Shown here: one piece after another, positions 1 to 16,820 of the stretch | How the letters are laid out: each line of letters opens with the position of its first letter | How positions within the stretch are numbered: position 1 is the stretch's first letter | UHGV virus genome: UHGV-0364865 | Reading direction: 5' to 3' (one strand) | Origin: a virus | DNA: 16,820 bases | The notes under the pieces: generated by a model | What the model was told of the DNA's origin: nothing | Seen by the model: the letters and a program-made list of their open reading frames with translations, nothing else | Database searches by the model: none | Translations under genes and position numbers: made by a program

Positions 1-178
1 GAAGGAGTTCCCCGTCGGGCTACGGTCTCTGTTAATACGGGAATACGGCGACGATACAGCGCATGATGTGTCAGGCTTGAATACCTTTATCCTTTAAAAG
101 GGATATCAGTTAAGTTATCCCGTGTAGGGTATAAACCATTATCAAAGCCACTCTGTAGGAAGTGGCTTTTGTAATGGC

Positions 179-204
179 AATAAAAAGCCCCGCGAATGCG
201 AGGC
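179..204 (-). terminator. Intrinsic terminator-like hairpin on the minus strand downstream of Rz
   Basis: Minus-strand RNA would read GCCUCGC-AUUC-GCGGGGC followed by UUUUUAUU (plus-strand A-run 179-186, stem arms 187-193 and 198-204). Confidence 0.45.
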
Positions 205-378
205 TAAATCCTGGTATTTGTAATGACTGGTTCTTATCTCAACGCAGCCCCTTACCGCGCGCAAAATGCTCAATATCAAGCATCAGCAATGAGATGTTTA
301 ATCTGGATTCACTCCAGAAGTGAGCACCACCCTGTCTACAGAGCCAGATGTGAAGGATGATGAGTAAAATTATCGCTA

Positions 379-846
379 TCATCGAAGGCATTGCGTCCTG
401 ATGTATTCCTGAAGCGTTCTCAGTGCTGTTTGGTCGCGGATAATTCCGTCCCGGATACCGAGAACGTTTCGTCCAGCAACTGGAGAGAGTTCGACGGTGG
501 CATCATTGCCCATGCCGGAGGCGCTGGAGGTTTCGGCTGAGGATGGCACAGGGCATTTTCCTTTGACGAGCACCCGACCACCATTATCAAGCTTGCGCCG
601 AAGAGCATCATTTTCAGCTTTCGCATCAGCTAACTCCTTCGTGTATTTAGCATCAAGTGCATCAGCAGTACGCTGGCGCTGCTGCATGTCAGTAATGGTG
701 GCAGTCGCCTGCTTCAGCTCACTGACTTTTTTATCGCGCTGCTCTTTGTAGGTCATGGCGTTATCACGGTAATGATTAACAGCCCATGACAGGCAGACGA
801 TGATGCAGATAACCAGAGCGGAGATAATCGCGGTGACTCTGCTCAT
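379..846 (-). CDS. Rz: Rz i-spanin (inner-membrane spanin subunit)
   Basis: 155-aa ORF; N-terminal ~30 aa ([30 protein letters not shown]) and the [18 protein letters not shown] segment match lambda Rz as I recall it; N-terminal TM helix plus charged helical periplasmic part; immediately follows the endolysin with a 4-nt overlap. Confidence 0.9.
420..626 (-). CDS. Rz1: Rz1 o-spanin lipoprotein, embedded out of frame inside Rz
   Basis: 68-aa ORF fully inside Rz in another frame; signal peptide ending in lipobox VVGC; proline-rich mature region ([11 protein letters not shown]) typical of Rz1. Confidence 0.8.
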
Positions 847-1319
847 ACCTCAATCTCTCTGACCGTTCCGCCCGCTTCTTTGAATTTTGCAATCAGGCTA
901 TCAGCCTTATGCTCGAACTGACCATAACCAGCGCCCGGAAGTGAAGCCCAGATATTGCTGCAACGGTCAATTGCCTGACGAATATCACCGCGATCAATCA
1001 TCGGTAAAGCGCCACGTTCTTTAATCTGTTGCAGTGCCACAGCGTCCTGGCTTTTCGGAGAGAAGTCTTTCAGGCCAAGCTGCTTACAATAGGCATCCCA
1101 CCAACGGGAAAGAAGCTGGTAACGCCCGGCGGCTGTTGATTTGAGTTTTGGGTTTAGCGTGACAAGTTTGCGAGGGTGATCGGAGTAATCAGTGAATAGC
1201 TCACCACCTACAATGACGTCATAACCATGATTTCTGGTTTTCTGTCGTCCGTTATCAGTTCCCTCTGACCACGCCAGCATATCGAGGAACGCCTTACGTT
1301 GATTATTGATTTCCACCAT
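843..1319 (-). CDS. R: Endolysin R (lytic transglycosylase)
   Basis: 158-aa [54 protein letters not shown]..., essentially the lambda R sequence as recalled; position between S and Rz. Confidence 0.95.
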
Positions 1320-1626
1320 CTTCTACTCCGGCTTTTTTAGCAGCGAAGCGTTTGATAAGCGAACCAATCGAGTCAGTACCGATGTAGCCGATGAACACGC
1401 TCGTTATATAAGCGAGATTGCTACTTAGTCCGGCGAAGTCGAGAAGGTCACGAATGAACCAGGCGATAATGGCGCACATCGTTGCGTCGATTACTGTTTT
1501 TGTAAACGCACCGCCATTATATCTGCCGCGAAGGTACGCCATTGCAAACGCAAGGATTGCCCCGATGCCTTGTTCCTTTGCCGCGAGAATGGCGGCTAAC
1601 AGGTCATGTTTTTCTGGCATCTTCAT
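1303..1626 (-). CDS. S: Holin S (S107/S105 dual-start class I holin)
   Basis: 107-aa ORF starting [36 protein letters not shown]... (lambda S); the Met1-Lys2-Met3 dual-start motif is present; 17-nt overlap with R as in lambda. Confidence 0.95.
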
Positions 1627-2024
1627 GTCTTACCCCCAATAAGGGGATTTGCTCTATTTAATTAGGAATAAGGTCGATTACTGATAGAACAAATCCAGGC
1701 TACTGTGTTTAGTAATCAGATTTGTTCGTGACCGATATGCACGGGCAAAGCGGCATGAGGTTGTTAGCGCAGCCTCTTGCCACCCGCTTTCACGAAGGTC
1801 ATGTGTAGAAGGCCGCAGCGTAACTATCACTGATGAATTCAGGATAGCCAGTGGCTACGGCTCAGTTTGGGTTGTGCTGTTGCTGGGCGGCGATGACGCC
1901 TGTACGCATTTGGTGATCCGGTTCTGCTTCCGGCATTCGCTTAATTCAGCACAACGGAAAGAGCACTCGGTGCATTTAAGACAAGCTCCATAAGGGAGAA
2001 TGCTCTTACCTGTTACACAGATAT

Positions 2025-2082
2025 AAAAAATCCCGAAACCGTTATGCAGGCTCTAACTATTGCCTGCGAACTGTTTCGGGAT
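2025..2082 (-). terminator. tR' terminator of the short pR' (6S) transcript
   Basis: Minus-strand RNA forms a long hairpin (UCCCGAAAC ... GUUUCGGGA with an inner GCAGGC/GCCUGC hairpin) followed by a U6 run (plus-strand A-run 2025-2030); about 190 nt downstream of the pR' start, as in lambda. Confidence 0.8.
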
Positions 2083-2217
2083 TGCATTTTACAGACCTCT
2101 CAGCCTGCGATGGTTGGAGTTCCAGACGATACGTCGAAGTGACCAACTAGGCGGAATCGGTAGTAAGCGCCGCCTCTTTTCATCTCACTACCACAACGAG
2201 CGAATTAACCCATCGTT
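2025..2217 (-). ncRNA. 6S-type short late transcript from pR' to tR'
   Basis: Inferred from pR' (-10 at 2224-2229) and tR' (2025-2082); predicted length about 193 nt, close to lambda's ~194 nt 6S RNA. The overlapping 68-aa plus-strand ORF 2060-2266 is regarded as spurious. Confidence 0.6.
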
Positions 2218-2223
2218 GGGTCA

Positions 2224-2252
2224 AATTTACCCAAGTTTATTCAAAAAGTCAA
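2224..2252 (-). promoter_or_regulatory. Late promoter pR' with overlapping Q-utilisation (qut) region
   Basis: Minus strand reads TTGACT (2252-2247), a 17-nt spacer, then TAAATT (2229-2224), directly downstream of Q; the surrounding sequence closely resembles lambda pR' as I recall it. Confidence 0.8.
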
Positions 2253-2294
2253 TATCATGCCGTTAATATGTTGCCATCCGTGGAAATCATGCTG

Positions 2295-2918
2295 CTAACG
2301 TGTGACCGCATTCAAAATGTTGTCTGCGATTGACTCTTCCTTGTGGCATTGCACCACCAGAGCGTCATACAGCGGCTTAACAGTGCGTGACCAGGTGGGT
2401 TGGGTAAGGTTTGGGATTAGCATCGTTACAGCGCGATATGCGGCGCTTGCTGGCATCCTGGAATAGCCGACGCCTTTGCATCTTCCGCACTCTTTCTCAA
2501 CAACTCTCCCCCACTGCTCTGTTTTTGCTATATCAACCGCACGACCTGTACCGTGGCAATCTCTGCATCTTGCGCCCGGCGTCGCGGCACTACGGCAATA
2601 ATCCGCATAAGCGAATGTTGCGAGCACTTGCAGTACCTTTGCCTTAGTATTTCCTTCAAGCTTTGCCACACCACGGTATTTCCCCGATACCTTGTGTGCA
2701 AATTGCATCAGATAGTTGATAGCCTTTTGTTTGTCGTTCTGGCTGAGTTCGTGCTTACCGCAGAATGCAGCCATACCGAATCCGGCTTGTGATTGCGCCA
2801 TCCCCATAGCAGCCATCACATCAGTACCGGAAAGAGAGTCAGAAGCCGTAGCCCGTGGTGAGTCGCTCATCATTGGGCTTTTTGGCGAATGAAATTTAGC
2901 TACGCTTTCGAGTCTCAT
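2295..2918 (-). CDS. Q: Late-gene antiterminator Q
   Basis: 207-aa ORF, MRLESVAKFHSPKSPMMSDSPRATASDSLSG...CRDCHGTGRAVD...ECGRCKGVGYS..., matches lambda Q including the zinc-binding Cys cluster; start overlaps the ninH stop (ATGA). Confidence 0.95.
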   Translation of the reverse strand: MRLESVAKFHSPKSPMMSDSPRATASDSLSGTDVMAAMGMAQSQAGFGMAAFCGKHELSQNDKQKAINYLMQFAHKVSGKYRGVAKLEGNTKAKVLQVLATFAYADYCRSAATPGARCRDCHGTGRAVDIAKTEQWGRVVEKECGRCKGVGYSRMPASAAYRAVTMLIPNLTQPTWSRTVKPLYDALVVQCHKEESIADNILNAVTR

Positions 2919-3103
2919 CGTCTTCCCCTCTTGCCCTGTTTGACCATCAGGACGCCGTTAACTATTACGTGACGCTCACCTTTGCTGTCTCGGTTGTACT
3001 TGAGCACTGTTCCTCTTGCGCAGGAAAGCATCCTCGCCACTTCGGTCTGATTGTCTCGTGTCTGGATAAGAAGCTCTGGTATCGTTTGAATTGTGGCGTT
3101 CAT
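2915..3103 (-). CDS. ninH: NinH-like small DNA-binding protein
   Basis: 62-aa ORF with GNQTEVARxLxCxRGTVxKY and VNxVLMV motifs resembling lambda NinH but clearly a divergent allele; sits immediately upstream of Q as in lambda. Confidence 0.7.
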   Translation of the reverse strand: MNATIQTIPELLIQTRDNQTEVARMLSCARGTVLKYNRDSKGERHVIVNGVLMVKQGKRGRR

Positions 3104-3462
3104 GCGTTCTCCAGTTCGGTGATTTTTATTCCAAGCCGTCCGCCTGGTACTTTCACACCACGAATTACGCGAATGTCATCGAATTGCTCGTCGTCTTCCG
3201 CAAATCCGGCGTGGATAAGGGAATCGAGTAAACCTTTCAGGATGTTGTCGAGGTCGCGGCGGCGGGAGTCTGGAACGTCTGCGATGACTTTGATGCGGAG
3301 TCGTGATTTGGTGAAAATGTCTAACTTAAGTTGGCGGATGATTTGCTGAACGTCTTTTCGGTATTTCTGGCCTTTATCGCTTATGTAATATTGGCTTCCC
3401 CGTCTTCGCCAGTAGGTATTCACCGACGGCGGGTATGGAAGCACAAACTGATATTCGTTCAT
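3100..3462 (-). CDS. rusA: RusA-family Holliday junction resolvase
   Basis: 120-aa ORF with the RusA signature region (..PDxRRRDLDNxxKxxxDxL...D.D....V.K....GG.L...I.E); ATGA overlap with ninH; ybcO-rusA order as in the DLP12 prophage. Confidence 0.8.
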   Translation of the reverse strand: MNEYQFVLPYPPSVNTYWRRRGSQYYISDKGQKYRKDVQQIIRQLKLDIFTKSRLRIKVIADVPDSRRRDLDNILKGLLDSLIHAGFAEDDEQFDDIRVIRGVKVPGGRLGIKITELENA

Positions 3463-3749
3463 GACTTAATCTTCCCCTCCCTCAGCAGTATCGCCTGCGT
3501 CCTGATCACGCCTTCGAGGTGGTAAAGTCTGGCGTCTTTGTTGTCGATATTATGGGTGCGTCGGTCGATCTCCGCGTGGCAGTCACTACAAGCCCATGCA
3601 CCGATCAGGTCGTCAGGCTTCATTCCCGTTCCGCAAATTCCAGCCATCCGGTAATGTGCCAGAACTGTAGTTTCAGGATTGCCATTGCATACGCCGTAAA
3701 TACGTACCTGGCATTCTCTGTTGCGCGCTTCTTTGCGTAGGTTAGCCAT
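3459..3749 (-). CDS. ybcO: YbcO-like DUF1364 protein (putative nuclease, Cys/His metal-binding)
   Basis: 96-aa ORF with conserved C/H residues (C..C...H, CSDCH); located immediately upstream of rusA as in DLP12; family assignment from memory. Confidence 0.55.
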   Translation of the reverse strand: MANLRKEARNRECQVRIYGVCNGNPETTVLAHYRMAGICGTGMKPDDLIGAWACSDCHAEIDRRTHNIDNKDARLYHLEGVIRTQAILLREGKIKS

Positions 3750-4474
3750 TAAGCAGCCTCTCCTGTTACTTTCAGCATTCCGTTATCGAGCAGCTTTCTG
3801 GTCAGCCACTGTTGGCCACGTCCGGTGATTTTTGTAGTGAACGATATCTGTATTCCGTGATTTGTGTTGACCGCTGTTTCTTTCACTGTGAAATAGCCGC
3901 GATCCATATATTCCTGCATTGGCACATTGCGCCGGGAACCTGAAGCAATAAGGATTTTGTGATCGCGCATCCACGCAAACAGTTTGTTTGGACCAATTCC
4001 AACAACCTTTGCAAAGTTTCCAATCAAAATTCCGCTGGCCTCGCCAACGCGATCGGCAAACTCAACTTTAGGTGCGGCAATTGCGAGCTGGTTTTCCAGT
4101 TGCATTTTCTGCTCAGCAAGGTTAGCAGCAAGGCGCAACGCTTCTGGTAGCGTTTTGGGGATATTAACCGCAGCTTCTTCAAGCTCTCGCCAACGGTCAA
4201 CAAGGCGAGCGGTGAACTCTGGCGACAACTGGGCGACGACAATAATGCTGTCTCGCTTTCCTTGTTCGCCCTCGAAGACGTAGAAATCACGCTTCCCGGT
4301 AATAACACCTAAATCATTGATTATGTTAGTGTGCTGCAATGCAGGAGGCTTGATAACGCCACGTTTCACCAATCTATCTATGGATACTTTTACATTGCTA
4401 TGGCGGCTTTCTACCAACTCAGCGATTTCAATGCTTGTCATTTTGATGGCATTGCCATTTATTAACTCATTCAT
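3749..4474 (-). CDS. Rha-family phage regulatory protein fused to a KilAC-type antirepressor domain
   Basis: 241-aa ORF; N-terminal region (TSIEIAELVESRHSNVKVSIDRLVKRGVI) resembles the Rha domain; C-terminal region (..FAKVVGIGPNKLFAWMRDHKILIASGSRRNVPMQEYMDRGYF) resembles the KilAC antirepressor domain; good SD (GAGGAAG) before the first ATG. Confidence 0.65.
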   Translation of the reverse strand: MNELINGNAIKMTSIEIAELVESRHSNVKVSIDRLVKRGVIKPPALQHTNIINDLGVITGKRDFYVFEGEQGKRDSIIVVAQLSPEFTARLVDRWRELEEAAVNIPKTLPEALRLAANLAEQKMQLENQLAIAAPKVEFADRVGEASGILIGNFAKVVGIGPNKLFAWMRDHKILIASGSRRNVPMQEYMDRGYFTVKETAVNTNHGIQISFTTKITGRGQQWLTRKLLDNGMLKVTGEAA

Positions 4475-4637
4475 CGTCTTCTTCCTCGAACATTGAGCTA
4501 TTCGGATCGCTCATCAGTTCTGCGCAGCAGTGCTCACATACGTGAACTTCCAGCACATGCAGCTTCTGACCGCAATTAGCGCACGTTAAAGCCCGCTCGA
4601 CGCTTTCTTGTTCGTAACTTCGATTTGGGTCAATCAC
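4467..4637 (-). CDS. ninF: NinF-like small zinc-finger protein
   Basis: Ends ...[48 protein letters not shown], matching lambda NinF as recalled. Start placed at a GTG (4635-4637) that overlaps the ninE stop (GTGA); the tracked ORF extends upstream to an ATG at 4679 that would overlap ninE by 46 nt. Confidence 0.65.
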
Positions 4638-4816
4638 CTTGTATTCCTCGCACGATTTCTTAGCCACCGGATATCCCACAAGTGAGCCGTGTAGTTGAAG
4701 GTTTTTACGTCAGATTCTTTTGGAATTGGCTTGCGTTTATTTCTGGAGCGTTTCGTTGGAAGGTATTTGCAGTTTTCGCAGATGATGTCGGTGAAACTTC
4801 GTCGCTGTCGTCTCAT
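4634..4816 (-). CDS. ninE: NinE
   Basis: 60-aa product [60 protein letters not shown], close to lambda NinE; start chosen at the internal Met of the 90-aa tracked ORF, giving an ATGA overlap with the methyltransferase stop. Confidence 0.8.
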
Positions 4817-5340
4817 GTCGCCCTCCTGACGCCCTGCCCGATCGCCATCAATGCCGCTTTGGATACGGTAGTAAACATCCGTCGAGGACTGATGAACGGT
4901 CGCCAAATCAGCAGCATGGAGCCTTTGCTGTTTCCCTTCTTCTCCAGCCCCGTCGATGGTTCGATAAAATTAATCCGTCCATCAGTGATGATGCGAACTT
5001 CGTCAACGCTCTCCAGAGCCTTGCTGAACCATCCGACTGACATATCCTCTGGCACAAGCATCACTACCGTCTGTCGCTGTTGTATGCACTGCTCAGCAGC
5101 TTTTTCCACCCACGGCCTGATATTGCTGTACGGTGGGTTATTCCAGATTGCACCGTGGCTTACCCACTCAGAATTGAGCGCGTCGTCGGCCTCAGTTAGC
5201 CAGTGAGCGCACAGAGCATTTTTGTCGCTCGCTGCCGAATCCAGCCAGAATCCAAACTCAATATCCAGTGCATCAAAAAGCCAAAGCGGCGTTTGCCAGC
5301 AGTCCTTGTCGTGTGCCGGCGTATTTGATTTGATAGTCAC
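4813..5340 (-). CDS. Phage Dam-type DNA N6-adenine methyltransferase (orphan)
   Basis: Contains the WQTP...[11 protein letters not shown]-terminal motif and the catalytic NPPY tetrapeptide (IWNNPPYS). Start placed at a GTG (5338-5340) with SD AGGAGAGG upstream and a GTGA overlap with the upstream gene; the tracked ORF start at 5376 lacks an SD. Confidence 0.8.
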
Positions 5341-5762
5341 TCTACTTGCCTCTCCTTTAGATCCAGGTACTCGCAATTATCAGGAATGGTTAGTCGTAAT
5401 CCCTTCTGATGCGCCCACTGGTCAATATCGGTCAGATATTTGTGCATATCTCCAATATCAAGCTGACGTGTTGATTTAACGCATCGTGTAATATTAAAAA
5501 TCGTCACCCTTTTAGCCGGACAAAACATATCTTTCAGCCACTCATGAACCTCTTCAGGCGTGAAGTTTTCAGCAGAAGCAGCAGATAACTGTGCGGCTAT
5601 TTCTGCATTCCACACCCACATCAGATTGTTTTGTGACAATGTACGCTTCTCACGGTACTCAGATATTTTGATTCGCCAGCGTTTGCCGGTAGAGAGGATT
5701 TGTTTCAGAACTAACCAGAATTGTGATTTATTGGTTTCGTGCAGAATGAAATCATTCATCAT
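5337..5762 (-). CDS. NinB/YbcN-like protein (recombination-associated; assignment uncertain)
   Basis: 141-aa ORF in the position of ninB/ybcN, upstream of ninE; contains an SQNNLMWVW motif reminiscent of NinB-family proteins; not verified. Confidence 0.45.
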   Translation of the reverse strand: MMNDFILHETNKSQFWLVLKQILSTGKRWRIKISEYREKRTLSQNNLMWVWNAEIAAQLSAASAENFTPEEVHEWLKDMFCPAKRVTIFNITRCVKSTRQLDIGDMHKYLTDIDQWAHQKGLRLTIPDNCEYLDLKERQVE

Positions 5763-5979
5763 CAGTCATCAAATCTAATTGCTGGATAATTCTGTCACAC
5801 TGAAAATCATTATCGATTTTAACCAACCGGCGAAGAACGCGGTCACGCGGATAGATACGTGGCTTAGGGGCGTTTTTCTGTCTCTCGCCAGTCGGAAGTC
5901 TGGAAGCAGACCAGTACCGATTTGCACGACCAATGTTCTCCTGAAAGTCGGCGCGGACAAGCTCAGTCATCGAACTCAT
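5752..5979 (-). CDS. Hypothetical protein (first gene of the nin region after the tR2-like terminator)
   Basis: 75-aa ORF with a GGAGG SD about 8 nt upstream of the ATG; no recognisable motif. Confidence 0.5.
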   Translation of the reverse strand: MSSMTELVRADFQENIGRANRYWSASRLPTGERQKNAPKPRIYPRDRVLRRLVKIDNDFQCDRIIQQLDLMTDDE

Positions 5980-6007
5980 TTCTTAAAGCCTCCAATTACT
6001 CTCCCCC

Positions 6008-6039
6008 AAATAAAAAGGCCTGCGATTACCAGCAGGCCT
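6008..6039 (-). terminator. tR2-like intrinsic terminator between the replication genes and the nin region
   Basis: Minus-strand RNA: AGGCCUGC-(8 nt loop)-GCAGGCCU followed by UUUUAUUU (stem arms 6016-6023 and 6032-6039, plus-strand A-run 6008-6015); located just after the helicase stop. Confidence 0.7.
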
Positions 6040-6064
6040 GTTATTAGCTCAGTGATGTAGATGG

Positions 6065-7441
6065 TCATACGTCAGCCCCTTGTGCATATCGTCTGCCACG
6101 CGCAGCAGGTGCATTTGATGCTGTGCAAATCTGTCTGGCTTCATCCTGGTCACACGCAACAAAGTGTCCGTTGCAGAACCGCTGGTAAACCGTACCAAGT
6201 GAGCCAAAACGGTTTTTCGTCACGATGATTTCAGCAAATGGCGCGGCGCTACTGTTCTCGTCATATACAGCTTCCCGATAGAGCATGATGATTGAGTCTG
6301 CGTCCTGTTCAATGCTTCCTGAATCACGCAAATCTGCGTTTGTCGGGCGCTTGTTTGGTCGCTTCTCAACATCGCGTGAAAGCTGACTCAGGGAAATAAC
6401 CGGTGTTTTCAGGTCTTTCGCCATCGCCTTCATGCTTCCGGAGATGTGAGCAATTGCGAGGTCGTTGCGGTCTGCTTTCGGCTTCTCAATCAGGCCAAGA
6501 TAATCCGCCATGATGAGTGACAGGTTTGGATTTTCCTGTTTGTGCCTTTCTGCGATTGAGCGAATTTCTTCGACCGATAACCGCGAGGCATCGACTACCC
6601 ATACATCCAAATCTGCAAGCTGACTCATGCCGTTAGCAACACGCGCCCAGCCTTCGTCATCCATCGATGCAGGATTTCGCAGTACGCTAACCGACATTCT
6701 CCCGGCGTTGGCAATGCTTCGCTCTGCAATCTGCAATGCGCTCATTTCCATTGAGAAAATCAATACTCCGCGCCGGACGTCAGAACCAGGAATAACGCGG
6801 CTTGCAACGCCTTCGGCAATCTTCAGCGCCAGTTCGGTTTTCCCCATACCAGGACGAGCAGCGATTATCACCAGGTCTTCTGCGTTCATCCCTCCGGTGA
6901 TAGCGTCAAGCTCTTCGATTCCGGTCTTCAGGGTATCGGACTCTTCTCCGTTCCTCAGACGCCTGTCAAGCGTGTCAGTGTAGTCGGTGATGATTTCCCC
7001 TAACCGTACAGGTTTAACCTCGTCACGGGGCTTTCTGATAGCTGAAAGACGCTTTACGAGCTCGTCCATCGCCTGACTCGATGTATCGATGGTTCCGCTC
7101 TGAATTGGTTCACGCATTTCATCCATGATTTCCAGCACCAGACGGCGGTGATAGTTATCCGCGACCATTCCGGCATATCCCTTCAGGTTTGCGGCACTCG
7201 GGCAGTTTTTGCTGGTCATCAGGATTGACGTGAAATGCTCCTCTCCGCACGCCTCGGCAACCATCAGCGCGTCGATTAGGTTTCTGTTTCGCGCCTGCTT
7301 GCGGATAACCTCGAAGGCTTTCCGGTAGAGCGGAATTGAAAACGCTTCCGGCTCCAGCGTTGCCAGAACGTCGCTGGCGGTTGGTGTTAATCCACCAATC
7401 AGCAGGCCACCGATAACGCTCGCTTCGATATCCTGTTTCAT
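6065..7441 (-). CDS. Replicative DNA helicase, DnaB-like (P22 gene 12 type)
   Basis: 458-aa ORF with DnaB N-terminal domain and a RecA-like core: Walker A (ARPGMGKT), Walker B-like (LIMADYLGL), and typical DnaB motifs ([20 protein letters not shown]); ATGA overlap with the initiator gene. Confidence 0.9.
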
Positions 7442-8385
7442 GCAATCCCCCTGTCTGCAAACTTCCCTTCCCGAACTCCCGTTAACGAGTCTTCTCTCAG
7501 CAGGTAATCAAAATCAGCCGTCCAGCCCGTGTCGTTGTCTCCGAAGTAAAACGGCTTGGCCTGATGCACAAACGCCCTGACATACGCCCTGAAACCGTCC
7601 ACGTTTGGCGTTTTCAGTTGCGGGATGATTTTCTTCAGGCGGCGTTTGCGTTTCTCGTTGACCGCAACAGCGTGTGGCAGTCTGTCACCGACTTCGGTGT
7701 TGTAGGCGTTCAGGAAGGATTCGTAGTCGATTCGTTCTGCCTTGCGACGTTCAGGTTTAACCTGCCCATCGCCTCCCCCATTGGGGGGTAGGGGGGTATT
7801 ATTTATATTCTTGTTAATACCTTCTTGTTCATGATGTGCGGTTGTTTGTGCGGCTTCATGTGCGCTTTCATGTGCGGCATGTACGCTGAAAGCCGCGCCA
7901 TTGCTGGCTTCATCATGTGCGGAATCATGTGCGGTTGTTTGTGCGGCTTCATGTGCGGGTAAATCGTCCATTTTTTGAGCATATTCATGGTAATTTGTGA
8001 TGGTTATCACACGACCTTTTTGCTTCTCTCCATCAATGGAGATCATCCCCTCTTTCACAAAAACCTGAAGCATCCGCTCAACCTGATCACGGCTTGCTGG
8101 CTTGCCATGTCTGTCGCATAACTGAAGACCTAAATCAGCTGCTGTCACAACCAGTTGACCGGGTTGCAGATGCCATTCATTACCTTTGAAATTCGCTTTG
8201 TATGGCTTTCTGGCGGCATTCAGGAGAAGGTTTTCCCACAGGGTGCGAAGATAAACATCTTTCGCCCATGACTGTTTCAGAATGCTCCGGTACAACGGAA
8301 TGTAACCAGTTTTCTGGTTCTCCATCCTGTTGCTCCTGCGCTCGTGTGCGGCGCTGAAATCGTAGATTTTTGCTGTATTGCTCAT
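7438..8385 (-). CDS. Replication initiator, lambda O-like (P22 gene 18 type)
   Basis: 315-aa ORF; N-terminus [10 protein letters not shown] resembles lambda O (MTNTAKILNF); internal repetitive linker ([10 protein letters not shown]...) is encoded by DNA iterons; directly upstream of the helicase. Confidence 0.8.
7829..7958. repeat. Origin-type iterons inside the initiator gene: tandem ~12-bp units (consensus about YTTCATGTGCGG) in two clusters, including a perfect 31-bp direct repeat (7834-7864 and 7927-7957), with an adjacent AT-rich block at about 7797-7820
   Basis: Read directly from the sequence; the arrangement (iterons plus AT-rich segment inside the O-like gene linker) parallels ori-lambda. 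The 61-aa ORF 7803-7988 is an artefact of these repeats. Confidence 0.75.
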
Positions 8386-8387
8386 AA

Positions 8388-8660
8388 CTACCTGCCTTGA
8401 CGAAAGACCTTAAGAACATCGTTAAACTGACTTACGGATATGTCTTCTTTGAGAAGCTTTTCCAGAAATGCGTTTGGAATGAACGTATATCCCTCCTCTT
8501 TTGGTAGAGACTGGAGCAACGCCCTCGCCTCAGCCTTCAGAAGCTCAGTTCTGGCAACTTTCACAAAAGAGATTTGAGTTCTTTCATCAATGGAACGAAG
8601 GAAGCGCAAACGCTTAGCTTCTTTGTGTGTATCAGGTGGATTAAAGCCTTTGTTTCGCAT
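8388..8660 (-). CDS. Hypothetical protein between cII and the initiator gene
   Basis: 90-aa product starting at an internal Met of the 146-aa tracked ORF; SD GAGGT about 7 nt upstream; this start avoids overlap with cII, whose stop is at 8683. Confidence 0.55.
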   Translation of the reverse strand: MRNKGFNPPDTHKEAKRLRFLRSIDERTQISFVKVARTELLKAEARALLQSLPKEEGYTFIPNAFLEKLLKEDISVSQFNDVLKVFRQGR

Positions 8661-8682
8661 ATAATTACCTCGTTGGATGTTG

Positions 8683-8982
8683 TTAAAAATCCATCTGGAT
8701 TTGTTCAGAACGCTCGGTCTTGCACACCGGGCGTTTTTTATTGGTGATTTCATCAAGCGCATACTTAAAAGCCCTGCTAATCGGACTGATGTCTGATGCC
8801 ATTCCGAAAGCACACAAGACCGAAGCAATAAATCTCCAGTCCGTTCTGCTTATCTTCGATTCATGACAGCCAATCATCTTTGCCAGACCGCGCTGGGTAA
8901 GCGTTGACAGGTTGATGAGTAAATCTGTTTCTGCGCGATCAACGTCGCGCTGTGATAGTTTGCTGTAACTTGTTTGTTCCAT
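8683..8982 (-). CDS. cII: Transcriptional activator CII
   Basis: 99-aa ORF whose C-terminus ...ITNKKRPVCKTERSEQIQMDF matches the lambda CII C-terminus (..TNKKRPAATERSEQIQMEF) and has an HTH-like region; positioned between cro and the replication genes. Confidence 0.8.
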   Translation of the reverse strand: MEQTSYSKLSQRDVDRAETDLLINLSTLTQRGLAKMIGCHESKISRTDWRFIASVLCAFGMASDISPISRAFKYALDEITNKKRPVCKTERSEQIQMDF

Positions 8983-9067
8983 TTCTTAAGATTTCCAGTA
9001 GTGAATAGTTAGTTGAAAGGTATGCGTGGAAACGCATATGGCCTTAGTTGGTCAGATATCTTGGAAC

Positions 9068-9114
9068 TCGCTTTTCAGCGACGTAGGACGAATGTCCGTT
9101 GTTACAAAGAGCGG
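9068..9114 (-). promoter_or_regulatory. nutR-like site: boxA followed by two hairpins
   Basis: Minus strand reads CGCTCTTTGTAACAA (boxA-like, plus 9102-9113), then hairpin GGAC-AUUC-GUCC (plus 9087-9098), then hairpin UCGCU-GAAA-AGCGA (plus 9068-9081); lies between cro and cII as nutR does in lambda. Confidence 0.6.
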
Positions 9115-9123
9115 ATCCGCTTA

Positions 9124-9339
9124 TTAAGCGGCTTTGTGTTCCGGCGGGAACACGTCATCAAGACTGACTTTTGCGCCTAACTTGTTTAGGCACGCAACAA
9201 GAGCACGGCATGTTTTAAGGTCTGGGAAGCGACGACCAGATTCCCAATGTCCGATAGCTCCCTGTGTGCATCCAACTGCCTTAGCAAGTGTTGTTTGAGA
9301 GATATTCAGTGACTCTCGATATTTTCGTAGGTTGCTCAT
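9124..9339 (-). CDS. cro: Cro-like HTH repressor
   Basis: 71-aa product MSNLRKYRESLNISQTTLAKAVGCTQGAIGHWESGRRFPD...; its HTH recognition region (TQGAIGHW) is nearly the same as that of the divergent cI (TQGGIGHW); SD GGAGGG upstream. The 128-aa tracked ORF extends into the operator region and is rejected. Confidence 0.8.
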   Translation of the reverse strand: MSNLRKYRESLNISQTTLAKAVGCTQGAIGHWESGRRFPDLKTCRALVACLNKLGAKVSLDDVFPPEHKAA

Positions 9340-9450
9340 ATGCCCTCCATAGTAACCATAACGCAATAATACGATATGTACTTTTAGAATGCAAACAAAA
9401 AATACATCTTGTGCATGGATGATTTTAGTACAGAGCGTAATAATAAGGGT
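9340..9450. promoter_or_regulatory. Divergent immunity control region (OR-type) containing PR for cro and a PRM-type promoter for cI
   Basis: PR on the minus strand: TTGCAT (plus 9389-9394), 17-nt spacer, TATTAT (plus 9366-9371), then SD and the cro ATG. Imperfect palindromes (e.g. ATGCAAAC...TTGTGCAT at 9389-9416) and recurring TTTAG motifs are operator candidates; exact operators not resolved. Confidence 0.65.
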
Positions 9451-10110
9451 ATGAAAATGAAATGGTATGAACTGGCTAGATCCAGAATGAAAGAGCTCGG
9501 CATAACTCAAGAGAAGTTAGCCGAAGAGCTTGGTATGACGCAGGGTGGAATTGGTCACTGGTTGCGCGGATCTCGTCATCCATCTCTTGACGAGATTGGT
9601 GTGGTGTTTAAATACCTTGGTATTGATAACGTCTCATTCAACCACGACGGTACATTTTCACCTGTTGGCGAATACTCATCTGCCCCCGTTAAAAAACAAT
9701 ATGAGTACCCTGTTTTTTCTCATGTTCAGGCCGGGATGTTCTCGCCTGAGCTTAGAACCTTTACCAAAGGTGATGCGGAGAGATGGGTCAGCACAACCAA
9801 AAAAGCCAGTGATTGTGCGTTTTGGCTTGAAGTTGAAGGTAATTCCATGACCGCGCCAACAGGATCCAAGCCAAGCTTTCCTGACGGGATGTTAATTCTC
9901 GTTGACCCTGAGCAGGCTGTTGAGCCAGGTGATTTCTGCATAGCCAGACTTGGTGGTGACGAGTTTACCTTCAAGAAACTGATCAGGGATAGCGGTCAGG
10001 TGTTCCTACAACCACTAAACCCGCAATATCCAATGATTCCATGCAATGATAGCTGTTCCGTAGTAGGGAAAGTTATCGCTAGCCAGTGGCCTGAAGAGAC
10101 ATTTAGTTAA
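9451..10110 (+). CDS. cI: CI-type prophage repressor (HTH plus LexA-like S24 autopeptidase domain)
   Basis: 219-aa product from the ATG at 9451 (SD AAGGG upstream); N-terminal HTH; C-terminal S24 domain with catalytic Ser in GNSMTAP and Lys in FTFKKL; divergent from cro. Confidence 0.85.
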
Positions 10111-10140
10111 CAGCCTCACCACTCTAAAACACACAACAAT

Positions 10141-10170
10141 AACCCGACCTTAGCGTCGGGTTTTCTTTTT
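10141..10170 (+). terminator. Intrinsic terminator downstream of cI
   Basis: Perfect 8-bp stem AACCCGAC (10141-10148) / GTCGGGTT (10155-10162) with a 6-nt loop, followed by TTTTCTTTTT. Confidence 0.75.
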
Positions 10171-10236
10171 CCAAAATATAAACCCATTAAATACAAAGCG
10201 TTATAAAAAACTAAACCATATTTAGAACATTTTGTA

Positions 10237-10265
10237 TTGACTCAGTAAAGTACACATCGTACTAT
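10237..10265 (+). promoter_or_regulatory. pL-type early-left promoter
   Basis: TTGACT (10237-10242), 17-nt spacer, TACTAT (10260-10265), about 190 nt upstream of N. Confidence 0.65.
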
Positions 10266-10311
10266 TTAGCCATCAGCAGGAAGCTGGAAGCCAAACGGAA
10301 CAGACTGGCAG

Positions 10312-10357
10312 GCTCTTTAAACAACGTCGAACACTCGACTACGTGGCTGAAAAGCCA
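10312..10357 (+). promoter_or_regulatory. nutL-like site: boxA followed by two hairpins
   Basis: GCTCTTTAAACAA (boxA-like, 10312-10324), hairpin GTCGA-ACAC-TCGAC (10326-10339), then hairpin TGGCT-GAAA-AGCCA (10344-10357); same architecture as the nutR candidate. Confidence 0.6.
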
Positions 10358-10455
10358 GATCACCCAACCACATAAGCTGTGGGATGCAATGCCGAAGCAA
10401 CCGTCTCAGGAGGGGCTTCGAGATTGCATCGCCAAAGTTTATTCGGGAGGAATCT

Positions 10456-10728
10456 ATGTCCAGAAAAACAGAATTTAAAGGAACCGCAGCTTCTCGCCGT
10501 AGAGCTCGTCGTGCAAATCTGCAAAGTCAGGAGGCGATCAGCTCCGACAAGCTACACAGGCCAACCCCTTCACGAGTGGTCTTGCAATGCAAGCGCAAAC
10601 CAGCAATGAGAGCAGAAGTGATAACTCTGACAACGTTGACCAGAAAATATGAAGGTTCAACTTGTCTTCCAAACGTAGCTCTTTACGCGGCAGGCTACCG
10701 GAAATCCAAACAACTGACAGCAAGATGA
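10456..10728 (+). CDS. N: N-type transcription antiterminator
   Basis: 90-aa product from the internal ATG at 10456 (SD GGGAGG upstream); N-terminal arginine-rich motif (GTAASRRRARRANLQ); C-terminus ...VALYAAGYRKSKQLTAR resembles the P22 gp24 C-terminus as recalled. Confidence 0.75.
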   Translation: MSRKTEFKGTAASRRRARRANLQSQEAISSDKLHRPTPSRVVLQCKRKPAMRAEVITLTTLTRKYEGSTCLPNVALYAAGYRKSKQLTAR

Positions 10729-10786
10729 CTTGTGTTGGTCGCCAGAAAATGAAATTAGGCAGCAAACCACTTATTTGAGGTGATAT

Positions 10787-11038
10787 ATGGAATTTCATGA
10801 AAGTGCGATTTATGATTTTCGCGCTAACGCAAATTCAGTAAAACCACAGCCAATTGCAGTTCTTTTTAAAACAATGGGTGCGTGGGCTGTTTTATGCTTC
10901 GCCGCTGATGACACTGATGCAAGAATGGCAATAGGCCAAGAGATGGAGATGGACCCGACAAACGATGAATTCATAATTTATGGCGCTCCATCTAATTACT
11001 TACTTGATACCTGCAACATTTACAACAAGGCTGCCTGA
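10787..11038 (+). CDS. Hypothetical small acidic protein
   Basis: 83-aa ORF with SD GAGGTG upstream; no recognisable motif. Confidence 0.5.
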   Translation: MEFHESAIYDFRANANSVKPQPIAVLFKTMGAWAVLCFAADDTDARMAIGQEMEMDPTNDEFIIYGAPSNYLLDTCNIYNKAA

Positions 11039-11077
11039 TGGTGGCCTTTATTTTTGGCATAAACAACAGAGGCTAAC

Positions 11078-11374
11078 ATGGAATTTAAAGGTACTGAAGG
11101 TAAGTGGGAAATAATGATGGATGGCGATGAGATTAAAATCATCCAGGCAGACTCACTTGAAAATGGCGCAGGCTGGCGTTCGTATATTGCAATCTGTGAG
11201 GAAGTTCAATGCATTGAAGATGCCAATCTAATAGCGGCAGCACCTGACCTTCTCGAAGCACTTCAGTTATTACTTAAGCAAACCAAAAATAGAACAACGA
11301 CAACATATCCAGAATGGTATGGAGCTGTTAATAAAGGTCTTGCAGCAATCAGAAAAGCTCTTGGGGAAGAATGA
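11078..11374 (+). CDS. Hypothetical protein with an ead/Ea22-type N-terminal-like domain
   Basis: 98-aa ORF with SD AGAGG; shares a motif pattern (G.W ... I.. ... AN.IAAAP.LLEAL) with the N-terminus of the 272-aa protein at 15531-16349. Confidence 0.55.
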   Translation: MEFKGTEGKWEIMMDGDEIKIIQADSLENGAGWRSYIAICEEVQCIEDANLIAAAPDLLEALQLLLKQTKNRTTTTYPEWYGAVNKGLAAIRKALGEE

Positions 11375-11532
11375 TGAATAAGAAATACATTGTTGAAGTT
11401 ATAGAGCGAGAAACGAAAGAAGTAATCAAACATTTCGAATTTGATAATTATAGAAAAGCTGACCGCGTAGAAGAAGGATTGTTGCGACAAAGTAATCTCG
11501 AAAAATTTGATGTTGTCATGCGATGCGAATAA
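11371..11532 (+). CDS. Hypothetical small protein (53 aa), translationally coupled to the upstream gene
   Basis: Not in the supplied ORF track (below its length cut-off); read manually: ATG at 11371 overlapping the upstream stop (ATGA), in frame to TAA at 11530-11532; product MMNKKYIVEVIERETKEVIKHFEFDNYRKADRVEEGLLRQSNLEKFDVVMRCE. Confidence 0.4.
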   Translation: MMNKKYIVEVIERETKEVIKHFEFDNYRKADRVEEGLLRQSNLEKFDVVMRCE

Positions 11533-11625
11533 GCGCCTATAGCAGATTTACGAGTCTGCTATGTGAGCAATGTCGCTCGTAACTAAACAGGAGCCGACTT
11601 GTTCTGATTATTGGAAATCTTCTTT

Positions 11626-11651
11626 GCCCTCCAATGTGAGGGCGATTTTTT
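11626..11651 (+). terminator. tL1-like intrinsic terminator
   Basis: Stem GCCCTC (11626-11631) / GAGGGC (11638-11643) with a 6-nt loop, followed by GATTTTTT. Confidence 0.7.
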
Positions 11652-11671
11652 ATCTGTGAGGATATGAACAG

Positions 11672-12040
11672 ATGTCAAACATCAAAAAATACATCATTGA
11701 TTACGACTGGAAAGCATCAATAGAAATTGAAATCGACCATGACGTAATGACAGAGGAAAAACTTCACCAGATTAATAATTTCTGGTCAGACTCTGAATAC
11801 CGACTCAATAAACACGGCGCTGTATTAAATGCTGTATTAATCATGCTGGCGCAACATGCTCTGCTTATAGCAATTTCGAAAGACTTAAATGCATATGGTG
11901 TTGTTTGTGAGTTCGACTGGGATGATGGAAATGGTCAGGAAGGATGGCCTCCAATGGATGGTAGCGAAGGAATAAGAATTACCGATATCGACACATCAGG
12001 AATATTTGATTCAGATGATATGACTATCAAAGCCGCCTGA
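11672..12040 (+). CDS. Hypothetical acidic protein
   Basis: 122-aa ORF with SD GAGGA upstream; first gene after the tL1-like terminator; no confident family assignment. Confidence 0.55.
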   Translation: MSNIKKYIIDYDWKASIEIEIDHDVMTEEKLHQINNFWSDSEYRLNKHGAVLNAVLIMLAQHALLIAISKDLNAYGVVCEFDWDDGNGQEGWPPMDGSEGIRITDIDTSGIFDSDDMTIKAA

Positions 12041-12074
12041 GAGCGTTTTTAAAGAATACAACGAAGGAGGATAT

Positions 12075-13043
12075 ATGAGTGAAGTAACAGATTTAGTTGT
12101 TATTGAAAAAGCAAATGCAATGACTGTATTTCAGTCTTCCGACCAGATTGAAGAAATCCTTCAAAAGGTTGAACGTGAAGTTATGTCCTTTGTGCCTGAT
12201 ATCACAACGGCAAAGGGCAGAAAGGAGATCGCTTCTCTGGCGTATAAAGTTGCGCAGACGAAAACATATCTCGATGGTCTTGGCAAAGACCTTGTTGCTG
12301 AACTGAAGGAAATTCCAAAGCTAATTGATGCCAACCGCAAGACAGTGCGTGATCGCCTTGATGAGCTGAAAGCCAAGGCACGCCAGCCTCTTACTGATTA
12401 TGAGGAAGAACAGGCGCGGATTAAAGCCGAAGAAGAAGCTAAGGCAGCAGCTGAAGCTCTCGCAAAGCAAATTGAGTCTGACCATGAAATAGCGATTTTG
12501 ATGGATCGCGAATTTGACCGCCAAAGAGAAGAGGCAAGACTCAAAGCGGAGCAGGAAAAGCGAGAGCATGAAGAACGATTAAAAAGAGAAGCTGAAGAGA
12601 AAGCCAGAGCAGAAGCCGAAGCAAAGGCAAAAGCCGAAATTGAAGCAGCAGCAAGGCGAGAAGCAGAAGCTAAGGCCGCAGCAGAACGTGCAGAGCGTGA
12701 ACGCATTGAAGCCGAGCAACGAGCACAGCGCGAAGCAAAAGAGGCAGCAGAACGAGCTGAAAGAGAAAAGCAGGCAGCAATTGAAGCAGAACGCAGAAAA
12801 GCACAGGAGGAGGCTGAACAAATCCGTCGCGATGCTGAAGCAAAAGAGCAAGCCAGAATAGCAGAAGAAAAAAGAATCAAGGACGAAGAAGAGCGTAGAG
12901 CAAAGGATAAAGATCACCGGAAAGAAGTAAATAACAAAATACTTGCTGACCTTATCAAGGTTGGCGCATCAGAAGATGTTGCTAAAAATATCATAACAGC
13001 CATCGTAAAAGGCGAAGTATTCGCAACAAAAATAACCTACTAA
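12075..13043 (+). CDS. Hypothetical protein with a long, highly charged E/K/R/A-rich central helical region
   Basis: 322-aa ORF with strong SD AAGGAGG; about 120-aa N-terminal region, about 150-aa central segment made almost entirely of E, A, K, R, Q (predicted single alpha-helix or coiled coil), and about 45-aa C-terminal region; antisense ORFs across it are low-complexity artefacts. Confidence 0.65.
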   Translation: MSEVTDLVVIEKANAMTVFQSSDQIEEILQKVEREVMSFVPDITTAKGRKEIASLAYKVAQTKTYLDGLGKDLVAELKEIPKLIDANRKTVRDRLDELKAKARQPLTDYEEEQARIKAEEEAKAAAEALAKQIESDHEIAILMDREFDRQREEARLKAEQEKREHEERLKREAEEKARAEAEAKAKAEIEAAARREAEAKAAAERAERERIEAEQRAQREAKEAAERAEREKQAAIEAERRKAQEEAEQIRRDAEAKEQARIAEEKRIKDEEERRAKDKDHRKEVNNKILADLIKVGASEDVAKNIITAIVKGEVFATKITY

Positions 13044-13067
13044 TAAAACCAACATAAGGAACCACCC

Positions 13068-13199
13068 ATGATTTACGCAATCGCGGGAGGCGCTCGCATG
13101 GGTGCCTTCCAACTAAATGAATCTTTACTTGAACGAATCACCCGTAAATTACGTGACGGATGGAAAAGAGTTGAGGTCTTATTATGCGCAATGAAATAG
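13068..13199 (+). CDS. cIII: CIII (FtsH/HflB protease inhibitor), short allele
   Basis: Manually read 43-aa ORF (not in the ORF track): MIYAIAGGARMGAFQLNESLLERITRKLRDGWKRVEVLLCAMK; the ESLLERITRKLRDGWKR core matches the conserved lambda CIII region; SD AAGGAA upstream. Confidence 0.7.
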   Translation: MIYAIAGGARMGAFQLNESLLERITRKLRDGWKRVEVLLCAMK

Positions 13200-13336
13200 C
13201 CATCAATCACCAGATGCTTCGTGCTGCACAGAACAAAGCAGTAATAGCCAGATTTATTGGTGATTCAAAAATGTGGCTTGAAGCAAATAAAGCGATGAAA
13301 TCAGCTATCAACCTTCCGTGGTATCGCAGGAAATGA
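13184..13336 (+). CDS. kil: Kil-like host cell-division inhibitor
   Basis: Manually read 50-aa ORF: MRNEIAINHQMLRAAQNKAVIARFIGDSKMWLEANKAMKSAINLPWYRRK; IARFIGDSKMW resembles the lambda Kil core as recalled; immediately follows cIII as in lambda; SD GAGG upstream. Confidence 0.5.
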   Translation: MRNEIAINHQMLRAAQNKAVIARFIGDSKMWLEANKAMKSAINLPWYRRK

Positions 13337-13491
13337 GTTTTACAGATAACTGGTCAGACGAAGAATTCATTCGTCAGATGAAAGAATTAATCGGTAACGA
13401 AGGAGATATTCATGTCACTTGCAACCACAGTGAAGGAGAGCAAGTTACAGAGACGCATGTACACGCAGAAAGCTCTCTGGTATCGCCATAA
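13333..13491 (+). CDS. Hypothetical small protein (52 aa), ATGA-coupled to kil
   Basis: Manually read ORF: MSFTDNWSDEEFIRQMKELIGNEGDIHVTCNHSEGEQVTETHVHAESSLVSP. Confidence 0.35.
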   Translation: MSFTDNWSDEEFIRQMKELIGNEGDIHVTCNHSEGEQVTETHVHAESSLVSP

Positions 13492-13590
13492 TGGTGACCG
13501 CGAAGGAATGCGGGTATGCCTTAATTTGTCCCGAGTCGAAGTATTAAATCAGCGTTATTTCCTTGGGCCGTGTCCATTCTGAGGTGAATT

Positions 13591-14298
13591 ATGGATTTGA
13601 ACAAATTCGATGAGCCATTCAGCCCTGAAGATATCGAATGGCGAATACAGCAAAGCGGTAAAACACGCGATGGCAAGGTGTGGGCTATGGTGCTGGCTTA
13701 TGTCACGAACCGGGCAATCATGAAACGCCTGGACGATGTTTGCGGCAAAGCAGGATGGCGCAATGAATACCGCGATATTCCCAACAACGGCGGAGTTGAA
13801 TGCGGCATATCAATCAAGATTGATTCCGAATGGGTAACCAAATGGGATGCTGCTGAAAACACGCAGGTAGAAGCCGTCAAAGGTGGTCGTTCCGGTGCAA
13901 TGAAGCGTGCTGCCGTTCAGTGGGGAATCGGTCGGTATCTGTATAACCTTGAGGAAGGTTTCGCACAAACATCTCTCGATAAAAAGCAGGGGTGGCACAG
14001 GGCAAAACTGAAGGATGGAACAGGATTTTACTGGTCCCCTCCATCGCTGCCGGGATGGGCAATCCCAGCATCAGATAACAAACCATCACCAGAAAATACC
14101 AACCAGAAATCTCCATCGGTTGACTGCGAACAAATCCTGAAAGACTTCAGCGATTATGCGTCAACAGAAACTGACAAGAAAAAACTCATCGAGCGTTATC
14201 AGCGTGACTGGCAATTAATGGCTGGCAACGAGGAGGCGCAGGCTAAATGCGTTCAGGTAATGAACATCAGAGTTAACGAACTAAAACAGGCGGCATAG
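13591..14298 (+). CDS. Single-strand annealing protein, Rad52-like (Sak-type) N-terminal region with a separate C-terminal domain
   Basis: 235-aa ORF with SD GAGGTG; sits directly upstream of ssb in the early-left operon, in the position occupied by recombination genes in lambda; N-terminal region resembles Rad52/Sak annealing proteins (from memory); C-terminal ~70 aa looks like a separate, possibly Erf-like, tail. Confidence 0.5.
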   Translation: MDLNKFDEPFSPEDIEWRIQQSGKTRDGKVWAMVLAYVTNRAIMKRLDDVCGKAGWRNEYRDIPNNGGVECGISIKIDSEWVTKWDAAENTQVEAVKGGRSGAMKRAAVQWGIGRYLYNLEEGFAQTSLDKKQGWHRAKLKDGTGFYWSPPSLPGWAIPASDNKPSPENTNQKSPSVDCEQILKDFSDYASTETDKKKLIERYQRDWQLMAGNEEAQAKCVQVMNIRVNELKQAA

Positions 14299-14805
14299 AT
14301 GGCAAGCAGAGGCGTAAATAAGGTGATTATCCTTGGTCGGGTAGGACAAGACCCGGAAGTTCGATACTCACCATCAGGAACAGCGTTCGCTAACCTGACA
14401 ATAGCCACGTCAGAACAATGGCGAGATAAAAATACTGGCGAGCAAAAGGAATTGACTGAATGGCATCGTGTTGCTGTATCCGGGAAACTGGCTGAGGTCG
14501 TGGGGCAGTATGTGAAAAAAGGTGATCAGATTTATTTCGAGGGAATGCTGAGAACCAGAAAGTGGAAAGACCAGTCAGGGCAAGACCGTTACACAACCGA
14601 GGTTCATGTCGGAATTAATGGCGTGATGCAAATGCTTGGCAGCATTGGCGACAGCAAACAACAAGCAGCCAGCAGGCAATCACAGAAGCCACAGCAGCAA
14701 TCATCACCAGCACAACACAACGAACCTCCGATGGATTTTGACGACGATATACCCTTTGCACCAGTAACTCTCCCCTTCCCTCGTCACGCTATTCACGCAA
14801 TTTAA
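14299..14805 (+). CDS. ssb: Single-stranded DNA-binding protein (SSB) with a C-terminal extension
   Basis: 168-aa ORF; N-terminal OB-fold region close to E. coli SSB ([18 protein letters not shown]....TEWHRV..GKLAEV...[18 protein letters not shown]); the canonical tail [11 protein letters not shown] is present but followed by 15 more residues ([15 protein letters not shown]) before the stop. Confidence 0.9.
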
Positions 14806-14818
14806 TCAGGAGAAAATC

Positions 14819-15115
14819 ATGCCAGCGCCTCAGTATGGTGCGGATGACCCGCGCCGCTGTTCCGGTAATTCCGTATCGGAGGTGCTGGATAAATTCAGGA
14901 AAAACTACGACCGGATAATGTCGCTACCGCAGGAAACGAAAGAGGAAAAGGAATTTCGCCATTGTATATGGCTTGCAGAGAAAGAAGAACGCGAGCGAAT
15001 TTACCAGACATCAATCCGACCATTCCGCAAAGCCACATATACCAACTTCCCTGAATATATCGACCCGCGCCTGCGTAATTACCGCTCACGCTATGGCGCT
15101 ATCAGTAATGACTGA
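14819..15115 (+). CDS. Hypothetical protein
   Basis: 98-aa ORF with SD AGGAGA upstream. Confidence 0.5.
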
Positions 15116-15125
15116 GGAATTTACC

Positions 15126-15293
15126 ATGAGAGGACTTGCATACAATCCCGGCATTCTTCCGGCAGAAATGATTATTCGCCAACGCGTAAAGCCAATGCCA
15201 TCGAGAGAGGAATTGCTTAAGAGAAAGAGTTTCGGTTCTGTTAACGACAACAGATATCTGAATGCGACGTGGCGCAAAGGAGGCAACCAGTGA
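15126..15293 (+). CDS. Hypothetical small protein (55 aa)
   Basis: Start placed at the ATG at 15126, preceded by SD GAGGAA; the tracked 106-aa ORF would overlap the upstream gene by about 140 nt. Confidence 0.4.
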
Positions 15294-15544
15294 GTAATTC
15301 AGCACGACTACAGCTTGGTTTTTCACCGCTATCAAAAACTATCATGCTGGCAAAAATGCGCGATGTTGAAGGTGGACGTATGCGCGTTGGCAATGATCCA
15401 GGTCGTGATGTTACCAATGAGGCTGCTCAATTGGTGTGGCGACTGGTCATGGCTGAAGGTGGTGAGATCGCGTGGGAGCTGGATGATGGTTCTCGCATGG
15501 TGTTGAAGGCAGAAAAGCAGGAGGCAACCAGTGAGCAAGATTGA
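15290..15544 (+). CDS. Hypothetical protein (84 aa, GTG start)
   Basis: GTG at 15290 preceded by AAGGAGG with a 6-nt spacer and overlapping the upstream stop (GTGA). Confidence 0.45.
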
Positions 15545-16349
15545 CTATCAGGCACTGCGTGCCAAGGCAGAAAAAGCAACGTGTGGTGTATGGTCGCTCG
15601 AATATGGAGAGAGCCGATTTGATTGTGATGATGCGCTAATTCATCGTGACGTTGTTGGATATCTTCCCATTTGCAGAATTGAAGGAGCGCATCCTGAAAG
15701 CGGTTTCGATGAAGATTTCCAAATGGAACAGCAGGCCAATGCTGAATTCATCGCCGCAGCTAATCCGGCTACCGTCTTGGCATTACTGGATGAACGGGAA
15801 AGAAACCAGCAATACATCAAACGCCGCGACCAGGAGAACGAGGATATTGCGCTAACGGTAGGGAAGCTGCGCGTTGAGCTGGAAGGCAAAGACAGCAAAA
15901 TAGCCAATCTTACCGCCGAACGCGATGCTCTTCGTGAAGGTGAGATGGGCGACGCTAGGCATAGCAACACACGGGCCGCAGCTGATATCTACTTCCAACT
16001 GGTCGAGGAGTGCGAAATTCCTGCTGGCGGTTCTCTGGTCGAGTACGTTGACGATATGCGAGAGAAGCTGGAAGCCTCAGAGAAGCGCATTGCAGAACTG
16101 AAAAGCAACGAAGTCCGTGAAGTCGGAAATCAGTTTCTTGTTGTTCGCCATCCTGGGAAAACTCCTGTCATCAAGCACTGCACTGGTGACCTGGAAGAGT
16201 TTCTGCGGAAGTTAATCGAACAAGACCCGTTAGTAACTATCGACATCATTACGCATCGCTATTACGGGATTGGCGGTCAATGGGTTCAGGATGCAGTTGA
16301 GTATCTGCATATGATGTCTGACGCTGGCATTCGCATCAAAGGAGAGTGA
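15531..16349 (+). CDS. ead/Ea22-like protein
   Basis: 272-aa ORF with a GTG start preceded by the same AGGAGGCAACCA cassette; N-terminal domain (ALRAKAEKATCGVW...AEFIAAANPATVLALL) of the ead/Ea22 type, followed by a coiled-coil-like middle region; family assignment from memory. Confidence 0.5.
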   Translation: MSKIDYQALRAKAEKATCGVWSLEYGESRFDCDDALIHRDVVGYLPICRIEGAHPESGFDEDFQMEQQANAEFIAAANPATVLALLDERERNQQYIKRRDQENEDIALTVGKLRVELEGKDSKIANLTAERDALREGEMGDARHSNTRAAADIYFQLVEECEIPAGGSLVEYVDDMREKLEASEKRIAELKSNEVREVGNQFLVVRHPGKTPVIKHCTGDLEEFLRKLIEQDPLVTIDIITHRYYGIGGQWVQDAVEYLHMMSDAGIRIKGE

Positions 16350-16350
16350 C

Positions 16351-16820
16351 ATGACCACTTTTACCGACAAAGAACTGATTAAAGAAATCAAAGAGCGAAT
16401 CGGCAGCCTGGACGTGCGAGACAATATTGAGCGCCGTGCTTATGAACTTGCTCTGGCATCGCTGGAAGCAGAGCCGGTGGCGTGGATGCGTGATGACGCA
16501 GATGGTCGTGAGTATAACGCTCGCAATGAATTTTCTGGTGGAGGGGGAGGAGTTCCACTCTACGCCACCCCTCCAGCGCCAGTAGTACCGGAAGAAAAAC
16601 CAATTCCTAATCCTCTTAGCATGTACGCGGTTGATGCGGTTGCCGCTATTGCAGAGGTAAGAGGCTGGAACGCCTGCCGCGCTGCCATGCTTCATAGTGC
16701 CGAACCTGCAAGTAATCATGAAGAGTTGCCGCTTGATTATCTCCAAGGTCAAAAAGATGGTCTTGAATGGGCTGCGCAGCTTGCAGAAGCAAATCACCCA
16801 CAAACTGGCGACTGGCTTTA
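16351..16820 (+). CDS. Hypothetical protein, truncated at the 3' window edge
   Basis: ATG at 16351 with SD AAAGGAGAG; open frame (MTTFTDKELIKEIKERIGSLDVRD...) runs to the end of the window without a stop; contains a GGGGG linker. Confidence 0.5.
   Translation, partial: MTTFTDKELIKEIKERIGSLDVRDNIERRAYELALASLEAEPVAWMRDDADGREYNARNEFSGGGGGVPLYATPPAPVVPEEKPIPNPLSMYAVDAVAAIAEVRGWNACRAAMLHSAEPASNHEELPLDYLQGQKDGLEWAAQLAEANHPQTGDWL

Follow-up and report, generated by a model that had tools for sequence, protein, structure and literature searches.

A candidate replication origin of tandem 12-nt repeats within the initiator gene of a lambdoid prophage

The initiator gene and the repeats that it contains

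The window, the whole stretch of 16,820 nucleotides that was analysed (UHGV virus genome UHGV-0364865), carries on its minus strand a gene for a replication initiator of the lambda O / P22 gp18 type, and the gene that follows it encodes a DnaB-like replicative helicase (Table 1). The initiator was matched by Pfam Phage_rep_O (PF04492) at residues 20-132 (E=3e-15; 56.9 bits against a cut-off of 28.7) and by phrog_345, 'replication initiation O-like' (1.4e-99), while P22 gp18 was found to be 58% identical over the C-terminal 126 amino acids (C-domain residues 185-309). The helicase gene gave matches to Pfam DnaB_C (2.4e-77), to the DnaB N-terminal domain (3.9e-13) and to phrog_19 (7e-135). The genes for a cII homologue and a cI-type repressor lie upstream of the initiator gene, and cro is likewise located there. 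At the nucleotide level the 'O' gene of phage CUS-3 shares 99.3% identity with the initiator gene, and its counterparts in many Stx2a-converting phages share about 98%. Of 5,426 complete E. coli genomes, 281 carry the segment considered below as an origin. Among the phage and E. coli records that the searches listed as matches, not one has an origin annotated at this site. An Rfam scan of the whole window gave no match and thus no known structured RNA.

Table 1. Positions of the genes and of the proposed origin elements in the window
Feature	Position	Strand	Description
DnaB-like replicative helicase	6065-7441	minus	P22 gene 12 type; next gene after the initiator; presumed partner
Initiator gene	7438-8385	minus	lambda O / P22 gp18 type; 315 aa, 948 nt; from the ORF list and translation
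Parts of the initiator protein			lambda-O-like N-terminal tail (MSNTAKI..); winged-helix domain (predicted), ~aa 21-140; linker, aa 141-197, encoded by the putative origin; C-terminal domain, ~aa 198-315
Right arm	7775-7796 (gene nt 590-611)	minus	coding strand CCCCCC-TA-CCCCCC-AAT-GGGGG (CCCCCCTACCCCCCAATGGGGG); short C-run/G-run palindrome
AT-rich block	7797-7832	minus	coding strand ATGAACAAGAAGGTATTAACAAGAATATAAATAATA; presumed DNA-unwinding element; contains the mosaic junction (7802-7812)
Iteron cluster 2	7831-7878	minus	four direct 12-nt units: GCCGCACATGAA AGCGCACATGAA GCCGCACAAACA ACCGCACATCAT
Inter-cluster spacer	7879-7911	minus	33 nt; conserved GCCAG(C/T)AATGGCGCGGCTT and a degenerate ninth unit (AGCGTACATGCC)
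Iteron cluster 1, promoter-proximal	7912-7959	minus	four direct units, coding strand: CCCGCACATGAA GCCGCACAAACA ACCGCACATGAT TCCGCACATGAT
cII homologue	8683-8982		upstream of the initiator
cI-type repressor	9409-10110	plus	upstream of the initiator

Eight 12-nt units with an invariant TGTGCG core (CCGCACA on the coding strand) were observed in the middle of the initiator gene. The core occurs on the plus strand at 7835, 7847, 7859 and 7871 and again at 7916, 7928, 7940 and 7952, that is, as 4+4 units in exact 12-nt register, and both period-12 arrays were called by Tandem Repeats Finder. All of the units fall within coding nucleotides 427-555 of the gene, between the Pfam N-domain and the gp18-like C-domain. 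A sequence-only reading of this DNA had described 12-bp tandem units in two clusters together with an exact 31-bp duplication; the cluster boundaries determined here agree with it to within 1-4 nt, and the duplication was recovered precisely (7834-7864 = 7927-7957), with identity stopping at both ends. Units 2-4 of cluster 2 are accordingly an exact copy of units 1-3 of cluster 1 over 31 nt. A degenerate ninth unit (ATGTACGC, 7879-7890) adjoins cluster 2, and it was found to be perfect (GCGCACAT) in many E. coli relatives.

The repeats are not a product of chance: in 100 dinucleotide-preserving shuffles no direct repeat within 200 nt was longer than 13 nt, whereas the real sequence has one of 31 nt. 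The count of the 6-mer within 130 nt was weakly discriminating (eight observed, shuffle maximum seven), so the statistical weight is carried by the exact 12-nt phasing and by the 31-nt repeat. All units are direct, and no inverted repeats were found within or between neighbouring 12-nt units. A terminator-like match at 7848-7865 was rejected as an artefact of the repeats themselves. Translation of the open reading frame confirmed that the array is read in frame and encodes the Ala/His-rich linker of the initiator as (A/E)(H/Q)xx repeats (AH..AQ..AH..), as had been noticed before. No second iteron-like array with an AT tract was found elsewhere in the 16.8-kb window, where long tandem repeats are otherwise confined to a period-6 coding repeat at 12587-12670.

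An AT-rich block directly adjoins the array. Its best 34-nt window (~7799-7832, gene nt 554-587) is 79% AT and ranks in the top 0.24% of 34-nt windows, the AT content of the whole sequence being 52%. It sits downstream of the repeats relative to the minus-strand gene, on the side to which the sequence-only reading had assigned it. Its third codon positions carry 1.53 bits, compared with a mean of 0.90 in the N-domain. The upstream flank (7960-8019) holds a weaker AT-rich stretch of 65-70% AT; unwinding is presumed, by analogy with lambda and P22, to take place at 7797-7832 rather than there. Beyond the block lies the right arm, with an inverted repeat at 7775-7780 / 7782-7787 (CCCCCA/TGGGGG), and the annotated P22 rep_origin closes with the same element, which HK97 has too. 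This palindrome as an extension of the origin, and a mosaic junction within the AT block, were absent from the earlier reading. No DnaA boxes were found between 7571 and 8625, and DnaA-box-like matches elsewhere in the window occurred at background frequency.

Comparison with lambdoid origins and with relatives

The lambda origin consists of four annotated iterons (O nt 349-433), an AT tract (nt 438-471, 79% AT) and a palindrome (TCAGAGAATTCTGGCGAATCCTCTGA), and that of P22 of three or four ~20-nt repeats in the annotated rep_origin (gene-18 nt 353-497), an AT tract inside this feature and the right arm ACCCCCTTACCCCCTAAAGGGGG. The order of these elements and their orientation to transcription were found to be identical in lambda, P22 and the window. 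As in lambda, the array occupies the linker-coding middle of the initiator gene, and the sites are followed by an AT tract (79% in both) and a palindrome; the ori-lambda layout claimed earlier thus held when position and order were compared with the annotated lambda iterons and with the P22 rep_origin.

The two initiators have N-domains of the same Pfam family and similar tails (MTNTAKI in lambda O, MSNTAKI in the window), but lambda O and the window's N-domain are related only at profile level (BLASTP 32% identity over the first 69 residues, E=0.004). The sites themselves differ, as the phrase 'shorter, tandem units' in the sequence-only reading had implied. Lambda has four dyad-symmetric 18-nt iterons in one cluster, each of which binds an O dimer, whereas the window has eight or nine asymmetric direct units of 12 nt in two clusters and of unrelated sequence. 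The repeats of P22 and HK97 (TCGGTAAAAC... and TTAGCTAAAACAGCTAA...) are ~20 nt long, dyad-symmetric and likewise unrelated to the units of the window, and BLASTP found no similarity between the N-terminal domains of these phages and that of the window. Having no dyad symmetry, the units must be bound in another way than the sites of lambda and P22. In the other half of the gene the likeness is to P22 gene 18 / gene 12 (and to HK97 O/P), which share with the window a gp18-type C-domain followed by a DnaB-like helicase gene, as well as the same AT tract and ACCCCC..TACCCCC..GGGGG right arm in the P22 rep_origin; the partner in lambda, by contrast, is the P loader. Judged from these comparisons, the putative origin in the window appears to work like ori-lambda, save for the size and symmetry of the iterons and the P22-type partner protein.

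Short direct repeats (11-12 nt) inside the initiator gene of a P22-like phage have a precedent in gene 18 of phage L, where sequence alone led to six imprecise 11-bp repeats (TGTCCAACGGA) being proposed as an origin (PMC8022706). Phage L differs in its repeat sequence and in its initiator, and neither two clusters nor comparative or co-variation evidence was reported for it. Iteron number also varies among lambdoid origins, the Stx phages 933W and P27 having six iterons for which O-iteron binding was shown biochemically (PMC7466680). These are true lambda-sequence iterons served by a lambda-like O, whereas the module of the window, which also occurs in many Stx2a phages, belongs to a different specificity class. 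A plasmid iteron origin has DnaA boxes beside its iterons and the iterons outside the rep gene, and the window shows neither feature.

A scan of one genome per species yielded 28 prophage loci with N-domains 66-85% identical to that of the window, from hosts that include Enterobacter, Citrobacter, Brenneria, Sodalis, Yersinia and Pantoea. The region is spanned in 27 of them, the remaining contig ending inside the N-domain. A scan of viral_contigs gave only relatives at least 97% identical, which were informative on copy-number variants and not on co-variation. All 27 spanning loci and two phage genomes shared a common plan of 3-4 units, a gap, 3-4 units and an AT block (CATCATGAACAAGAAGGTAATAACAAGAATA...). 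With the window counted, the gap between the clusters measured 45 nt start-to-start in 28 of 29 loci and held GCCAG(C/T)AATGGCGCGGCTT; the architecture was 3+3 or 4+4 with this gap in 28/29 loci, and the copy numbers met with overall were 3+3, 4+4, 4+5 and one apparent single cluster. The 31-nt duplication, together with the similarity between clusters in several relatives, indicates concerted evolution between the two clusters.

The C-termini of 28 diverged relatives (26 prophage loci and the two phages) were then compared. The array was joined to a lambda-O-type C-terminus and a lambda-P-type loader in 26 of the 28, to a P22/HK97-type C-terminus and a DnaB-like helicase in one (L109), like in the window, and to another C-terminus in one; the type of the C-terminal domain agreed with that of the partner gene in 27. 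Klebsiella phage 2 LV-2017 has the same N-domain and a 4+4 array, followed by the right arm of the lambda origin (85% identity to lambda over 60 nt, including TTCGTC.GAGAATTCTGGCGAATCCTCTGAC) and a lambda-type C-terminal domain. Within the window gene a homology breakpoint was located at 7802-7812, inside the AT block: HK97 and mEp213 match positions 7438-7812 at 96%, and Klebsiella and Yersinia phages match 7802-8338 at 75-80%. Because of this breakpoint and of the differing C-termini of the relatives, the N-domain can be said to travel with the units and the C-domain with the partner gene, and the window gene reads as a mosaic of an N-domain/iteron module and a C-domain/helicase module joined in the AT block. 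Lambda is organised in the same way, with N-domain and iterons as one exchangeable module and C-domain and partner gene as another. Modular exchange of this kind is classical for lambdoid O genes, and the lambda record marks hybrid junctions at the same place as the junction of the window.

These arrangements bear on an alternative in which the units are initiator sites used mainly for control, by titration, handcuffing or autoregulation of the early operon, and not for the start of replication. Plasmid iteron arrays do have such dual roles (PMC4980987), plasmid-borne lambda iterons can inhibit lambda-type phages (PMC3349717), and two separate clusters could pair. However, a conserved AT tract and a palindrome directly follow the array, as in the lambda and P22 origins, relatives have the array joined to the right arm of the lambda origin, and the 16.8-kb window offers no second candidate origin. 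A control role is compatible with an origin role; as a replacement for it, a control role explains the AT tract and the right arm less economically, and we consider it unlikely. A core-like CCGCACAC at 8344-8351 was also tried as an autoregulatory site and rejected, as one-mismatch matches occurred at background level (17 observed, 15 expected).

Constraint on the units and co-variation with the initiator

In the 196 units of 29 loci, an 8-nt core (C-C/G-G-C/A-R-C-A-T) was conserved and the other four positions were nearly free. The first C of the core is a third codon position, and it was C in 195 of the 196 units although the amino acid varied (Pro, Ala, Thr, Ser, Gly), as against 25% C at the third positions of N-domain codons in these genes. 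The Ala codon of the core was GCA or GCG only, with GCC or GCT in 0/159 cases as against 51% of the Ala codons in the N-domain. Protein-coding repeats are partly expected to be conserved anyway, and concerted evolution within an array could alone make the codons uniform in one genome. The silent positions of the units show DNA-level constraint, and the AT block bears signs of selection on its DNA as well. As these positions are fixed and the amino acids are free to vary, the protein linker appears to follow largely from the DNA motif, rather than the motif from the linker.

Two classes of core, near-uniform per genome, were observed: 12 loci carry GCA (CCGCACAT) and 17 carry GCG or GAG (CCGCGCAT or CGAGCAT). 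When the N-domains were aligned, two columns split these classes without exception, residue 82 (Ala vs Ser/Thr) and residue 100 (Asp vs His), the GCA class pairing with Ala82/Asp100 and the G class with Ser-Thr82/His100. In a neighbour-joining tree built with both columns masked the classes were interleaved; an A-class and a G-class locus (L094 and L100) were 88% identical, and the first 57 residues of L100 were 98% identical to those of the A-class Yersinia phage. The association is thus not one phylogenetic split. With 29 related sequences and a simple tree behind it, the co-variation implies only a few independent switches. An independent protein-only set gave the same pairing of Ala/Asp against Ser-Thr/His, with Glu-His units almost only where His was present.

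A PDB sequence search with the N-domain returned only noise, and the fold had to be predicted. The AlphaFold model of residues 1-145 reached a mean pLDDT of 72.8, and 75-89 in the core, which is moderate confidence; it places a helix at 82-88, a helix at 99-112 and a beta hairpin at 115-129 (the wing). The Foldseek neighbours were all winged-helix DNA binders (CodY, MarR/OhrR-DNA, RosR-DNA, ArsR), with weak scores of which the best was E=3e-3. Helix 99-112 comes before the beta wing and is the presumed recognition helix. Residue 100 stands second in it, at its start, and residue 82 is the first residue of the helix before it, 82-88. Taken together, the co-variation and the predicted winged-helix fold suggest that the N-domain recognises the 12-nt units.

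The constraint and the co-variation can be set against a purely coding explanation, according to which the array is a slippage-expanded, low-complexity Ala/His-rich linker with no function as DNA and the origin lies elsewhere. The in-frame (A/E)(H/Q)xx repeats are what such a linker would look like, the copy number varies among relatives in the way that is typical of slippage-prone linkers, and the exact 31-nt duplication is recent copying within the array. On this explanation, however, conservation should not be highest at the silent positions, with the amino acids at variable positions changing freely, nor should a synonymous A/G switch be all-or-none in most loci and track helix-turn-helix residues. 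The constant spacing of the clusters, the location of the array exactly at the lambda and P22 origin position and its being the only iteron-like array with an AT tract in the window also speak against it, and we regard it as very unlikely. That the cores are targets of some protein other than the initiator, from the host or from the phage (DnaA, for instance, or a repressor-like protein), is extremely unlikely, for although the spacer also has a conserved motif, the array always accompanies this N-domain while C-domains and partner genes vary, the core base co-varies with N-domain residues and DnaA boxes are missing from the region.

A more far-reaching proposal is that the module represents a distinct class of O-type origin, in which two clusters of 12-nt direct units (an 8-nt core and a 4-nt spacer each) would be occupied head to tail by single winged-helix protomers, and not by dimers on dyad sites, with a specificity switch in which CCGCACAT would be recognised by Asp100/Ala82 and CCGCGCAT by His100/Ser-Thr82. 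We put this forward tentatively, as a possibility that is open to considerable doubt. If true, it would provide initiator/origin pairs that are orthogonal from the outset, and an instance of protein-DNA co-evolution that can be traced.

Proposed course of initiation and significance

The array very probably serves a lambdoid (CUS-3 / HK97 / P22-like) prophage as its replication origin, inside the linker-coding part of that prophage's own initiator gene. The evidence that argues for this reading is the positional match with lambda and P22, the lambda right arm in relatives, the silent-site constraint, the co-variation of core and residues, the junction in the AT block and the gene context; with the Phage_rep_O domain and the neighbouring helicase, it supports the origin-in-initiator-gene proposal of the sequence-only reading as far as sequence analysis goes.

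Lambda and P22 initiation, as summarised in PMC7466680 and PMC8022706, served as the model for the steps proposed here, and it is by analogy with them that we infer binding, stoichiometry, melting site and helicase recruitment. Rightward early transcription (cro, cII, a 90-aa ORF, initiator, helicase) would express the initiator and traverse the origin. The N-terminal winged-helix domain would then bind the eight (or nine) 12-nt direct units through the core CCGCACAT, probably with one protomer per unit, head to tail, since the units are devoid of the dyad symmetry found in the lambda, P22 and HK97 sites. Eight units would accommodate, speculatively, as many protomers as four lambda dimers. 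An O-some-like nucleoprotein complex may form on the two clusters, which are 81 nt apart, and the adjacent 79%-AT block would melt, aided by supercoiling and by early transcription through the gene. The C-terminal domain, of P22 gp18 / HK97 O type, would finally recruit the phage's own DnaB-type helicase, with no lambda-P-type loader.

An origin inside the initiator gene is a textbook concept and the layout is an ordinary one; this 12-nt iteron family, on the other hand, seems never to have been annotated before. In a full-text search for the iteron strings, 10-mers matched only unrelated primers and array-specific 19-mers gave no match. The literature on the P22, CUS-3, Sf6, HK620 and Stx origins, as far as the incomplete searchable part of it goes, contained general statements, and this iteron type was not found in it. 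The DNA itself is already in databases, being 99% identical to CUS-3 and common in Stx2a-converting phages and E. coli.

What the analysis adds is an explicit origin annotation, at the strength given above, for a replication module that is common in prophages of E. coli, Salmonella, Klebsiella and Yersinia. The repeats also account for the frequent breaks of short-read assemblies inside the initiator gene. The uses would be modest: a better annotation of Stx-phage origins, the replication of these phages being what drives toxin production, and candidate orthogonal origin/initiator pairs. The module also appears to illustrate clearly how the binding sites predicted for a protein can dictate the sequence of that protein's linker, and it offers a candidate two-residue / one-base specificity switch that is testable.

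Sequences flanking and separating the iterons

The two clusters of 12-nt iterons inside the initiator gene were found to be separated by a spacer of fixed length, and the same spacing was observed in the relatives' loci sharing the N-domain and the iteron array. Within this spacer, GCCAG(C/T)AATGGCGCGGCTT was conserved in the window as well as in these loci, and short inverted repeats (GCCA..TGGC and AAGCC..GGCTT) were also present; the spacer could be a host-factor site or a structural element. The core of the AT-rich block, the presumed unwinding element downstream of the iterons, was bracketed by the arms of a perfect inverted repeat. On the promoter-proximal side, the weaker AT-rich stretch carried an A-tract, CAAAAAATGGA, which was kept in relatives, and this stretch could contribute to bending or unwinding.

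A core-like match, CCGCACAC, was also obtained in the initiator N-terminal tail, in the same reading frame as the iteron units. As one-mismatch matches occurred in the window at background frequency, this match was probably due to chance and was rejected as an autoregulatory site.

Features of the window around the iterons and in neighbouring genes
Feature	Position	Strand	Details
Inverted repeat GGTATTA / TAATACC	7795-7801 / 7815-7821		perfect, 7 nt
Inter-cluster spacer	7879-7911		33 nt, fixed length; also in L002, L003, L086-L111
Second, weaker AT-rich stretch	7960-8019		promoter-proximal flank of iterons; 30-35% GC
Core-like CCGCACAC	8344-8351	-	codons for AAHE, initiator N-terminal tail
90-aa ORF	8388-8660	-	between cII and initiator; phrog_2519 match
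Terminator-like hairpin	8707-8737	+	strong, then T-run; antisense to cII 3' end
Tandem repeat AGAAGC	12587-12670		period 6, ~14 copies, imperfect; inside ORF 12075-13043 (+), 322 aa

Neighbouring genes

The 90-aa ORF, whose stop lay 3 nt ahead of the initiator ATG, matched phrog_2519 (unknown function) with E=6.5e-57; the same position is held by orf48 in P22 and by gp53 in HK97, and the corresponding interval carries no annotation in the CUS-3 record. Further upstream, the 3' end of cII (8683-8982, -) was overlain on the opposite strand by the terminator-like hairpin, for which no matching family was found in Rfam; the oop RNA terminator of lambda has the same position and orientation. The period-6 repeat is probably a Glu/Lys/Ala-rich coding repeat, and a 'TolA' protein, possibly the counterpart of the ORF containing this repeat, is annotated in mEp213 somewhere in the region matching the window.

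Initiator homologues in databases

Copy-number variants were seen among the initiator homologues (P0001-P0074), some with three units in one cluster and one, P0064, with an apparently single cluster. Most of these homologues were 'partial' entries of 150-210 aa which ended within or just past the repeat array, suggesting that short-read assemblies commonly break at the iterons.

What the first reader, a model, noticed from the sequence alone, without database searches (positions are those of the whole stretch)
10312..10357. nutL and nutR share a boxA plus two-hairpin architecture with a GAAA-loop boxB candidate
nutL (10312-10357, plus strand) and nutR (9068-9114, minus strand) both show a boxA-like element (GCTCTTTAAACAA / CGCTCTTTGTAACAA), a short hairpin (GTCGA-ACAC-TCGAC / GGAC-AUUC-GUCC), then a 5-bp stem with a GAAA loop (UGGCU-GAAA-AGCCA / UCGCU-GAAA-AGCGA). 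Lambda boxB has a GAAAA pentaloop, so a tetraloop variant and the extra hairpin imply a distinct N-boxB specificity.
Basis: seen in the sequence. Interest (0 to 1): 0.4.

Follow-up and report, generated by a model that had tools for sequence, protein, structure and literature searches.

The report
Phage nut sites with tetraloop boxB
These are the two N-utilisation (nut) sites of a lambda-like E. coli prophage. Their layout is already known from Shiga-toxin phages, but the protein-binding hairpin has a true four-base GNRA loop that always travels with one particular version of the phage N protein.

Summary
nutL (10312-10357, +) and nutR (9113-9068, -) each carry an rrn-type boxA, a short spacer hairpin, an invariant UACG and a 5-bp stem with a GAAA loop. 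Each lies downstream of its early promoter (PL, PR). An N-family antiterminator gene follows nutL.

The two-hairpin layout is not new. Phage H-19B has the same spacer hairpin, and VT2-Sakai and 933W already annotate these elements as putative nut sites.

The informative part is the loop. Across about 220 related loci:
- N proteins with the arm RRRxRRAxLQ (this window) always pair with a GNRA tetraloop (GAAA or GCAA) at both nut sites.
- N proteins with the H-19B arm (RRRERLK...) always pair with GACAA.
- A natural hybrid N (L193) switches both loops together with the arm.
- The window's nutR and H-19B's nutR are about 95% identical and differ in boxB by one loop base.

Covariation supports both stems, including the pair that closes the loop.

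So a distinct N-boxB pairing is well supported by comparison but not shown biochemically. The extra hairpin is unrelated to that specificity. I rate this a modest new variant of a well-known system.

The parts
10237..10265 (+). PL-like early leftward promoter (TTGACT-17-TACTAT). The transcript would start about 10272 with AUCAGCAGG, as in lambda PL.
   Evidence: Consensus scan. The equivalent site is annotated 'putative major leftward promoter' in VT2-Sakai. The similarity of the start sequence to lambda PL is from memory.
10312..10324 (+). nutL boxA, rrn-type (GCUCUUUAAACAA)
   Evidence: Sequence. rrn boxA is UGCUCUUUA followed by ACAA; lambda boxA is CGCUCUUA (PMC2724277). Conserved in 39 distinct nutL variants of this N class.
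10326..10339 (+). nutL spacer hairpin GUCGA-ACAC-UCGAC
   Evidence: Folds at -5.7 kcal/mol. The stem is kept while the loop varies (CUC, ACAC, ACUC, AUC, GCAC) among phages with the same N. Compensatory stem changes occur across relatives.
10340..10343 (+). Invariant UACG linker between the two hairpins
   Evidence: Invariant columns in alignment A2.
10344..10357 (+). nutL boxB: 5-bp stem UGGCU/AGCCA with GNRA tetraloop GAAA
   Evidence: Folds at -7.1 kcal/mol, z -4.4. 141 of 141 informative loci of this N class have GAAA or GCAA here. The closing pair covaries U-A to C-G.
10371..10440 (+). Long stable hairpin in the N leader between nutL and the N ribosome-binding site
   Evidence: Fold of 10270-10470: -69.4 kcal/mol, z -4.35. 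Its function was not tested.
10456..10728 (+). N antiterminator gene (90 aa), arm GTAASRRRARRANLQSQEA
   Evidence: Pfam PF25694 N_peptide, 111 bits. Translation. 100% identical N in YYZ-2008, Stx2a_WGPS6 and the PA-series phages.
9366..9395 (-). PR-like early rightward promoter (TTTGCA-18-TATTAT)
   Evidence: Consensus scan.
9124..9339 (-). cro (71 aa, HTH)
   Evidence: Pfam HTH_3. Annotated cro in relatives.
9099..9113 (-). nutR boxA, rrn-type (CGCUCUUUGUAACAA)
   Evidence: Sequence. Pattern match. Lies within the 'putative N-utilization rightward' feature of VT2-Sakai.
9086..9097 (-). nutR spacer hairpin GGAC-AUUC-GUCC, identical to that of H-19B nutR
   Evidence: Folds at -5.2 kcal/mol. H-19B oligo RS663. 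H-19B record alignment.
9068..9081 (-). nutR boxB: UCGCU-GAAA-AGCGA. Differs from H-19B boxB (UCGCU-GACAA-AGCGA) by one loop base.
   Evidence: 117 of 117 class-A loci in which nutR was found have GAAA or GCAA.
8683..8982 (-). cII, first gene downstream of nutR and the tR1 region
   Evidence: Pfam Phage_CII, 117 bits. VT2-Sakai annotates a rho-dependent terminator between nutR and cII.
11027..11048 (+). Terminator-like hairpin with T-run downstream of N (candidate tL)
   Evidence: Consensus scan only.
11624..11645 (+). Second terminator-like hairpin with T-run in the leftward operon
   Evidence: Consensus scan only.

Best explanation
These are the nutL and nutR sites of a lambdoid prophage.

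Proposed mechanism:
- Each site is transcribed from an early promoter (PL or PR).
- The rrn-type boxA recruits host NusB/S10.
- A short spacer hairpin, flanked by invariant ACAAC and UACG, tucks away the spacer RNA.
- The second hairpin is boxB: a 5-bp stem closed by U-A and capped by a true GNRA tetraloop (GAAA). It is bound by the arginine-rich N-terminus (GTAASRRRARRANLQSQ) of the phage's own 90-aa N protein.
- N then uses its conserved C-terminus (CLPNVALYAAGYRKSKQLTAR) and host NusA to make RNA polymerase read through the downstream terminators.
- The tetraloop and this arm form a matched pair, distinct from the GACAA-pentaloop pair of H-19B/933W/P22 and the GNRNA-pentaloop pair of lambda.

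Shown here: position, sequence, foldability, covariation of both stems, and strict co-occurrence of arm class and loop type.

Inferred: N binding, Nus-factor use, and actual discrimination between loops.
For: - Gene context is cII-cro-cI-N, with promoters facing each nut site.
- N belongs to Pfam N_peptide, 111 bits.
- The same elements are annotated 'putative N-utilization leftward/rightward' in VT2-Sakai and as nutL/nutR in 933W.
- The module occurs twice in the window against 0 expected.
- Structure counts on 37 distinct nut sequences: 95.9% of cells paired against 72.1% in shuffles; 7 of 10 pairs change on both sides; slid controls give 26-48%.
- Arm versus loop: class A (RRRxRRAxLQ) has GAAA or GCAA at nutL in 141/141 informative loci and at nutR in 117/117. 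Class B (RRRERLK) has GACAA at nutL in 79/79 and at nutR in 75/75.
- The matched pairs are separated by 1.4-3.7 kb of many different immunity modules: 44 cro-end contexts and more than 20 size classes per N class.
- Hybrid L193 has a class-A-like N body and leader but a class-B arm tail, and has GACAA at both sites.
- The window's nutR-tR1 region is about 95% identical to H-19B, with a single-base loop difference.
- Positive controls behave as known: P22-type arm with GACAA; lambda-type Trp arm with GAAAA or GAAGA.
- The loop varies only as GNRA allows (GAAA, GCAA), and the closing pair covaries U-A to C-G.
- The closest solved arm is phi21 N (12/20 identical). Its boxB adopts a GNRA-like four-base motif in the solved complex (PMC12550061).
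Against: - No binding or antitermination data exist for this N class in anything I could read.
- Co-occurrence counts are not phylogenetically independent. I can point to only a few independent switches: E. coli class A versus B, hybrid L193, and possibly L282/L289.
- nutL lies within 150 nt of N, so its match with N is partly trivial linkage.
- My extraction script required a 5-bp stem after UACG. The percentage paired for the boxB helix is therefore partly circular, although the filter lost only truncated or rearranged loci.
- For this window's nutL, ViennaRNA slightly prefers a competing boxA:boxB fold (-15.0 against about -12.8 kcal/mol).
- N peptides are known to tolerate some loop variation, so cross-recognition of GACAA or GAAAA is not excluded.
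Confidence: 0.8

Rival explanations
1. The first (spacer) hairpin is the real N-binding boxB. The GAAA hairpin is an accessory element.
For: The first hairpin is as stable as many boxB stems and also lies between boxA and the downstream genes. Sen-lab footprints on H-19B show N+NusA protection over both the spacer and boxB.
Against: The spacer hairpin's loop varies in length and sequence (CUC, ACAC, ACUC, AUC, GCAC, UGGAU, AUUC, AUGAC...) among phages with identical N arms. It therefore cannot carry a conserved recognition surface. It is the same in class A and class B nutR although the arms differ. The second hairpin's loop is conserved and tracks the arm. From memory, Neely & Friedman 2000 reported that deleting the H-19B dyad had little effect; that paper was not readable here.
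Confidence: 0.04
2. The GAAA loop is only a one-base deletion of the H-19B/P22 GACAA loop. It has no functional meaning, being either a decayed prophage or a neutral variant bound equally well by any N of this family.
For: nutR differs from H-19B by exactly one base in otherwise about 95% identical DNA. ARM peptides can be permissive: lambda N accepts many GNRNA loops (PMC12027372).
Against: The change is present at both nut sites in every one of more than 140 loci with this N, and never with the H-19B arm. It occurs in isolated phages with complete genome records, such as VT2-Sakai, Stx2 II, YYZ-2008, 2B8 and PhiR63_2. The loop varies only to GCAA. The hybrid L193 reverts both loops to GACAA together with the arm tail. 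In the P22 complex the looped-out C contacts His and Arg of the peptide (PMC12550061), so losing it should matter to a P22/H-19B-type arm.
Confidence: 0.12
3. The functional RNA is an extended structure in which boxA pairs with the loop and 3' arm of boxB, giving a regulatory switch that hides boxA or boxB.
For: This is the minimum-energy fold of the 61-nt pieces of both nutL and nutR in this window. The title of Neely & Friedman 2000 speaks of 'alternative NUT RNA structures'.
Against: z-scores are only about -1.6. It is the minimum-energy fold in 9 of 64 distinct relatives. The base that would extend the pairing (before GCU of boxA) varies among G, C, A and U with an unchanged boxB arm. The centroid of the 201-nt leader shows two separate hairpins. 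Co-transcriptional folding and NusB/S10 binding to boxA would favour the local hairpins (inference).
Confidence: 0.04

Closest known systems
H-19B / 933W N-nut system (Neely & Friedman 1998, 2000; Sen laboratory)
   Same: Same module order: boxA region, ACAAC, spacer hairpin, UACG, 5-bp boxB. The nutR spacer hairpin GGAC-AUUC-GUCC is identical, and the nutR-tR1-cII leader is about 95% identical. The N proteins share the N-terminal M[ST]R[RK]T.FKG...RRR.R, the ISS..LHRPT motif and the C-terminal CLPNVALYAAGYRKSKQLTAR.
   Different: The boxB loop is GACAA (5 nt) in H-19B and GAAA (4 nt) here. The H-19B arm continues as RLKAKALANGVLARE, with a 7-residue insertion, against RRANLQSQE here. H-19B N is 127 aa, this N is 90 aa, and overall identity is about 41%. 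H-19B boxA is degenerate (nutR CGCUAUUUU; no GCUCUU at nutL), whereas here both boxA are rrn-type consensus. H-19B is reported to be independent of NusB and boxA; that statement is from my memory of the 2000 abstract, which I could not read here.
Phage lambda N - boxB (GNRNA pentaloop; Legault 1998, Scharpf 2000)
   Same: Both have a 5-bp stem with a U-A closing pair and a GNRA-type fold bound by an N-terminal arginine-rich helix (PMC12027372). The arm core RRRxRRAxxQxQ resembles lambda's RRRERRAEKQAQ (the lambda sequence is from memory). nut sites sit downstream of PL and PR in both.
   Different: Lambda has a 5-nt loop with the fourth base flipped out, and a Trp that stacks on the loop. Here the loop is 4 nt and the equivalent arm position is Glu. 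Lambda has no spacer hairpin, and its boxA lacks the extra U (CGCUCUUA). The C-terminal halves of the two N proteins are unrelated.
Phage phi21 N peptide - boxB (PDB 1NYB; Cilley & Williamson 2003)
   Same: This is the closest solved arm: ESKGTAKSRYKARRAELIAE against EFKGTAASRRRARRANLQSQ, 12 of 20 identical. The phi21 loop forms a GNRA-like four-base motif in the solved complex (PMC12550061).
   Different: The phi21 boxB is a CUAACC hexaloop with a C-C flanking pair, not a GNRA sequence. It has no spacer hairpin that I know of.
Phage P22 N - boxB (GACAA pentaloop, PDB 1A4T)
   Same: The C-terminal RNAP-binding region of N is shared. The boxB stems are similar: xGCU...AGCx.
   Different: The P22 arm is GNAKTRRHERRRKLAIER. 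The looped-out C contacts His and Arg of the peptide. Here there is no looped-out base and no His.
E. coli rrn antitermination boxA
   Same: The boxA here has the consensus GCUCUUUA followed by ACAA.
   Different: rrn antitermination needs neither N nor boxB.

Membership tests
Lambdoid N-utilisation (nut) site | Lies in the early transcripts, downstream of PL (before N) and downstream of PR/cro (before cII) | tested here: met
   Gene order and promoters. Equivalent annotations in VT2-Sakai, 933W and HK106.
Lambdoid N-utilisation (nut) site | boxA consensus (CGCUCUUA or UGCUCUUUA) 5' of boxB | tested here: met
   GCUCUUUAAACAA and CGCUCUUUGUAACAA, compared with the reference sequences in PMC2724277.
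Lambdoid N-utilisation (nut) site | boxB stem-loop supported as a structure | tested here: met
   Helix 2 is 98.4% paired, with 3 of 5 pairs changed on both sides. nutL and nutR in this window differ by a compensatory G-C to C-G swap.
Lambdoid N-utilisation (nut) site | A cognate N protein with an N-terminal arginine-rich motif encoded by the same phage | tested here: met
   Pfam N_peptide, 111 bits. Arm at residues about 9-27.
Lambdoid N-utilisation (nut) site | N binds boxB and confers terminator read-through | not testable with these tools
   Only co-variation of arm and loop is available.
H-19B-type nut site | Dyad symmetry (hairpin) in the boxA-boxB spacer | tested here: met
H-19B-type nut site | P22-like GACAA pentaloop boxB | tested here: not met
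   The loop is GAAA at both sites. H-19B has GACAA.
Lambda-type boxB | GNRNA pentaloop with an extruded fourth base | tested here: not met
   The loop is 4 nt. The closing pair is confirmed by U-A to C-G covariation.
GNRA tetraloop hairpin | Loop sequence G-N-R-A closed by a Watson-Crick pair, with variation confined to N and R | tested here: met
   Only GAAA and GCAA occur among 141 nutL and 117 nutR of this class. The three-dimensional fold was not determined.

The most novel reading that the evidence does not exclude
The RRRxRRAxLQ arm together with a true GNRA-tetraloop boxB is a fourth natural N-boxB specificity class, alongside lambda (GNRNA pentaloop), P22/H-19B (GACAA pentaloop) and phi21 (hexaloop). 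It has not been characterised biochemically. It lacks any looped-out base, is widespread in Stx2 phages of E. coli O157:H7 and in Cronobacter- and Pantoea-type phages, and can be converted to or from the H-19B class by one loop nucleotide plus the C-terminal half of the arm. If true, it offers a natural test of what the extruded loop base contributes to specificity or NusA engagement, and an extra orthogonal peptide-RNA tethering pair.
Probability: 0.5. Interest if true: 0.45.

Novelty: new variant of a known kind. Interest (0 to 1): 0.3.

Why it matters
N-boxB is the textbook example of an arginine-rich peptide recognising an RNA hairpin, and it is widely used as a tethering tool. The three pairs with solved structures all use penta- or hexaloops that mimic a GNRA fold.

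A natural pair that uses the plain GNRA tetraloop, one base away from the H-19B/P22 loop, would show how small a change re-pairs a phage's antiterminator with its sites. It could also test the role of the flipped-out base.

The system drives early gene expression in many Stx2-converting phages, including VT2-Sakai.

The gain is incremental. The sites were already annotated, the hairpin layout was already studied in H-19B, and no new mechanism is implied.

Tried and rejected
- Rfam, permissive threshold, over 8900-10500: only chance-level hits, and no nut or boxB family matched.
- Full-length N against PDB sequences: no hit. The H-19B arm gave no hit. The class-A arm alone gave only phi21 N at E = 0.16.
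- Genome-contig scan with the N alignment: 12 loci, mostly partial. The useful diversity came from IMG/VR scans seeded with different N classes.
- Neely & Friedman 2000, Weisberg & Gottesman 1999, Cilley & Williamson 2003 and Thapar 2014 are not held. What I say about the H-19B dyad experiments and NusB independence therefore rests on memory of the abstract. Only the title was confirmed, through citations.
- Seven full-text searches found no paper describing a natural tetraloop boxB or this N class. That covers open-access text only and does not prove absence.
- The boxA:boxB extended fold was considered and rejected.
- The first hairpin as boxB was considered and rejected.
- Two early scripts failed only because of how files are named in /data.
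- My first translation call used a wrong frame.

Full report
WHAT IS THERE

The window carries a lambdoid immunity region in reverse orientation:
- cII, 8982-8683, minus strand
- cro, 9339-9124, minus strand
- cI, 9451-10110, plus strand
- a 90-aa ORF, 10456-10728, plus strand, that matches Pfam N_peptide at 111 bits

A PL-like promoter (10237-10265) faces the N gene. A PR-like promoter (9395-9366, minus strand) faces cro.

nutL, plus strand:
- boxA GCUCUUUAAACAA, 10312-10324
- GUCGA-ACAC-UCGAC, 10326-10339
- UACG
- UGGCU-GAAA-AGCCA, 10344-10357

nutR, minus strand:
- boxA CGCUCUUUGUAACAA, 9113-9099
- GGAC-AUUC-GUCC, 9097-9086
- UACG
- UCGCU-GAAA-AGCGA, 9081-9068

Each hairpin folds as proposed when taken alone. 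The shared 35-37-nt module occurs exactly twice in the window against 0.00 expected. The two boxB stems differ by a compensatory G-C to C-G swap.

IDENTITY OF THE ELEMENTS

The region is 93-98% identical to E. coli lambdoid and Stx-converting phages.
- In VT2-Sakai (AP000422) the same stretches are annotated 'putative N-utilization leftward' and 'rightward'. They carry the same GAAA loops and lie next to an N said to be 'similar to 933W L0080 and H-19B N'.
- 933W and HK106 annotate nutL and nutR at the equivalent positions.
- The identical N protein occurs in YYZ-2008, Stx2a_WGPS6, the PA-series O157 phages, 2G7b and phi-8.

Calling these nut sites is therefore not new.

THE EXTRA HAIRPIN IS KNOWN

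Antisense oligos used by the Sen laboratory give the H-19B nutR sense strand (PMC3526286 supplement):
- spacer CACAAUGGACAUUCGUCCUACG
- boxB UACGUCGCUGACAAAGCGAGUCCC

The deposited H-19B record confirms this. From the spacer hairpin through tR1 to the cII start, the window and H-19B are about 95% identical. The spacer hairpin is identical. boxB differs by one base (GA-AA against GACAA).

H-19B-class nutL has the same order: ACAAC, GAUUC-GAAUAU-GAAUC, UACG, GCGCU-GACAA-AGCGC.

From memory of the abstract of Neely & Friedman 2000 (title confirmed; paper not held): breaking one arm of this dyad inactivates NUT, compensatory changes restore it, and deleting it has little effect. The stem therefore seems to sequester spacer bases rather than act as a recognition element.

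My data agree with that reading. Among phages with the same N, the nutL stem is constant while its loop varies in length and sequence.

THE INFORMATIVE FEATURE IS THE LOOP

I collected N genes with flanks from IMG/VR, genome contigs and GenBank phages. I located N with an HMM and extracted nutL and nutR.

N proteins fall into arm classes. The counts are:

| N arm class | nutL loop | nutR loop |
|---|---|---|
| A: RRR[AE]RRAx[LM]Q (this window; also Cronobacter-like and Pantoea-like N of 90-105 aa) | GAAA or GCAA, 141/141 informative | GAAA or GCAA, 117/117 found |
| B: RRRERLK... (H-19B, 933W, HK97-like, 127 aa) | GACAA, 79/79 | GACAA, 75/75 |

- The only apparent exceptions are contig-end truncations (L053, L131) and one rearranged locus (L165).
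- Within a phage, nutL and nutR carry the same loop. No phage mixed GAAA with GCAA.
- Matched N and nutR are separated by 1.4-3.7 kb of many different immunity modules: 44 cro-end contexts and more than 20 size classes per N class. Near-identical cro ends occur with either class. The match is therefore not merely clonal.
- L193 is the most telling locus. Its N body and leaders are class-A-like, but the arm tail is class-B-like (RRRERLKSAAISRGVEA). Both sites have GACAA: UGGCC-GACAA-GGCCA and UCGCC-GACAA-GGCGA.
- Positive controls came out as known. P22-type arms sit with GACAA. Trp-containing lambda-type arms sit with GAAAA or GAAGA at both sites.
- A further small lineage (L282, L289; arm RNRRRARRAAQQEQ) has a CCGCA-GAGA-UGCGG hairpin after boxA and no spacer hairpin.

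STRUCTURE SUPPORT

On 37 distinct nut sequences (alignment A2), the two-helix model gave the following:
- 95.9% of cells paired, against 72.1% in shuffles
- slid-partner controls at 26-48%
- 7 of 10 pairs with changes on both sides

The spacer stem occurs as GUCGA/UCGAC, GGUGA/UCACC, GGCGA/UUGCC, GAUUC/GAAUC and GGAC/GUCC. The boxB closing pair covaries U-A to C-G, so the loop really is four bases and not a hexaloop on a 4-bp stem.

Caveat: my extraction required a 5-bp stem after UACG, so the boxB percentage is partly circular. The spacer helix was not a selection criterion. The filter lost only truncated or rearranged loci.

The competing boxA:boxB fold that ViennaRNA prefers for this window's 61-nt pieces is the minimum-energy fold in only 9 of 64 distinct relatives and shows no covariation.

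HOW IT MOST LIKELY WORKS

Shown:
- correctly placed nut modules
- conserved rrn-type boxA (UGCUCUUUA plus ACAA, against lambda CGCUCUUA; PMC2724277)
- two covariation-supported hairpins
- a loop restricted to GNRA
- a cognate N whose arm class predicts the loop

Inferred from the lambda, P22, phi21 and H-19B literature:
- NusB/S10 binds boxA. rrn-type boxA binds about 10-fold tighter than lambda boxA (PMC2800207).
- The N arm binds the boxB loop and the 5' side of the stem as a helix.
- NusA engages N and the spacer.
- The conserved C-terminus of N contacts RNA polymerase.
- The complex reads through tR1 before cII and through the terminator-like sites after N (11027-11048 and 11624-11645).

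Known boxB loops mimic a GNRA fold and flip out one base. In lambda it is the fourth base (PMC12027372). In P22 it is the C of GACAA, which touches His and Arg of the peptide (PMC12550061).

Here no base is available to flip out, and the arm has neither lambda's Trp (the equivalent position is Glu) nor P22's His. The closest solved arm is phi21 N (12 of 20 identical). Its hexaloop presents a GNRA-like four-base motif. That makes direct recognition of a plain GNRA tetraloop plausible.

COMPARISON AND NOVELTY

The system works like any N-nut system and passes the membership tests for a lambdoid nut site.
- It shares the H-19B layout but fails the GACAA criterion.
- It fails the lambda GNRNA-pentaloop criterion.
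- The site calls and the spacer hairpin are already known.
- The strict pairing of a true GNRA-tetraloop boxB with one arm class, one base away from the H-19B loop, is something I could not find described in seven full-text searches. Key subscription papers were unreadable, so prior description cannot be excluded.

I rate it a new variant of a known kind, of modest interest. A specialist would find it neat rather than surprising.

The anatomy is right, and the inference of a distinct specificity is supported by comparison. The extra hairpin is irrelevant to that inference and is not novel. H-19B and phi21, rather than lambda, are the informative comparators.

Noticed in passing
window 10728-10778 (+): Overlapping the last base of the N stop codon (TGA, 10726-10728), in another frame, the DNA encodes TCVGRQKMKLGSKPLI*. 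This looks like the C-terminal tail of lambda/phi21-type N proteins. Some N proteins in fetched loci carry such a tail fused in frame after the ...AGHRKSENIT motif (L094, L093, L226: ...CRGTQKFKGKSIPLI). The 90-aa N therefore looks like a form that lost this tail by a frameshift or stop. A reference listed in PMC3526286 (Franklin 1992) reports that the last 14 aa of lambda N are dispensable.
   Followed up: partly
window 10371-10440 (+): A long, very stable hairpin lies between nutL boxB and the N ribosome-binding site (GGGAGG at about 10446). The leader 10270-10470 folds at -69.4 kcal/mol, z -4.35. It may correspond to the RNase III-processed hairpin of the lambda N leader that governs N autoregulation (from memory). 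Not tested.
   Followed up: no
window 9117-9131 (both strands): The palindrome CCGCTTAATAAGCGG spans the cro stop codon, two bases upstream of the C that begins nutR boxA. The + strand scan flags it as terminator-like. Other cro types in relatives lack it.
   Followed up: no
window 10141-10162 (both strands): A symmetric hairpin AACCCGACCTTAGCGTCGGGTT lies just after cI, with T-runs on both sides. It is probably the bidirectional immunity-region terminator, annotated as the terminator for the pRM transcript in relatives.
   Followed up: no
window 10311-10357 (+) and 9113-9068 (-): The first four bases at boxA (GGCU at nutL, where the first G at 10311 precedes boxA; CGCU at nutR) equal the 3' four bases of the 5' arm of the boxB stem in the same site. 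This allows a competing boxA:boxB pairing. Across relatives the extra base is not conserved, so it is probably coincidental.
   Followed up: yes
L282 about 4100-4300 and L289 about 4100-4300 (upstream of N): A separate N lineage (arm DNARNRRRARRAAQQEQ) has boxA followed by UCUCCGCA-GAGA-UGCGGGGA. This is another GNRA tetraloop, on a longer stem and without a spacer hairpin. Its nutR was not identified.
   Followed up: partly
L165 about 4170-4500: A class-B locus in which part of the N leader and the start of N appear duplicated or rearranged upstream of N (…GGAGGTCTATATGACACGCAGAGCGCAATAACC…). As a result nutL is missing from the usual position.
   Followed up: no
class-A loci generally: Within every phage, nutL and nutR carry the same second loop base: GAAA with GAAA, or GCAA with GCAA, never mixed. 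Yet the same arm (RRRERRAHLQSEA) is found with either loop. This could reflect shared ancestry or concerted change. Not resolved.
   Followed up: no

Follow-up and report, generated by a model that had tools for sequence, protein, structure and literature searches.

The 98-aa protein encoded on the plus strand at positions 11078-11374 of the 16,820-nt stretch analyzed here (hereafter, the window) is an ordinary member of the phage protein family PF27050. The head of a second protein, the 272-aa Ea22-like product of 15531-16349 on the same strand, is a divergent homologue (residues ~12-92) of its first two fold elements, a β-sheet and a central helix. That the two are remote homologues with a modular architecture is very likely. 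Taken as a whole, the combination of a PF27050 member, a homologous Ea22 head and mosaic cassettes is the best explanation and a likely one, an estimate that mainly reflects homology and architecture.

The window is a lambdoid or P22-like prophage. Its minus strand carries lysis genes, Q, a DnaB-type helicase, an O-like initiator, cII and cro, and its plus strand carries cI (9409-10110) followed by N (Pfam N_peptide, E = 2e-32). After N, the early-left block runs through an 83-aa ORF, the 98-aa ORF, a 53-aa ORF, DUF2528, a 322-aa charged protein and cIII, then beyond cIII through kil, a Rad52-type recombinase, SSB, Abc2 and the 272-aa Ead/Ea22 protein. Locus L043, with Pfam labels, has the identical gene order, and phages APC_JM3.2 and mEp043 carry closely related DNA. 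Because the 98-aa and 272-aa genes lie on the N strand within this block, their expression is probably early, driven by pL with N antitermination, judging by strand and position. The first-pass annotation had put the short gene "next to N". It is near N but not adjacent, since the 83-aa ORF and a putative terminator-like hairpin with a T-run (11027-11056, plus strand, from a consensus scan only), just 5' of the 98-aa gene, intervene.

A Shine-Dalgarno-like AGAGG, read from the sequence, lies 5 nt 5' of the ATG of the 98-aa gene (11068-11072, plus strand). The encoded protein, whose N-terminus reads MEFKGTEGKWEIMMDGDEIKIIQADSLENGAGWRSYIAICEEVQCIEDANLIAAAPDLLEALQ, matches phrog_1273 over its full length (E = 1.8e-32), and the exact protein and all its close homologues carry the precomputed tag PF27050.1 (Phage_P22_Y8K6). 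The hallmarks of this family are an N-terminal KGTPGPW, a central (D/N)A.LIAAAP(E/D)LLEAL and a C-terminal AI.KALGE. All three motifs are present in the 98-aa protein, as are the family's size of ~90-110 aa and single domain. It is thus a full-length member of PF27050 (Phage_P22_Y8K6; ST104 orf18; PHROG 1273), with the same size and motifs, and its gene occupies the same place as ST104 orf18, between ral or N and cIII. Nothing essential sets it apart within the family; it has one β-core type (GSLENGAGWRSYIAIC) and one tip type of many. The ST104 record annotates orf18 as similar to P22 orf78. PF27050 is apparently P22 orf78-like, and we infer that "Y8K6" denotes the 8.6 kDa mass of the 78-aa protein.

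We defined the consensus and invariant columns of the short family from 61- and 138-sequence alignments and divided the gene into five parts, all on the plus strand. The N-terminal motif MEFKGTEGKW (11078-11107; family consensus M.EFKGTPGPW) marks the left edge of the β-core cassette. Within it, G8 and W10 are invariant across the family, and F3, K4, G5 and T6 are nearly so. The swappable β-core cassette covers codons 7-50 (11095-11227). It is followed by a central joint helix, EDANLIAAAPDLLEALQ (11216-11266), which is conserved more strongly than any other element of the family and is a point of mosaic exchange; L51, I52, A55, P56, L58, L59 and L62 are invariant here, and the helix is modeled with a pLDDT of 86-89. 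Between the two helices lies a hypervariable tip (codons 64-88; 11267-11341), whose columns have no consensus and many indels. The C-terminal helix ends in the conserved AAIRKALGEE (11342-11371), an element that the Ea22 form lacks; I91, K93, A94 and L95 are conserved in the family, and helix 77-94 has a pLDDT of 86-92. Together, the invariant residues (G8, W10, L51, I52, A55, P56, L58, L59, L62, K93 and A94) look like a structural core.

An AlphaFold2 (AF2) model of the 98-aa protein, computed from the 61-sequence alignment, has a mean pLDDT of 72. The three strands (10-15, 18-23 and 35-41) are weak, with pLDDT values of 52-67, and the two helices (43-70 and 77-94) are confident, at 80-92. 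The predicted fold is a three-stranded β-sheet and a long central helix (ANLIAAAPDLLEAL), with the C-terminal helix folded back onto the central one, forming a helical hairpin rather than an extended coiled coil. A structure search with the model found no solved structure resembling it, and its matches in BFVD were uncharacterised phage proteins. Searching PDB sequences with the short-family profile gave a chance-level match alone (E = 0.75). NCBIfam and PADLOC had no matches for the protein or the family, and we found neither a defence-family match nor a conserved functional partner. PHROG gives no function, and a literature search on PF27050, phrog_1273, the family motif, Y8K6 and orf78 found nothing relevant.

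The short form is widespread, a point on which the first-pass annotation had proposed a survey. The short-family profile recovered 3,059 representatives (clusters at 50% identity, E ≤ 0.001), nearly all of them 85-125 aa long. The exact 98-aa protein is listed in 894 index blocks and occurs in hundreds of public assemblies, and in every case examined among lambdoid and P22-like prophages its gene is found with N or ral on one side and cIII on the other. In Paludibacter and Biostraticola prophages, more distant members are surrounded by early genes of replication and recombination. Further members come from lytic Vequintavirinae (~145 kb) and from Bacteroidota prophages and others, with no Ea22 seen nearby, and tandem two-module forms exist. 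By comparison, the best 120 matches in a protein database search with the Ea22 head were all more than 90% identical, and a one-genome-per-species search for Ea22 heads returned mostly phage lambda, apparently contaminating unrelated assemblies. Given the size and distribution of the family, we regard the free-standing form as dominant and the Ea22 fusion as a narrow enterobacterial variant. The first-pass annotation had described the short protein as a copy of an "ead/Ea22-type" domain. The relationship that this name implies is borne out by the comparisons below, but the naming runs in the wrong direction: the parent is free-standing PF27050, and the head is an optional part of Ea22. A possible fusion of the short family was discarded. 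A Klebsiella phage record joins a member to a nucleotide pyrophosphohydrolase, but its CDS translates with stops, and the ORF actually present encodes an 85-aa member that stands free. The PF04447 tag on P0189 corresponds to a small mosaic segment at the C-terminus.

The 272-aa protein is a genuine Ea22 of the lambda type. Pfam Ead_Ea22 (PF13935) matches residues 2-144 with 101.3 bits (E = 8e-29; gathering cutoff 27). Like other members of the Ead/Ea22 family (lambda, Stx-phage variants, HK620 HkaG, Sf6 gp21), it has a leader, a coiled coil, a C-terminal domain and a terminal KGE. The leader, codons 1-17 (15531-15581, plus strand), is common to lambda ea22, with 78% DNA identity over 15530-15579. 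A head cassette homologous to the short family follows (codons 18-82; 15582-15777, plus strand), without DNA similarity to lambda ea22, L002, L003 or L005; at the protein level the head match spans residues 12-92 (nt 15564-15806). Tested alone, the cassette matches positions 14-73 of Pfam Ead_Ea22 with 25.3 bits, just under the cutoff, so the Pfam model itself includes head positions. The coiled-coil stalk (LALLDERERNQQYIKRRDQENEDIALTVGKLRVELE...; codons 83-191; 15778-16103, plus strand) is 89% identical in DNA to lambda over codons 83-124 and 96% identical to L005 over codons 83-192. Finally, the lambda-type C-terminal domain (16104-16346, plus strand), which ends in IRIKGE, has 95% DNA identity with lambda ea22, and its 81 residues (192-272) match the lambda Ea22 C-terminal domain, PDB 8dsx (E = 7e-48).

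These parts agree with published work on Ea22, a tetrameric protein that favours lysogeny and has a central coiled coil, a variable C-terminal domain and a C-terminal K/RGE motif (PMC10834534, PMC7093339). According to PMC7093339, the N-terminus of the Stx-type protein folds autonomously into a domain with three β-strands and a helix, and this domain is truncated in lambda; the β-β-β-α layout of the 98-aa AF2 model agrees with this secondary-structure description. The 98-aa protein itself is not an Ead/Ea22 protein: it has no PF13935 match, no coiled coil and no K/RGE end (it ends in ...KALGEE), and its C-terminal capping helix has no counterpart in Ea22. The head is entirely absent from lambda Ea22 and from P22 Ead.

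The first-pass annotation had noticed a shared motif pattern in the 98-aa protein and the N-terminus of the 272-aa protein. We confirmed the two ORFs and found the three motifs in each protein, in the same order: K.T.G.W, Y.(A/P)IC and AN..IAAA.P run collinearly through both, on the 272-aa side (which reads ...AEKATCGVWSLEYGESRFDCDDALIHRDVVGYLPICRIEGAHPESGFDEDFQMEQQANAEFIAAANPATVLALLDE...) within residues ~12-92. The exact wording given for the last motif was only partly right, since AN..IAAA is common to both but the 272-aa protein has IAAANPATVLALL instead of IAAAP.LLEAL.

The likeness is beyond the reach of pairwise and shallow comparisons. BLASTP of the 98-aa against the 272-aa protein returned only an unrelated local match (E = 1.1). 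Pfam Ead_Ea22 did not match the 98-aa protein at E ≤ 1, nor any of 138 short-family members at E ≤ 0.1, nor the bridging protein described below or ST104 orf18. Profiles built from close relatives scored about 0-1 bit; their weak alignments still land on the motifs that the first-pass annotation had named.

Deeper profiles gave a significant result. We built an HMM from 134 diverse short-family representatives, without Ea22-like or bridging sequences. It matched the 272-aa N-terminus with 10.0 bits (E = 3.6e-5), most of the score coming from one helix motif. Three Ea22 N-termini that lack the head block (lambda, L002 and L005) served as controls and scored -0.6 to 0.7 bits, and the 272-aa N-terminus ranked first against ~4,900 scored shuffles. 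In profile-profile comparison with hhalign, the 134-sequence profile aligned with the Ea22 head over 63 columns (E = 7e-5). A fuller PF27050 alignment gave 64 columns at E = 6e-6 and a probability of 85%, pairing residues 1-69 of the 98-aa protein with 12-92 of the 272-aa protein. The alignment sets KGTEGKW against KATCGVW, YIAIC against YLPIC and EDANLIAAAP against QQANAEFIAAANP, and it places a 14-residue insertion before the helix in the 272-aa protein. The similarity therefore stands above background, as the first-pass annotation had supposed, although of the alignments that it proposed the pairwise one failed and only the deep-profile and profile-profile ones were significant. As direct evidence, the profile signal is of moderate strength (probability 63-85%), with its peak over the AN..IAAA helix.

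Other comparisons point the same way. In a six-frame scan of the window (345 segments), the Ea22-like ORF was the sole significant match besides the 98-aa ORF (E = 0.003; next, 0.76). The short-family profile also matched the whole head of 933W Ea22, which has a different β-core (11.0 bits, E = 1.8e-5), and left P22 Ead unmatched. Some short-family members match phrog_1667, phrog_8171 and phrog_1138, and the 272-aa N-terminus matches the same three.

A bridging protein connects the two forms. Using tblastn, we compared the 272-aa head with sequenced phages and recovered 59 records at 86-99% identity (HK620 hkaG, Sf6 gene 21, ST104 orf8 and others), along with one divergent match, gp80 of Yersinia phage vB_YenS_P400. 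This free-standing protein of ~105-110 aa is annotated as an "ead/Ea22-like family protein" and tagged PF27050. It has short-family features, namely KGTPGAW, ANAKLIAAAPELLEAL and a C-terminal INKALGEE, whereas its β-core and the loop GAHPESGFD.EFQMEQ.ANA are of the Ea22-head type and not of the type in the window's 98-aa protein. By BLASTP, gp80 is 43% identical to residues 12-98 of the 272-aa protein (88 residues, 58 bits, E = 5e-16). It matches the short-family HMM with 74.5 bits (E = 3.5e-25) and the 98-aa protein over its full length with E = 2e-6. A search of 5.8 billion proteins with the single gp80 sequence recovered proteins of PF27050 as well as of PF13935, with database-wide E values of ~2-6e-6. 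Within gp80, the stretch AHPESGFD..FQMEQ.ANA is far closer to the Ea22 head than is the remainder of the protein. Thus, gp80 could itself be recombinant, which would weaken the transitive argument, and because this possibility arises in a mosaic family, we weight the direct profile evidence equally. The profile comparison and the bridging protein bear out the first-pass claim that one domain appears twice in the window, once free and once fused to a coiled coil and a C-terminal domain.

In both genes, the β-core is swapped as a unit, with the conserved motifs at its edges. Against the P0072 locus, the 98-aa gene shows 84% DNA identity over 11043-11094 and 98.6% from 11228 onward, a position that lies inside the central helix motif, and codons 7-50 have no detectable DNA similarity. 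This pattern indicates that the N-terminal motif and the central helix bound a swappable β-core. We also counted pairs among 262 short-family members, a sample weighted toward close relatives of the 98-aa protein. N-core identity of at least 70% was combined with tip identity of at most 30% in 1,287 pairs, and the reverse held in 593.

The 272-aa gene has the same kind of boundaries. Compared with lambda ea22, its DNA is 78% identical over codons 1-17, 89% over 83-124 and 95% over 185-272, with no similarity over 18-82; the cassette breakpoints are therefore codons 17/83. The lambda protein reads ...ALREAAEQA-MHDDWGFDADLFHELVTPSIV-LELLDERERNQQ..., continuing directly across the insertion position, from which we conclude that lambda Ea22 has no head. 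Other Ea22 proteins have unrelated inserts where the head sits, and this head type is found in ~60 of ~357 phage records with the Ea22 coiled-coil start. The Ea22 head is an optional cassette, and the DNA-level boundaries in both genes confirm that the domain is modular, as the first-pass annotation had suggested.

Its further claim of paralogy within one operon did not hold. The two heads are only ~25% identical, with differing β-cores and no DNA similarity, and the two genes do not always occur together. The stretches that encode the shared motifs have no exact DNA run longer than ~5 nt in common, which rules out a recent intragenomic duplication or DNA repeat and indicates an old relationship kept at the protein level. 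Since the β-core is exchangeable in both genes, we attribute the presence of both copies to lambdoid mosaic recombination rather than operon duplication: they are old homologues joined by mosaic exchange.

We considered whether the resemblance might instead be due to chance or convergence, with an alanine-rich amphipathic helix (AN..IAAA) and a G.W turn arising independently in unrelated proteins. Such an origin would be in keeping with the BLASTP result, which falls on an unrelated region, with the missing Pfam Ead_Ea22 match to the 98-aa protein and with the single helix motif that supplies most of the HMM score. However, profile-profile comparison aligns 64 columns collinearly (E = 6e-6), and the signal is specific, with headless Ea22 N-termini at about 0 bits. 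Moreover, gp80, a full-length short-family member, shares 43% identity with the Ea22 head across 88 residues, and the predicted β-β-β-α layout agrees with the description of the Stx-type head (PMC7093339). We judge independent origin very unlikely. It is unlikely, too, that the motifs are kept chiefly as recombination linkers at the DNA level, with the protein similarity as a by-product. In both genes the breakpoints do fall at conserved motifs, and N-cores vary independently of C-tips, as expected of linkers, but the motif is conserved as protein and not as DNA (no exact run longer than ~5 nt in the window). It persists over 3,059 clusters at 50% identity, distant hosts included, and W10, L51, I52, A55, P56, L58, L59 and L62 look like a hydrophobic core.

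Another reading makes the short protein a regulator of Ea22, one that co-assembles with the oligomer and modulates its pro-lysogenic activity. Both genes lie in one early-left block, tetramer assembly possibly proceeds via the N-terminal region (PMC10834534), and several prophages (L042, L043, L044, L051 and ST104) have both the short gene and Ead_Ea22, the latter lying downstream of the 98-aa gene in L042-L044. Yet L041 and L045, with an identical short gene, show no Ead_Ea22 in the downstream 6 kb to which each locus extends, and mEp043 has the short gene without the 272-aa-type head. Members in lytic Vequintavirinae, Bacteroidota prophages and others, with no Ea22 seen nearby, also speak against a dedicated regulator, as do the ~25% identity of the heads and their differing β-cores. 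Regulation of Ea22 by the short protein is highly improbable.

Under the preferred reading of homologous heads exchanged as mosaic cassettes, the conserved helices would serve as a scaffold, and the variable β-core and tip would form a protein-binding surface directed at a factor of the host or of a defence system. On this view, the short form would act as a single binder. In the Ea22 form, the central helix would continue straight into the coiled coil, with no C-terminal helix cap, and several heads would be carried on an oligomeric stalk together with a swappable C-terminal effector. A binding or anti-defence role of the head early in infection is a tentative suggestion, based on location and variability. 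The neighbourhood fits an anti-defence reading, with ral, sieB, gene 17 and Abc2. The recombination-associated region has been described as a hotspot of anti-immunity genes, and fusions of the anti-OLD protein Oad2 to EaD/Ea22 can occur (bioRxiv 10.64898/2026.07.10.737580). As here, the Ead/Ea22 scaffolds of the Oad2/EaE type combine a conserved scaffold with swappable domains in the same neighbourhood (bioRxiv 10.64898/2026.07.10.737580). The Oad2 cargo, however, sits at the C-terminus, with OLD as its demonstrated target; targets of the head domain and of the short family are hypothetical.

It is conceivable, though doubtful, that PF27050 and Ea22 heads form one combinatorial system that uses the helical joint to diversify binders for counter-defence or host takeover. 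If so, each head and tip type would have a host or immune target of its own, the short form being monovalent and the Ea22 form multivalent and effector-bearing.

Catalogued, shuffle-prone phage families account for both proteins, and neither is a new kind of element, which makes the finding an ordinary one. Its modest addition is a link between separately annotated Pfam families, in that the optional head of Ea22 is a divergent PF27050 domain, together with the boundaries of the variable β-core mapped on the DNA of both genes. For work on Ea22, which is pro-lysogenic and occurs in Shiga-toxin phages, the head can be treated as a separable, widely distributed domain, and the abundant short family can be used for structure determination of the head and for partner screens. 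With its conserved scaffold and shuffled variable parts, the family is also a reasonable candidate for anti-defence screens of early-left genes.

The 53-aa ORF (phrog_6949; 11371-11532, plus strand) is a frequent companion of the short gene. Its start codon and the stop of the 98-aa gene overlap (ATGA), an arrangement that may couple the two, and a 52/53-aa ORF lies directly 3' of the PF27050 gene in L042, L043, L044, L050, L051 and L052. A second putative terminator-like hairpin with a T-run, from a consensus scan only, lies 3' of the 53-aa ORF (11624-11655, plus strand), so that such hairpins stand on both sides of the gene pair.

The Ea22-like gene (window 15531-16349, + strand) is a mosaic of four parts, as seen when it was compared with loci L005, an Escherichia prophage, and L019. 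Its leader, the start of its coiled coil and its C-terminal domain are shared with lambda. Codons 125-184, which make up the middle of the coiled coil, are shared with the Escherichia prophage but not with lambda, and the head (codons 18-82) has no counterpart in either L005 or lambda.

A second type of head is present in the Ea22 protein of phage 933W (L053:658-1431), with a differing beta-core, the exchangeable part of the head, and the same ANAEFIAEANPATVLALL helix. Like the head in the window, it is matched by the profile of the short family (PF27050). In contrast, P22 Ead (L054:793-1386) lacks the head, as does lambda Ea22.

The Ea22 query was also matched in an identical manner (50% identity, residues 51-100) by genome contigs from dozens of assemblies of unrelated taxa (L004-L038), among them Streptomyces, Bacillus, Prevotella and Pseudomonas. 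The matching contigs are either small or roughly 48.5 kb in length, and the two that were translated, L019 and L022, encode lambda Ea22. These matches most likely represent lambda spike-in or contamination.

The free-standing PF27050 member, the 98-aa gene at window 11078-11374 (+ strand), is followed by a 53-aa ORF (phrog_6949; window 11371-11532) whose start ATG overlaps the stop codon of the gene (ATGA). An ORF of 52 or 53 aa also lies downstream of the PF27050 gene in six of the compared loci (L042, L043, L044, L050, L051 and L052) but was not found after that gene in L041 or L045. It is therefore a common, non-obligatory companion of the PF27050 gene. A consensus scan placed terminator-like hairpins with T-runs at window 11027-11056 and 11624-11655, one on either side of this two-gene stretch. 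Flanked in this way, the two genes could form a unit dependent on N antitermination.

The mechanically called N ORF (window 10384-10728) encodes 114 aa, yet its match to Pfam N_peptide starts only at residue 23; translation probably begins at Met25, nt 10456 (MSRKTEFKGTAASRRRARR...). Two proteins are encoded in the interval between the short gene and cIII (window 11672-13043). The first, at 11672-12040, belongs to DUF2528; the second, at 12075-13043, is a phrog_1376 protein of 322 aa with abundant repeats of E, A, K and R, labelled 'TolA-like' in relatives. Both proteins occur in only some relatives.

Within the short family, some members of 150-190 aa (P0266, P0286, P0337 and P0341) contain a tandem pair of the helical module (ANA.LIAAAPDLLEAL ... 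AAIAKA.G). A further match fell in a Klebsiella phage (OY979426) on a CDS labelled 'nucleotide pyrophosphohydrolase' (L048:2333-3004), the translation of which contains several stop codons; the annotation coordinates of this record are unreliable. The actual ORF beneath the match is a free-standing PF27050 member of 85 aa, and the family thus occurs in lytic Vequintavirinae of roughly 145 kb.

Follow-up and report, generated by a model that had tools for sequence, protein, structure and literature searches.

What do the two genes that lie ahead of cIII in the early-left operon of this lambdoid prophage encode, and do they form a unit? We addressed the question in a window of 16,820 nucleotides, the window being the whole stretch of viral DNA (UHGV-0364865) that was analysed. 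The reading that on balance we favour is that they are two unrelated mosaic modules of a P22/Sf6-like lambdoid prophage, one being Ea10 and the other a protein of the Mog/Agt family that would serve as an accessory tether or spacer of the recombination module. An ORF scan and our reading of the sequence confirmed two frames, each opening with ATG and each preceded by a good ribosome-binding site (GAGGA at 11658-11662, 9 nt 5' of the ATG, for the shorter one; for the longer one, an element 3 nt 5' of its ATG). Their place within the early-left (pL) operon, in the interval from N to cIII, was borne out as well. The features of this interval are as follows.

11624..11651, + strand: intrinsic terminator, a hairpin plus T-run corresponding to lambda tL2a (terminator scan; lambda DNA comparison)
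11672..12040, + strand: ea10, coding for lambda Ea10 (DUF2528), 122 aa (ORF scan, Pfam PF10800, phrog_646, J02459)
12064..12071, + strand: Shine-Dalgarno AAGGAGGA of the 322-aa gene (read from the sequence)
12075..13043, + strand: 322-aa gene of the Mog/Agt family, which is that of Sf6 gp33, D3 Orf53 and phrog_1376 (ORF scan, phrog_1376, phi80 alignment)

Both frames are genuine genes and not chance ORFs, because the shorter product matches DUF2528 and the longer one has 552 cluster representatives at E<=1e-30 among 1.84 billion proteins; at E<=0.001 the latter number rises to 5,490, although part of the weaker matches may stem from composition. Nothing in the window matched an RNA family of Rfam.

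The shorter product, which the earlier note could assign to no recognised family, is to judge by its sequence lambda's own Ea10 and not an alternative occupant of the ea10 slot, and thus the very protein that the note had named for this place. It matches PF10800 over profile positions 1-104 of 104 (E 4.1e-46; 156.2 bits against a cut-off of 22) and phrog_646 (8e-70), and 119 of its 122 residues (97.5%) are identical to 'ea10 (ssb;122)' of J02459. The DNA itself is near-identical to lambda from about 11565 to 12045, that is, to a few bases beyond the ea10 stop codon. The terminator directly 5' of ea10, previously taken for tL1, is lambda tL2a: its hairpin (11624-11645; an 8-bp stem with five GC pairs) is followed by TTTTTTAT, and it differs by one base from the lambda ral-ea10 intergenic sequence. 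In lambda, tL2a and LPR1 are located between ral and ea10 (bioRxiv 10.1101/2024.10.31.621285), and tL2a is the 3' end of the LPR1 sRNA region. The acidity ascribed to the 122-aa protein was confirmed (pI 4.3, net charge about -14), and AF2 predicts for it a compact alpha+beta fold with three strands (pLDDT 95.5, pTM 0.87). We found no support for the old 'ssb' label, which would make Ea10 a single-stranded DNA-binding protein: no SSB/OB-fold Pfam family is matched, and the modelled alpha+beta fold with only three strands is not an OB fold. Structural similarity also gave a weak lead to SPFH / band-7 domains. Lambda Ea10 is an abundant early protein (PMC3961180), is non-essential in a CRISPRi map (PMC10695390), and its role has been called 'not fully understood' (bioRxiv 10.1101/2024.10.31.621285).

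The two genes had been described as a pair whose co-occurrence should be checked, a description that the genomes contradict. While ea10 occurs in 1,466 of 5,426 E. coli genomes (27%) and the 322-aa gene in 496 (9%), the junction between them occurs in 36; Sf6 carries a homolog of the 322-aa gene without ea10, and lambda carries ea10 without the 322-aa gene. They are independent, unrelated mosaic modules and not a unit, and a two-gene operonic 'system' was rejected on the same counts.

The 322-aa protein can be placed by sequence comparison as well: it is a member of the family that includes phi80 Mog/Agt, Sf6 gp33 and D3 Orf53. Over residues 1-322 it matches phrog_1376 (1.1e-109) and the phi80 agt/mog product (YP_007947961; 50% identity, E 1e-64); outside the variable centre it is 98.7% identical to Sf6 gp33, and its N-terminal domain is 54% identical to that of D3 Orf53. 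The view that it belongs to no recognised family therefore did not stand, given a full-length homolog in phi80. Clear homology to a characterised phage protein, which the earlier note had said would count against its reading of the two genes, was found to the extent that both proteins have named homologs (Ea10 and Mog/Agt), although both homologs are themselves poorly characterised. No family of Pfam, NCBIfam or PADLOC emerged from scans that covered the full protein, both of its ends and 85 homologs; matches below threshold to TolA, CENP-F and LmuB, among the protein and its homologs, were driven by composition. When the family profile was run against PDB sequences, the matches were all charged helices, none of them below E 0.048, and Foldseek with the full AF2 model returned no match at E<=0.001 in the PDB and family members only in BFVD. 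The best 120 matches of an N-domain profile in a set of 5.8 billion proteins were all family members, and tblastn with the N-terminal domain alone retrieved 157 phage records. One cluster among the profile matches in the 5.8-billion-protein set carries PF27398.

The family shares a three-part build, with a helical N-terminal domain of ~110 residues, an ER/K helix of variable length (roughly 50-180 residues) and a C-terminal domain of ~40 residues ending in I-x-Y/F. In the protein of this prophage the parts are encoded as follows.

12075..12398, + strand: conserved, family-defining N-terminal domain, residues 1-108 (alignments A1 and A3; tblastn; AF2)
12480..12521, + strand: conserved non-biased motif inside the long helix, DHEIAILMDREFDR, residues 136-149 (family consensus DHExALLxNxxFDR)
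12522..12923, + strand: predicted spacer of the ER/K single alpha-helix type, residues 150-283 (composition, i->i+4 statistics, AF2)
12924..13040, + strand: small C-terminal domain, residues 284-322 (alignment A1; AF2)

The N-terminal domain is characterised by the motif FVPDxSTAKGRKEIASxAxKVAxxKTYLDxxGKxLVAExKxxPKxVDAxRK...VRxPLTxWE, and R49, G70, R103, P105 and E110 are invariant or nearly so in alignments A1 (85 family members) and A3. The C-terminal domain has in A1 the consensus HRxxINxxAxxxLxxxGxxExxAKxxxxAIAxGxIxxxxIxY, with a conserved terminal I-x-Y/F; of 75 homologs, 70 end in one of these two residues, Y in 58 cases and F in 12. In the AF2 model, which is helical throughout (pLDDT 85.9, pTM 0.39 for all 322 residues), the N-terminal domain is predicted at pLDDT 80-88 and the C-terminal domain at 88-96.

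One conspicuous feature of the protein is its composition (19% E, 18% A, 11% K and 10% R). The biased region begins at about residue 109, is broken by the non-biased DHEIAILMDREFDR, and between residues ~150 and ~283 (134 residues) consists of 85-100% E/K/R/A/Q/D in 20-residue windows. The description of a ~150-residue helix made of E, K, R and A only was fair as to length, and the helix is real, but 'only' was a slight overstatement, Q, D and I being present too. Residues 150-283 contain 51 pairs of opposite charge at i->i+4, against 24.4+-3.7 in shuffled sequences and 18-27 at all other spacings, and a 3.5-residue hydrophobic periodicity (A/I/L/V/M/F) was not found in them (power 0.20 against a mean shuffled maximum of 1.05). 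A biased run is carried by 75 of 75 homologs (median 120 aa), with a median z of 4.3 at i+4, 0.4 at i+3 and 0.7 at i+7. Of the two options that had been offered for the central segment, the single alpha-helix is thus favoured by the i->i+4 excess and the lack of a heptad signal, and the sequence statistics favour an ER/K single alpha-helix over a coiled coil. AF2 predicts helix across residues 150-283 with pLDDT >90, except for a low-confidence break at 184-194, and as an ideal helix the stretch would be about 20 nm long. Among E. coli alleles the indels are in-frame and all fall within residues 128-243, and short imperfect direct DNA repeats are present in the stretch that codes for the helix. 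Natural alleles of 245, 275, 300 and 333 aa occur, and the E. coli variants of 245 aa lack residues 128-203, including the conserved DHE...FDR motif, so that either the motif is dispensable or these alleles are defective.

Two other readings of this architecture have to be weighed. PGAP and many phage records label the protein TolA, most homologs being named 'cell envelope biogenesis protein TolA', 'colicin import membrane protein' or 'fibrinogen binding protein', and domain II of TolA is likewise a long Ala/Lys/Glu-rich helix. We rejected membership, however, since the TIGR02794 profile reaches 10.8 bits where 59.45 would be required, and aligns with the biased helix only. No hydrophobic segment is present (maximum Kyte-Doolittle 19-residue mean 1.03, threshold ~1.6) and therefore no membrane anchor; Pfam offers no match for either end domain, TolA domains included, and the gene is set in a phage early operon. 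A TolA-like cell-envelope protein is scarcely conceivable on these grounds, and the database label is, as far as the profile scores tell, an artefact of composition. We also think it unlikely that the helix folds back into an antiparallel coiled-coil hairpin of SMC/Rad50-like topology, in which the N- and C-terminal domains would form one head. It is true that AF2 draws two long helices (46-187 and 193-295) with a short break and near-equal arms, and that conserved short segments at the two ends (L-x-V-I-E at 7-11 and the terminal I-x-Y) could pair; such a hairpin, if real, would bring both ends together and so argue against a spacer, but its turn has a pLDDT <50 and the model a pTM of 0.39. 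Residues 150-283 moreover lack the hydrophobic periodicity of a coiled coil and bear a strong i->i+4 salt-bridge signature as in monomeric ER/K helices, the natural indels are not symmetric about a single point, and neither Walker or ABC head motifs nor a PDB fold match were found.

Beyond the 322-aa gene the operon continues into a recombination (Rec) module.

13068..13199, + strand: cIII, the next gene 3' of the 322-aa gene (Pfam Lambda_CIII 4e-15; so annotated in an identical E. coli prophage)
13184..13336, + strand: kil (Pfam Lambda_Kil 1.7e-20)
13591..14298, + strand: Rad52-type single-strand annealing protein of the Rec module (Pfam Rad52_Rad22 5e-26; phrog_1097 6e-130)
14299..14805, + strand: phage SSB of the Rec module (Pfam SSB 1.5e-36)
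14819..15115, + strand: Abc2, the P22-type anti-RecBCD protein of the Rec module (Pfam PF11043 Anti-RecBCD_p2 3.8e-61)

The Rad52-type recombinase starts 548 bp 3' of the 322-aa gene on the same strand, with three to four genes in between (cIII, kil and two small ORFs) and SSB and Abc2 next in line. Abc2 here fills the place of GamL in phi80.

This proximity recurs across the family. Our synteny census comprised 64 loci from Alpha-, Beta- and Gammaproteobacteria with at least 2.5 kb on both sides, out of 80 that were fetched using a 6-sequence alignment. A strand-annealing protein lies within 2.5 kb in 55 of the 64, always on the same strand, an exonuclease in 50, and one or the other in 58; the genes are directly adjacent (gap <=150 bp) in 44 loci, six loci have no recombination gene within 2.5 kb, and GamL is found near the family gene in a single locus. 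The neighbouring annealing proteins may be of any family (RecT/Beta, Erf, Rad52 or Sak4), with or without exonuclease and SSB. The homolog lies directly 5' of ERF and a YqaJ exonuclease in D3, 5' of ERF, YqaJ and NinB in phiLM21, and 5' of GamL, Bet/RecT and Exo in Klebsiella phage Mulock and phi80. It has beside it RecE and RecT, after cIII, in Yersinia 29.18, Erf in Erwinia 49, and ExoVIII and Bet in Serratia Eta, while the order is RecE, Bet, homolog, RdgC in phiPLPE, Sak4, SSB, homolog in Vibrio Seahorse, and Erf, exonuclease, homolog in Vibrio phiV208. N-terminal domains are 80-93% identical between loci with different recombinase families. An impression that the C-terminal domain tracks the downstream recombinase was not upheld: a comparison of the end domains with neighbouring genes, based on crude ORF calls and global identities, detected no co-variation, the Spearman correlations being uninformative (about 0.02-0.05 with all pairs taken together, at most 0.26 when limited to the 17 closest pairs). 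Synteny is in any case not function. The early-left operon packs its genes closely. The main text of a survey from 2025, which covered 325 lambdoid Rec modules, has no mention of the Mog/gp33/Orf53 family; according to its authors, extraneous genes do not occur in the Rec clusters of lambda, P22, HK620 and Rac, and canonical Rec modules have very few genes of unpredictable function inside (PMC12315714).

These neighbours bear on two further explanations. The variable slot between N and cIII, which in lambda holds ral, sieB and ea10, could carry host-takeover or anti-defence cargo, one or both proteins acting as 'morons' that, for example, alleviate restriction, exclude superinfecting phages or counter defences by mimicking DNA. 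Ea10 is very acidic, abundant early and non-essential, as DNA-mimic anti-restriction proteins are, and both genes are mosaic and patchy in E. coli; its confident AF2 model, however, predicts a compact alpha+beta domain. For the 322-aa gene, for which the earlier note had suggested such a slot for anti-restriction or exclusion functions, the picture is rather that of a conserved neighbour of recombination genes across Proteobacteria. The same-strand association in 58 of 64 loci from three proteobacterial classes, together with the conserved architecture, is not the pattern of strain-specific cargo. No PADLOC-DB model was matched either, which is a weak test given that the database holds defence and not anti-defence models. 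We consider cargo of this kind unlikely overall, although an anti-defence role of Ea10 is conceivable. The other explanation comes from phi80 (NC_021190), where GenBank notes describe agt as 'anti-toxin for Gam; Mog (modifier of Gam)' and gamL as 'toxic without Mog'. We take the statement of a 'modifier of Gam' function from these notes alone. Its source paper is reportedly that of Rotman et al. (2012) in J Bacteriol. The family might accordingly be devoted to detoxifying GamL, a RecBCD inhibitor, the two forming a toxin-antidote pair, as the label 'antitoxin protein' in HF4s and the order homolog-GamL-Bet-Exo in Klebsiella phage Mulock and at locus L023 would also suggest. Against this, the window lacks gamL and has the P22-type Abc2 as its anti-RecBCD gene, GamL adjoins the homolog in just one of 64 genomic loci where an obligate toxin should be adjacent, and no Gam is annotated in D3, phiLM21, phiPLPE and the Vibrio phages, all of which have the gene. 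It would also be odd for a simple stoichiometric antidote to a protein of 93 residues to be built as a 37-kDa protein whose helix measures ~20 nm. The antitoxin reading seems to us decidedly improbable here, and a Gam-specific antitoxin as the general function of the family was rejected, GamL being absent from the window and from 63 of the 64 loci.

We return to the reading that we favour, that of an accessory protein of the recombination module acting as a two-ended tether or spacer. Transcription of ea10 and the 322-aa gene would start from pL and follow N-dependent read-through of tL2a. The N-terminal domain would bind something common to all these phage-host pairs, and its 80-93% identity across recombinase families speaks less for the recombinase as its partner than for a DNA structure or a host factor of DNA-end processing or replication; the helix would hold the C-terminal domain some 10-25 nm away. 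In phi80, according to the record, GamL is tolerated only when the ortholog is there, so that in general the family's role is probably to curb or steer what the module does to host RecBCD or to DNA ends. With GamL absent here and from all but one of the census loci, this role is probably not the neutralisation of GamL in particular.

Recombineering is built on the recombination modules of phages (Red, RecET and related systems), which also drive the mosaicism of phage genomes. The usual description gives such a module three or four parts, namely annealing protein, exonuclease, SSB and anti-RecBCD protein. That a conserved protein accompanies every family of annealing protein across Proteobacteria suggests that a part of the module has been missing from this description. 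It is conceivable, though we would put it forward with considerable doubt, that Mog/gp33/Orf53 is an unrecognised, near-universal extra part of proteobacterial single-strand-annealing modules (Beta/RecT, Erf, Rad52, Sak4), its helix being a length-tunable ruler of about 7-27 nm that links the module to some conserved target in the host (for instance RecBCD, DNA ends or the replisome), with the phi80 'modifier of Gam' as one facet and the DUF1351 proteins of Firmicutes as analogues. About 9% of complete E. coli genomes carry the gene, whose product is systematically given the wrong name TolA and has no Pfam family. Recombineering systems could gain from the family if it tempers how toxic anti-RecBCD proteins are or how far they reach, which is what the phi80 note implies. 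Its helix would also be a rare ER/K spacer in a prokaryotic virus, one of which natural variants of different length exist. As far as the window itself is concerned, the two genes are nothing out of the ordinary: they are lambdoid genes of wide distribution, and their homologs have names.

Compared with known systems, ea10 resembles that of lambda in its upstream tL2a, its ribosome-binding site and its position in the pL operon, whereas in lambda cIII follows ea10 directly and here, where the lambda homology ends just past the ea10 stop codon, a 969-bp gene sits between the two. Sf6 gp33 occupies the same slot ahead of cIII, but gp34 and tL2a lie upstream of it in place of ea10, and its central helix differs by indels and substitutions; D3 Orf53 has 354 aa and abuts ERF directly. 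The likeness to TolA (TIGR02794) is limited to the amino-acid composition of the long helix, TolA having a membrane anchor and a TolA C-terminal domain and the 322-aa protein neither. DUF1351 (PF07083) proteins of Firmicutes phages share the genomic niche 5' of recombination modules: their place is just 5' of modules with Erf-SSB, Sak4 or RecT, where Mu Gam-like, DUF2483 and gp157-like genes alternate with them, and an analogous recombination-accessory function was inferred for them from that niche (PMC8093625). HMM-to-sequence comparison detected no relationship, with none of the 85 family members matching PF07083 at E<=0.01 and the N-terminal domain alone giving nothing at E<=10. Agt/Mog of phi80 (Lula) also has 322 aa, the three-part architecture and a place in the pL operon 5' of the recombination genes; there GamL-RecT-Exo follow immediately 3', whereas this prophage, without GamL, has cIII, kil, two small ORFs, Rad52, SSB and Abc2. 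Single alpha-helix (SAH) domains of the ER/K type are known from myosin VI and X and from caldesmon. The phage helix resembles them in the dominance of E, K and R, the excess of opposite charges at i->i+4, the lack of a hydrophobic heptad and a freely varying length, and differs in being unusually rich in Ala (18% of the whole protein; median 28% in the biased run of the homologs), which gives it its likeness to TolA domain II. It also differs in belonging to a phage protein, putatively as a monomer.

The early-left operon, which Pfam and PHROG scans assign to a lambdoid prophage, holds two + strand genes between N and cIII, one for a protein of 122 aa and one for a protein of 322 aa. The ORF scan confirmed both, as the earlier note had described them, and their good Shine-Dalgarno sequences were read as GAGGA, 9 nt 5' of the ATG, for the 122-aa gene, and AAGGAGGA, 3 nt 5' of the ATG, for the 322-aa gene. 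The 1.7 kb surrounding them is 100% identical to prophages of several E. coli chromosomes, and in strain Ecol_881 the matching prophage adjoins sbcB.

Early-left operon (from the ORF, Pfam and PHROG scans)
9409-10110, cI-type repressor
10384-10728, N
10787-11532, + strand, three small ORFs without assigned function, between N and the tL2a hairpin
11624-11645, terminator hairpin just 5' of ea10
11672-12040, + strand, ea10 (122 aa)
12075-13043, + strand, Mog/Agt-family gene (322 aa)
13068-13199, cIII, the next gene 3' of the 322-aa gene
13184-13336, kil
between kil and the Rad52-type gene, two small ORFs
13591-14298, Rad52-type annealing protein
14299-14805, SSB
14819-15115, Abc2, P22-type anti-RecBCD
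after Abc2 and last in order, Ead/Ea22-like gene

Neither protein is the unknown that it had been taken for. The 122-aa protein has a full-length match to Pfam DUF2528 (E 4e-46) and is 97.5% identical to the lambda ea10 product (J02459, 'ea10 (ssb;122)'), which identifies it as lambda Ea10. The DNA that begins near 11565 and runs to the end of the ea10 stop codon, hairpin and T-run included, is lambda's nearly base for base, and the homology ends a few bases 3' of that codon. The hairpin 5' of both genes is lambda tL2a, and therefore the genes sit behind tL2a and not, as previously stated, behind tL1. In lambda this hairpin is both the terminator and the 3' end of the Hfq-bound small RNA LPR1 (bioRxiv 10.1101/2024.10.31.621285). 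The segment 11565-11651 is near-identical to the lambda ral-ea10 intergenic region, tL2a hairpin included; an LPR1-like sRNA, for which Rfam holds no model, is probably made by this prophage. Ea10 is dispensable (PMC10695390) and abundant early in infection (PMC3961180), and its role is 'not fully understood' (bioRxiv 10.1101/2024.10.31.621285). Its AF2 model is confident (pLDDT 95.5, pTM 0.87) and consists of a beta-hairpin, four helices and one further strand; because this is not an OB fold, the old 'ssb' label is without structural support.

It is instead the three small + strand ORFs at 10787-11532, in the ral/sieB slot, that are the window's genuinely unassigned 'moron-slot' genes; they encode proteins of 83 aa (phrog_2471), 98 aa (phrog_1273) and 53 aa (phrog_6949). 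Pfam gives no significant family for any of them, its sole match, FlaG at 15.4 bits for the 53-aa ORF, being sub-threshold. A terminator-like hairpin with a T-run at 11027-11057 overlaps the 83-aa ORF at its stop codon, and the 3' half of the hairpin (TGATGGTGGCCTTTATTTTTGGC) agrees in 22 of 23 bases with lambda DNA immediately after ral, which suggests a conserved mosaic joint, or a terminator common to unrelated upstream genes.

The 322-aa protein belongs to phrog_1376, to which PHROG assigns no function. Profile-HMM and structure searches, proposed in the earlier note, placed it in no Pfam family, whether the query was the entire protein, segments of it or 85 diverse homologs, and gave neither a sequence relative in the PDB nor a fold match for its model. 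Sf6 gene 33, whose annotation reads 'similar to phage D3 Orf53', is the same gene, and a note on the homolog of Erwinia phage 49 provided the pointer to phi80 (NC_021190). The agt gene of phi80 has exactly 322 codons, and its product is 50% identical to ours from residue 1 to 322 (E 1e-64). GenBank, our second-hand source for the Mog-Gam relationship, describes agt as 'anti-toxin for Gam; Mog (modifier of Gam)' and gamL, which follows directly and precedes RecT and Exo, as 'toxic without Mog'. The primary phi80 paper is that of Rotman et al. 2012. The full-length similarity to Agt places the protein in the phi80 Mog / Sf6 gp33 family, which has a name but has hardly been studied.

The family is systematically mis-annotated as 'cell envelope biogenesis protein TolA' in E. 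coli RefSeq and many phage records (e.g. NZ_CP019029 5256576-5257544), and also appears as 'colicin import membrane protein', 'fibrinogen binding protein', 'putative tail-fiber protein', 'ribosome recycling factor' and 'major outer membrane lipoprotein'. These names are composition artefacts, driven by the charged low-complexity helix: the TolA model gives the 322-aa protein 10.8 bits against a cut-off of 59.45, and the protein has no hydrophobic segment. One homolog cluster, P0316 (249 aa, 59% identical), carries a precomputed match to PF27398, which might be a very recent Pfam family covering part of the Mog family.

The alleged pair does not hold together. Sf6 has gene 33 with gp34 and tL2a upstream and no ea10, and in lambda ea10 is followed directly by cIII. 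Among 5,426 complete E. coli genomes, ea10 is present in 1,466 and the 322-aa gene, scored by its 5' third, in 496, with the junction of the two in only 36. The two are mosaic modules that lie side by side by chance.

When 85 cluster representatives that are 35-58% identical are aligned, a three-part build appears. The N-terminal domain of about 110 residues carries the motif FVPDxSTAKGRKEIAS...KTYLDxxGKxLVAE...PKxVDAxRK...VRxPLTxWE, in which R49 is invariant; in the separate N-domain alignment R49, G70, R103, P105 and E110 are. The centre, where E, K, R, A and Q abound, is broken by a conserved DHExALLxNxxFDR (residues 136-149 here), and the C-terminal domain of about 40 residues ends in I-x-Y. 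Residues 150-283 of the window's protein are 85-100% E/K/R/A/Q/D, and these 134 residues would span about 20 nm as a straight helix. Opposite charges are paired at i->i+4 51 times, against 24.4+-3.7 in shuffles, and are at expectation at every other spacing; no periodicity of 3.5 residues is seen among hydrophobic and alanine positions. Such a pattern is typical of an ER/K single alpha-helix and, of the two options in the earlier note, supports the single long helix and not the coiled coil. The whole family is alike: all 75 full-length homologs from a genome scan have such a charged run (median 120 residues, range 47-180), with a median z of 4.3 at i+4 against 0.4 at i+3 and 0.7 at i+7, and 70 of them end in Y or F. 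The AF2 model (pLDDT 85.9) is helical nearly throughout (12-20, 22-37, 46-187, 193-295, 300-311); because the sole break in the long helix, 184-194, has a pLDDT below 50 and the pTM is 0.39, straight and folded-back rods are both compatible with it.

The helix-coding centre is also where the gene varies in length. E. coli alleles with 97-99% identity in their end domains total 245, 275, 290, 296, 300, 304, 306, 309, 322 or 333 aa, and all indels are in frame and inside residues 128-243 (12456-12803), being deletions of 13-77 codons and, in one allele, an 11-residue duplication. This polymorphism is why megablast splits its matches to most phages into two segments that cover about 72% of the query. 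The 245-aa class, which is common, with several clusters and tens of contigs, lacks the DHE...FDR motif. Short imperfect direct repeats in the DNA of the gene could mediate the indels.

In annotated phages the homolog stands beside recombination genes of whatever type.

Gene order around Mog-family homologs in annotated phages
D3: Orf53 - ERF - YqaJ exonuclease
Sinorhizobium phiLM21: homolog - ERF - YqaJ - NinB
Klebsiella Mulock and phi80: homolog - GamL - Bet/RecT - Exo
Iodobacter phiPLPE: RecE - Bet - homolog - RdgC
Yersinia 29.18: homolog - cIII - ... - RecE - RecT
Erwinia 49: homolog ... Erf
Serratia Eta: homolog ... ExoVIII ... Bet
Vibrio Seahorse: Sak4 - SSB - homolog
Vibrio phiV208: Erf - exonuclease - small ORF - homolog

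An N-domain alignment further retrieved 80 loci from one-genome-per-species bacterial contigs, 64 of which, from Gamma-, Beta- and Alphaproteobacteria, have at least 2.5 kb on both sides and were counted. With neighbours classed by our own ORF calls and by iterated HMM searches seeded with annotated phage proteins, both crude, and with unclassified neighbours checked against Pfam and PHROG, a strand-annealing protein lies within 2.5 kb in 55 of the 64, on the same strand in all 55 (RecT/Beta 27, Erf 15, phrog_10048-like 6, Sak4/AAA_24 5, Rad52 2). A YqaJ, lambda-Exo or RecE exonuclease is present in 50, either kind of gene in 58 and neither in 6, and direct adjacency (gap <=150 bp) in 44. Chance proximity within +-2.5 kb should be about 10%, an estimate and not a computed control, since phage genomes of 40-50 kb have about one recombinase gene each. 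N-domains 80-93% identical accompany recombinases of different families, and a test for co-variation between either end domain and the neighbouring genes yielded nothing usable. In the window, cIII, kil and two small ORFs intervene before the recombinase. The Mog family is tied tightly and strand-consistently to recombination modules of all annealing-protein families. The anti-restriction or exclusion role once suggested for the 322-aa gene is not supported; Ea10 may yet have such a role.

The phrog_10048 proteins (258-342 aa; prophage loci L040:5935-6792, L062:6155-6979, L063:6043-7071, L033:3806-4582, also L078-L080), of 'unknown function' in PHROG and without a Pfam match, share motifs such as HYGxIPG...KPGAEKL...KMAxKRA. 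They occupy the expected annealing-protein slot, with the Mog-like gene (or RecE) on one side and a YqaJ exonuclease or SSB on the other, and are probably an unrecognised or highly divergent annealing-protein family.

For the 322-aa protein and its family, a Gam-specific antidote cannot be the general function, because the window has Abc2 and no GamL, and GamL occurs in 1 of the 64 loci. We infer that the 322-aa protein serves the recombination module as an accessory, a tether or spacer with two ends, whose conserved N-domain would recognise something that all these systems share, for instance a host factor for DNA ends or replication, or DNA. The phenotype noted in phi80 as 'modifier of Gam' would then be one manifestation of a broader role, that of holding back or steering the module's action on RecBCD and DNA ends.

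The main interest lies at the level of the family, a mislabelled ER/K-helix protein that accompanies phage recombination modules across Proteobacteria and is absent from the main text of a 2025 survey of lambdoid Rec modules (PMC12315714). In Firmicutes phages, the slot upstream of Erf, Sak4 and RecT modules holds DUF1351, DUF2483, gp157-like or Mu-Gam-like genes, for which other authors have proposed an analogous function on the basis of position alone (PMC8093625). As no sequence link between DUF1351 and the Mog family was found, their likeness is one of analogy by genomic slot, not of membership.

Follow-up and report, generated by a model that had tools for sequence, protein, structure and literature searches.

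The single-strand annealing protein (SSAP) encoded at positions 13591 to 14298 of the window, by which we mean the whole 16,820-nucleotide stretch analysed here (UHGV virus genome UHGV-0364865), is almost certainly a chimera in which a Rad52-type annealing core is followed by a disordered linker and by a C-terminal three-helix bundle homologous to that of P22 Erf.

The gene lies on the + strand and encodes 235 aa, from ATG to TAG. The ORF of the original prediction is thus exact, and the C-terminal sequence cited there is found in it. A Shine-Dalgarno sequence, GAGGTG, stands 5 nt before the ATG, and the TAG stop abuts the ATG of a phage ssb gene (14299..14805, + strand, 168 aa; PF00436, E=1.5e-36), itself followed by abc2 for anti-RecBCD protein 2 (14819..15115, + strand; PHROG 656). 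Upstream are two overlapping small + strand ORFs of 57 and 56 aa of the HK97 gp42.1/gp42 type (13318-13491 and 13412-13582; PHROG 2123 and 1723) and, farther 5′, the gene for a 322-aa Sf6 gp33-like protein (12075-13043). The order in this early-left (PL) operon is Sf6 gp33-like gene, cIII, kil, gp42.1/gp42-type ORFs, annealase, ssb and abc2. The recombination module contains no recognisable nuclease gene. With contiguous annealase, ssb and abc2 genes, no nuclease gene and a location in the early-left operon, the locus belongs to the HK75-type Rec modules, composed of anti-RecBCD, SSB and SAP without nuclease and present in 27 phages in a survey of 325 lambdoid phages (PMC12315714, Genome Res 2025). 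Gene content and order are identical to those of this module type, the DNA is near-identical to that of HK75, and no difference was found. The annealase gene is therefore part of the recombination module of a lambdoid prophage.

As a separate observation, the Sf6 gene 33 homologue at 12075-13043 carries a long Glu/Ala/Lys/Arg-rich middle part, probably a coiled coil. It matches PHROG 1376 and 21365, both of unknown function, and is labelled ‘TolA’ in some phages. In several of the compared loci it is kept just 5′ of cIII, with Rad52-type and ERF-type modules alike.

The N-terminal domain, residues 1 to ~155 (13591..14055, + strand), is a member of the Rad52/Sak family according to both its Pfam match and its fold, as had been proposed for the first ~150 aa. 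The Pfam profile Rad52_Rad22 (PF04098) matched residues 4-136 with E=5e-26 and a score of 91.9 bits (curated cut-off, 20.3), over profile positions 7-153 of 153. When the whole protein and each half were searched separately, as the original prediction had suggested, only the N-terminal half was assigned, to Rad52_Rad22, and no match to ERF (PF04404) or RecT/Redbeta was obtained at E<=1. In the same test, the N-domains of P22 Erf and HK97 Erf scored 157 and 152 bits to ERF PF04404. An AF2 model built on 37 homologues (mean pLDDT 82) gave a mixed alpha/beta N-domain with pLDDT mostly 85-94. Foldseek comparison of this model with the PDB returned human RAD52 or yeast Mgm101 for all of the best 13 matches, with probabilities of 0.99-1.0 and E-values of 3e-4 to 4e-3; the resemblance is one of fold, with ~15% identity and modest TM-scores of only 0.3-0.5. 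The N-domain is also strongly conserved, the alignment of the 37 homologues showing ~60 invariant columns. From its family membership, this domain should form a ring oligomer, bind ssDNA and anneal complementary strands. RAD52 and Mgm101, and presumably also Sak of the lactococcal phage ul36, are devoid of an Erf-type three-helix domain, their C-terminal regions being unrelated to that of the window protein.

The linker, residues ~157-176 (14059..14118, + strand), is rich in Pro, Ser, Asn and Gln. It is disordered in the AF2 model (pLDDT <50 at residues 162-176) and hypervariable in both length and sequence, with indel-rich, unconserved columns in the homologue alignment. The C-terminal domain (CTD) that follows, residues 177-235 (14119..14295, + strand), is composed of helices 179-192, 196-209 and 214-234. 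The C-terminal 64 residues modelled alone again gave a three-helix bundle, with a pLDDT of 91 and a pTM of 0.76. No Pfam family was found over the last 85 residues, and no homology of the CTD to the Redbeta CTD or to the lambda Orf fold was detectable, either in sequence or in specific structure. The homologues nevertheless keep a motif pattern made of L183, F186, A190, Y203, W207, C220, R227, E230 and L231, and W207, Y/F203 and R227 are among the positions kept across all CTD alleles.

Comparison of the whole protein with P22 Erf by BLASTP aligned only residues 157-235, with Erf 134-205 (63% identity, E=2e-30), and the last 56 residues are 75% identical to the Erf C-terminus. Similarly, a tblastn search of all phage records with the C-terminal residues recovered the P22 Erf tail with E=5e-24. 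No BLAST alignment was obtained between the two N-domains. The protein thus shares C-terminal homology with P22 Erf while its N-domain fails the ERF profile, and the view of the last ~70 aa as a separate domain resembling the Erf tail is borne out.

At the DNA level, the likeness to P22 erf is restricted to a sole island of 170 nt (14128-14297, 78% identity) with unrelated flanks. This island starts at codon ~180, which is the linker/helix-1 boundary, and the next P22-similar segment is found at 14809-15267, in abc2, a gene 84% identical in DNA to P22 abc2 and 95% to HK97 abc2. HK97 DNA is 98.5% identical to the window as far as 13583, and similarity resumes, at 95% identity, from 14816; between these points erf and gp40 replace the annealase and ssb genes. 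A joint at the linker, together with unrelated flanking DNA, shows that the protein is a genuine mosaic joined in the linker.

We see virtually no chance that the Erf likeness is a mere chance or compositional similarity of short helical tails, with no chimera behind it. The CTD is indeed a helical segment of only ~60 aa with many charged residues, and it also gives spurious weak matches to coiled coils of colicins E2/E3/E9 (E=0.02 and above), which were discarded as coiled-coil noise. However, such an origin is refuted by the BLASTP score, by identities of 63-96% over 56-79 residues, by the 78% identity of the underlying 170 nt of DNA and by one conserved motif pattern running through ERF-type and Rad52-type proteins. 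The swap announced in the original prediction is accordingly supported by a sharp DNA joint at the domain boundary. Its description as a swap between superfamilies was generous, since Erf, Sak and Redbeta are placed in one Rad52-like superfamily according to Lopes et al. (2010) and later structural work.

The full-length protein is widespread. PHROG 1097 matches its full length (E=6e-130), and the full-length gene is found in 93 phage records at 80-99% DNA identity, with carriers including Sf6 (gene 28), HK75, mEp235, mEpX2, IME10 and many Salmonella P22-like phages. The Sf6, HK75, mEp235 and mEpX2 copies are 98-99% identical in DNA to the window gene; the Sf6 gene 28 protein differs at 2 of 235 residues and occupies the same slot between the kil/gp42 genes and ssb-abc2. 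Copies in Salmonella phages, including ST64T (orf-235) and epsilon34 (gp36), are the same gene at about 80-94% DNA identity. In a wider search, 5567 protein clusters matched at E<=1e-3. PF04098 was found in all of the best 120 of these 5567; most of the 120 cover 100% of the query, with identity down to 58%, and they span Salmonella, Citrobacter, Klebsiella, Enterobacter, Erwinia, Pantoea, Hafnia and Yersinia. The annealase-ssb pair was also detected in 290 of 5426 complete E. coli genomes. The original prediction had held that full-length homologues would speak against a swap if both halves fell into one family. Two-domain homologues are abundant, but their halves do not belong to one family; the chimera is therefore an established family and not peculiar to the window.

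[quoted passage not shown] The term ‘Erf domain swaps’ was applied to such proteins in 2008, in the genome paper of epsilon34, where gene 36 was called an Erf homologue. More recently, ‘shuffling of partner interaction domains’ was given as the probable explanation of partner promiscuity and left unanalysed (PMC12315714). Names in this family are unreliable. In the Sf6 record, gene 28 bears the annotation ‘similar to phage P22 Erf protein’ and the HK75 and mEp235 copies are named ‘Rad52/22 family’ protein, while PHROG 1097 and RefSeq phage records use ‘Erf-like ssDNA annealing protein’ and PGAP annotates the E. coli pair as ‘Rad52/Rad22 family DNA repair protein’ plus ‘ssb’. The window annealase is not covered by any NCBIfam model. 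Because the N-domain fails the ERF profile, the ‘Erf-like’ label rests on the C-domain only; it is misleading for a protein with a Rad52/Sak-type core and an Erf-like tail of only ~60 residues.

The window protein and P22 Erf are not the only pair related in this way. ERF-core proteins with the same kind of CTD were found in Klebsiella phage RCIP0034, Salmonella phage S9-5, Erwinia phage Eho49 and Morganella phage IME1369_01. P22 Erf is itself recombinant, as judged from its identities: the N-domain is 93% identical to that of HK97 Erf, whereas the CTD is only 41% identical to HK97’s but reaches 96% identity with the CTD of a Salmonella Rad52-type protein. By sequence comparison, it appears as an HK97-like ERF core carrying the CTD allele of Salmonella Rad52-type proteins. 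When 47 CTDs were clustered at >=60% identity, each of the three largest clusters mixed ERF-type and Rad52-type proteins, and the best cross-family CTD identities were 96, 86, 82, 79, 78 and 75%. Conversely, the window protein and that of Yersinia phage 21.09, both Rad52-type, share N-domains 74% identical and CTDs only 38% identical. This sharing of alleles across families indicates that the CTD follows the local gene pool and not the annealing core. Recombination in linker-coding DNA has moved the CTD repeatedly, and in both directions, between Rad52_Rad22 and ERF cores.

Among about 45 proteins and 173 phage records, the CTD was found only on ERF and Rad52 cores. A Redbeta-type core under this CTD, suggested by the label ‘Bet’ in phage PhiR12_2, was rejected: with 99.5% identity to HK97 Erf, this protein is wrongly labelled. 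Database searches with the CTD alone gave 14 matches in an exhaustive representative search, one of them a spurious repeat protein, and only short fragments in a word-indexed search. In a 42-kb contig, a 106-aa protein (P0133; precomputed Pfam assignment PF11438) carries the annealase linker and CTD fused in frame behind another N-terminus (MDAQTRRRERRAEKQAQWKAAN), which we take to be that of a lambda N-like antiterminator. Presumably the prophage is in decay and a deletion across its early-left operon produced this fusion.

We then considered what the exchanged domain may do. P22 Erf fragments without the C-domain are said, from the work of Poteete, Murphy and colleagues in 1983-87, to keep rings and DNA binding and to be inactive in vivo. 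Redbeta is likewise built of an N-domain, a flexible linker and a three-helix CTD, the latter binding lambda Exo and the SSB C-tail and being required in vivo (PMC6393309). For Gp77, a homologue of Erf, cryo-EM shows a ring made of residues 1-125, with a flexible three-helix C-domain at its periphery (PMC13017515). The window protein resembles Redbeta in its annealing N-domain, flexible linker and three-helix bundle of ~60-80 residues, but Redbeta pairs with its own exonuclease whereas the module of the window annealase has Abc2 and SSB and no nuclease. By analogy, the CTD is probably a protein-docking domain, which would be needed for recombination in vivo and not for DNA binding. A simple model would thus involve an N-domain that forms rings and anneals complementary ssDNA, with the ~20-residue disordered linker tethering the three-helix CTD as an exchangeable module.

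The CTD might instead act within the annealase, as an autoregulatory or higher-order assembly element gating ring or filament formation. The short C-tail of Mgm101 is described as modulating ssDNA binding and ring stability (PMC3655812), and the C-domains of Gp77 form an extra ring-like density above the ring (PMC13017515). However, a domain packing on its own N-domain should co-evolve with it, and here the same alleles sit on two N-domain families; a long, disordered and hypervariable linker also suits a tethered docking module better. We therefore regard a self-acting CTD as very unlikely and retain docking on another protein, for which each of the neighbouring genes offers a possible target.

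Abc2 is one of these. The original prediction stated that no partner exonuclease gene is present, which is literally correct, but the abc2 product (PF11043, E=3.8e-61) may replace it through the host nuclease: Abc2 is described as turning host RecBCD into a resection nuclease, as in P22 and HK620 (Murphy 2000 via PMC5928155), and by analogy abc2 would be a functional stand-in for the partner exonuclease. P22 Erf shares with the window protein, besides the homologous three-helix C-domain, the linker plan, the module slot 5′ of abc2 and the presumed reliance on Abc2-modified RecBCD; it differs by an N-domain of the other Pfam family, ERF versus Rad52_Rad22, and by a module carrying abc1 where the window has ssb and Arf where the window has gp42-type ORFs. 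The CTD could accordingly dock the annealase on Abc2 or on Abc2-RecBCD and load it onto the emerging 3′ strand, as the Redbeta CTD, which binds its nuclease partner, does on lambda Exo. The gene lies two genes downstream of the annealase, it is found in 78 of 80 loci with an identical CTD, and P22, HK97, Sf6 and epsilon34 all pair a CTD-bearing annealase with abc2. Against this, no PF11043 gene was found in the CTD-bearing modules of an Erwinia prophage (L011), an Enterobacter prophage (L012) and a Hafnia locus (L014), and Eho49 is classed as ‘SAP only’ (PMC12315714 Table 1). Moreover, Abc2 is highly conserved (84-95% DNA identity), yet the window and HK97 share abc2 genes 95% identical with CTDs only 38% identical. 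Abc2 as the CTD target is thus improbable.

The small ORFs upstream were considered in the same way. The gp42.1/gp42-type ORFs, 98.5% identical in DNA to those of HK97, fill the slot occupied by arf in P22. Their PHROGs, 2123 and 1723, are labelled ‘recombinase’, apparently without experimental basis. The CTD could bind such an accessory protein, Arf in P22 or the gp42/gp42.1 type in the window, which would stimulate the annealase. In favour of this, the annealase start is always abutted by a small ORF (Arf, PF17585, in P22; gp42/gp42.1-type ORFs in 77 of 80 loci with an identical CTD), and, according to its annotation, Arf of P22 stimulates recombination mediated by erf. An Arf homologue (PF17585) also occupies the same slot in the Enterobacter prophage (positions 2846-3004 of L012), this time before a Rad52-type annealase, which indicates that the accessory ORF is shuffled independently of the annealase core. 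The small ORFs are, however, unrelated families: P22 with Arf and the window with the gp42 type carry the same CTD cluster, and HK97 has a gp42 98.5% identical in DNA to the window’s with a CTD only 38% identical. CTD alleles did not co-vary with abc2 or with the type of upstream ORF, Arf versus gp42. There is accordingly little probability that the CTD serves to bind these small proteins.

The neighbouring SSB was the possible partner named in the original prediction, which had noted an extended-tip SSB directly downstream of the annealase. The window SSB indeed ends with ...DFDDDIPF followed by 15 extra residues, and the same extended allele is present in HK75, mEp235, mEpX2 and epsilon34. 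Sf6, by contrast, has a canonical SSB tip, and its ssb is separated from abc2 by an HNH endonuclease gene; HK75 and the window are alike in lacking the HNH gene and in having the extended SSB. Pairing holds at the operon level: the annealase-ssb junction is 0-1 nt wherever a Pfam SSB gene is next (window, Yersinia 21.09, S9-5, Morganella, Hafnia and Enterobacter), whatever the core family. It does not hold at the allele level. A single-sequence CTD scan of IMG/VR returned 80 contigs, all of them loci with a 98-100% identical CTD. All 80 have a Rad52-type N-domain and ssb, and the two loci without abc2 look truncated. The SSB tip is extended in 59 of 79 and canonical, followed by the HNH gene, in 20 of 79. 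Identical CTDs thus stand beside both SSB forms, the expected co-variation between CTD and SSB tip was not seen among these loci, and an allele-specific pairing of the CTD with the neighbouring SSB tip was rejected. The occurrence of identical CTDs with a free or a buried SSB IPF tip also argues against a tuned interaction between the CTD and the phage SSB tip. In addition, P22 carries a nearly identical allele of the same CTD cluster without a phage ssb, and Erwinia prophage L011 and phage Eho49 have a CTD-bearing annealase with neither ssb nor abc2.

The SSB tip deserves a description of its own. The last 14 residues of the 15-residue extension (SSB residues 154-168, 14758-14805) are the C-terminus of the Sf6 gene 26 HNH endonuclease ORF (Sf6 locus 7192-7671). 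In Sf6-type phages, ssb ends with ...DSDIPF* and the HNH gene lies exactly between the IPF codon and the shared tail; in the window and HK75, which lack the HNH gene, the ssb reading frame continues through the tail. Just before the tail junction, a stretch of ~120 nt (14640-14759) also differs between the extended and canonical forms. This looks like gain or loss of a homing endonuclease with co-conversion. The extension buries the Phe carboxylate required by canonical SSB partners. At the corresponding place in HK97, gp40 (HK97 locus 2695-3084; 129 aa), called SSB-1b (PMC12315714), has no Pfam match and ends with ...YDDSNPILI. It shares with the ‘SSB’ of Yersinia phage 21.09 (locus 2258-2722) an N-terminal region, M.H.IT..L.KPAREF.AG..IGF, and only the Yersinia protein has a canonical SSB tail. 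SSB tails, like annealase CTDs, thus appear to be swapped between different cores.

Since the CTD does not co-vary with ssb, abc2 or the small ORFs and is found without ssb or abc2, its partner would be, by elimination, one that is always available, that is, a host factor. The leading candidate for a target present in every host would be the C-terminal tail of SSB on SSB-coated ssDNA, an assignment that we make tentatively and at somewhat less than even chance. The composition of W207, Y/F203 and R227 is compatible with an SSB-tail pocket. Counting against it, the SSB tail hardly varies among enterobacteria, and the divergence of CTDs down to ~38% identity is thus left without explanation. Docking of this kind would load the annealase on ssDNA, whether this comes from RecBCD modified by Abc2 or is exposed at replication forks.

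The mosaicism described here is intragenic, clean and quantifiable, with identical partner-domain alleles at a domain boundary on two annealing cores. A 2023 review presents as an open question whether annealases other than Redbeta bind partners by their CTD. The remaining interest thus lies in the function of the shared C-domain, and the allele-sharing pattern offers a set of natural chimeras that can be used to find what it binds. It is possible, though on balance doubtful, that the CTD is a plug-in host-compatibility module, the allele and not the core family deciding which host-clade factor is docked, with SSB-coated ssDNA as leading candidate, and that this is the reason for its swapping. 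If so, transplantation of the CTD would offer recombineering a simple means of transferring annealases from one host to another, and the P22 Erf C-domain, reportedly known since 1983, would at last have a function.

Follow-up and report, generated by a model that had tools for sequence, protein, structure and literature searches.

In E. coli, the C-terminal tail (SSB-Ct) of SSB, the protein that binds single-stranded DNA, is a docking hub for ExoI, RecO, RecQ, PriA, chi, DnaG and others, and the free C-terminal Phe of this tip is central to bacterial genome maintenance, with more than a dozen enzymes docking there. In phage T7 the SSB (gp2.5) and the primase-helicase (gp4) both have acidic C-terminal tails ending in Phe, by which the DNA polymerase of T7 is contacted. 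In phages, free-standing HNH homing endonuclease genes, in turn, target conserved codons of essential genes. Arg132 of RecO anchors the carboxyl end of SSB-Ct (PMC3152348), and the SSB of phage HK620 (‘SSB-2’) carries the tail NDYPPF, which is needed to stimulate Sak4, its cognate annealase (Hutinet et al. 2018, PMC5928155). The name ‘SSB-1’ has been given to a lambdoid Rec-module SSB type with the prototypes Sf6 gp27 and ES18 gp48, which are experimentally unstudied and were described without mention of any C-terminal extension (Genome Res 2025, PMC12315714). Finally, the Vequintavirus SSB-like protein Bas52_0087 is a trigger of the DRT10 defence system; the preprint reporting this does not discuss an extension, and its text gives no per-phage data on Bas50 versus Bas52 (10.64898/2026.04.29.721553).

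The window analysed here, a stretch of 16,820 nucleotides from the virus genome UHGV-0364865, encodes an SSB that resembles that of E. coli in its OB-fold family, its disordered linker and an identical 11-residue tip. However, while the tip of E. coli SSB is C-terminal, the window SSB adds 15 conserved residues, so that the Phe alpha-carboxylate is missing and a new hydrophobic C-terminus is present. Like the HK620 protein, in which the C-terminal tail mediates a specific partner contact, it is a phage Rec-module SSB, but HK620 SSB has another tail with a free terminal Phe and a partner encoded next door, whereas the extension of the window type is not bound to one type of annealing protein. 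Sf6 gp27 and ES18 gp48 are free-tip, endonuclease-interrupted forms of the same SSB-1 type as the window protein. Bas52_0087 apparently belongs to the same SSB-like family as the extended proteins of phages Kashira and Bas50; its FDDDIPF tip is free, while the Bas50 orthologue has the extension together with an endonuclease gene. A likeness to T7 is possible as well, as the Seunavirus-type primase/helicase has the same tip and extension as the SSB-like protein of related phages, and as both Bas52 proteins, the SSB-like one and the primase/helicase, end in tip-like tails (DDDIPF and DDETPF). This occurrence of the tail on both primase/helicases and SSB-like proteins suggests that one tail serves several fork proteins. 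Unlike in T7, the extended tail differs in sequence and its aromatic residue is non-terminal, and a phage polymerase is excluded as the common partner, since lambdoid prophages and a plasmid, which encode no DNA polymerase, have this tail too.

Organization of the ssb gene in the window

The ssb gene, of the lambdoid SSB-1 type, occupies positions 14299..14805 on the plus strand (ATG start, 168 codons and TAA) and is set in a SAP-SSB-Abc2 module. Directly 5' of it lies a gene for a Rad52/Rad22-type single-strand annealing protein (Sf6 gp28-like; 13591..14298, plus strand; PF04098, E 5e-26), the stop codon of which abuts the ssb ATG and the counterpart of which in the near-identical EC19 prophage is annotated ‘Rad52/Rad22 family DNA repair protein’. 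The junction on the 3' side (14803..14821, plus strand) consists of the ssb TAA stop (14803-14805), an AGGAG Shine-Dalgarno sequence (14808-14812) and the ATG (14819-14821) of the anti-RecBCD gene abc2, the last member of the Rec module (14819..15115, plus strand; PF11043, E 3.8e-61). The next gene thus has its own Shine-Dalgarno sequence after the extension, as had been noted from the sequence alone. In Sf6, too, the extension, there fused to an HNH protein, is followed by this stop/AGGAG/abc2-ATG junction.

The translated protein (168 aa, beginning MASRGVNK) consists of four parts. The OB-fold ssDNA-binding domain (residues 1-114; 14299..14640, plus strand) is delimited by its Pfam match, its AlphaFold2 (AF2) model and its identity to E. 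coli SSB: PF00436 matches residues 6-104 (E 1.5e-36), the E. coli SSB chain 1eqq_A is matched with 197 bits, and an approximate E. coli SSB query gave 56% identity over 153 aligned residues and about 70% in the OB fold. The pLDDT of the fold is about 80-89 (AF2 monomer, 47-sequence alignment). A Q/S-rich, intrinsically disordered linker follows (residues 115-142; 14641..14724, plus strand), recognised by low pLDDT (29-50 in the same model) and variable columns, and no conserved column was found in it in the 47-sequence alignment. The acidic SSB tip (residues 143-153; 14725..14757, plus strand) is identical over its 11 residues to the E. coli SSB C-terminus and is internal here, being followed by the extension (residues 154-168; 14758..14802, plus strand), a conserved and mobile C-terminal module. 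With 15 residues beyond it, Phe153 is not C-terminal and lacks the free alpha-carboxylate that client pockets use. The ORF translation and the matches to PF00436 and 1eqq_A hence bear out the sequence-only reading of this gene, i.e. an SSB with an E. coli-like OB fold and a tip internalised by 15 residues before the TAA at 14803-14805. The full 168-aa SSB, extension included, is encoded by HK75 and mEp235, both of which form plaques; the HK75 protein and that of the window share 99.4% identity.

Distribution of the extension among mobile elements

That extended tips might recur among relatives had been raised as a check, and they do, far beyond chance: the same 15-residue peptide is present in about 105 of the best 120 homologous protein clusters. 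Two queries composed of tip and extension were covered to at least 80% by 204 and 210 phage records, corresponding to about 200 sequenced phages, which include the lambdoids HK75 and mEp235, rV5- and phi92-type myoviruses, Vibrio phages and a T1-like phage. Plasmid records covering at least 80% of a tip and extension query number 125, the IncN plasmid pTR4 among them, and DNA encoding the tail is present in prophages of 409 of 5426 complete E. coli genomes. Of the 80 tip-encoding loci among the matches listed in a genome scan, 75 end at IPF. The protein bodies that carry the extension are mutually unrelated and comprise a primase/helicase and three SSB-type scaffolds, the canonical one and two others. 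Carriers with unrelated bodies include a 413-aa SSB-like protein of Kashira, the phi92 gp156-type protein, the SSBs of mEp554 and ECH1, an Omnitron protein unlike canonical SSB and the primase/helicases of KE23 and GAP31. The genomes of GAP31, Seu621 and Mydo each give two tail matches, the second copy being counted by match only; no primase/helicase bearing a tip was found in the window. The tail is found on proteins with which mobile elements of Gammaproteobacteria handle ssDNA, including the SSB of a conjugative plasmid.

A search of protein representatives with a 31-residue tail gave 14 matches, mostly gene fragments, this query being too short for the library. No description of the extension was found in the full-text literature searched, and the literature on DARNA, Hna and F-plasmid SSB translocation contained nothing relevant to it. 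Nor does any class of neighbouring genes separate extended from tip-only alleles in the sample, which is phylogenetically non-independent. The extension is not tied to one cluster of upstream annealing proteins, and extended and tip-only forms both occur in two SSB families.

Motif and predicted structure of the extension

The extension follows the consensus A-P-[IV]-[GT]-L-x-[YF]-P-x-H-x-I-x-x-[IL]-COOH and is joined straight onto the tip, or, in Sf6-, L066- and L086-type relatives, sits at the C-terminus of an HNH protein. Tip and extension together form one composite tail of about 23 residues, in which ten residues precede [IV]-[GT]-L-x-[YF]-P-x-H-x-I-x-x-[IL]-COOH. The extension is exactly 15 residues long in 130 of 136 extended tails. 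Among 37 distinct peptides A1, P2 and L5 are invariant or nearly so and the last residue is invariably hydrophobic; conserved besides A1, P2 and L5 are an aromatic residue at position 7, I12 and the hydrophobic C-terminus. Residues 115-168, from the linker to the C-terminus, have a pLDDT of 29-39 in two AF2 runs (monomer), and the extension is thus modelled as a short linear motif predicted to be disordered on its own. Docking of the extension in cis on the OB fold was rejected, as the pLDDT of residues 115-168 was about 30 in both runs, a result that is uninformative on binding in trans. In a PDB sequence search with the tail the tip alone was matched, LHC matches were at chance level, and the motif occurs in no solved structure. 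An RNA element beneath the extension was also rejected; Rfam is blank over 13500-15500, the sole other match lying elsewhere and being a sub-threshold chance match.

Selection on the composite tail

The extension peptide is under purifying selection in its own reading frame. This is seen in the codon-position entropies of 0.94, 0.71 and 1.56 bits at positions 1, 2 and 3 (37 distinct peptides), the third positions varying most and being near-saturated, and in a dN/dS of 0.28 for the extension among 84 canonical SSB genes that have the extension and no detected downstream endonuclease gene. In the same genes dN/dS is 0.33 for the linker and 0.12 for the OB fold, and the tip is the most constrained segment (pN 0.017). 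The copy on plasmid pTR4 keeps 13 of the 15 residues, with synonymous differences in eight of the matching codons; it has a terminator behind it and no endonuclease gene, and its DNA is heavily recoded. Vibrio phage V039C retains the Tyr of the extension with TAC as its codon, which means that the conservation does not attach to the ATG of an overlapping endonuclease gene. The possibility that the conservation is a shadow of an overlapping endonuclease start or N-terminus is ruled out by the codon-position entropy, the TAC of V039C, the plasmid copy and the lack of a downstream endonuclease gene in 125 of 130 surveyed carriers.

Not all of the similarity between carriers reflects such constraint. 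Divergence at four-fold sites, used in place of NG86 pS because the latter is not comparable across regions of unlike codon degeneracy, amounts to 0.38 for the extension, as against 0.70 for the OB fold and 0.68 for the Pro codon of the tip. Synonymous divergence about half of that in the gene body indicates that the extension is exchanged as a separate module, and part of the similarity across carriers is due to recent horizontal spread rather than long-term constraint.

Gain and loss of the extension and the HNH endonuclease family

One family of HNH endonucleases (PHROG 2340/1035), assigned by PHROGs as its members have no Pfam match, inserts exactly at the extension or adjoining it. In Bas50, mEp554, KE23, GAP31 and ECH1 the start codon of the endonuclease falls within the extension, at three different places, and the best conserved residues (A1, P2, [IV]3, G4 and L5) are upstream of every start. 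In Sf6 and in L066- and L086-type relatives the endonuclease lies between tip and extension. Presence or absence of the endonuclease gene is polymorphic at one site among relatives with otherwise near-identical genomes, both between Bas50 and Bas52 and between the window or HK75 on the one hand and Sf6, L066 and L086 on the other. The local difference between Bas50 and Bas52 is one unit, made up of the extension and the endonuclease gene (652 nt versus 12 nt), between flanks that are 92-99% identical. A stop-codon polymorphism was rejected as the cause, since tip-only alleles encode no extension past the stop in any frame, endonuclease-fused copies aside. The extension is gained or lost as a unit at the exact boundary between tip and extension.

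Relatives with a stop right after IPF, which the sequence-only reading had named as evidence that would count against it, do exist (Sf6, ES18, L066, L086 and others). That part of the objection stands, but in the survey of close relatives an HNH endonuclease gene directly follows the stop in every one of them, and the Sf6, L066 and L086 types retain the extension on the HNH protein. Like free-standing HNH homing genes, the PHROG 2340/1035 family is polymorphic between near-identical genomes and uses one conserved coding site, which suggests homing; unlike them, its genes start, unusually, within the codons of the extension or read through into them. Judged by these gene arrangements, this homing-type family probably helps to spread the extension between genes that end in an SSB tip. 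The window lacks such a gene, no match to the family HMM being found anywhere in it at E <= 10, and its ssb is an ‘empty’ allele for the HNH cassette.

Possible roles of the extended tail

The reading that we tentatively prefer is that tip and extension together act as a selected, mobile composite docking tail with altered partner choice. The tip Phe would be without its free alpha-carboxylate while a new hydrophobic C-terminus of fixed length would be supplied, and given these two changes the extension most likely re-specifies the proteins recruited to SSB-coated ssDNA. Host SSB clients would dock less well, or differently, where their docking depends on the carboxylate; the tail would make a new or tighter contact with a partner already in the host cell, and the ssDNA of the mobile element would thereby obtain a set of clients unlike that of DNA coated by host SSB. 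The existence of viable sister phages without the extension (Sf6, ES18 and Bas52 are free-tipped) indicates that it is accessory and not essential. That the extension is less constrained (dN/dS 0.28) than the OB fold (0.12) and the tip speaks against a composite docking tail, and the link with a selfish endonuclease means that the extension may benefit the endonuclease element rather than the SSB.

A more far-reaching proposal, which is speculative and in our judgement rather unlikely, is that of a hub-hijacking motif specific to mobile elements. The promiscuous tip would here become a ligand that selects, and possibly inhibits, a single SSB client of the host, ExoI/SbcB, RecJ or a helicase being the most attractive candidates. 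This might shield 3'-ended ssDNA and alter how it is perceived by defences that sense SSB or guard SbcB (DRT10, Retron-Eco8, Hna, DARNA), and the motif would be spread by a dedicated homing endonuclease.

Such a large family of phage and plasmid proteins under selection, in which the tip is kept and yet capped by a conserved peptide, implies either an unrecognised internal reading of the tip or a deliberate re-routing of the SSB interactome. Natural experiments are offered by HK75 versus Sf6 and by Bas50 versus Bas52, the Bas52 protein being a known defence trigger. The matter bears on phage recombination and on tools for recombineering in which phage SSBs are co-expressed, on the early establishment of conjugative resistance plasmids (IncN pTR4 family), on how defence systems distinguish phage SSB from host SSB, and on the movement of a protein-interaction motif between unrelated genes by a homing endonuclease.

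Among the alternatives, an unlikely one is that proposed from the sequence alone, namely a passive mask in which the extension merely removes the free Phe carboxylate and its sequence is unimportant; the SSB would then coat ssDNA without recruiting host tip clients such as ExoI, or poison mixed tetramers. That interaction with tip clients is altered is plausible, as docking uses the terminal carboxylate, anchored in RecO by Arg132 (PMC3152348), and a mask would also agree with the occurrence of the extension on mobile-element proteins, when nearly all of the listed tip-encoding loci of the genome scan end at IPF. The 3' ssDNA ends of phage recombination intermediates and transferred plasmid strands would be plausible ExoI substrates, and a genetic link exists between the free-tipped Bas52_0087 and DRT10 immunity, which SbcB/ExoI controls (preprint 10.64898/2026.04.29.721553). 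However, a mask has no need for a length of 15 residues or for a conserved A1, P2, L5, aromatic residue 7, I12 and hydrophobic C-terminus, and a tip that is switched off would be expected to decay, whereas no other segment of the protein is as constrained. Mere burying or poisoning would not account for these features, and a specific composite motif agrees with the data better than a passive mask does.

The single unit by which Bas50 and Bas52 differ, the endonuclease starts inside the extension and the position of the endonuclease between tip and extension in Sf6-type phages could instead mean that the extension is a part or homing site of the HNH cassette (PHROG 2340/1035), which is copied by homing or co-conversion into genes ending in a tip, outlasts the loss of the endonuclease and has little or no function in the SSB. 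The halved four-fold-site divergence, with its break at the tip/extension boundary, and the acquisition of the extension by unrelated bodies that have the tip alone in common are consistent with such a passenger. Nevertheless, the 125 of 130 carriers without the downstream gene, the selection on the peptide in its own frame in endonuclease-free canonical SSB genes and the recoded IncN copy with its terminator all argue against it, and the three start places, all behind the best conserved residues, look as if the endonuclease exploited a pre-existing peptide. We therefore hold this explanation to be quite unlikely.

A signal for degradation or processing appears very unlikely. The non-polar C-terminus (...AIHAI, ...IYAL), with an adaptor-like segment upstream, would in that case be a degron of ClpXP, Lon or FtsH type, or the extension a pro-peptide clipped to expose the tip, and host-like SSB activity would be limited or timed. 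The fixed length, the invariably hydrophobic last residue and the module boundary exactly after the Phe would suit this, and the last two residues, A-I, equal those of the ClpX signal of MuA, RRKKAI. In contrast, a C-terminus of the LAA type of ssrA is absent (the window protein ends R-H-A-I-H-A-I and other carriers YAL, HVI, HCF and NII), the conserved N-terminal half of the extension matches no degron known to us, and there is no obvious reason for a degron on the primase/helicases of lytic myoviruses.

Still less credible is a sliding-clamp motif, by which P-[IV]-[GT]-L-[PQ]-[YF] would link the beta clamp of the host with SSB-coated DNA or with the helicase of the phage. Hexapeptide clamp-binding motifs of the Dalrymple-type consensus (QL[SD]LF or QLxLxL), such as QLSLPL (Hda) and QLVLGL (Pol IV), are often C-terminal, and their hydrophobic positions 2, 4 and 6 are matched, as a pattern only, by [IV]3, L5 and [YFH]7 of the extension, with Pro at position 5 also fitting. 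The defining Gln at position 1 is, however, replaced by a near-invariant Pro (33 of the 37 distinct extensions, with Gln in none), and a clamp motif of 5-6 residues would explain neither the nine other conserved residues nor why the fusion to the acidic tip is obligatory. A sequencing or assembly error, lost stop or frameshift peculiar to the window can be dismissed for practical purposes, in line with the earlier view that this is no frameshift, as the extension is conserved, under selection and part of the 168-aa form in the plaque-forming phages HK75 and mEp235, with tail DNA in hundreds of complete genomes and codon statistics that confirm coding.

The extended SSB and its gene context

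The window ssb gene is a plus-strand ORF (14299-14805) with an ATG start, 168 residues and a TAA stop. Residues 6-104 match the Pfam SSB family (PF00436, E 1.5e-36), and the closest solved structures are enterobacterial SSBs, E. coli 1eqq_A among them. An E. coli SSB sequence, consistent with the PDB matches, aligns with the window protein over 153 residues at 56% identity (~70% within the OB fold); the final 11 aligned residues, which form the tip, are identical. The 15 extension codons (14758-14802, + strand) follow the tip directly, and the AGGAG and ATG of the next gene lie downstream of them (14808-14821, + strand). The sequence-only reading, which described an SSB with an intact tip, 15 extra codons and a following gene with its own Shine-Dalgarno, is accurate according to the translation, the PF00436 match and this junction.

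The window is a lambdoid prophage. Genes for a Q antiterminator, a KilAC antirepressor, a DnaB-type helicase, an O-like initiator, an S24 repressor and N are found ahead of an early-left recombination module composed of a Rad52-type annealing protein gene (13591-14298), ssb and the anti-RecBCD gene abc2 (14819-15115), after which come DUF2737 and Ead/Ea22 genes. The SSB is of the type named 'SSB-1' in a survey of lambdoid Rec modules, according to which SSB-1 proteins are experimentally unstudied (PMC12315714). Upstream of cIII/kil, a 322-aa ORF (12075-13043, + strand) has no Pfam match; PGAP names its EC19 counterpart 'cell envelope biogenesis protein TolA', apparently a mislabel due to low complexity. 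In phage mEp235 a gene for a 182-aa DnaQ/Rv2179c-like 3'-5' exonuclease (2315-2863 of locus L002) is located between ssb, its extension intact, and abc2. Such a gene is common among close relatives of the window (47 IMG/VR loci) and is absent from the window and from HK75.

Recurrence of and selection on the extension

The extension is no accident of the window. The sequence-only reading proposed to look for extended-tip SSBs in related prophages. The plaque-forming phages HK75 and mEp235 both have a 507-nt ssb encoding the complete 168-aa form, and the HK75 SSB shares 99.4% identity with the window protein. Among the 120 best protein clusters, ~105 have an extension of 15 residues and the same pattern; they are from Klebsiella, Salmonella, Citrobacter, Enterobacter, Kluyvera and E. 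coli. The 109-nt tail-plus-junction DNA is present in 409 of 5426 complete E. coli genomes, the surveys being redundant and phylogenetically non-independent. In an alignment of 47 sequences, 67-89% identical to the window protein, conservation reaches 90% or more at A154, P155, L158, P159, F160, R162, H163 and I168; the linker has no conserved column.

The extension is also a selected peptide. Among 37 distinct tip-plus-extension peptides, with the consensus A-P-[IV]-[GT]-L-[PQM]-[YFH]-P-[RNK]-H-x-I-[HYN]-[AVS]-[IL], the nucleotide entropy of the extension is 0.94 bits at first, 0.71 at second and 1.56 at third codon positions, and A1, P2 and L5 are invariant or nearly so with third positions near saturation. 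In 84 distinct canonical SSB-plus-extension genes that showed no downstream endonuclease gene in a crude motif check, the aggregated pairwise dN/dS is lowest in the tip (~0), rises to 0.12 in the OB fold and reaches 0.28 in the extension and 0.33 in the linker. Length is constrained as well, 130 of 136 extended tails having exactly 15 residues. The extension of the IncN plasmid pTR4 retains 13 of the 15 residues, with eight of the matching codons synonymously different. No hidden extension was found behind the stop of tip-only alleles, nor any Rfam family under the extension. AlphaFold2, run alone or with 47 homologues, predicts residues 115-168 to be disordered (pLDDT ~30) and no docking of the extension on the OB fold, the behaviour expected for a short linear motif.

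A portable module on unrelated proteins

With the tail as sole tblastn query, 204 phage records are matched at 80% coverage or more, and 210 with a second variant query. The carriers are unrelated proteins, in all of which the extension follows the tip without a spacer and forms the very end of the chain. They include a 413-aa SSB-like protein of Serratia phage Kashira, the 315-aa phi92 gp156-type protein encoded beside the DNA polymerase, a 155-aa SSB-like protein of mEp554, the SSBs of T1-like phage ECH1 and of Vibrio phages, a Citrobacter phage Omnitron protein with only the tail in common with canonical SSB, and the DNA primase/helicases of Seunavirus phages KE23 and GAP31. The latter (L009 524-2578 and L094 515-2572) end in DDDTPF or DNDTPF followed by the extension; the Bas52 primase/helicase (L092 12613-14691) ends freely in DDETPF. 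The SSB-like tips on both the primase/helicase and the SSB-like protein of Vequintavirinae recall the tails that T7 gp2.5 and gp4 have in common. The same tail as in E. coli rV5/phi92-type phages occurs in ~137-146-kb 'Campylobacter phage' records (MG065645, MG065647, MG065655, MG065656 and MG065690), the host labels of which look doubtful.

The extension is also found in ~125 plasmid records. In the conjugative plasmid pTR4 (L263 2005-2538), a leading-region SSB ends with tip and extension, followed by a terminator, and its gene adjoins SprT-like and anti-restriction genes; the pTR4-type IncN family (~41 kb) is seen in E. coli, Klebsiella, Enterobacter, Raoultella and Salmonella. In a scan of species-representative genomes, 75 of the 80 tip-encoding loci among the matches listed end exactly at IPF, presumably including housekeeping ssb genes. 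Extension-like tails among these matches are from Sodalis, Proteus, Trabulsiella, Chimaeribacter and Rheinheimera, all Gammaproteobacteria. Divergent extensions in Trabulsiella (LGHGYGICRKAIYAIS) and Chimaeribacter (IGFGYDCSRVAIHAL) (L185, L187) keep the C-terminal half alone, and in two IMG/VR loci an unrelated 15-residue tail (RDTFARGARTAYACS) follows the tip. Two odd carriers of the tail may represent deletion products or miscalled genes: P0122 (120 aa), with an Ead/Ea22-like N-terminus joined straight to linker, tip and extension, and P0132, a 51-residue ORF with little beyond tip and extension.

An HNH endonuclease at the tip/extension site

Every IPF-ending SSB in the close-relative survey has an HNH endonuclease gene immediately 3' of its stop. 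The Sf6 gp26, L066-type and L086-type endonucleases carry the extension at their own C-terminus, followed by the same abc2 junction. As the family profile match stops ~15 residues short of the C-terminus, the extension is extra to the Sf6-type endonuclease. In Sf6 (L010 1100-2062) and in loci L066, L067, L070 and L086-L089, the PHROG 2340 gene sits exactly between tip and extension (compare window 14755-14821); the SSB regains a free IPF end with a TAG stop, and TAGGAG serves as the next Shine-Dalgarno. The old Sf6 annotation mentions '14 contiguous amino acids identical to E. coli SSB' and leaves them unexplained.

In Bas50, mEp554, KE23, GAP31 and ECH1, the ATG of an endonuclease of the same family (PHROG 2340/1035, without a Pfam match) lies inside the extension codons in a different frame. 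The starts (L093 2544, L007 ~2553, L009 2559, L094 2562 and L095 2059) are in the +2 frame and occupy three positions, at the Q-Y-G, H-A and Y-A/V codons, and in this frame the TAA of the extension falls within a [C/Y/S]-K pair immediately ahead of the first zinc-finger Cys of the endonuclease. This is a conserved overlapping-gene register. Two Vequintavirus phages of the BASEL collection, Bas50 (DrSchubert) and Bas52 (RudolfGeigy), are near-identical around the site apart from one unit: Bas50 has the extension and endonuclease gene (652 nt, L093 2524-3175), and in Bas52 their place is taken by 12 nt (L092 22205-22216), leaving the tip free. PHROG 2340/1035 genes are also found 3' of tip-only SSBs without any extension (L158, L172, L173).

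Overlap with the endonuclease as the cause of extension conservation is ruled out, since 125 of 130 carriers lack the gene, the start sites vary, the best-conserved residues are upstream of all the start codons, and V039C encodes the conserved Tyr by TAC.

Divergence at four-fold sites is 0.38 in the extension, compared to 0.70 in the OB fold and 0.68 at the adjacent tip Pro codon of the same gene pairs. This suggests that the extension is exchanged independently of the gene body, the break falling where the tip meets the extension; an additional DNA-level constraint on the extension is the alternative. The endonuclease family may use the conserved tip/extension coding site as a landing pad, and putative homing with co-conversion could have helped the extension to reach any gene ending in the tip.

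Proposed function

Client proteins hold the SSB tip by its carboxyl end in their binding pockets; in RecO, for example, mutation of Arg132 abolishes binding (PMC3152348). As the tip carboxylate is absent in the extended SSB, canonical docking should be altered. The favoured reading is that tip and extension would form a composite tail of ~23 residues, which a partner would read as a single unit. The extension is not linked to any neighbouring phage gene, Bas50 has acquired or retained it with nothing else but the endonuclease gene, and the carriers range from polymerase-less prophages to a plasmid and large lytic phages; the partner is therefore most likely to be a host protein common to Gammaproteobacteria. 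Since Sf6, ES18 and Bas52 do without it, the extension is accessory, which fits a host-interaction or defence-related role.

The other explanations rank below the composite motif. A clamp-binding motif fits the hydrophobic pattern of the extension, but its defining Gln is replaced by a near-invariant Pro. A C-terminal degron or pro-peptide is likewise placed lower. If the extension were purely a mask of the tip, its fixed length, conserved sequence and conserved hydrophobic end would be superfluous, and nothing would keep the tip from decaying, yet it is the most constrained segment within carriers; both points favour the composite tail. The same lower rank is given to a pure passenger of the endonuclease.

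What the extension varies, the SSB C-terminal tail, is already known; the extension itself is undescribed in the literature searched, which covered full texts on HK620 SSB/Sak4, lambdoid Rec modules (no mention in PMC12315714), DRT10, DARNA, Hna and F-plasmid SSB transfer, and no solved structure with the motif was found. The FDDDIPF tip of Bas52_0087, the published trigger of DRT10, is noted in the DRT10 preprint (10.64898/2026.04.29.721553). This tip is free, while that of the Bas50 orthologue is capped by the extension, which makes the pair a ready-made natural experiment for defence triggering.

Follow-up and report, generated by a model that had tools for sequence, protein, structure and literature searches.

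Whether phage mosaics arise by homologous exchange at short linkers or by random illegitimate joining followed by selection is a matter of long-standing debate. The 16.8-kb window examined here (the whole stretch of DNA that was analyzed) raises this question on a very small scale: why do two successive gene junctions carry the same 17 nucleotides? The sequence-only reading of this DNA had described an identical 17-nt cassette at 15278-15294 and 15519-15535, and had proposed that it could serve as a recombination linker or mark a duplication. An exact match to the 17-mer, AGGAGGCAACCAGTGAG, was recovered at both positions on the + strand, and no further copies were found on either strand of the window with up to 3 mismatches allowed. 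Iteron-like repeats aside, it is the sole exact direct repeat of ≥17 nt in the window. A chance origin of the two copies was rejected, as the expectation for the 17-mer is 0.02 matches and two copies occurred in 0/200 shuffles. Identity between the copies extends over exactly 17 nt, the left and right flanks being gcgcaa and taattc at site 1, and aaaagc and caagat at site 2.

Both junctions lie in the early-left (PL) operon of a lambdoid or P22-like prophage, and prophages identical to the window are present in E. coli EC11 and MS14385. The operon order is Rad52-like, ssb, abc2, DUF2737, B, ead/Ea22-like, and then the DUF551 and DUF4752 proteins, after which come an xis-like HTH protein, the integrase, and the host gene sbcB. 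The features needed here are the following:

13591..14298, + strand: Rad52/Rad22-family single-strand annealing protein (annotation/Pfam)
14299-14805: ssb, part of the phage recombination module
14819-15115: abc2, anti-RecBCD (PF11043), part of the phage recombination module
15126..15293, + strand: DUF2737 gene, 55 aa, left anchor of the slot (PF10930, 2.1e-28, residues 1-51)
15278..15294, + strand: cassette copy 1, containing the Shine-Dalgarno sequence (SD), the spacer, and the GTG of gene B; it encodes the DUF2737 end (K)GGNQ-stop
15290..15544, + strand: gene B, DUF7446 (PF24233), 84 aa, exchangeable module (Pfam match to residues 7-79)
15519..15535, + strand: cassette copy 2, containing the SD, the spacer, and the GTG of ead; in the gene B frame it reads ..KQEATSEQD-stop
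15531..16349, + strand: ead/Ea22-like gene, 272 aa, right anchor of the slot (PF13935, 8.4e-29)
15532..15562, + strand: conserved ead 5' leader, matching 30/31 bases of the feature 'bsq3; boundary sequence' in the Sf6 record, TGAGCAAGATTGACTATCAGGCACTGCGTGA

Both copies have the same anatomy, in which the SD AGGAGG (15278-83 and 15519-24) is followed by the 6-nt spacer CAACCA and a GTG (15290-92 and 15531-33) that opens a long ORF, the next gene. At site 1, the DUF2737 stop codon TGA (15291-93) overlaps the GTG as GTGA, a 4-nt overlap. At site 2, gene B crosses the cassette in another frame and ends at the TGA at 15542-44, giving a 14-nt overlap with the ead gene; counted between their first bases, the GTG and the TGA are 11 nt apart. 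The earlier description of AGGAGG as the SD, of the GTG six nucleotides on as the start of the next gene, and of an overlapping stop at site 1 and a read-through with a stop 11 nt later at site 2 therefore holds in each part. The start codons also lie where they had been placed: the RefSeq CDS coordinates of the identical prophage give the same three CDSs (DUF2737, B, and ead), and homologs with ATG at the same position (AGGAGGCAACCAATGAG variants, and ATGAGCAAG in Sf6) back both starts. A recoded cassette in which the SD, the spacing, and the GTG are kept would be, for example, AGGAGGTTCTAAGTGTC.

This arrangement is that of a stop/start-overlap junction, with the SD inside the upstream ORF and 6 nt from a start that overlaps the upstream stop. 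It is similar to the ATGA/GTGA coupling junctions in the position of the SD and in the 4-nt GTGA overlap at site 1. However, those junctions are usually gene-specific, whereas at dozens of unrelated gene pairs the cassette consists of the same 17 nt; it also accommodates a second upstream frame, in which the overlap is 14 nt. The tail encoded by copy 1 is the very end of the DUF2737 protein, and the cassette and the ead leader supply the final five residues of gene B (TSEQD). Both tails begin just past the respective Pfam domain (DUF2737 or DUF7446) and are therefore largely by-products of the junction. A scan of 14800-16400 revealed no promoter-like sites, and no + strand terminator-like site at the junctions.

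The sequence-only reading had suggested searching for the cassette across lambdoid prophages, and such searches found it at gene junctions of related phages with the flanking genes shuffled around it. The 2-kb region matches 2813 of 5426 complete E. coli genomes, and only nine of these cover ≥80% of it, which means that the region is extremely mosaic; its copies in E. coli prophages number roughly 5,000. The exact 17-mer is present in at least 120 IMG/VR contigs, several of which have two copies (spacings of 241, 584, 589, 761, 1054, and 1058 bp). A total of 336 phage records (Escherichia, Stx, Salmonella, and Shigella phages) contain the block of cassette plus bsq3, and the cassette was also found in a 108-kb phage. 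A scan of one genome per species (596 Gb) gave 65 matches against ~69 expected by chance, two of them in Escherichia; beyond Escherichia-type elements, the 17-mer is thus at chance level and has no meaning there. Within them, hundreds of E. coli-type prophages have it as a common junction. Its setting is the hypervariable early-left ("ea"/exo-xis) accessory region, and its carriers are lambdoid and P22-like prophages of the Escherichia type together with some large plasmid-like ones. As the first set of loci was picked by exact match to the 17-mer, its apparent invariance is inflated; this is corrected by samples of DUF2737 and B loci drawn without reference to the cassette. In the DUF2737-based sample, the exact 17-mer lies at the 3' end of the gene in 50/80 loci (75/80 with ≤2 mismatches) and is followed by at least seven unrelated gene families. 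In the B-based sample, most of the 80 loci have the cassette on both sides.

When phage and prophage loci were pooled, 233 distinct contexts (190 exact) were obtained. These comprise 32 classes of left flank and 15 of right flank, joined in 62 combinations. Among the left classes, 27 occur with the ead start and 11 with gene B, and seven right classes occur with the DUF2737 end. At least 18 different module clusters bear the cassette on both sides, at spacings of 241-2435 bp. Many of these double-flanked modules are complete ead-like genes that start with VSKIDYQ.. and end with ..QLRKGGNQ-stop; because such genes both start and end with the cassette, it is the standard junction between tandem genes of the ead family.

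The cassette is also found in one-copy and two-copy states, a pattern visible among just five reference phages. In the window, the repeat unit spanning gene B is 241 bp. In mEp213, the DUF2737 end is joined through one cassette to the ead start and B is precisely absent; a prophage of E. coli 09-00049 has the same one-cassette DUF2737-ead junction, again precisely lacking B. Aligned with either of them, the window has a clean indel of 241 bp with the repeat at its ends. In HK97 and HK620, an unrelated upstream gene (gp37/hkaH) ends in the cassette ahead of the ead start, and in Sf6 the DUF2737 end is followed by a cassette with one mismatch and then by a third gene. A synthetic B-less junction of this prophage found no copy of ≥99% identity in the E. 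coli genomes, and the possibility that this exact prophage has a very recent derivative lacking B was therefore rejected. The best B-less relatives are ~96% identical, and many have an hkaH-like module in the slot instead.

Comparison of locus pairs located the points at which homology is lost. For pairs that are homologous on the left only, identity stops 0-1 nt past the cassette in 2079/2160; for those homologous on the right only, it stops 0-5 nt before the cassette in 1672/1851, the extra bases at the left edge being frequently CGCAA. These five nucleotides, which lie immediately left of copy 1 in the window (15273-15277), are part of the common core in most other phages. Another 11,267 pairs have the cassette alone in common. 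On the right, homology often breaks off only after another 26 nt, where bsq3 ends. Many megablast matches stop near window position 15561, the usual right-hand breakpoint, and copy 2 plus the ead leader forms a conserved block of ~43 nt (15519-15561) that is the usual right-hand exchange point.

Whole modules have moved as well. In locus L131, the interior of gene B is 100% identical to that of the window and both cassettes are exact, but the left flank (75 nt) and the sequence beyond bsq3 are unrelated (ungapped identity of 0.23 and 0.31, respectively). Loci L137, L149, and L160 resemble L131 in having B and its cassettes between unrelated flanks. An identical B with both cassettes in unrelated surroundings implies that the transferred unit comprises cassette, B, cassette, and ead leader. 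Together, the 62 flank combinations, the breakpoints at the cassette edges, the 241-bp B indel, and the identical B in unrelated flanks argue for the recombination-linker role that had been suggested for the cassette.

We propose that the anatomy, reassortment, breakpoint positions, and one- versus two-copy states observed here are explained by a translational-coupling junction which probably doubles as a short-homology recombination linker. From comparison of sequences we infer both coupled translation and homology-dependent recombination within the cassette. With a perfect SD inside the end of the upstream ORF and a GTG that overlaps or closely precedes its stop, translation of the two genes would be coupled, and the long PL transcript would serve as the message for a promoterless gene behind the cassette. 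Whichever of the two frames an upstream ORF enters in, it still stops within 11 nt of the start. The same sequence at many junctions of co-infecting phages and resident prophages would offer a patch of short homology, 17-22 nt for the cassette alone and ~43-48 nt with the ead leader/bsq3, and recombination at this patch could insert, delete, or replace whole genes with expression kept. Gene B would be one such module in the DUF2737-to-ead slot, hence the presence of the cassette twice, 241 bp apart, and recombination between the copies would remove B precisely and yield the one-copy junction of the mEp213 type.

Candidate mechanisms for the exchange are phage single-strand-annealing proteins, RecA, or template switching during replication. 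Phage recombinases are reported to drive mosaicism between diverged phage sequences, and the minimal efficient pairing segments are 23-27 bp for Redbeta and 31-34 bp for RecA (De Paepe 2014, PMC3945230). The block of cassette plus bsq3 is longer than either of these minima. Since the bare 17-22 nt fall short of both, exchange at the left edge may be inefficient or rarer, or may proceed by another mechanism such as template switching. The Rad52-like/ssb/abc2 module just upstream is a candidate catalyst of short-homology exchange.

The principal alternative is that function alone keeps the cassette constant, as an optimal initiation region laid over coding sequence, and that the joints are random illegitimate events followed by selection, as in the Hendrix model. 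Indeed, a function can be assigned to AGGAGG, to the 6-nt spacing, to the start, and to the overlapping stop, and few positions are free in the ..KGGNQ-stop frame. Overlapping constraints can account for part of the conservation, as that frame leaves two or three free positions. In addition, conserved sequences are missing at most mosaic boundaries of phages, which is the objection usually raised to the linker view of mosaicism (PMC3029335). Other junction types are used in the same slot as well: HK620-type phages join DUF2737 to hkaH through ..GGGAAGAAATGA, and the ead gene of Sf6 has an ATG start and no cassette, which shows that the cassette is not obligatory.

Several observations are nevertheless hard to reconcile with constraint alone. 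The spacer CAACCA and the two bases after the GTG are identical too, and 177/225 spacer variants are one-step derivatives of CAACCA, a pattern of homology that indicates descent rather than convergence. The eight remaining junctions of the same operon have ATG starts and unrelated RBSs. Unrelated upstream genes read the cassette in two frames: 20 left-flank classes read it as ..(R)KGGNQ-stop, with the TGA overlapping the GTG, and 12 unrelated left classes, B included, read it as ..(K/Q)EATSEQD-stop, which places their stop 11 nt inside the ead leader. None of the 32 left-flank classes uses the remaining frame, in which the two genes would be fused. Because two upstream frames are in use, no single coding constraint explains the conservation. 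Random joints would be expected to scatter, but 90-96% of the breakpoints in informative pairs lie within 0-5 nt of the cassette edges, and an identical B brings both of its cassettes into unrelated contexts. We therefore regard functional constraint with random joining as decidedly unlikely to be the whole explanation.

Divergent forms of the cassette give a similar picture of paired junctions. A 'type 2' lineage has its own variant on both sides of B (AGGAGCCGCCCAATGAG and AGGAG(G)CCGCCCAATGAG), and a Yersinia phage has AGGGGGCAAAC.. at both B junctions; a Klebsiella phage homolog has no cassette. The 5' and 3' cassettes of the same genome are more alike than permuted pairs (3.94 vs 4.68; 12/5000, with phylogeny uncontrolled). 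The 3' junction of 'type 2' is 1 nt longer, and B stops there at an ATGA overlap (..KQEAAQ-stop). The window form differs from it by one base, and B therefore runs on. This one-base difference fits a joint formed within the common CAGGAGGC.

A dedicated site-specific system (integron-like, a homing endonuclease, or a transposition footprint) would make the repeats its sites or target-site duplications. Such a system is suggested by direct repeats around a small promoterless ORF, by the one- and two-copy states, and by the existence of cassette arrays. Yet the 17-mer contains no dyad symmetry or hairpin, no dedicated recombinase is evident, and the recombination modules of the carriers vary (Erf, Sak4, or Rad52-like). 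Moreover, 17 nt is long for a target-site duplication, the same sequence is found at all sites, and a right-hand breakpoint that often lies at the bsq3 end suits homology rather than fixed cleavage. Integron cassettes do share with this locus arrays of promoterless ORFs behind an upstream promoter, a recurring site, and the gain or loss of single cassettes. In contrast to integrons, there is no IntI and no imperfect inverted repeat or hairpin of the attC type, and the recurring site is itself coding sequence and translation signal. Near the cassette, the only integrase is that of the prophage itself, a tyrosine integrase encoded at the attachment site. Unlike in the integron, exchange at the cassette is most likely homology-driven, and we consider a dedicated system very improbable.

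Equally improbable, in our view, is a common operator for post-transcriptional co-regulation, at which a repressor or small RNA would bind as T4 RegA does. Identical initiation regions on successive genes would permit co-regulation, and the conservation exceeds the minimal needs of an SD and a start. On the other hand, when up to 3 mismatches are allowed, the window holds no sequence complementary to the cassette, no RNA structure is conserved, and an operator leaves the coincidence of breakpoints with the cassette unexplained. An RNA element at the junctions was rejected, since folding there was no better than in shuffles (z-scores of +0.94 and -0.66). Operator and linker roles are compatible and could coexist.

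Finally, descent of B and ead, or of DUF2737 and B, as diverged paralogs from a tandem duplication, with the 17-mer as its last trace, is scarcely credible in spite of the identical copies 241 bp apart at successive gene starts and of the tandem ead-like paralogs that start and end with the cassette in other phages, because each of the three genes has its own Pfam family (DUF2737, DUF7446, and Ead_Ea22), identity ends at exactly 17 nt, and B is found behind 11 unrelated left neighbors. The comparison of the two downstream proteins that had been proposed as a check gave no significant similarity (B vs ead, BLASTP E=0.16), and the duplication suggested earlier is thus not upheld for the genes: nothing is common beyond the 17 nt, and the junction alone is repeated.

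The linker explanation has precedents. In PMC3029335, a model of boundary or linker sequences is attributed to Susskind and Botstein, to Clark et al. 2001 for HK620, and to Casjens et al. 2004 for Sf6, and the mechanism proposed there is homologous recombination at the boundary sequences. The cassette resembles the lambdoid bsq elements in being a short conserved sequence that marks boundaries of genes and modules, in occurring in the same genome region of the same phage group, and in joining different flanking modules. The bsq3 of Sf6 at the ead start adjoins the cassette with an overlap of 4 nt (window 15532-15562, 30/31 bases). The cassette differs in that its 17 nt do not lie within the bsq3 annotation, and Sf6 is without the 17-mer at that junction. 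A search of the full-text literature, the original HK620 and Sf6 papers lying outside it, gave no match to the cassette or bsq3 sequence, and a literature search for Sf6 with 'boundary sequence' found nothing. The role in initiation and stop overlap, the use of two frames, and the number of double-flanked modules are documented here.

The PeSL cassettes of T4-type phages offer a functional parallel. They are ~100 bp long with a sigma-70 promoter and a terminator stem-loop, and their mini-circles have been shown experimentally (Arbiol et al. 2010, PMC2839356). Like the cassette, a PeSL has an SD and start at its 3' end and flanks small non-essential ORFs in hyperplastic regions, and a sibling genome without the ORF has a single cassette, as at the B locus; recombination between PeSL copies deletes or inserts the ORF with expression kept, which is a linker role (PMC2839356). 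The present cassette differs in its length of 17-22 nt, in having no promoter, terminator, or structure, and in acting on translation inside a single operon. The cassette thus works like a PeSL but is not a member of that class. A bolder extension is that the ea region is an integrase-free gene-cassette array in which the 17-mer is a selected, frame-tolerant docking signal, and small ORFs of any kind would be captured, expressed without promoters of their own, and excised as mini-circles that carry the cassette, with active promotion by the adjacent Rad52-like/SSB/Abc2 proteins. We consider this extension speculative and rather unlikely. If true, such an array would match T4 PeSLs and integrons at the translational level and be dedicated to a rapid turnover of accessory genes (possibly for host takeover or anti-defense) among lambdoid, P22-like, and plasmid-like prophages.

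A phage genomicist would not be surprised by a linker at this place, yet the case is unusually clean and experimentally tractable. The cassette accounts for several oddities of annotation, namely the GTG starts, the 14-nt overlaps, and the common tails KGGNQ and EATSEQD. A 17-nt cassette stands at the breakpoint of dozens of gene combinations in the prophage complements of about half of the complete E. coli genomes, and the identical modules in unrelated contexts make this a clean, quantified case of the boundary-sequence route that had already been proposed. The locus is therefore a quantifiable and manipulable counter-example to the missing-linker objection, and it provides an experimental handle on the part played by short homology in the turnover of accessory genes in Stx and other lambdoid prophages.

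The second-frame stop of the genes upstream of ead, which lies at 15540-15545 in the window, is kept in both variants of the conserved ead leader (in L018, L011 and other loci). In the variant with ATTGAC (I-D) the stop is TGA, and in the variant with ATTAAT or ATTAAC (I-N) it is TAA; the two stops occupy an identical position, 11 nt into the ead gene. The cassette itself was found in lineage-specific dialects (loci L183-L194, at ~1489-1505 and at the 3' ends of B, the DUF7446-family gene; L353, at 1489 and ~1730). More diverged B homologues are flanked on each side by AGGAGCCG[CT]GC[TA]ATGAG or AGGAGGCCGCCCAATGAG, and their starts at these sites are ATG; a Yersinia phage has AGGGGGCAAAC.. at both sides. 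No cassette was present on either side of the B homologue in Klebsiella phage SopranoGao.

In phages of the HK620 type, and likewise in many prophages of E. coli O26, DUF2737 is joined to hkaH-like genes via a second, distinct type of junction (..TGGCGGAGTGGGAAGAAATGAAACAAATG), where the overlap is ATGA. At this junction the DUF2737 C-terminus reads ..MWRSGKK*, not ..WRKGGNQ*. Its positions are as follows.

L002, 1770-1795: TGGCGGAGTGGGAAGAAATGAAACAAATG-type junction
L356, ~465-495: TGGCGGAGTGGGAAGAAATGAAACAAATG-type junction
L355, ~465-490: TGGCGGAGTGGGAAGAAATGAAACAAATG-type junction

The next junction after ead, from ead to DUF551 (window 16336-16353), is ATCAAAGGAGAGTGACATG, which is similar to the cassette ends (CAAAGGAG...AGTGA) and has the middle absent. 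It could be a degenerate relative, or a coincidence.

The exact 17-mer was detected in one copy each in about 10 Paraburkholderia and Burkholderia species (L289, L297, L299, L307, L321, L323, L326, L333, L335 and L337). These occurrences are probably a coincidence within one conserved chromosomal gene, unrelated to the phage cassette.

Two other sets of repeats are located in the window.

7828-7970, within the minus-strand 315-aa ORF (7438-8385): direct-repeat cluster (..TCATGTGCGG..) with 12-nt spacing
12435-12873, within the 322-aa gene (12075-13043): imperfect 36-37-nt repeats (GAAGCNAARGC..GCAGAACG..)

The former, whose host ORF adjoins a 458-aa ORF (6065-7441), have the look of iterons of a replication origin that lies within an initiator gene of the lambda O type. 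The latter are a repetitive, EAKAAAERAERE-type coding repeat, and the gene containing them is annotated in RefSeq as a coiled-coil domain protein.

With regard to carriers, PhiR41_1 (L352), a 108-kb circular phage very different from lambdoid phages, holds a whole ea-type array at 1998-5229, comprising eae-like, DUF7446, Ea22, EaA and then a second Ea22; its B is cassette-flanked and has 98.7% identity. Plasmids hold 458-494 of the E. coli matches. In L075 (7782-8852), a cassette-flanked module (VSIVQRCRAEST..) encodes a 335-aa protein whose SGGKDS motif is suggestive of a PP-loop/PAPS-reductase-like enzyme; thus, the slot appears to take larger enzymatic genes too. In the chromosomes of E. 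coli strains such as 09-00049 and O26:H11 11368, several copies that lack B or carry an alternative module are pseudogenised, by an ead frameshift or an internal stop in DUF2737.

L205, 1270-1755: pseudogenised copy
L355, 324-610 and 1069-1545: pseudogenised copy

Therefore, the cassette is also present in decaying prophages, which could act as donors.
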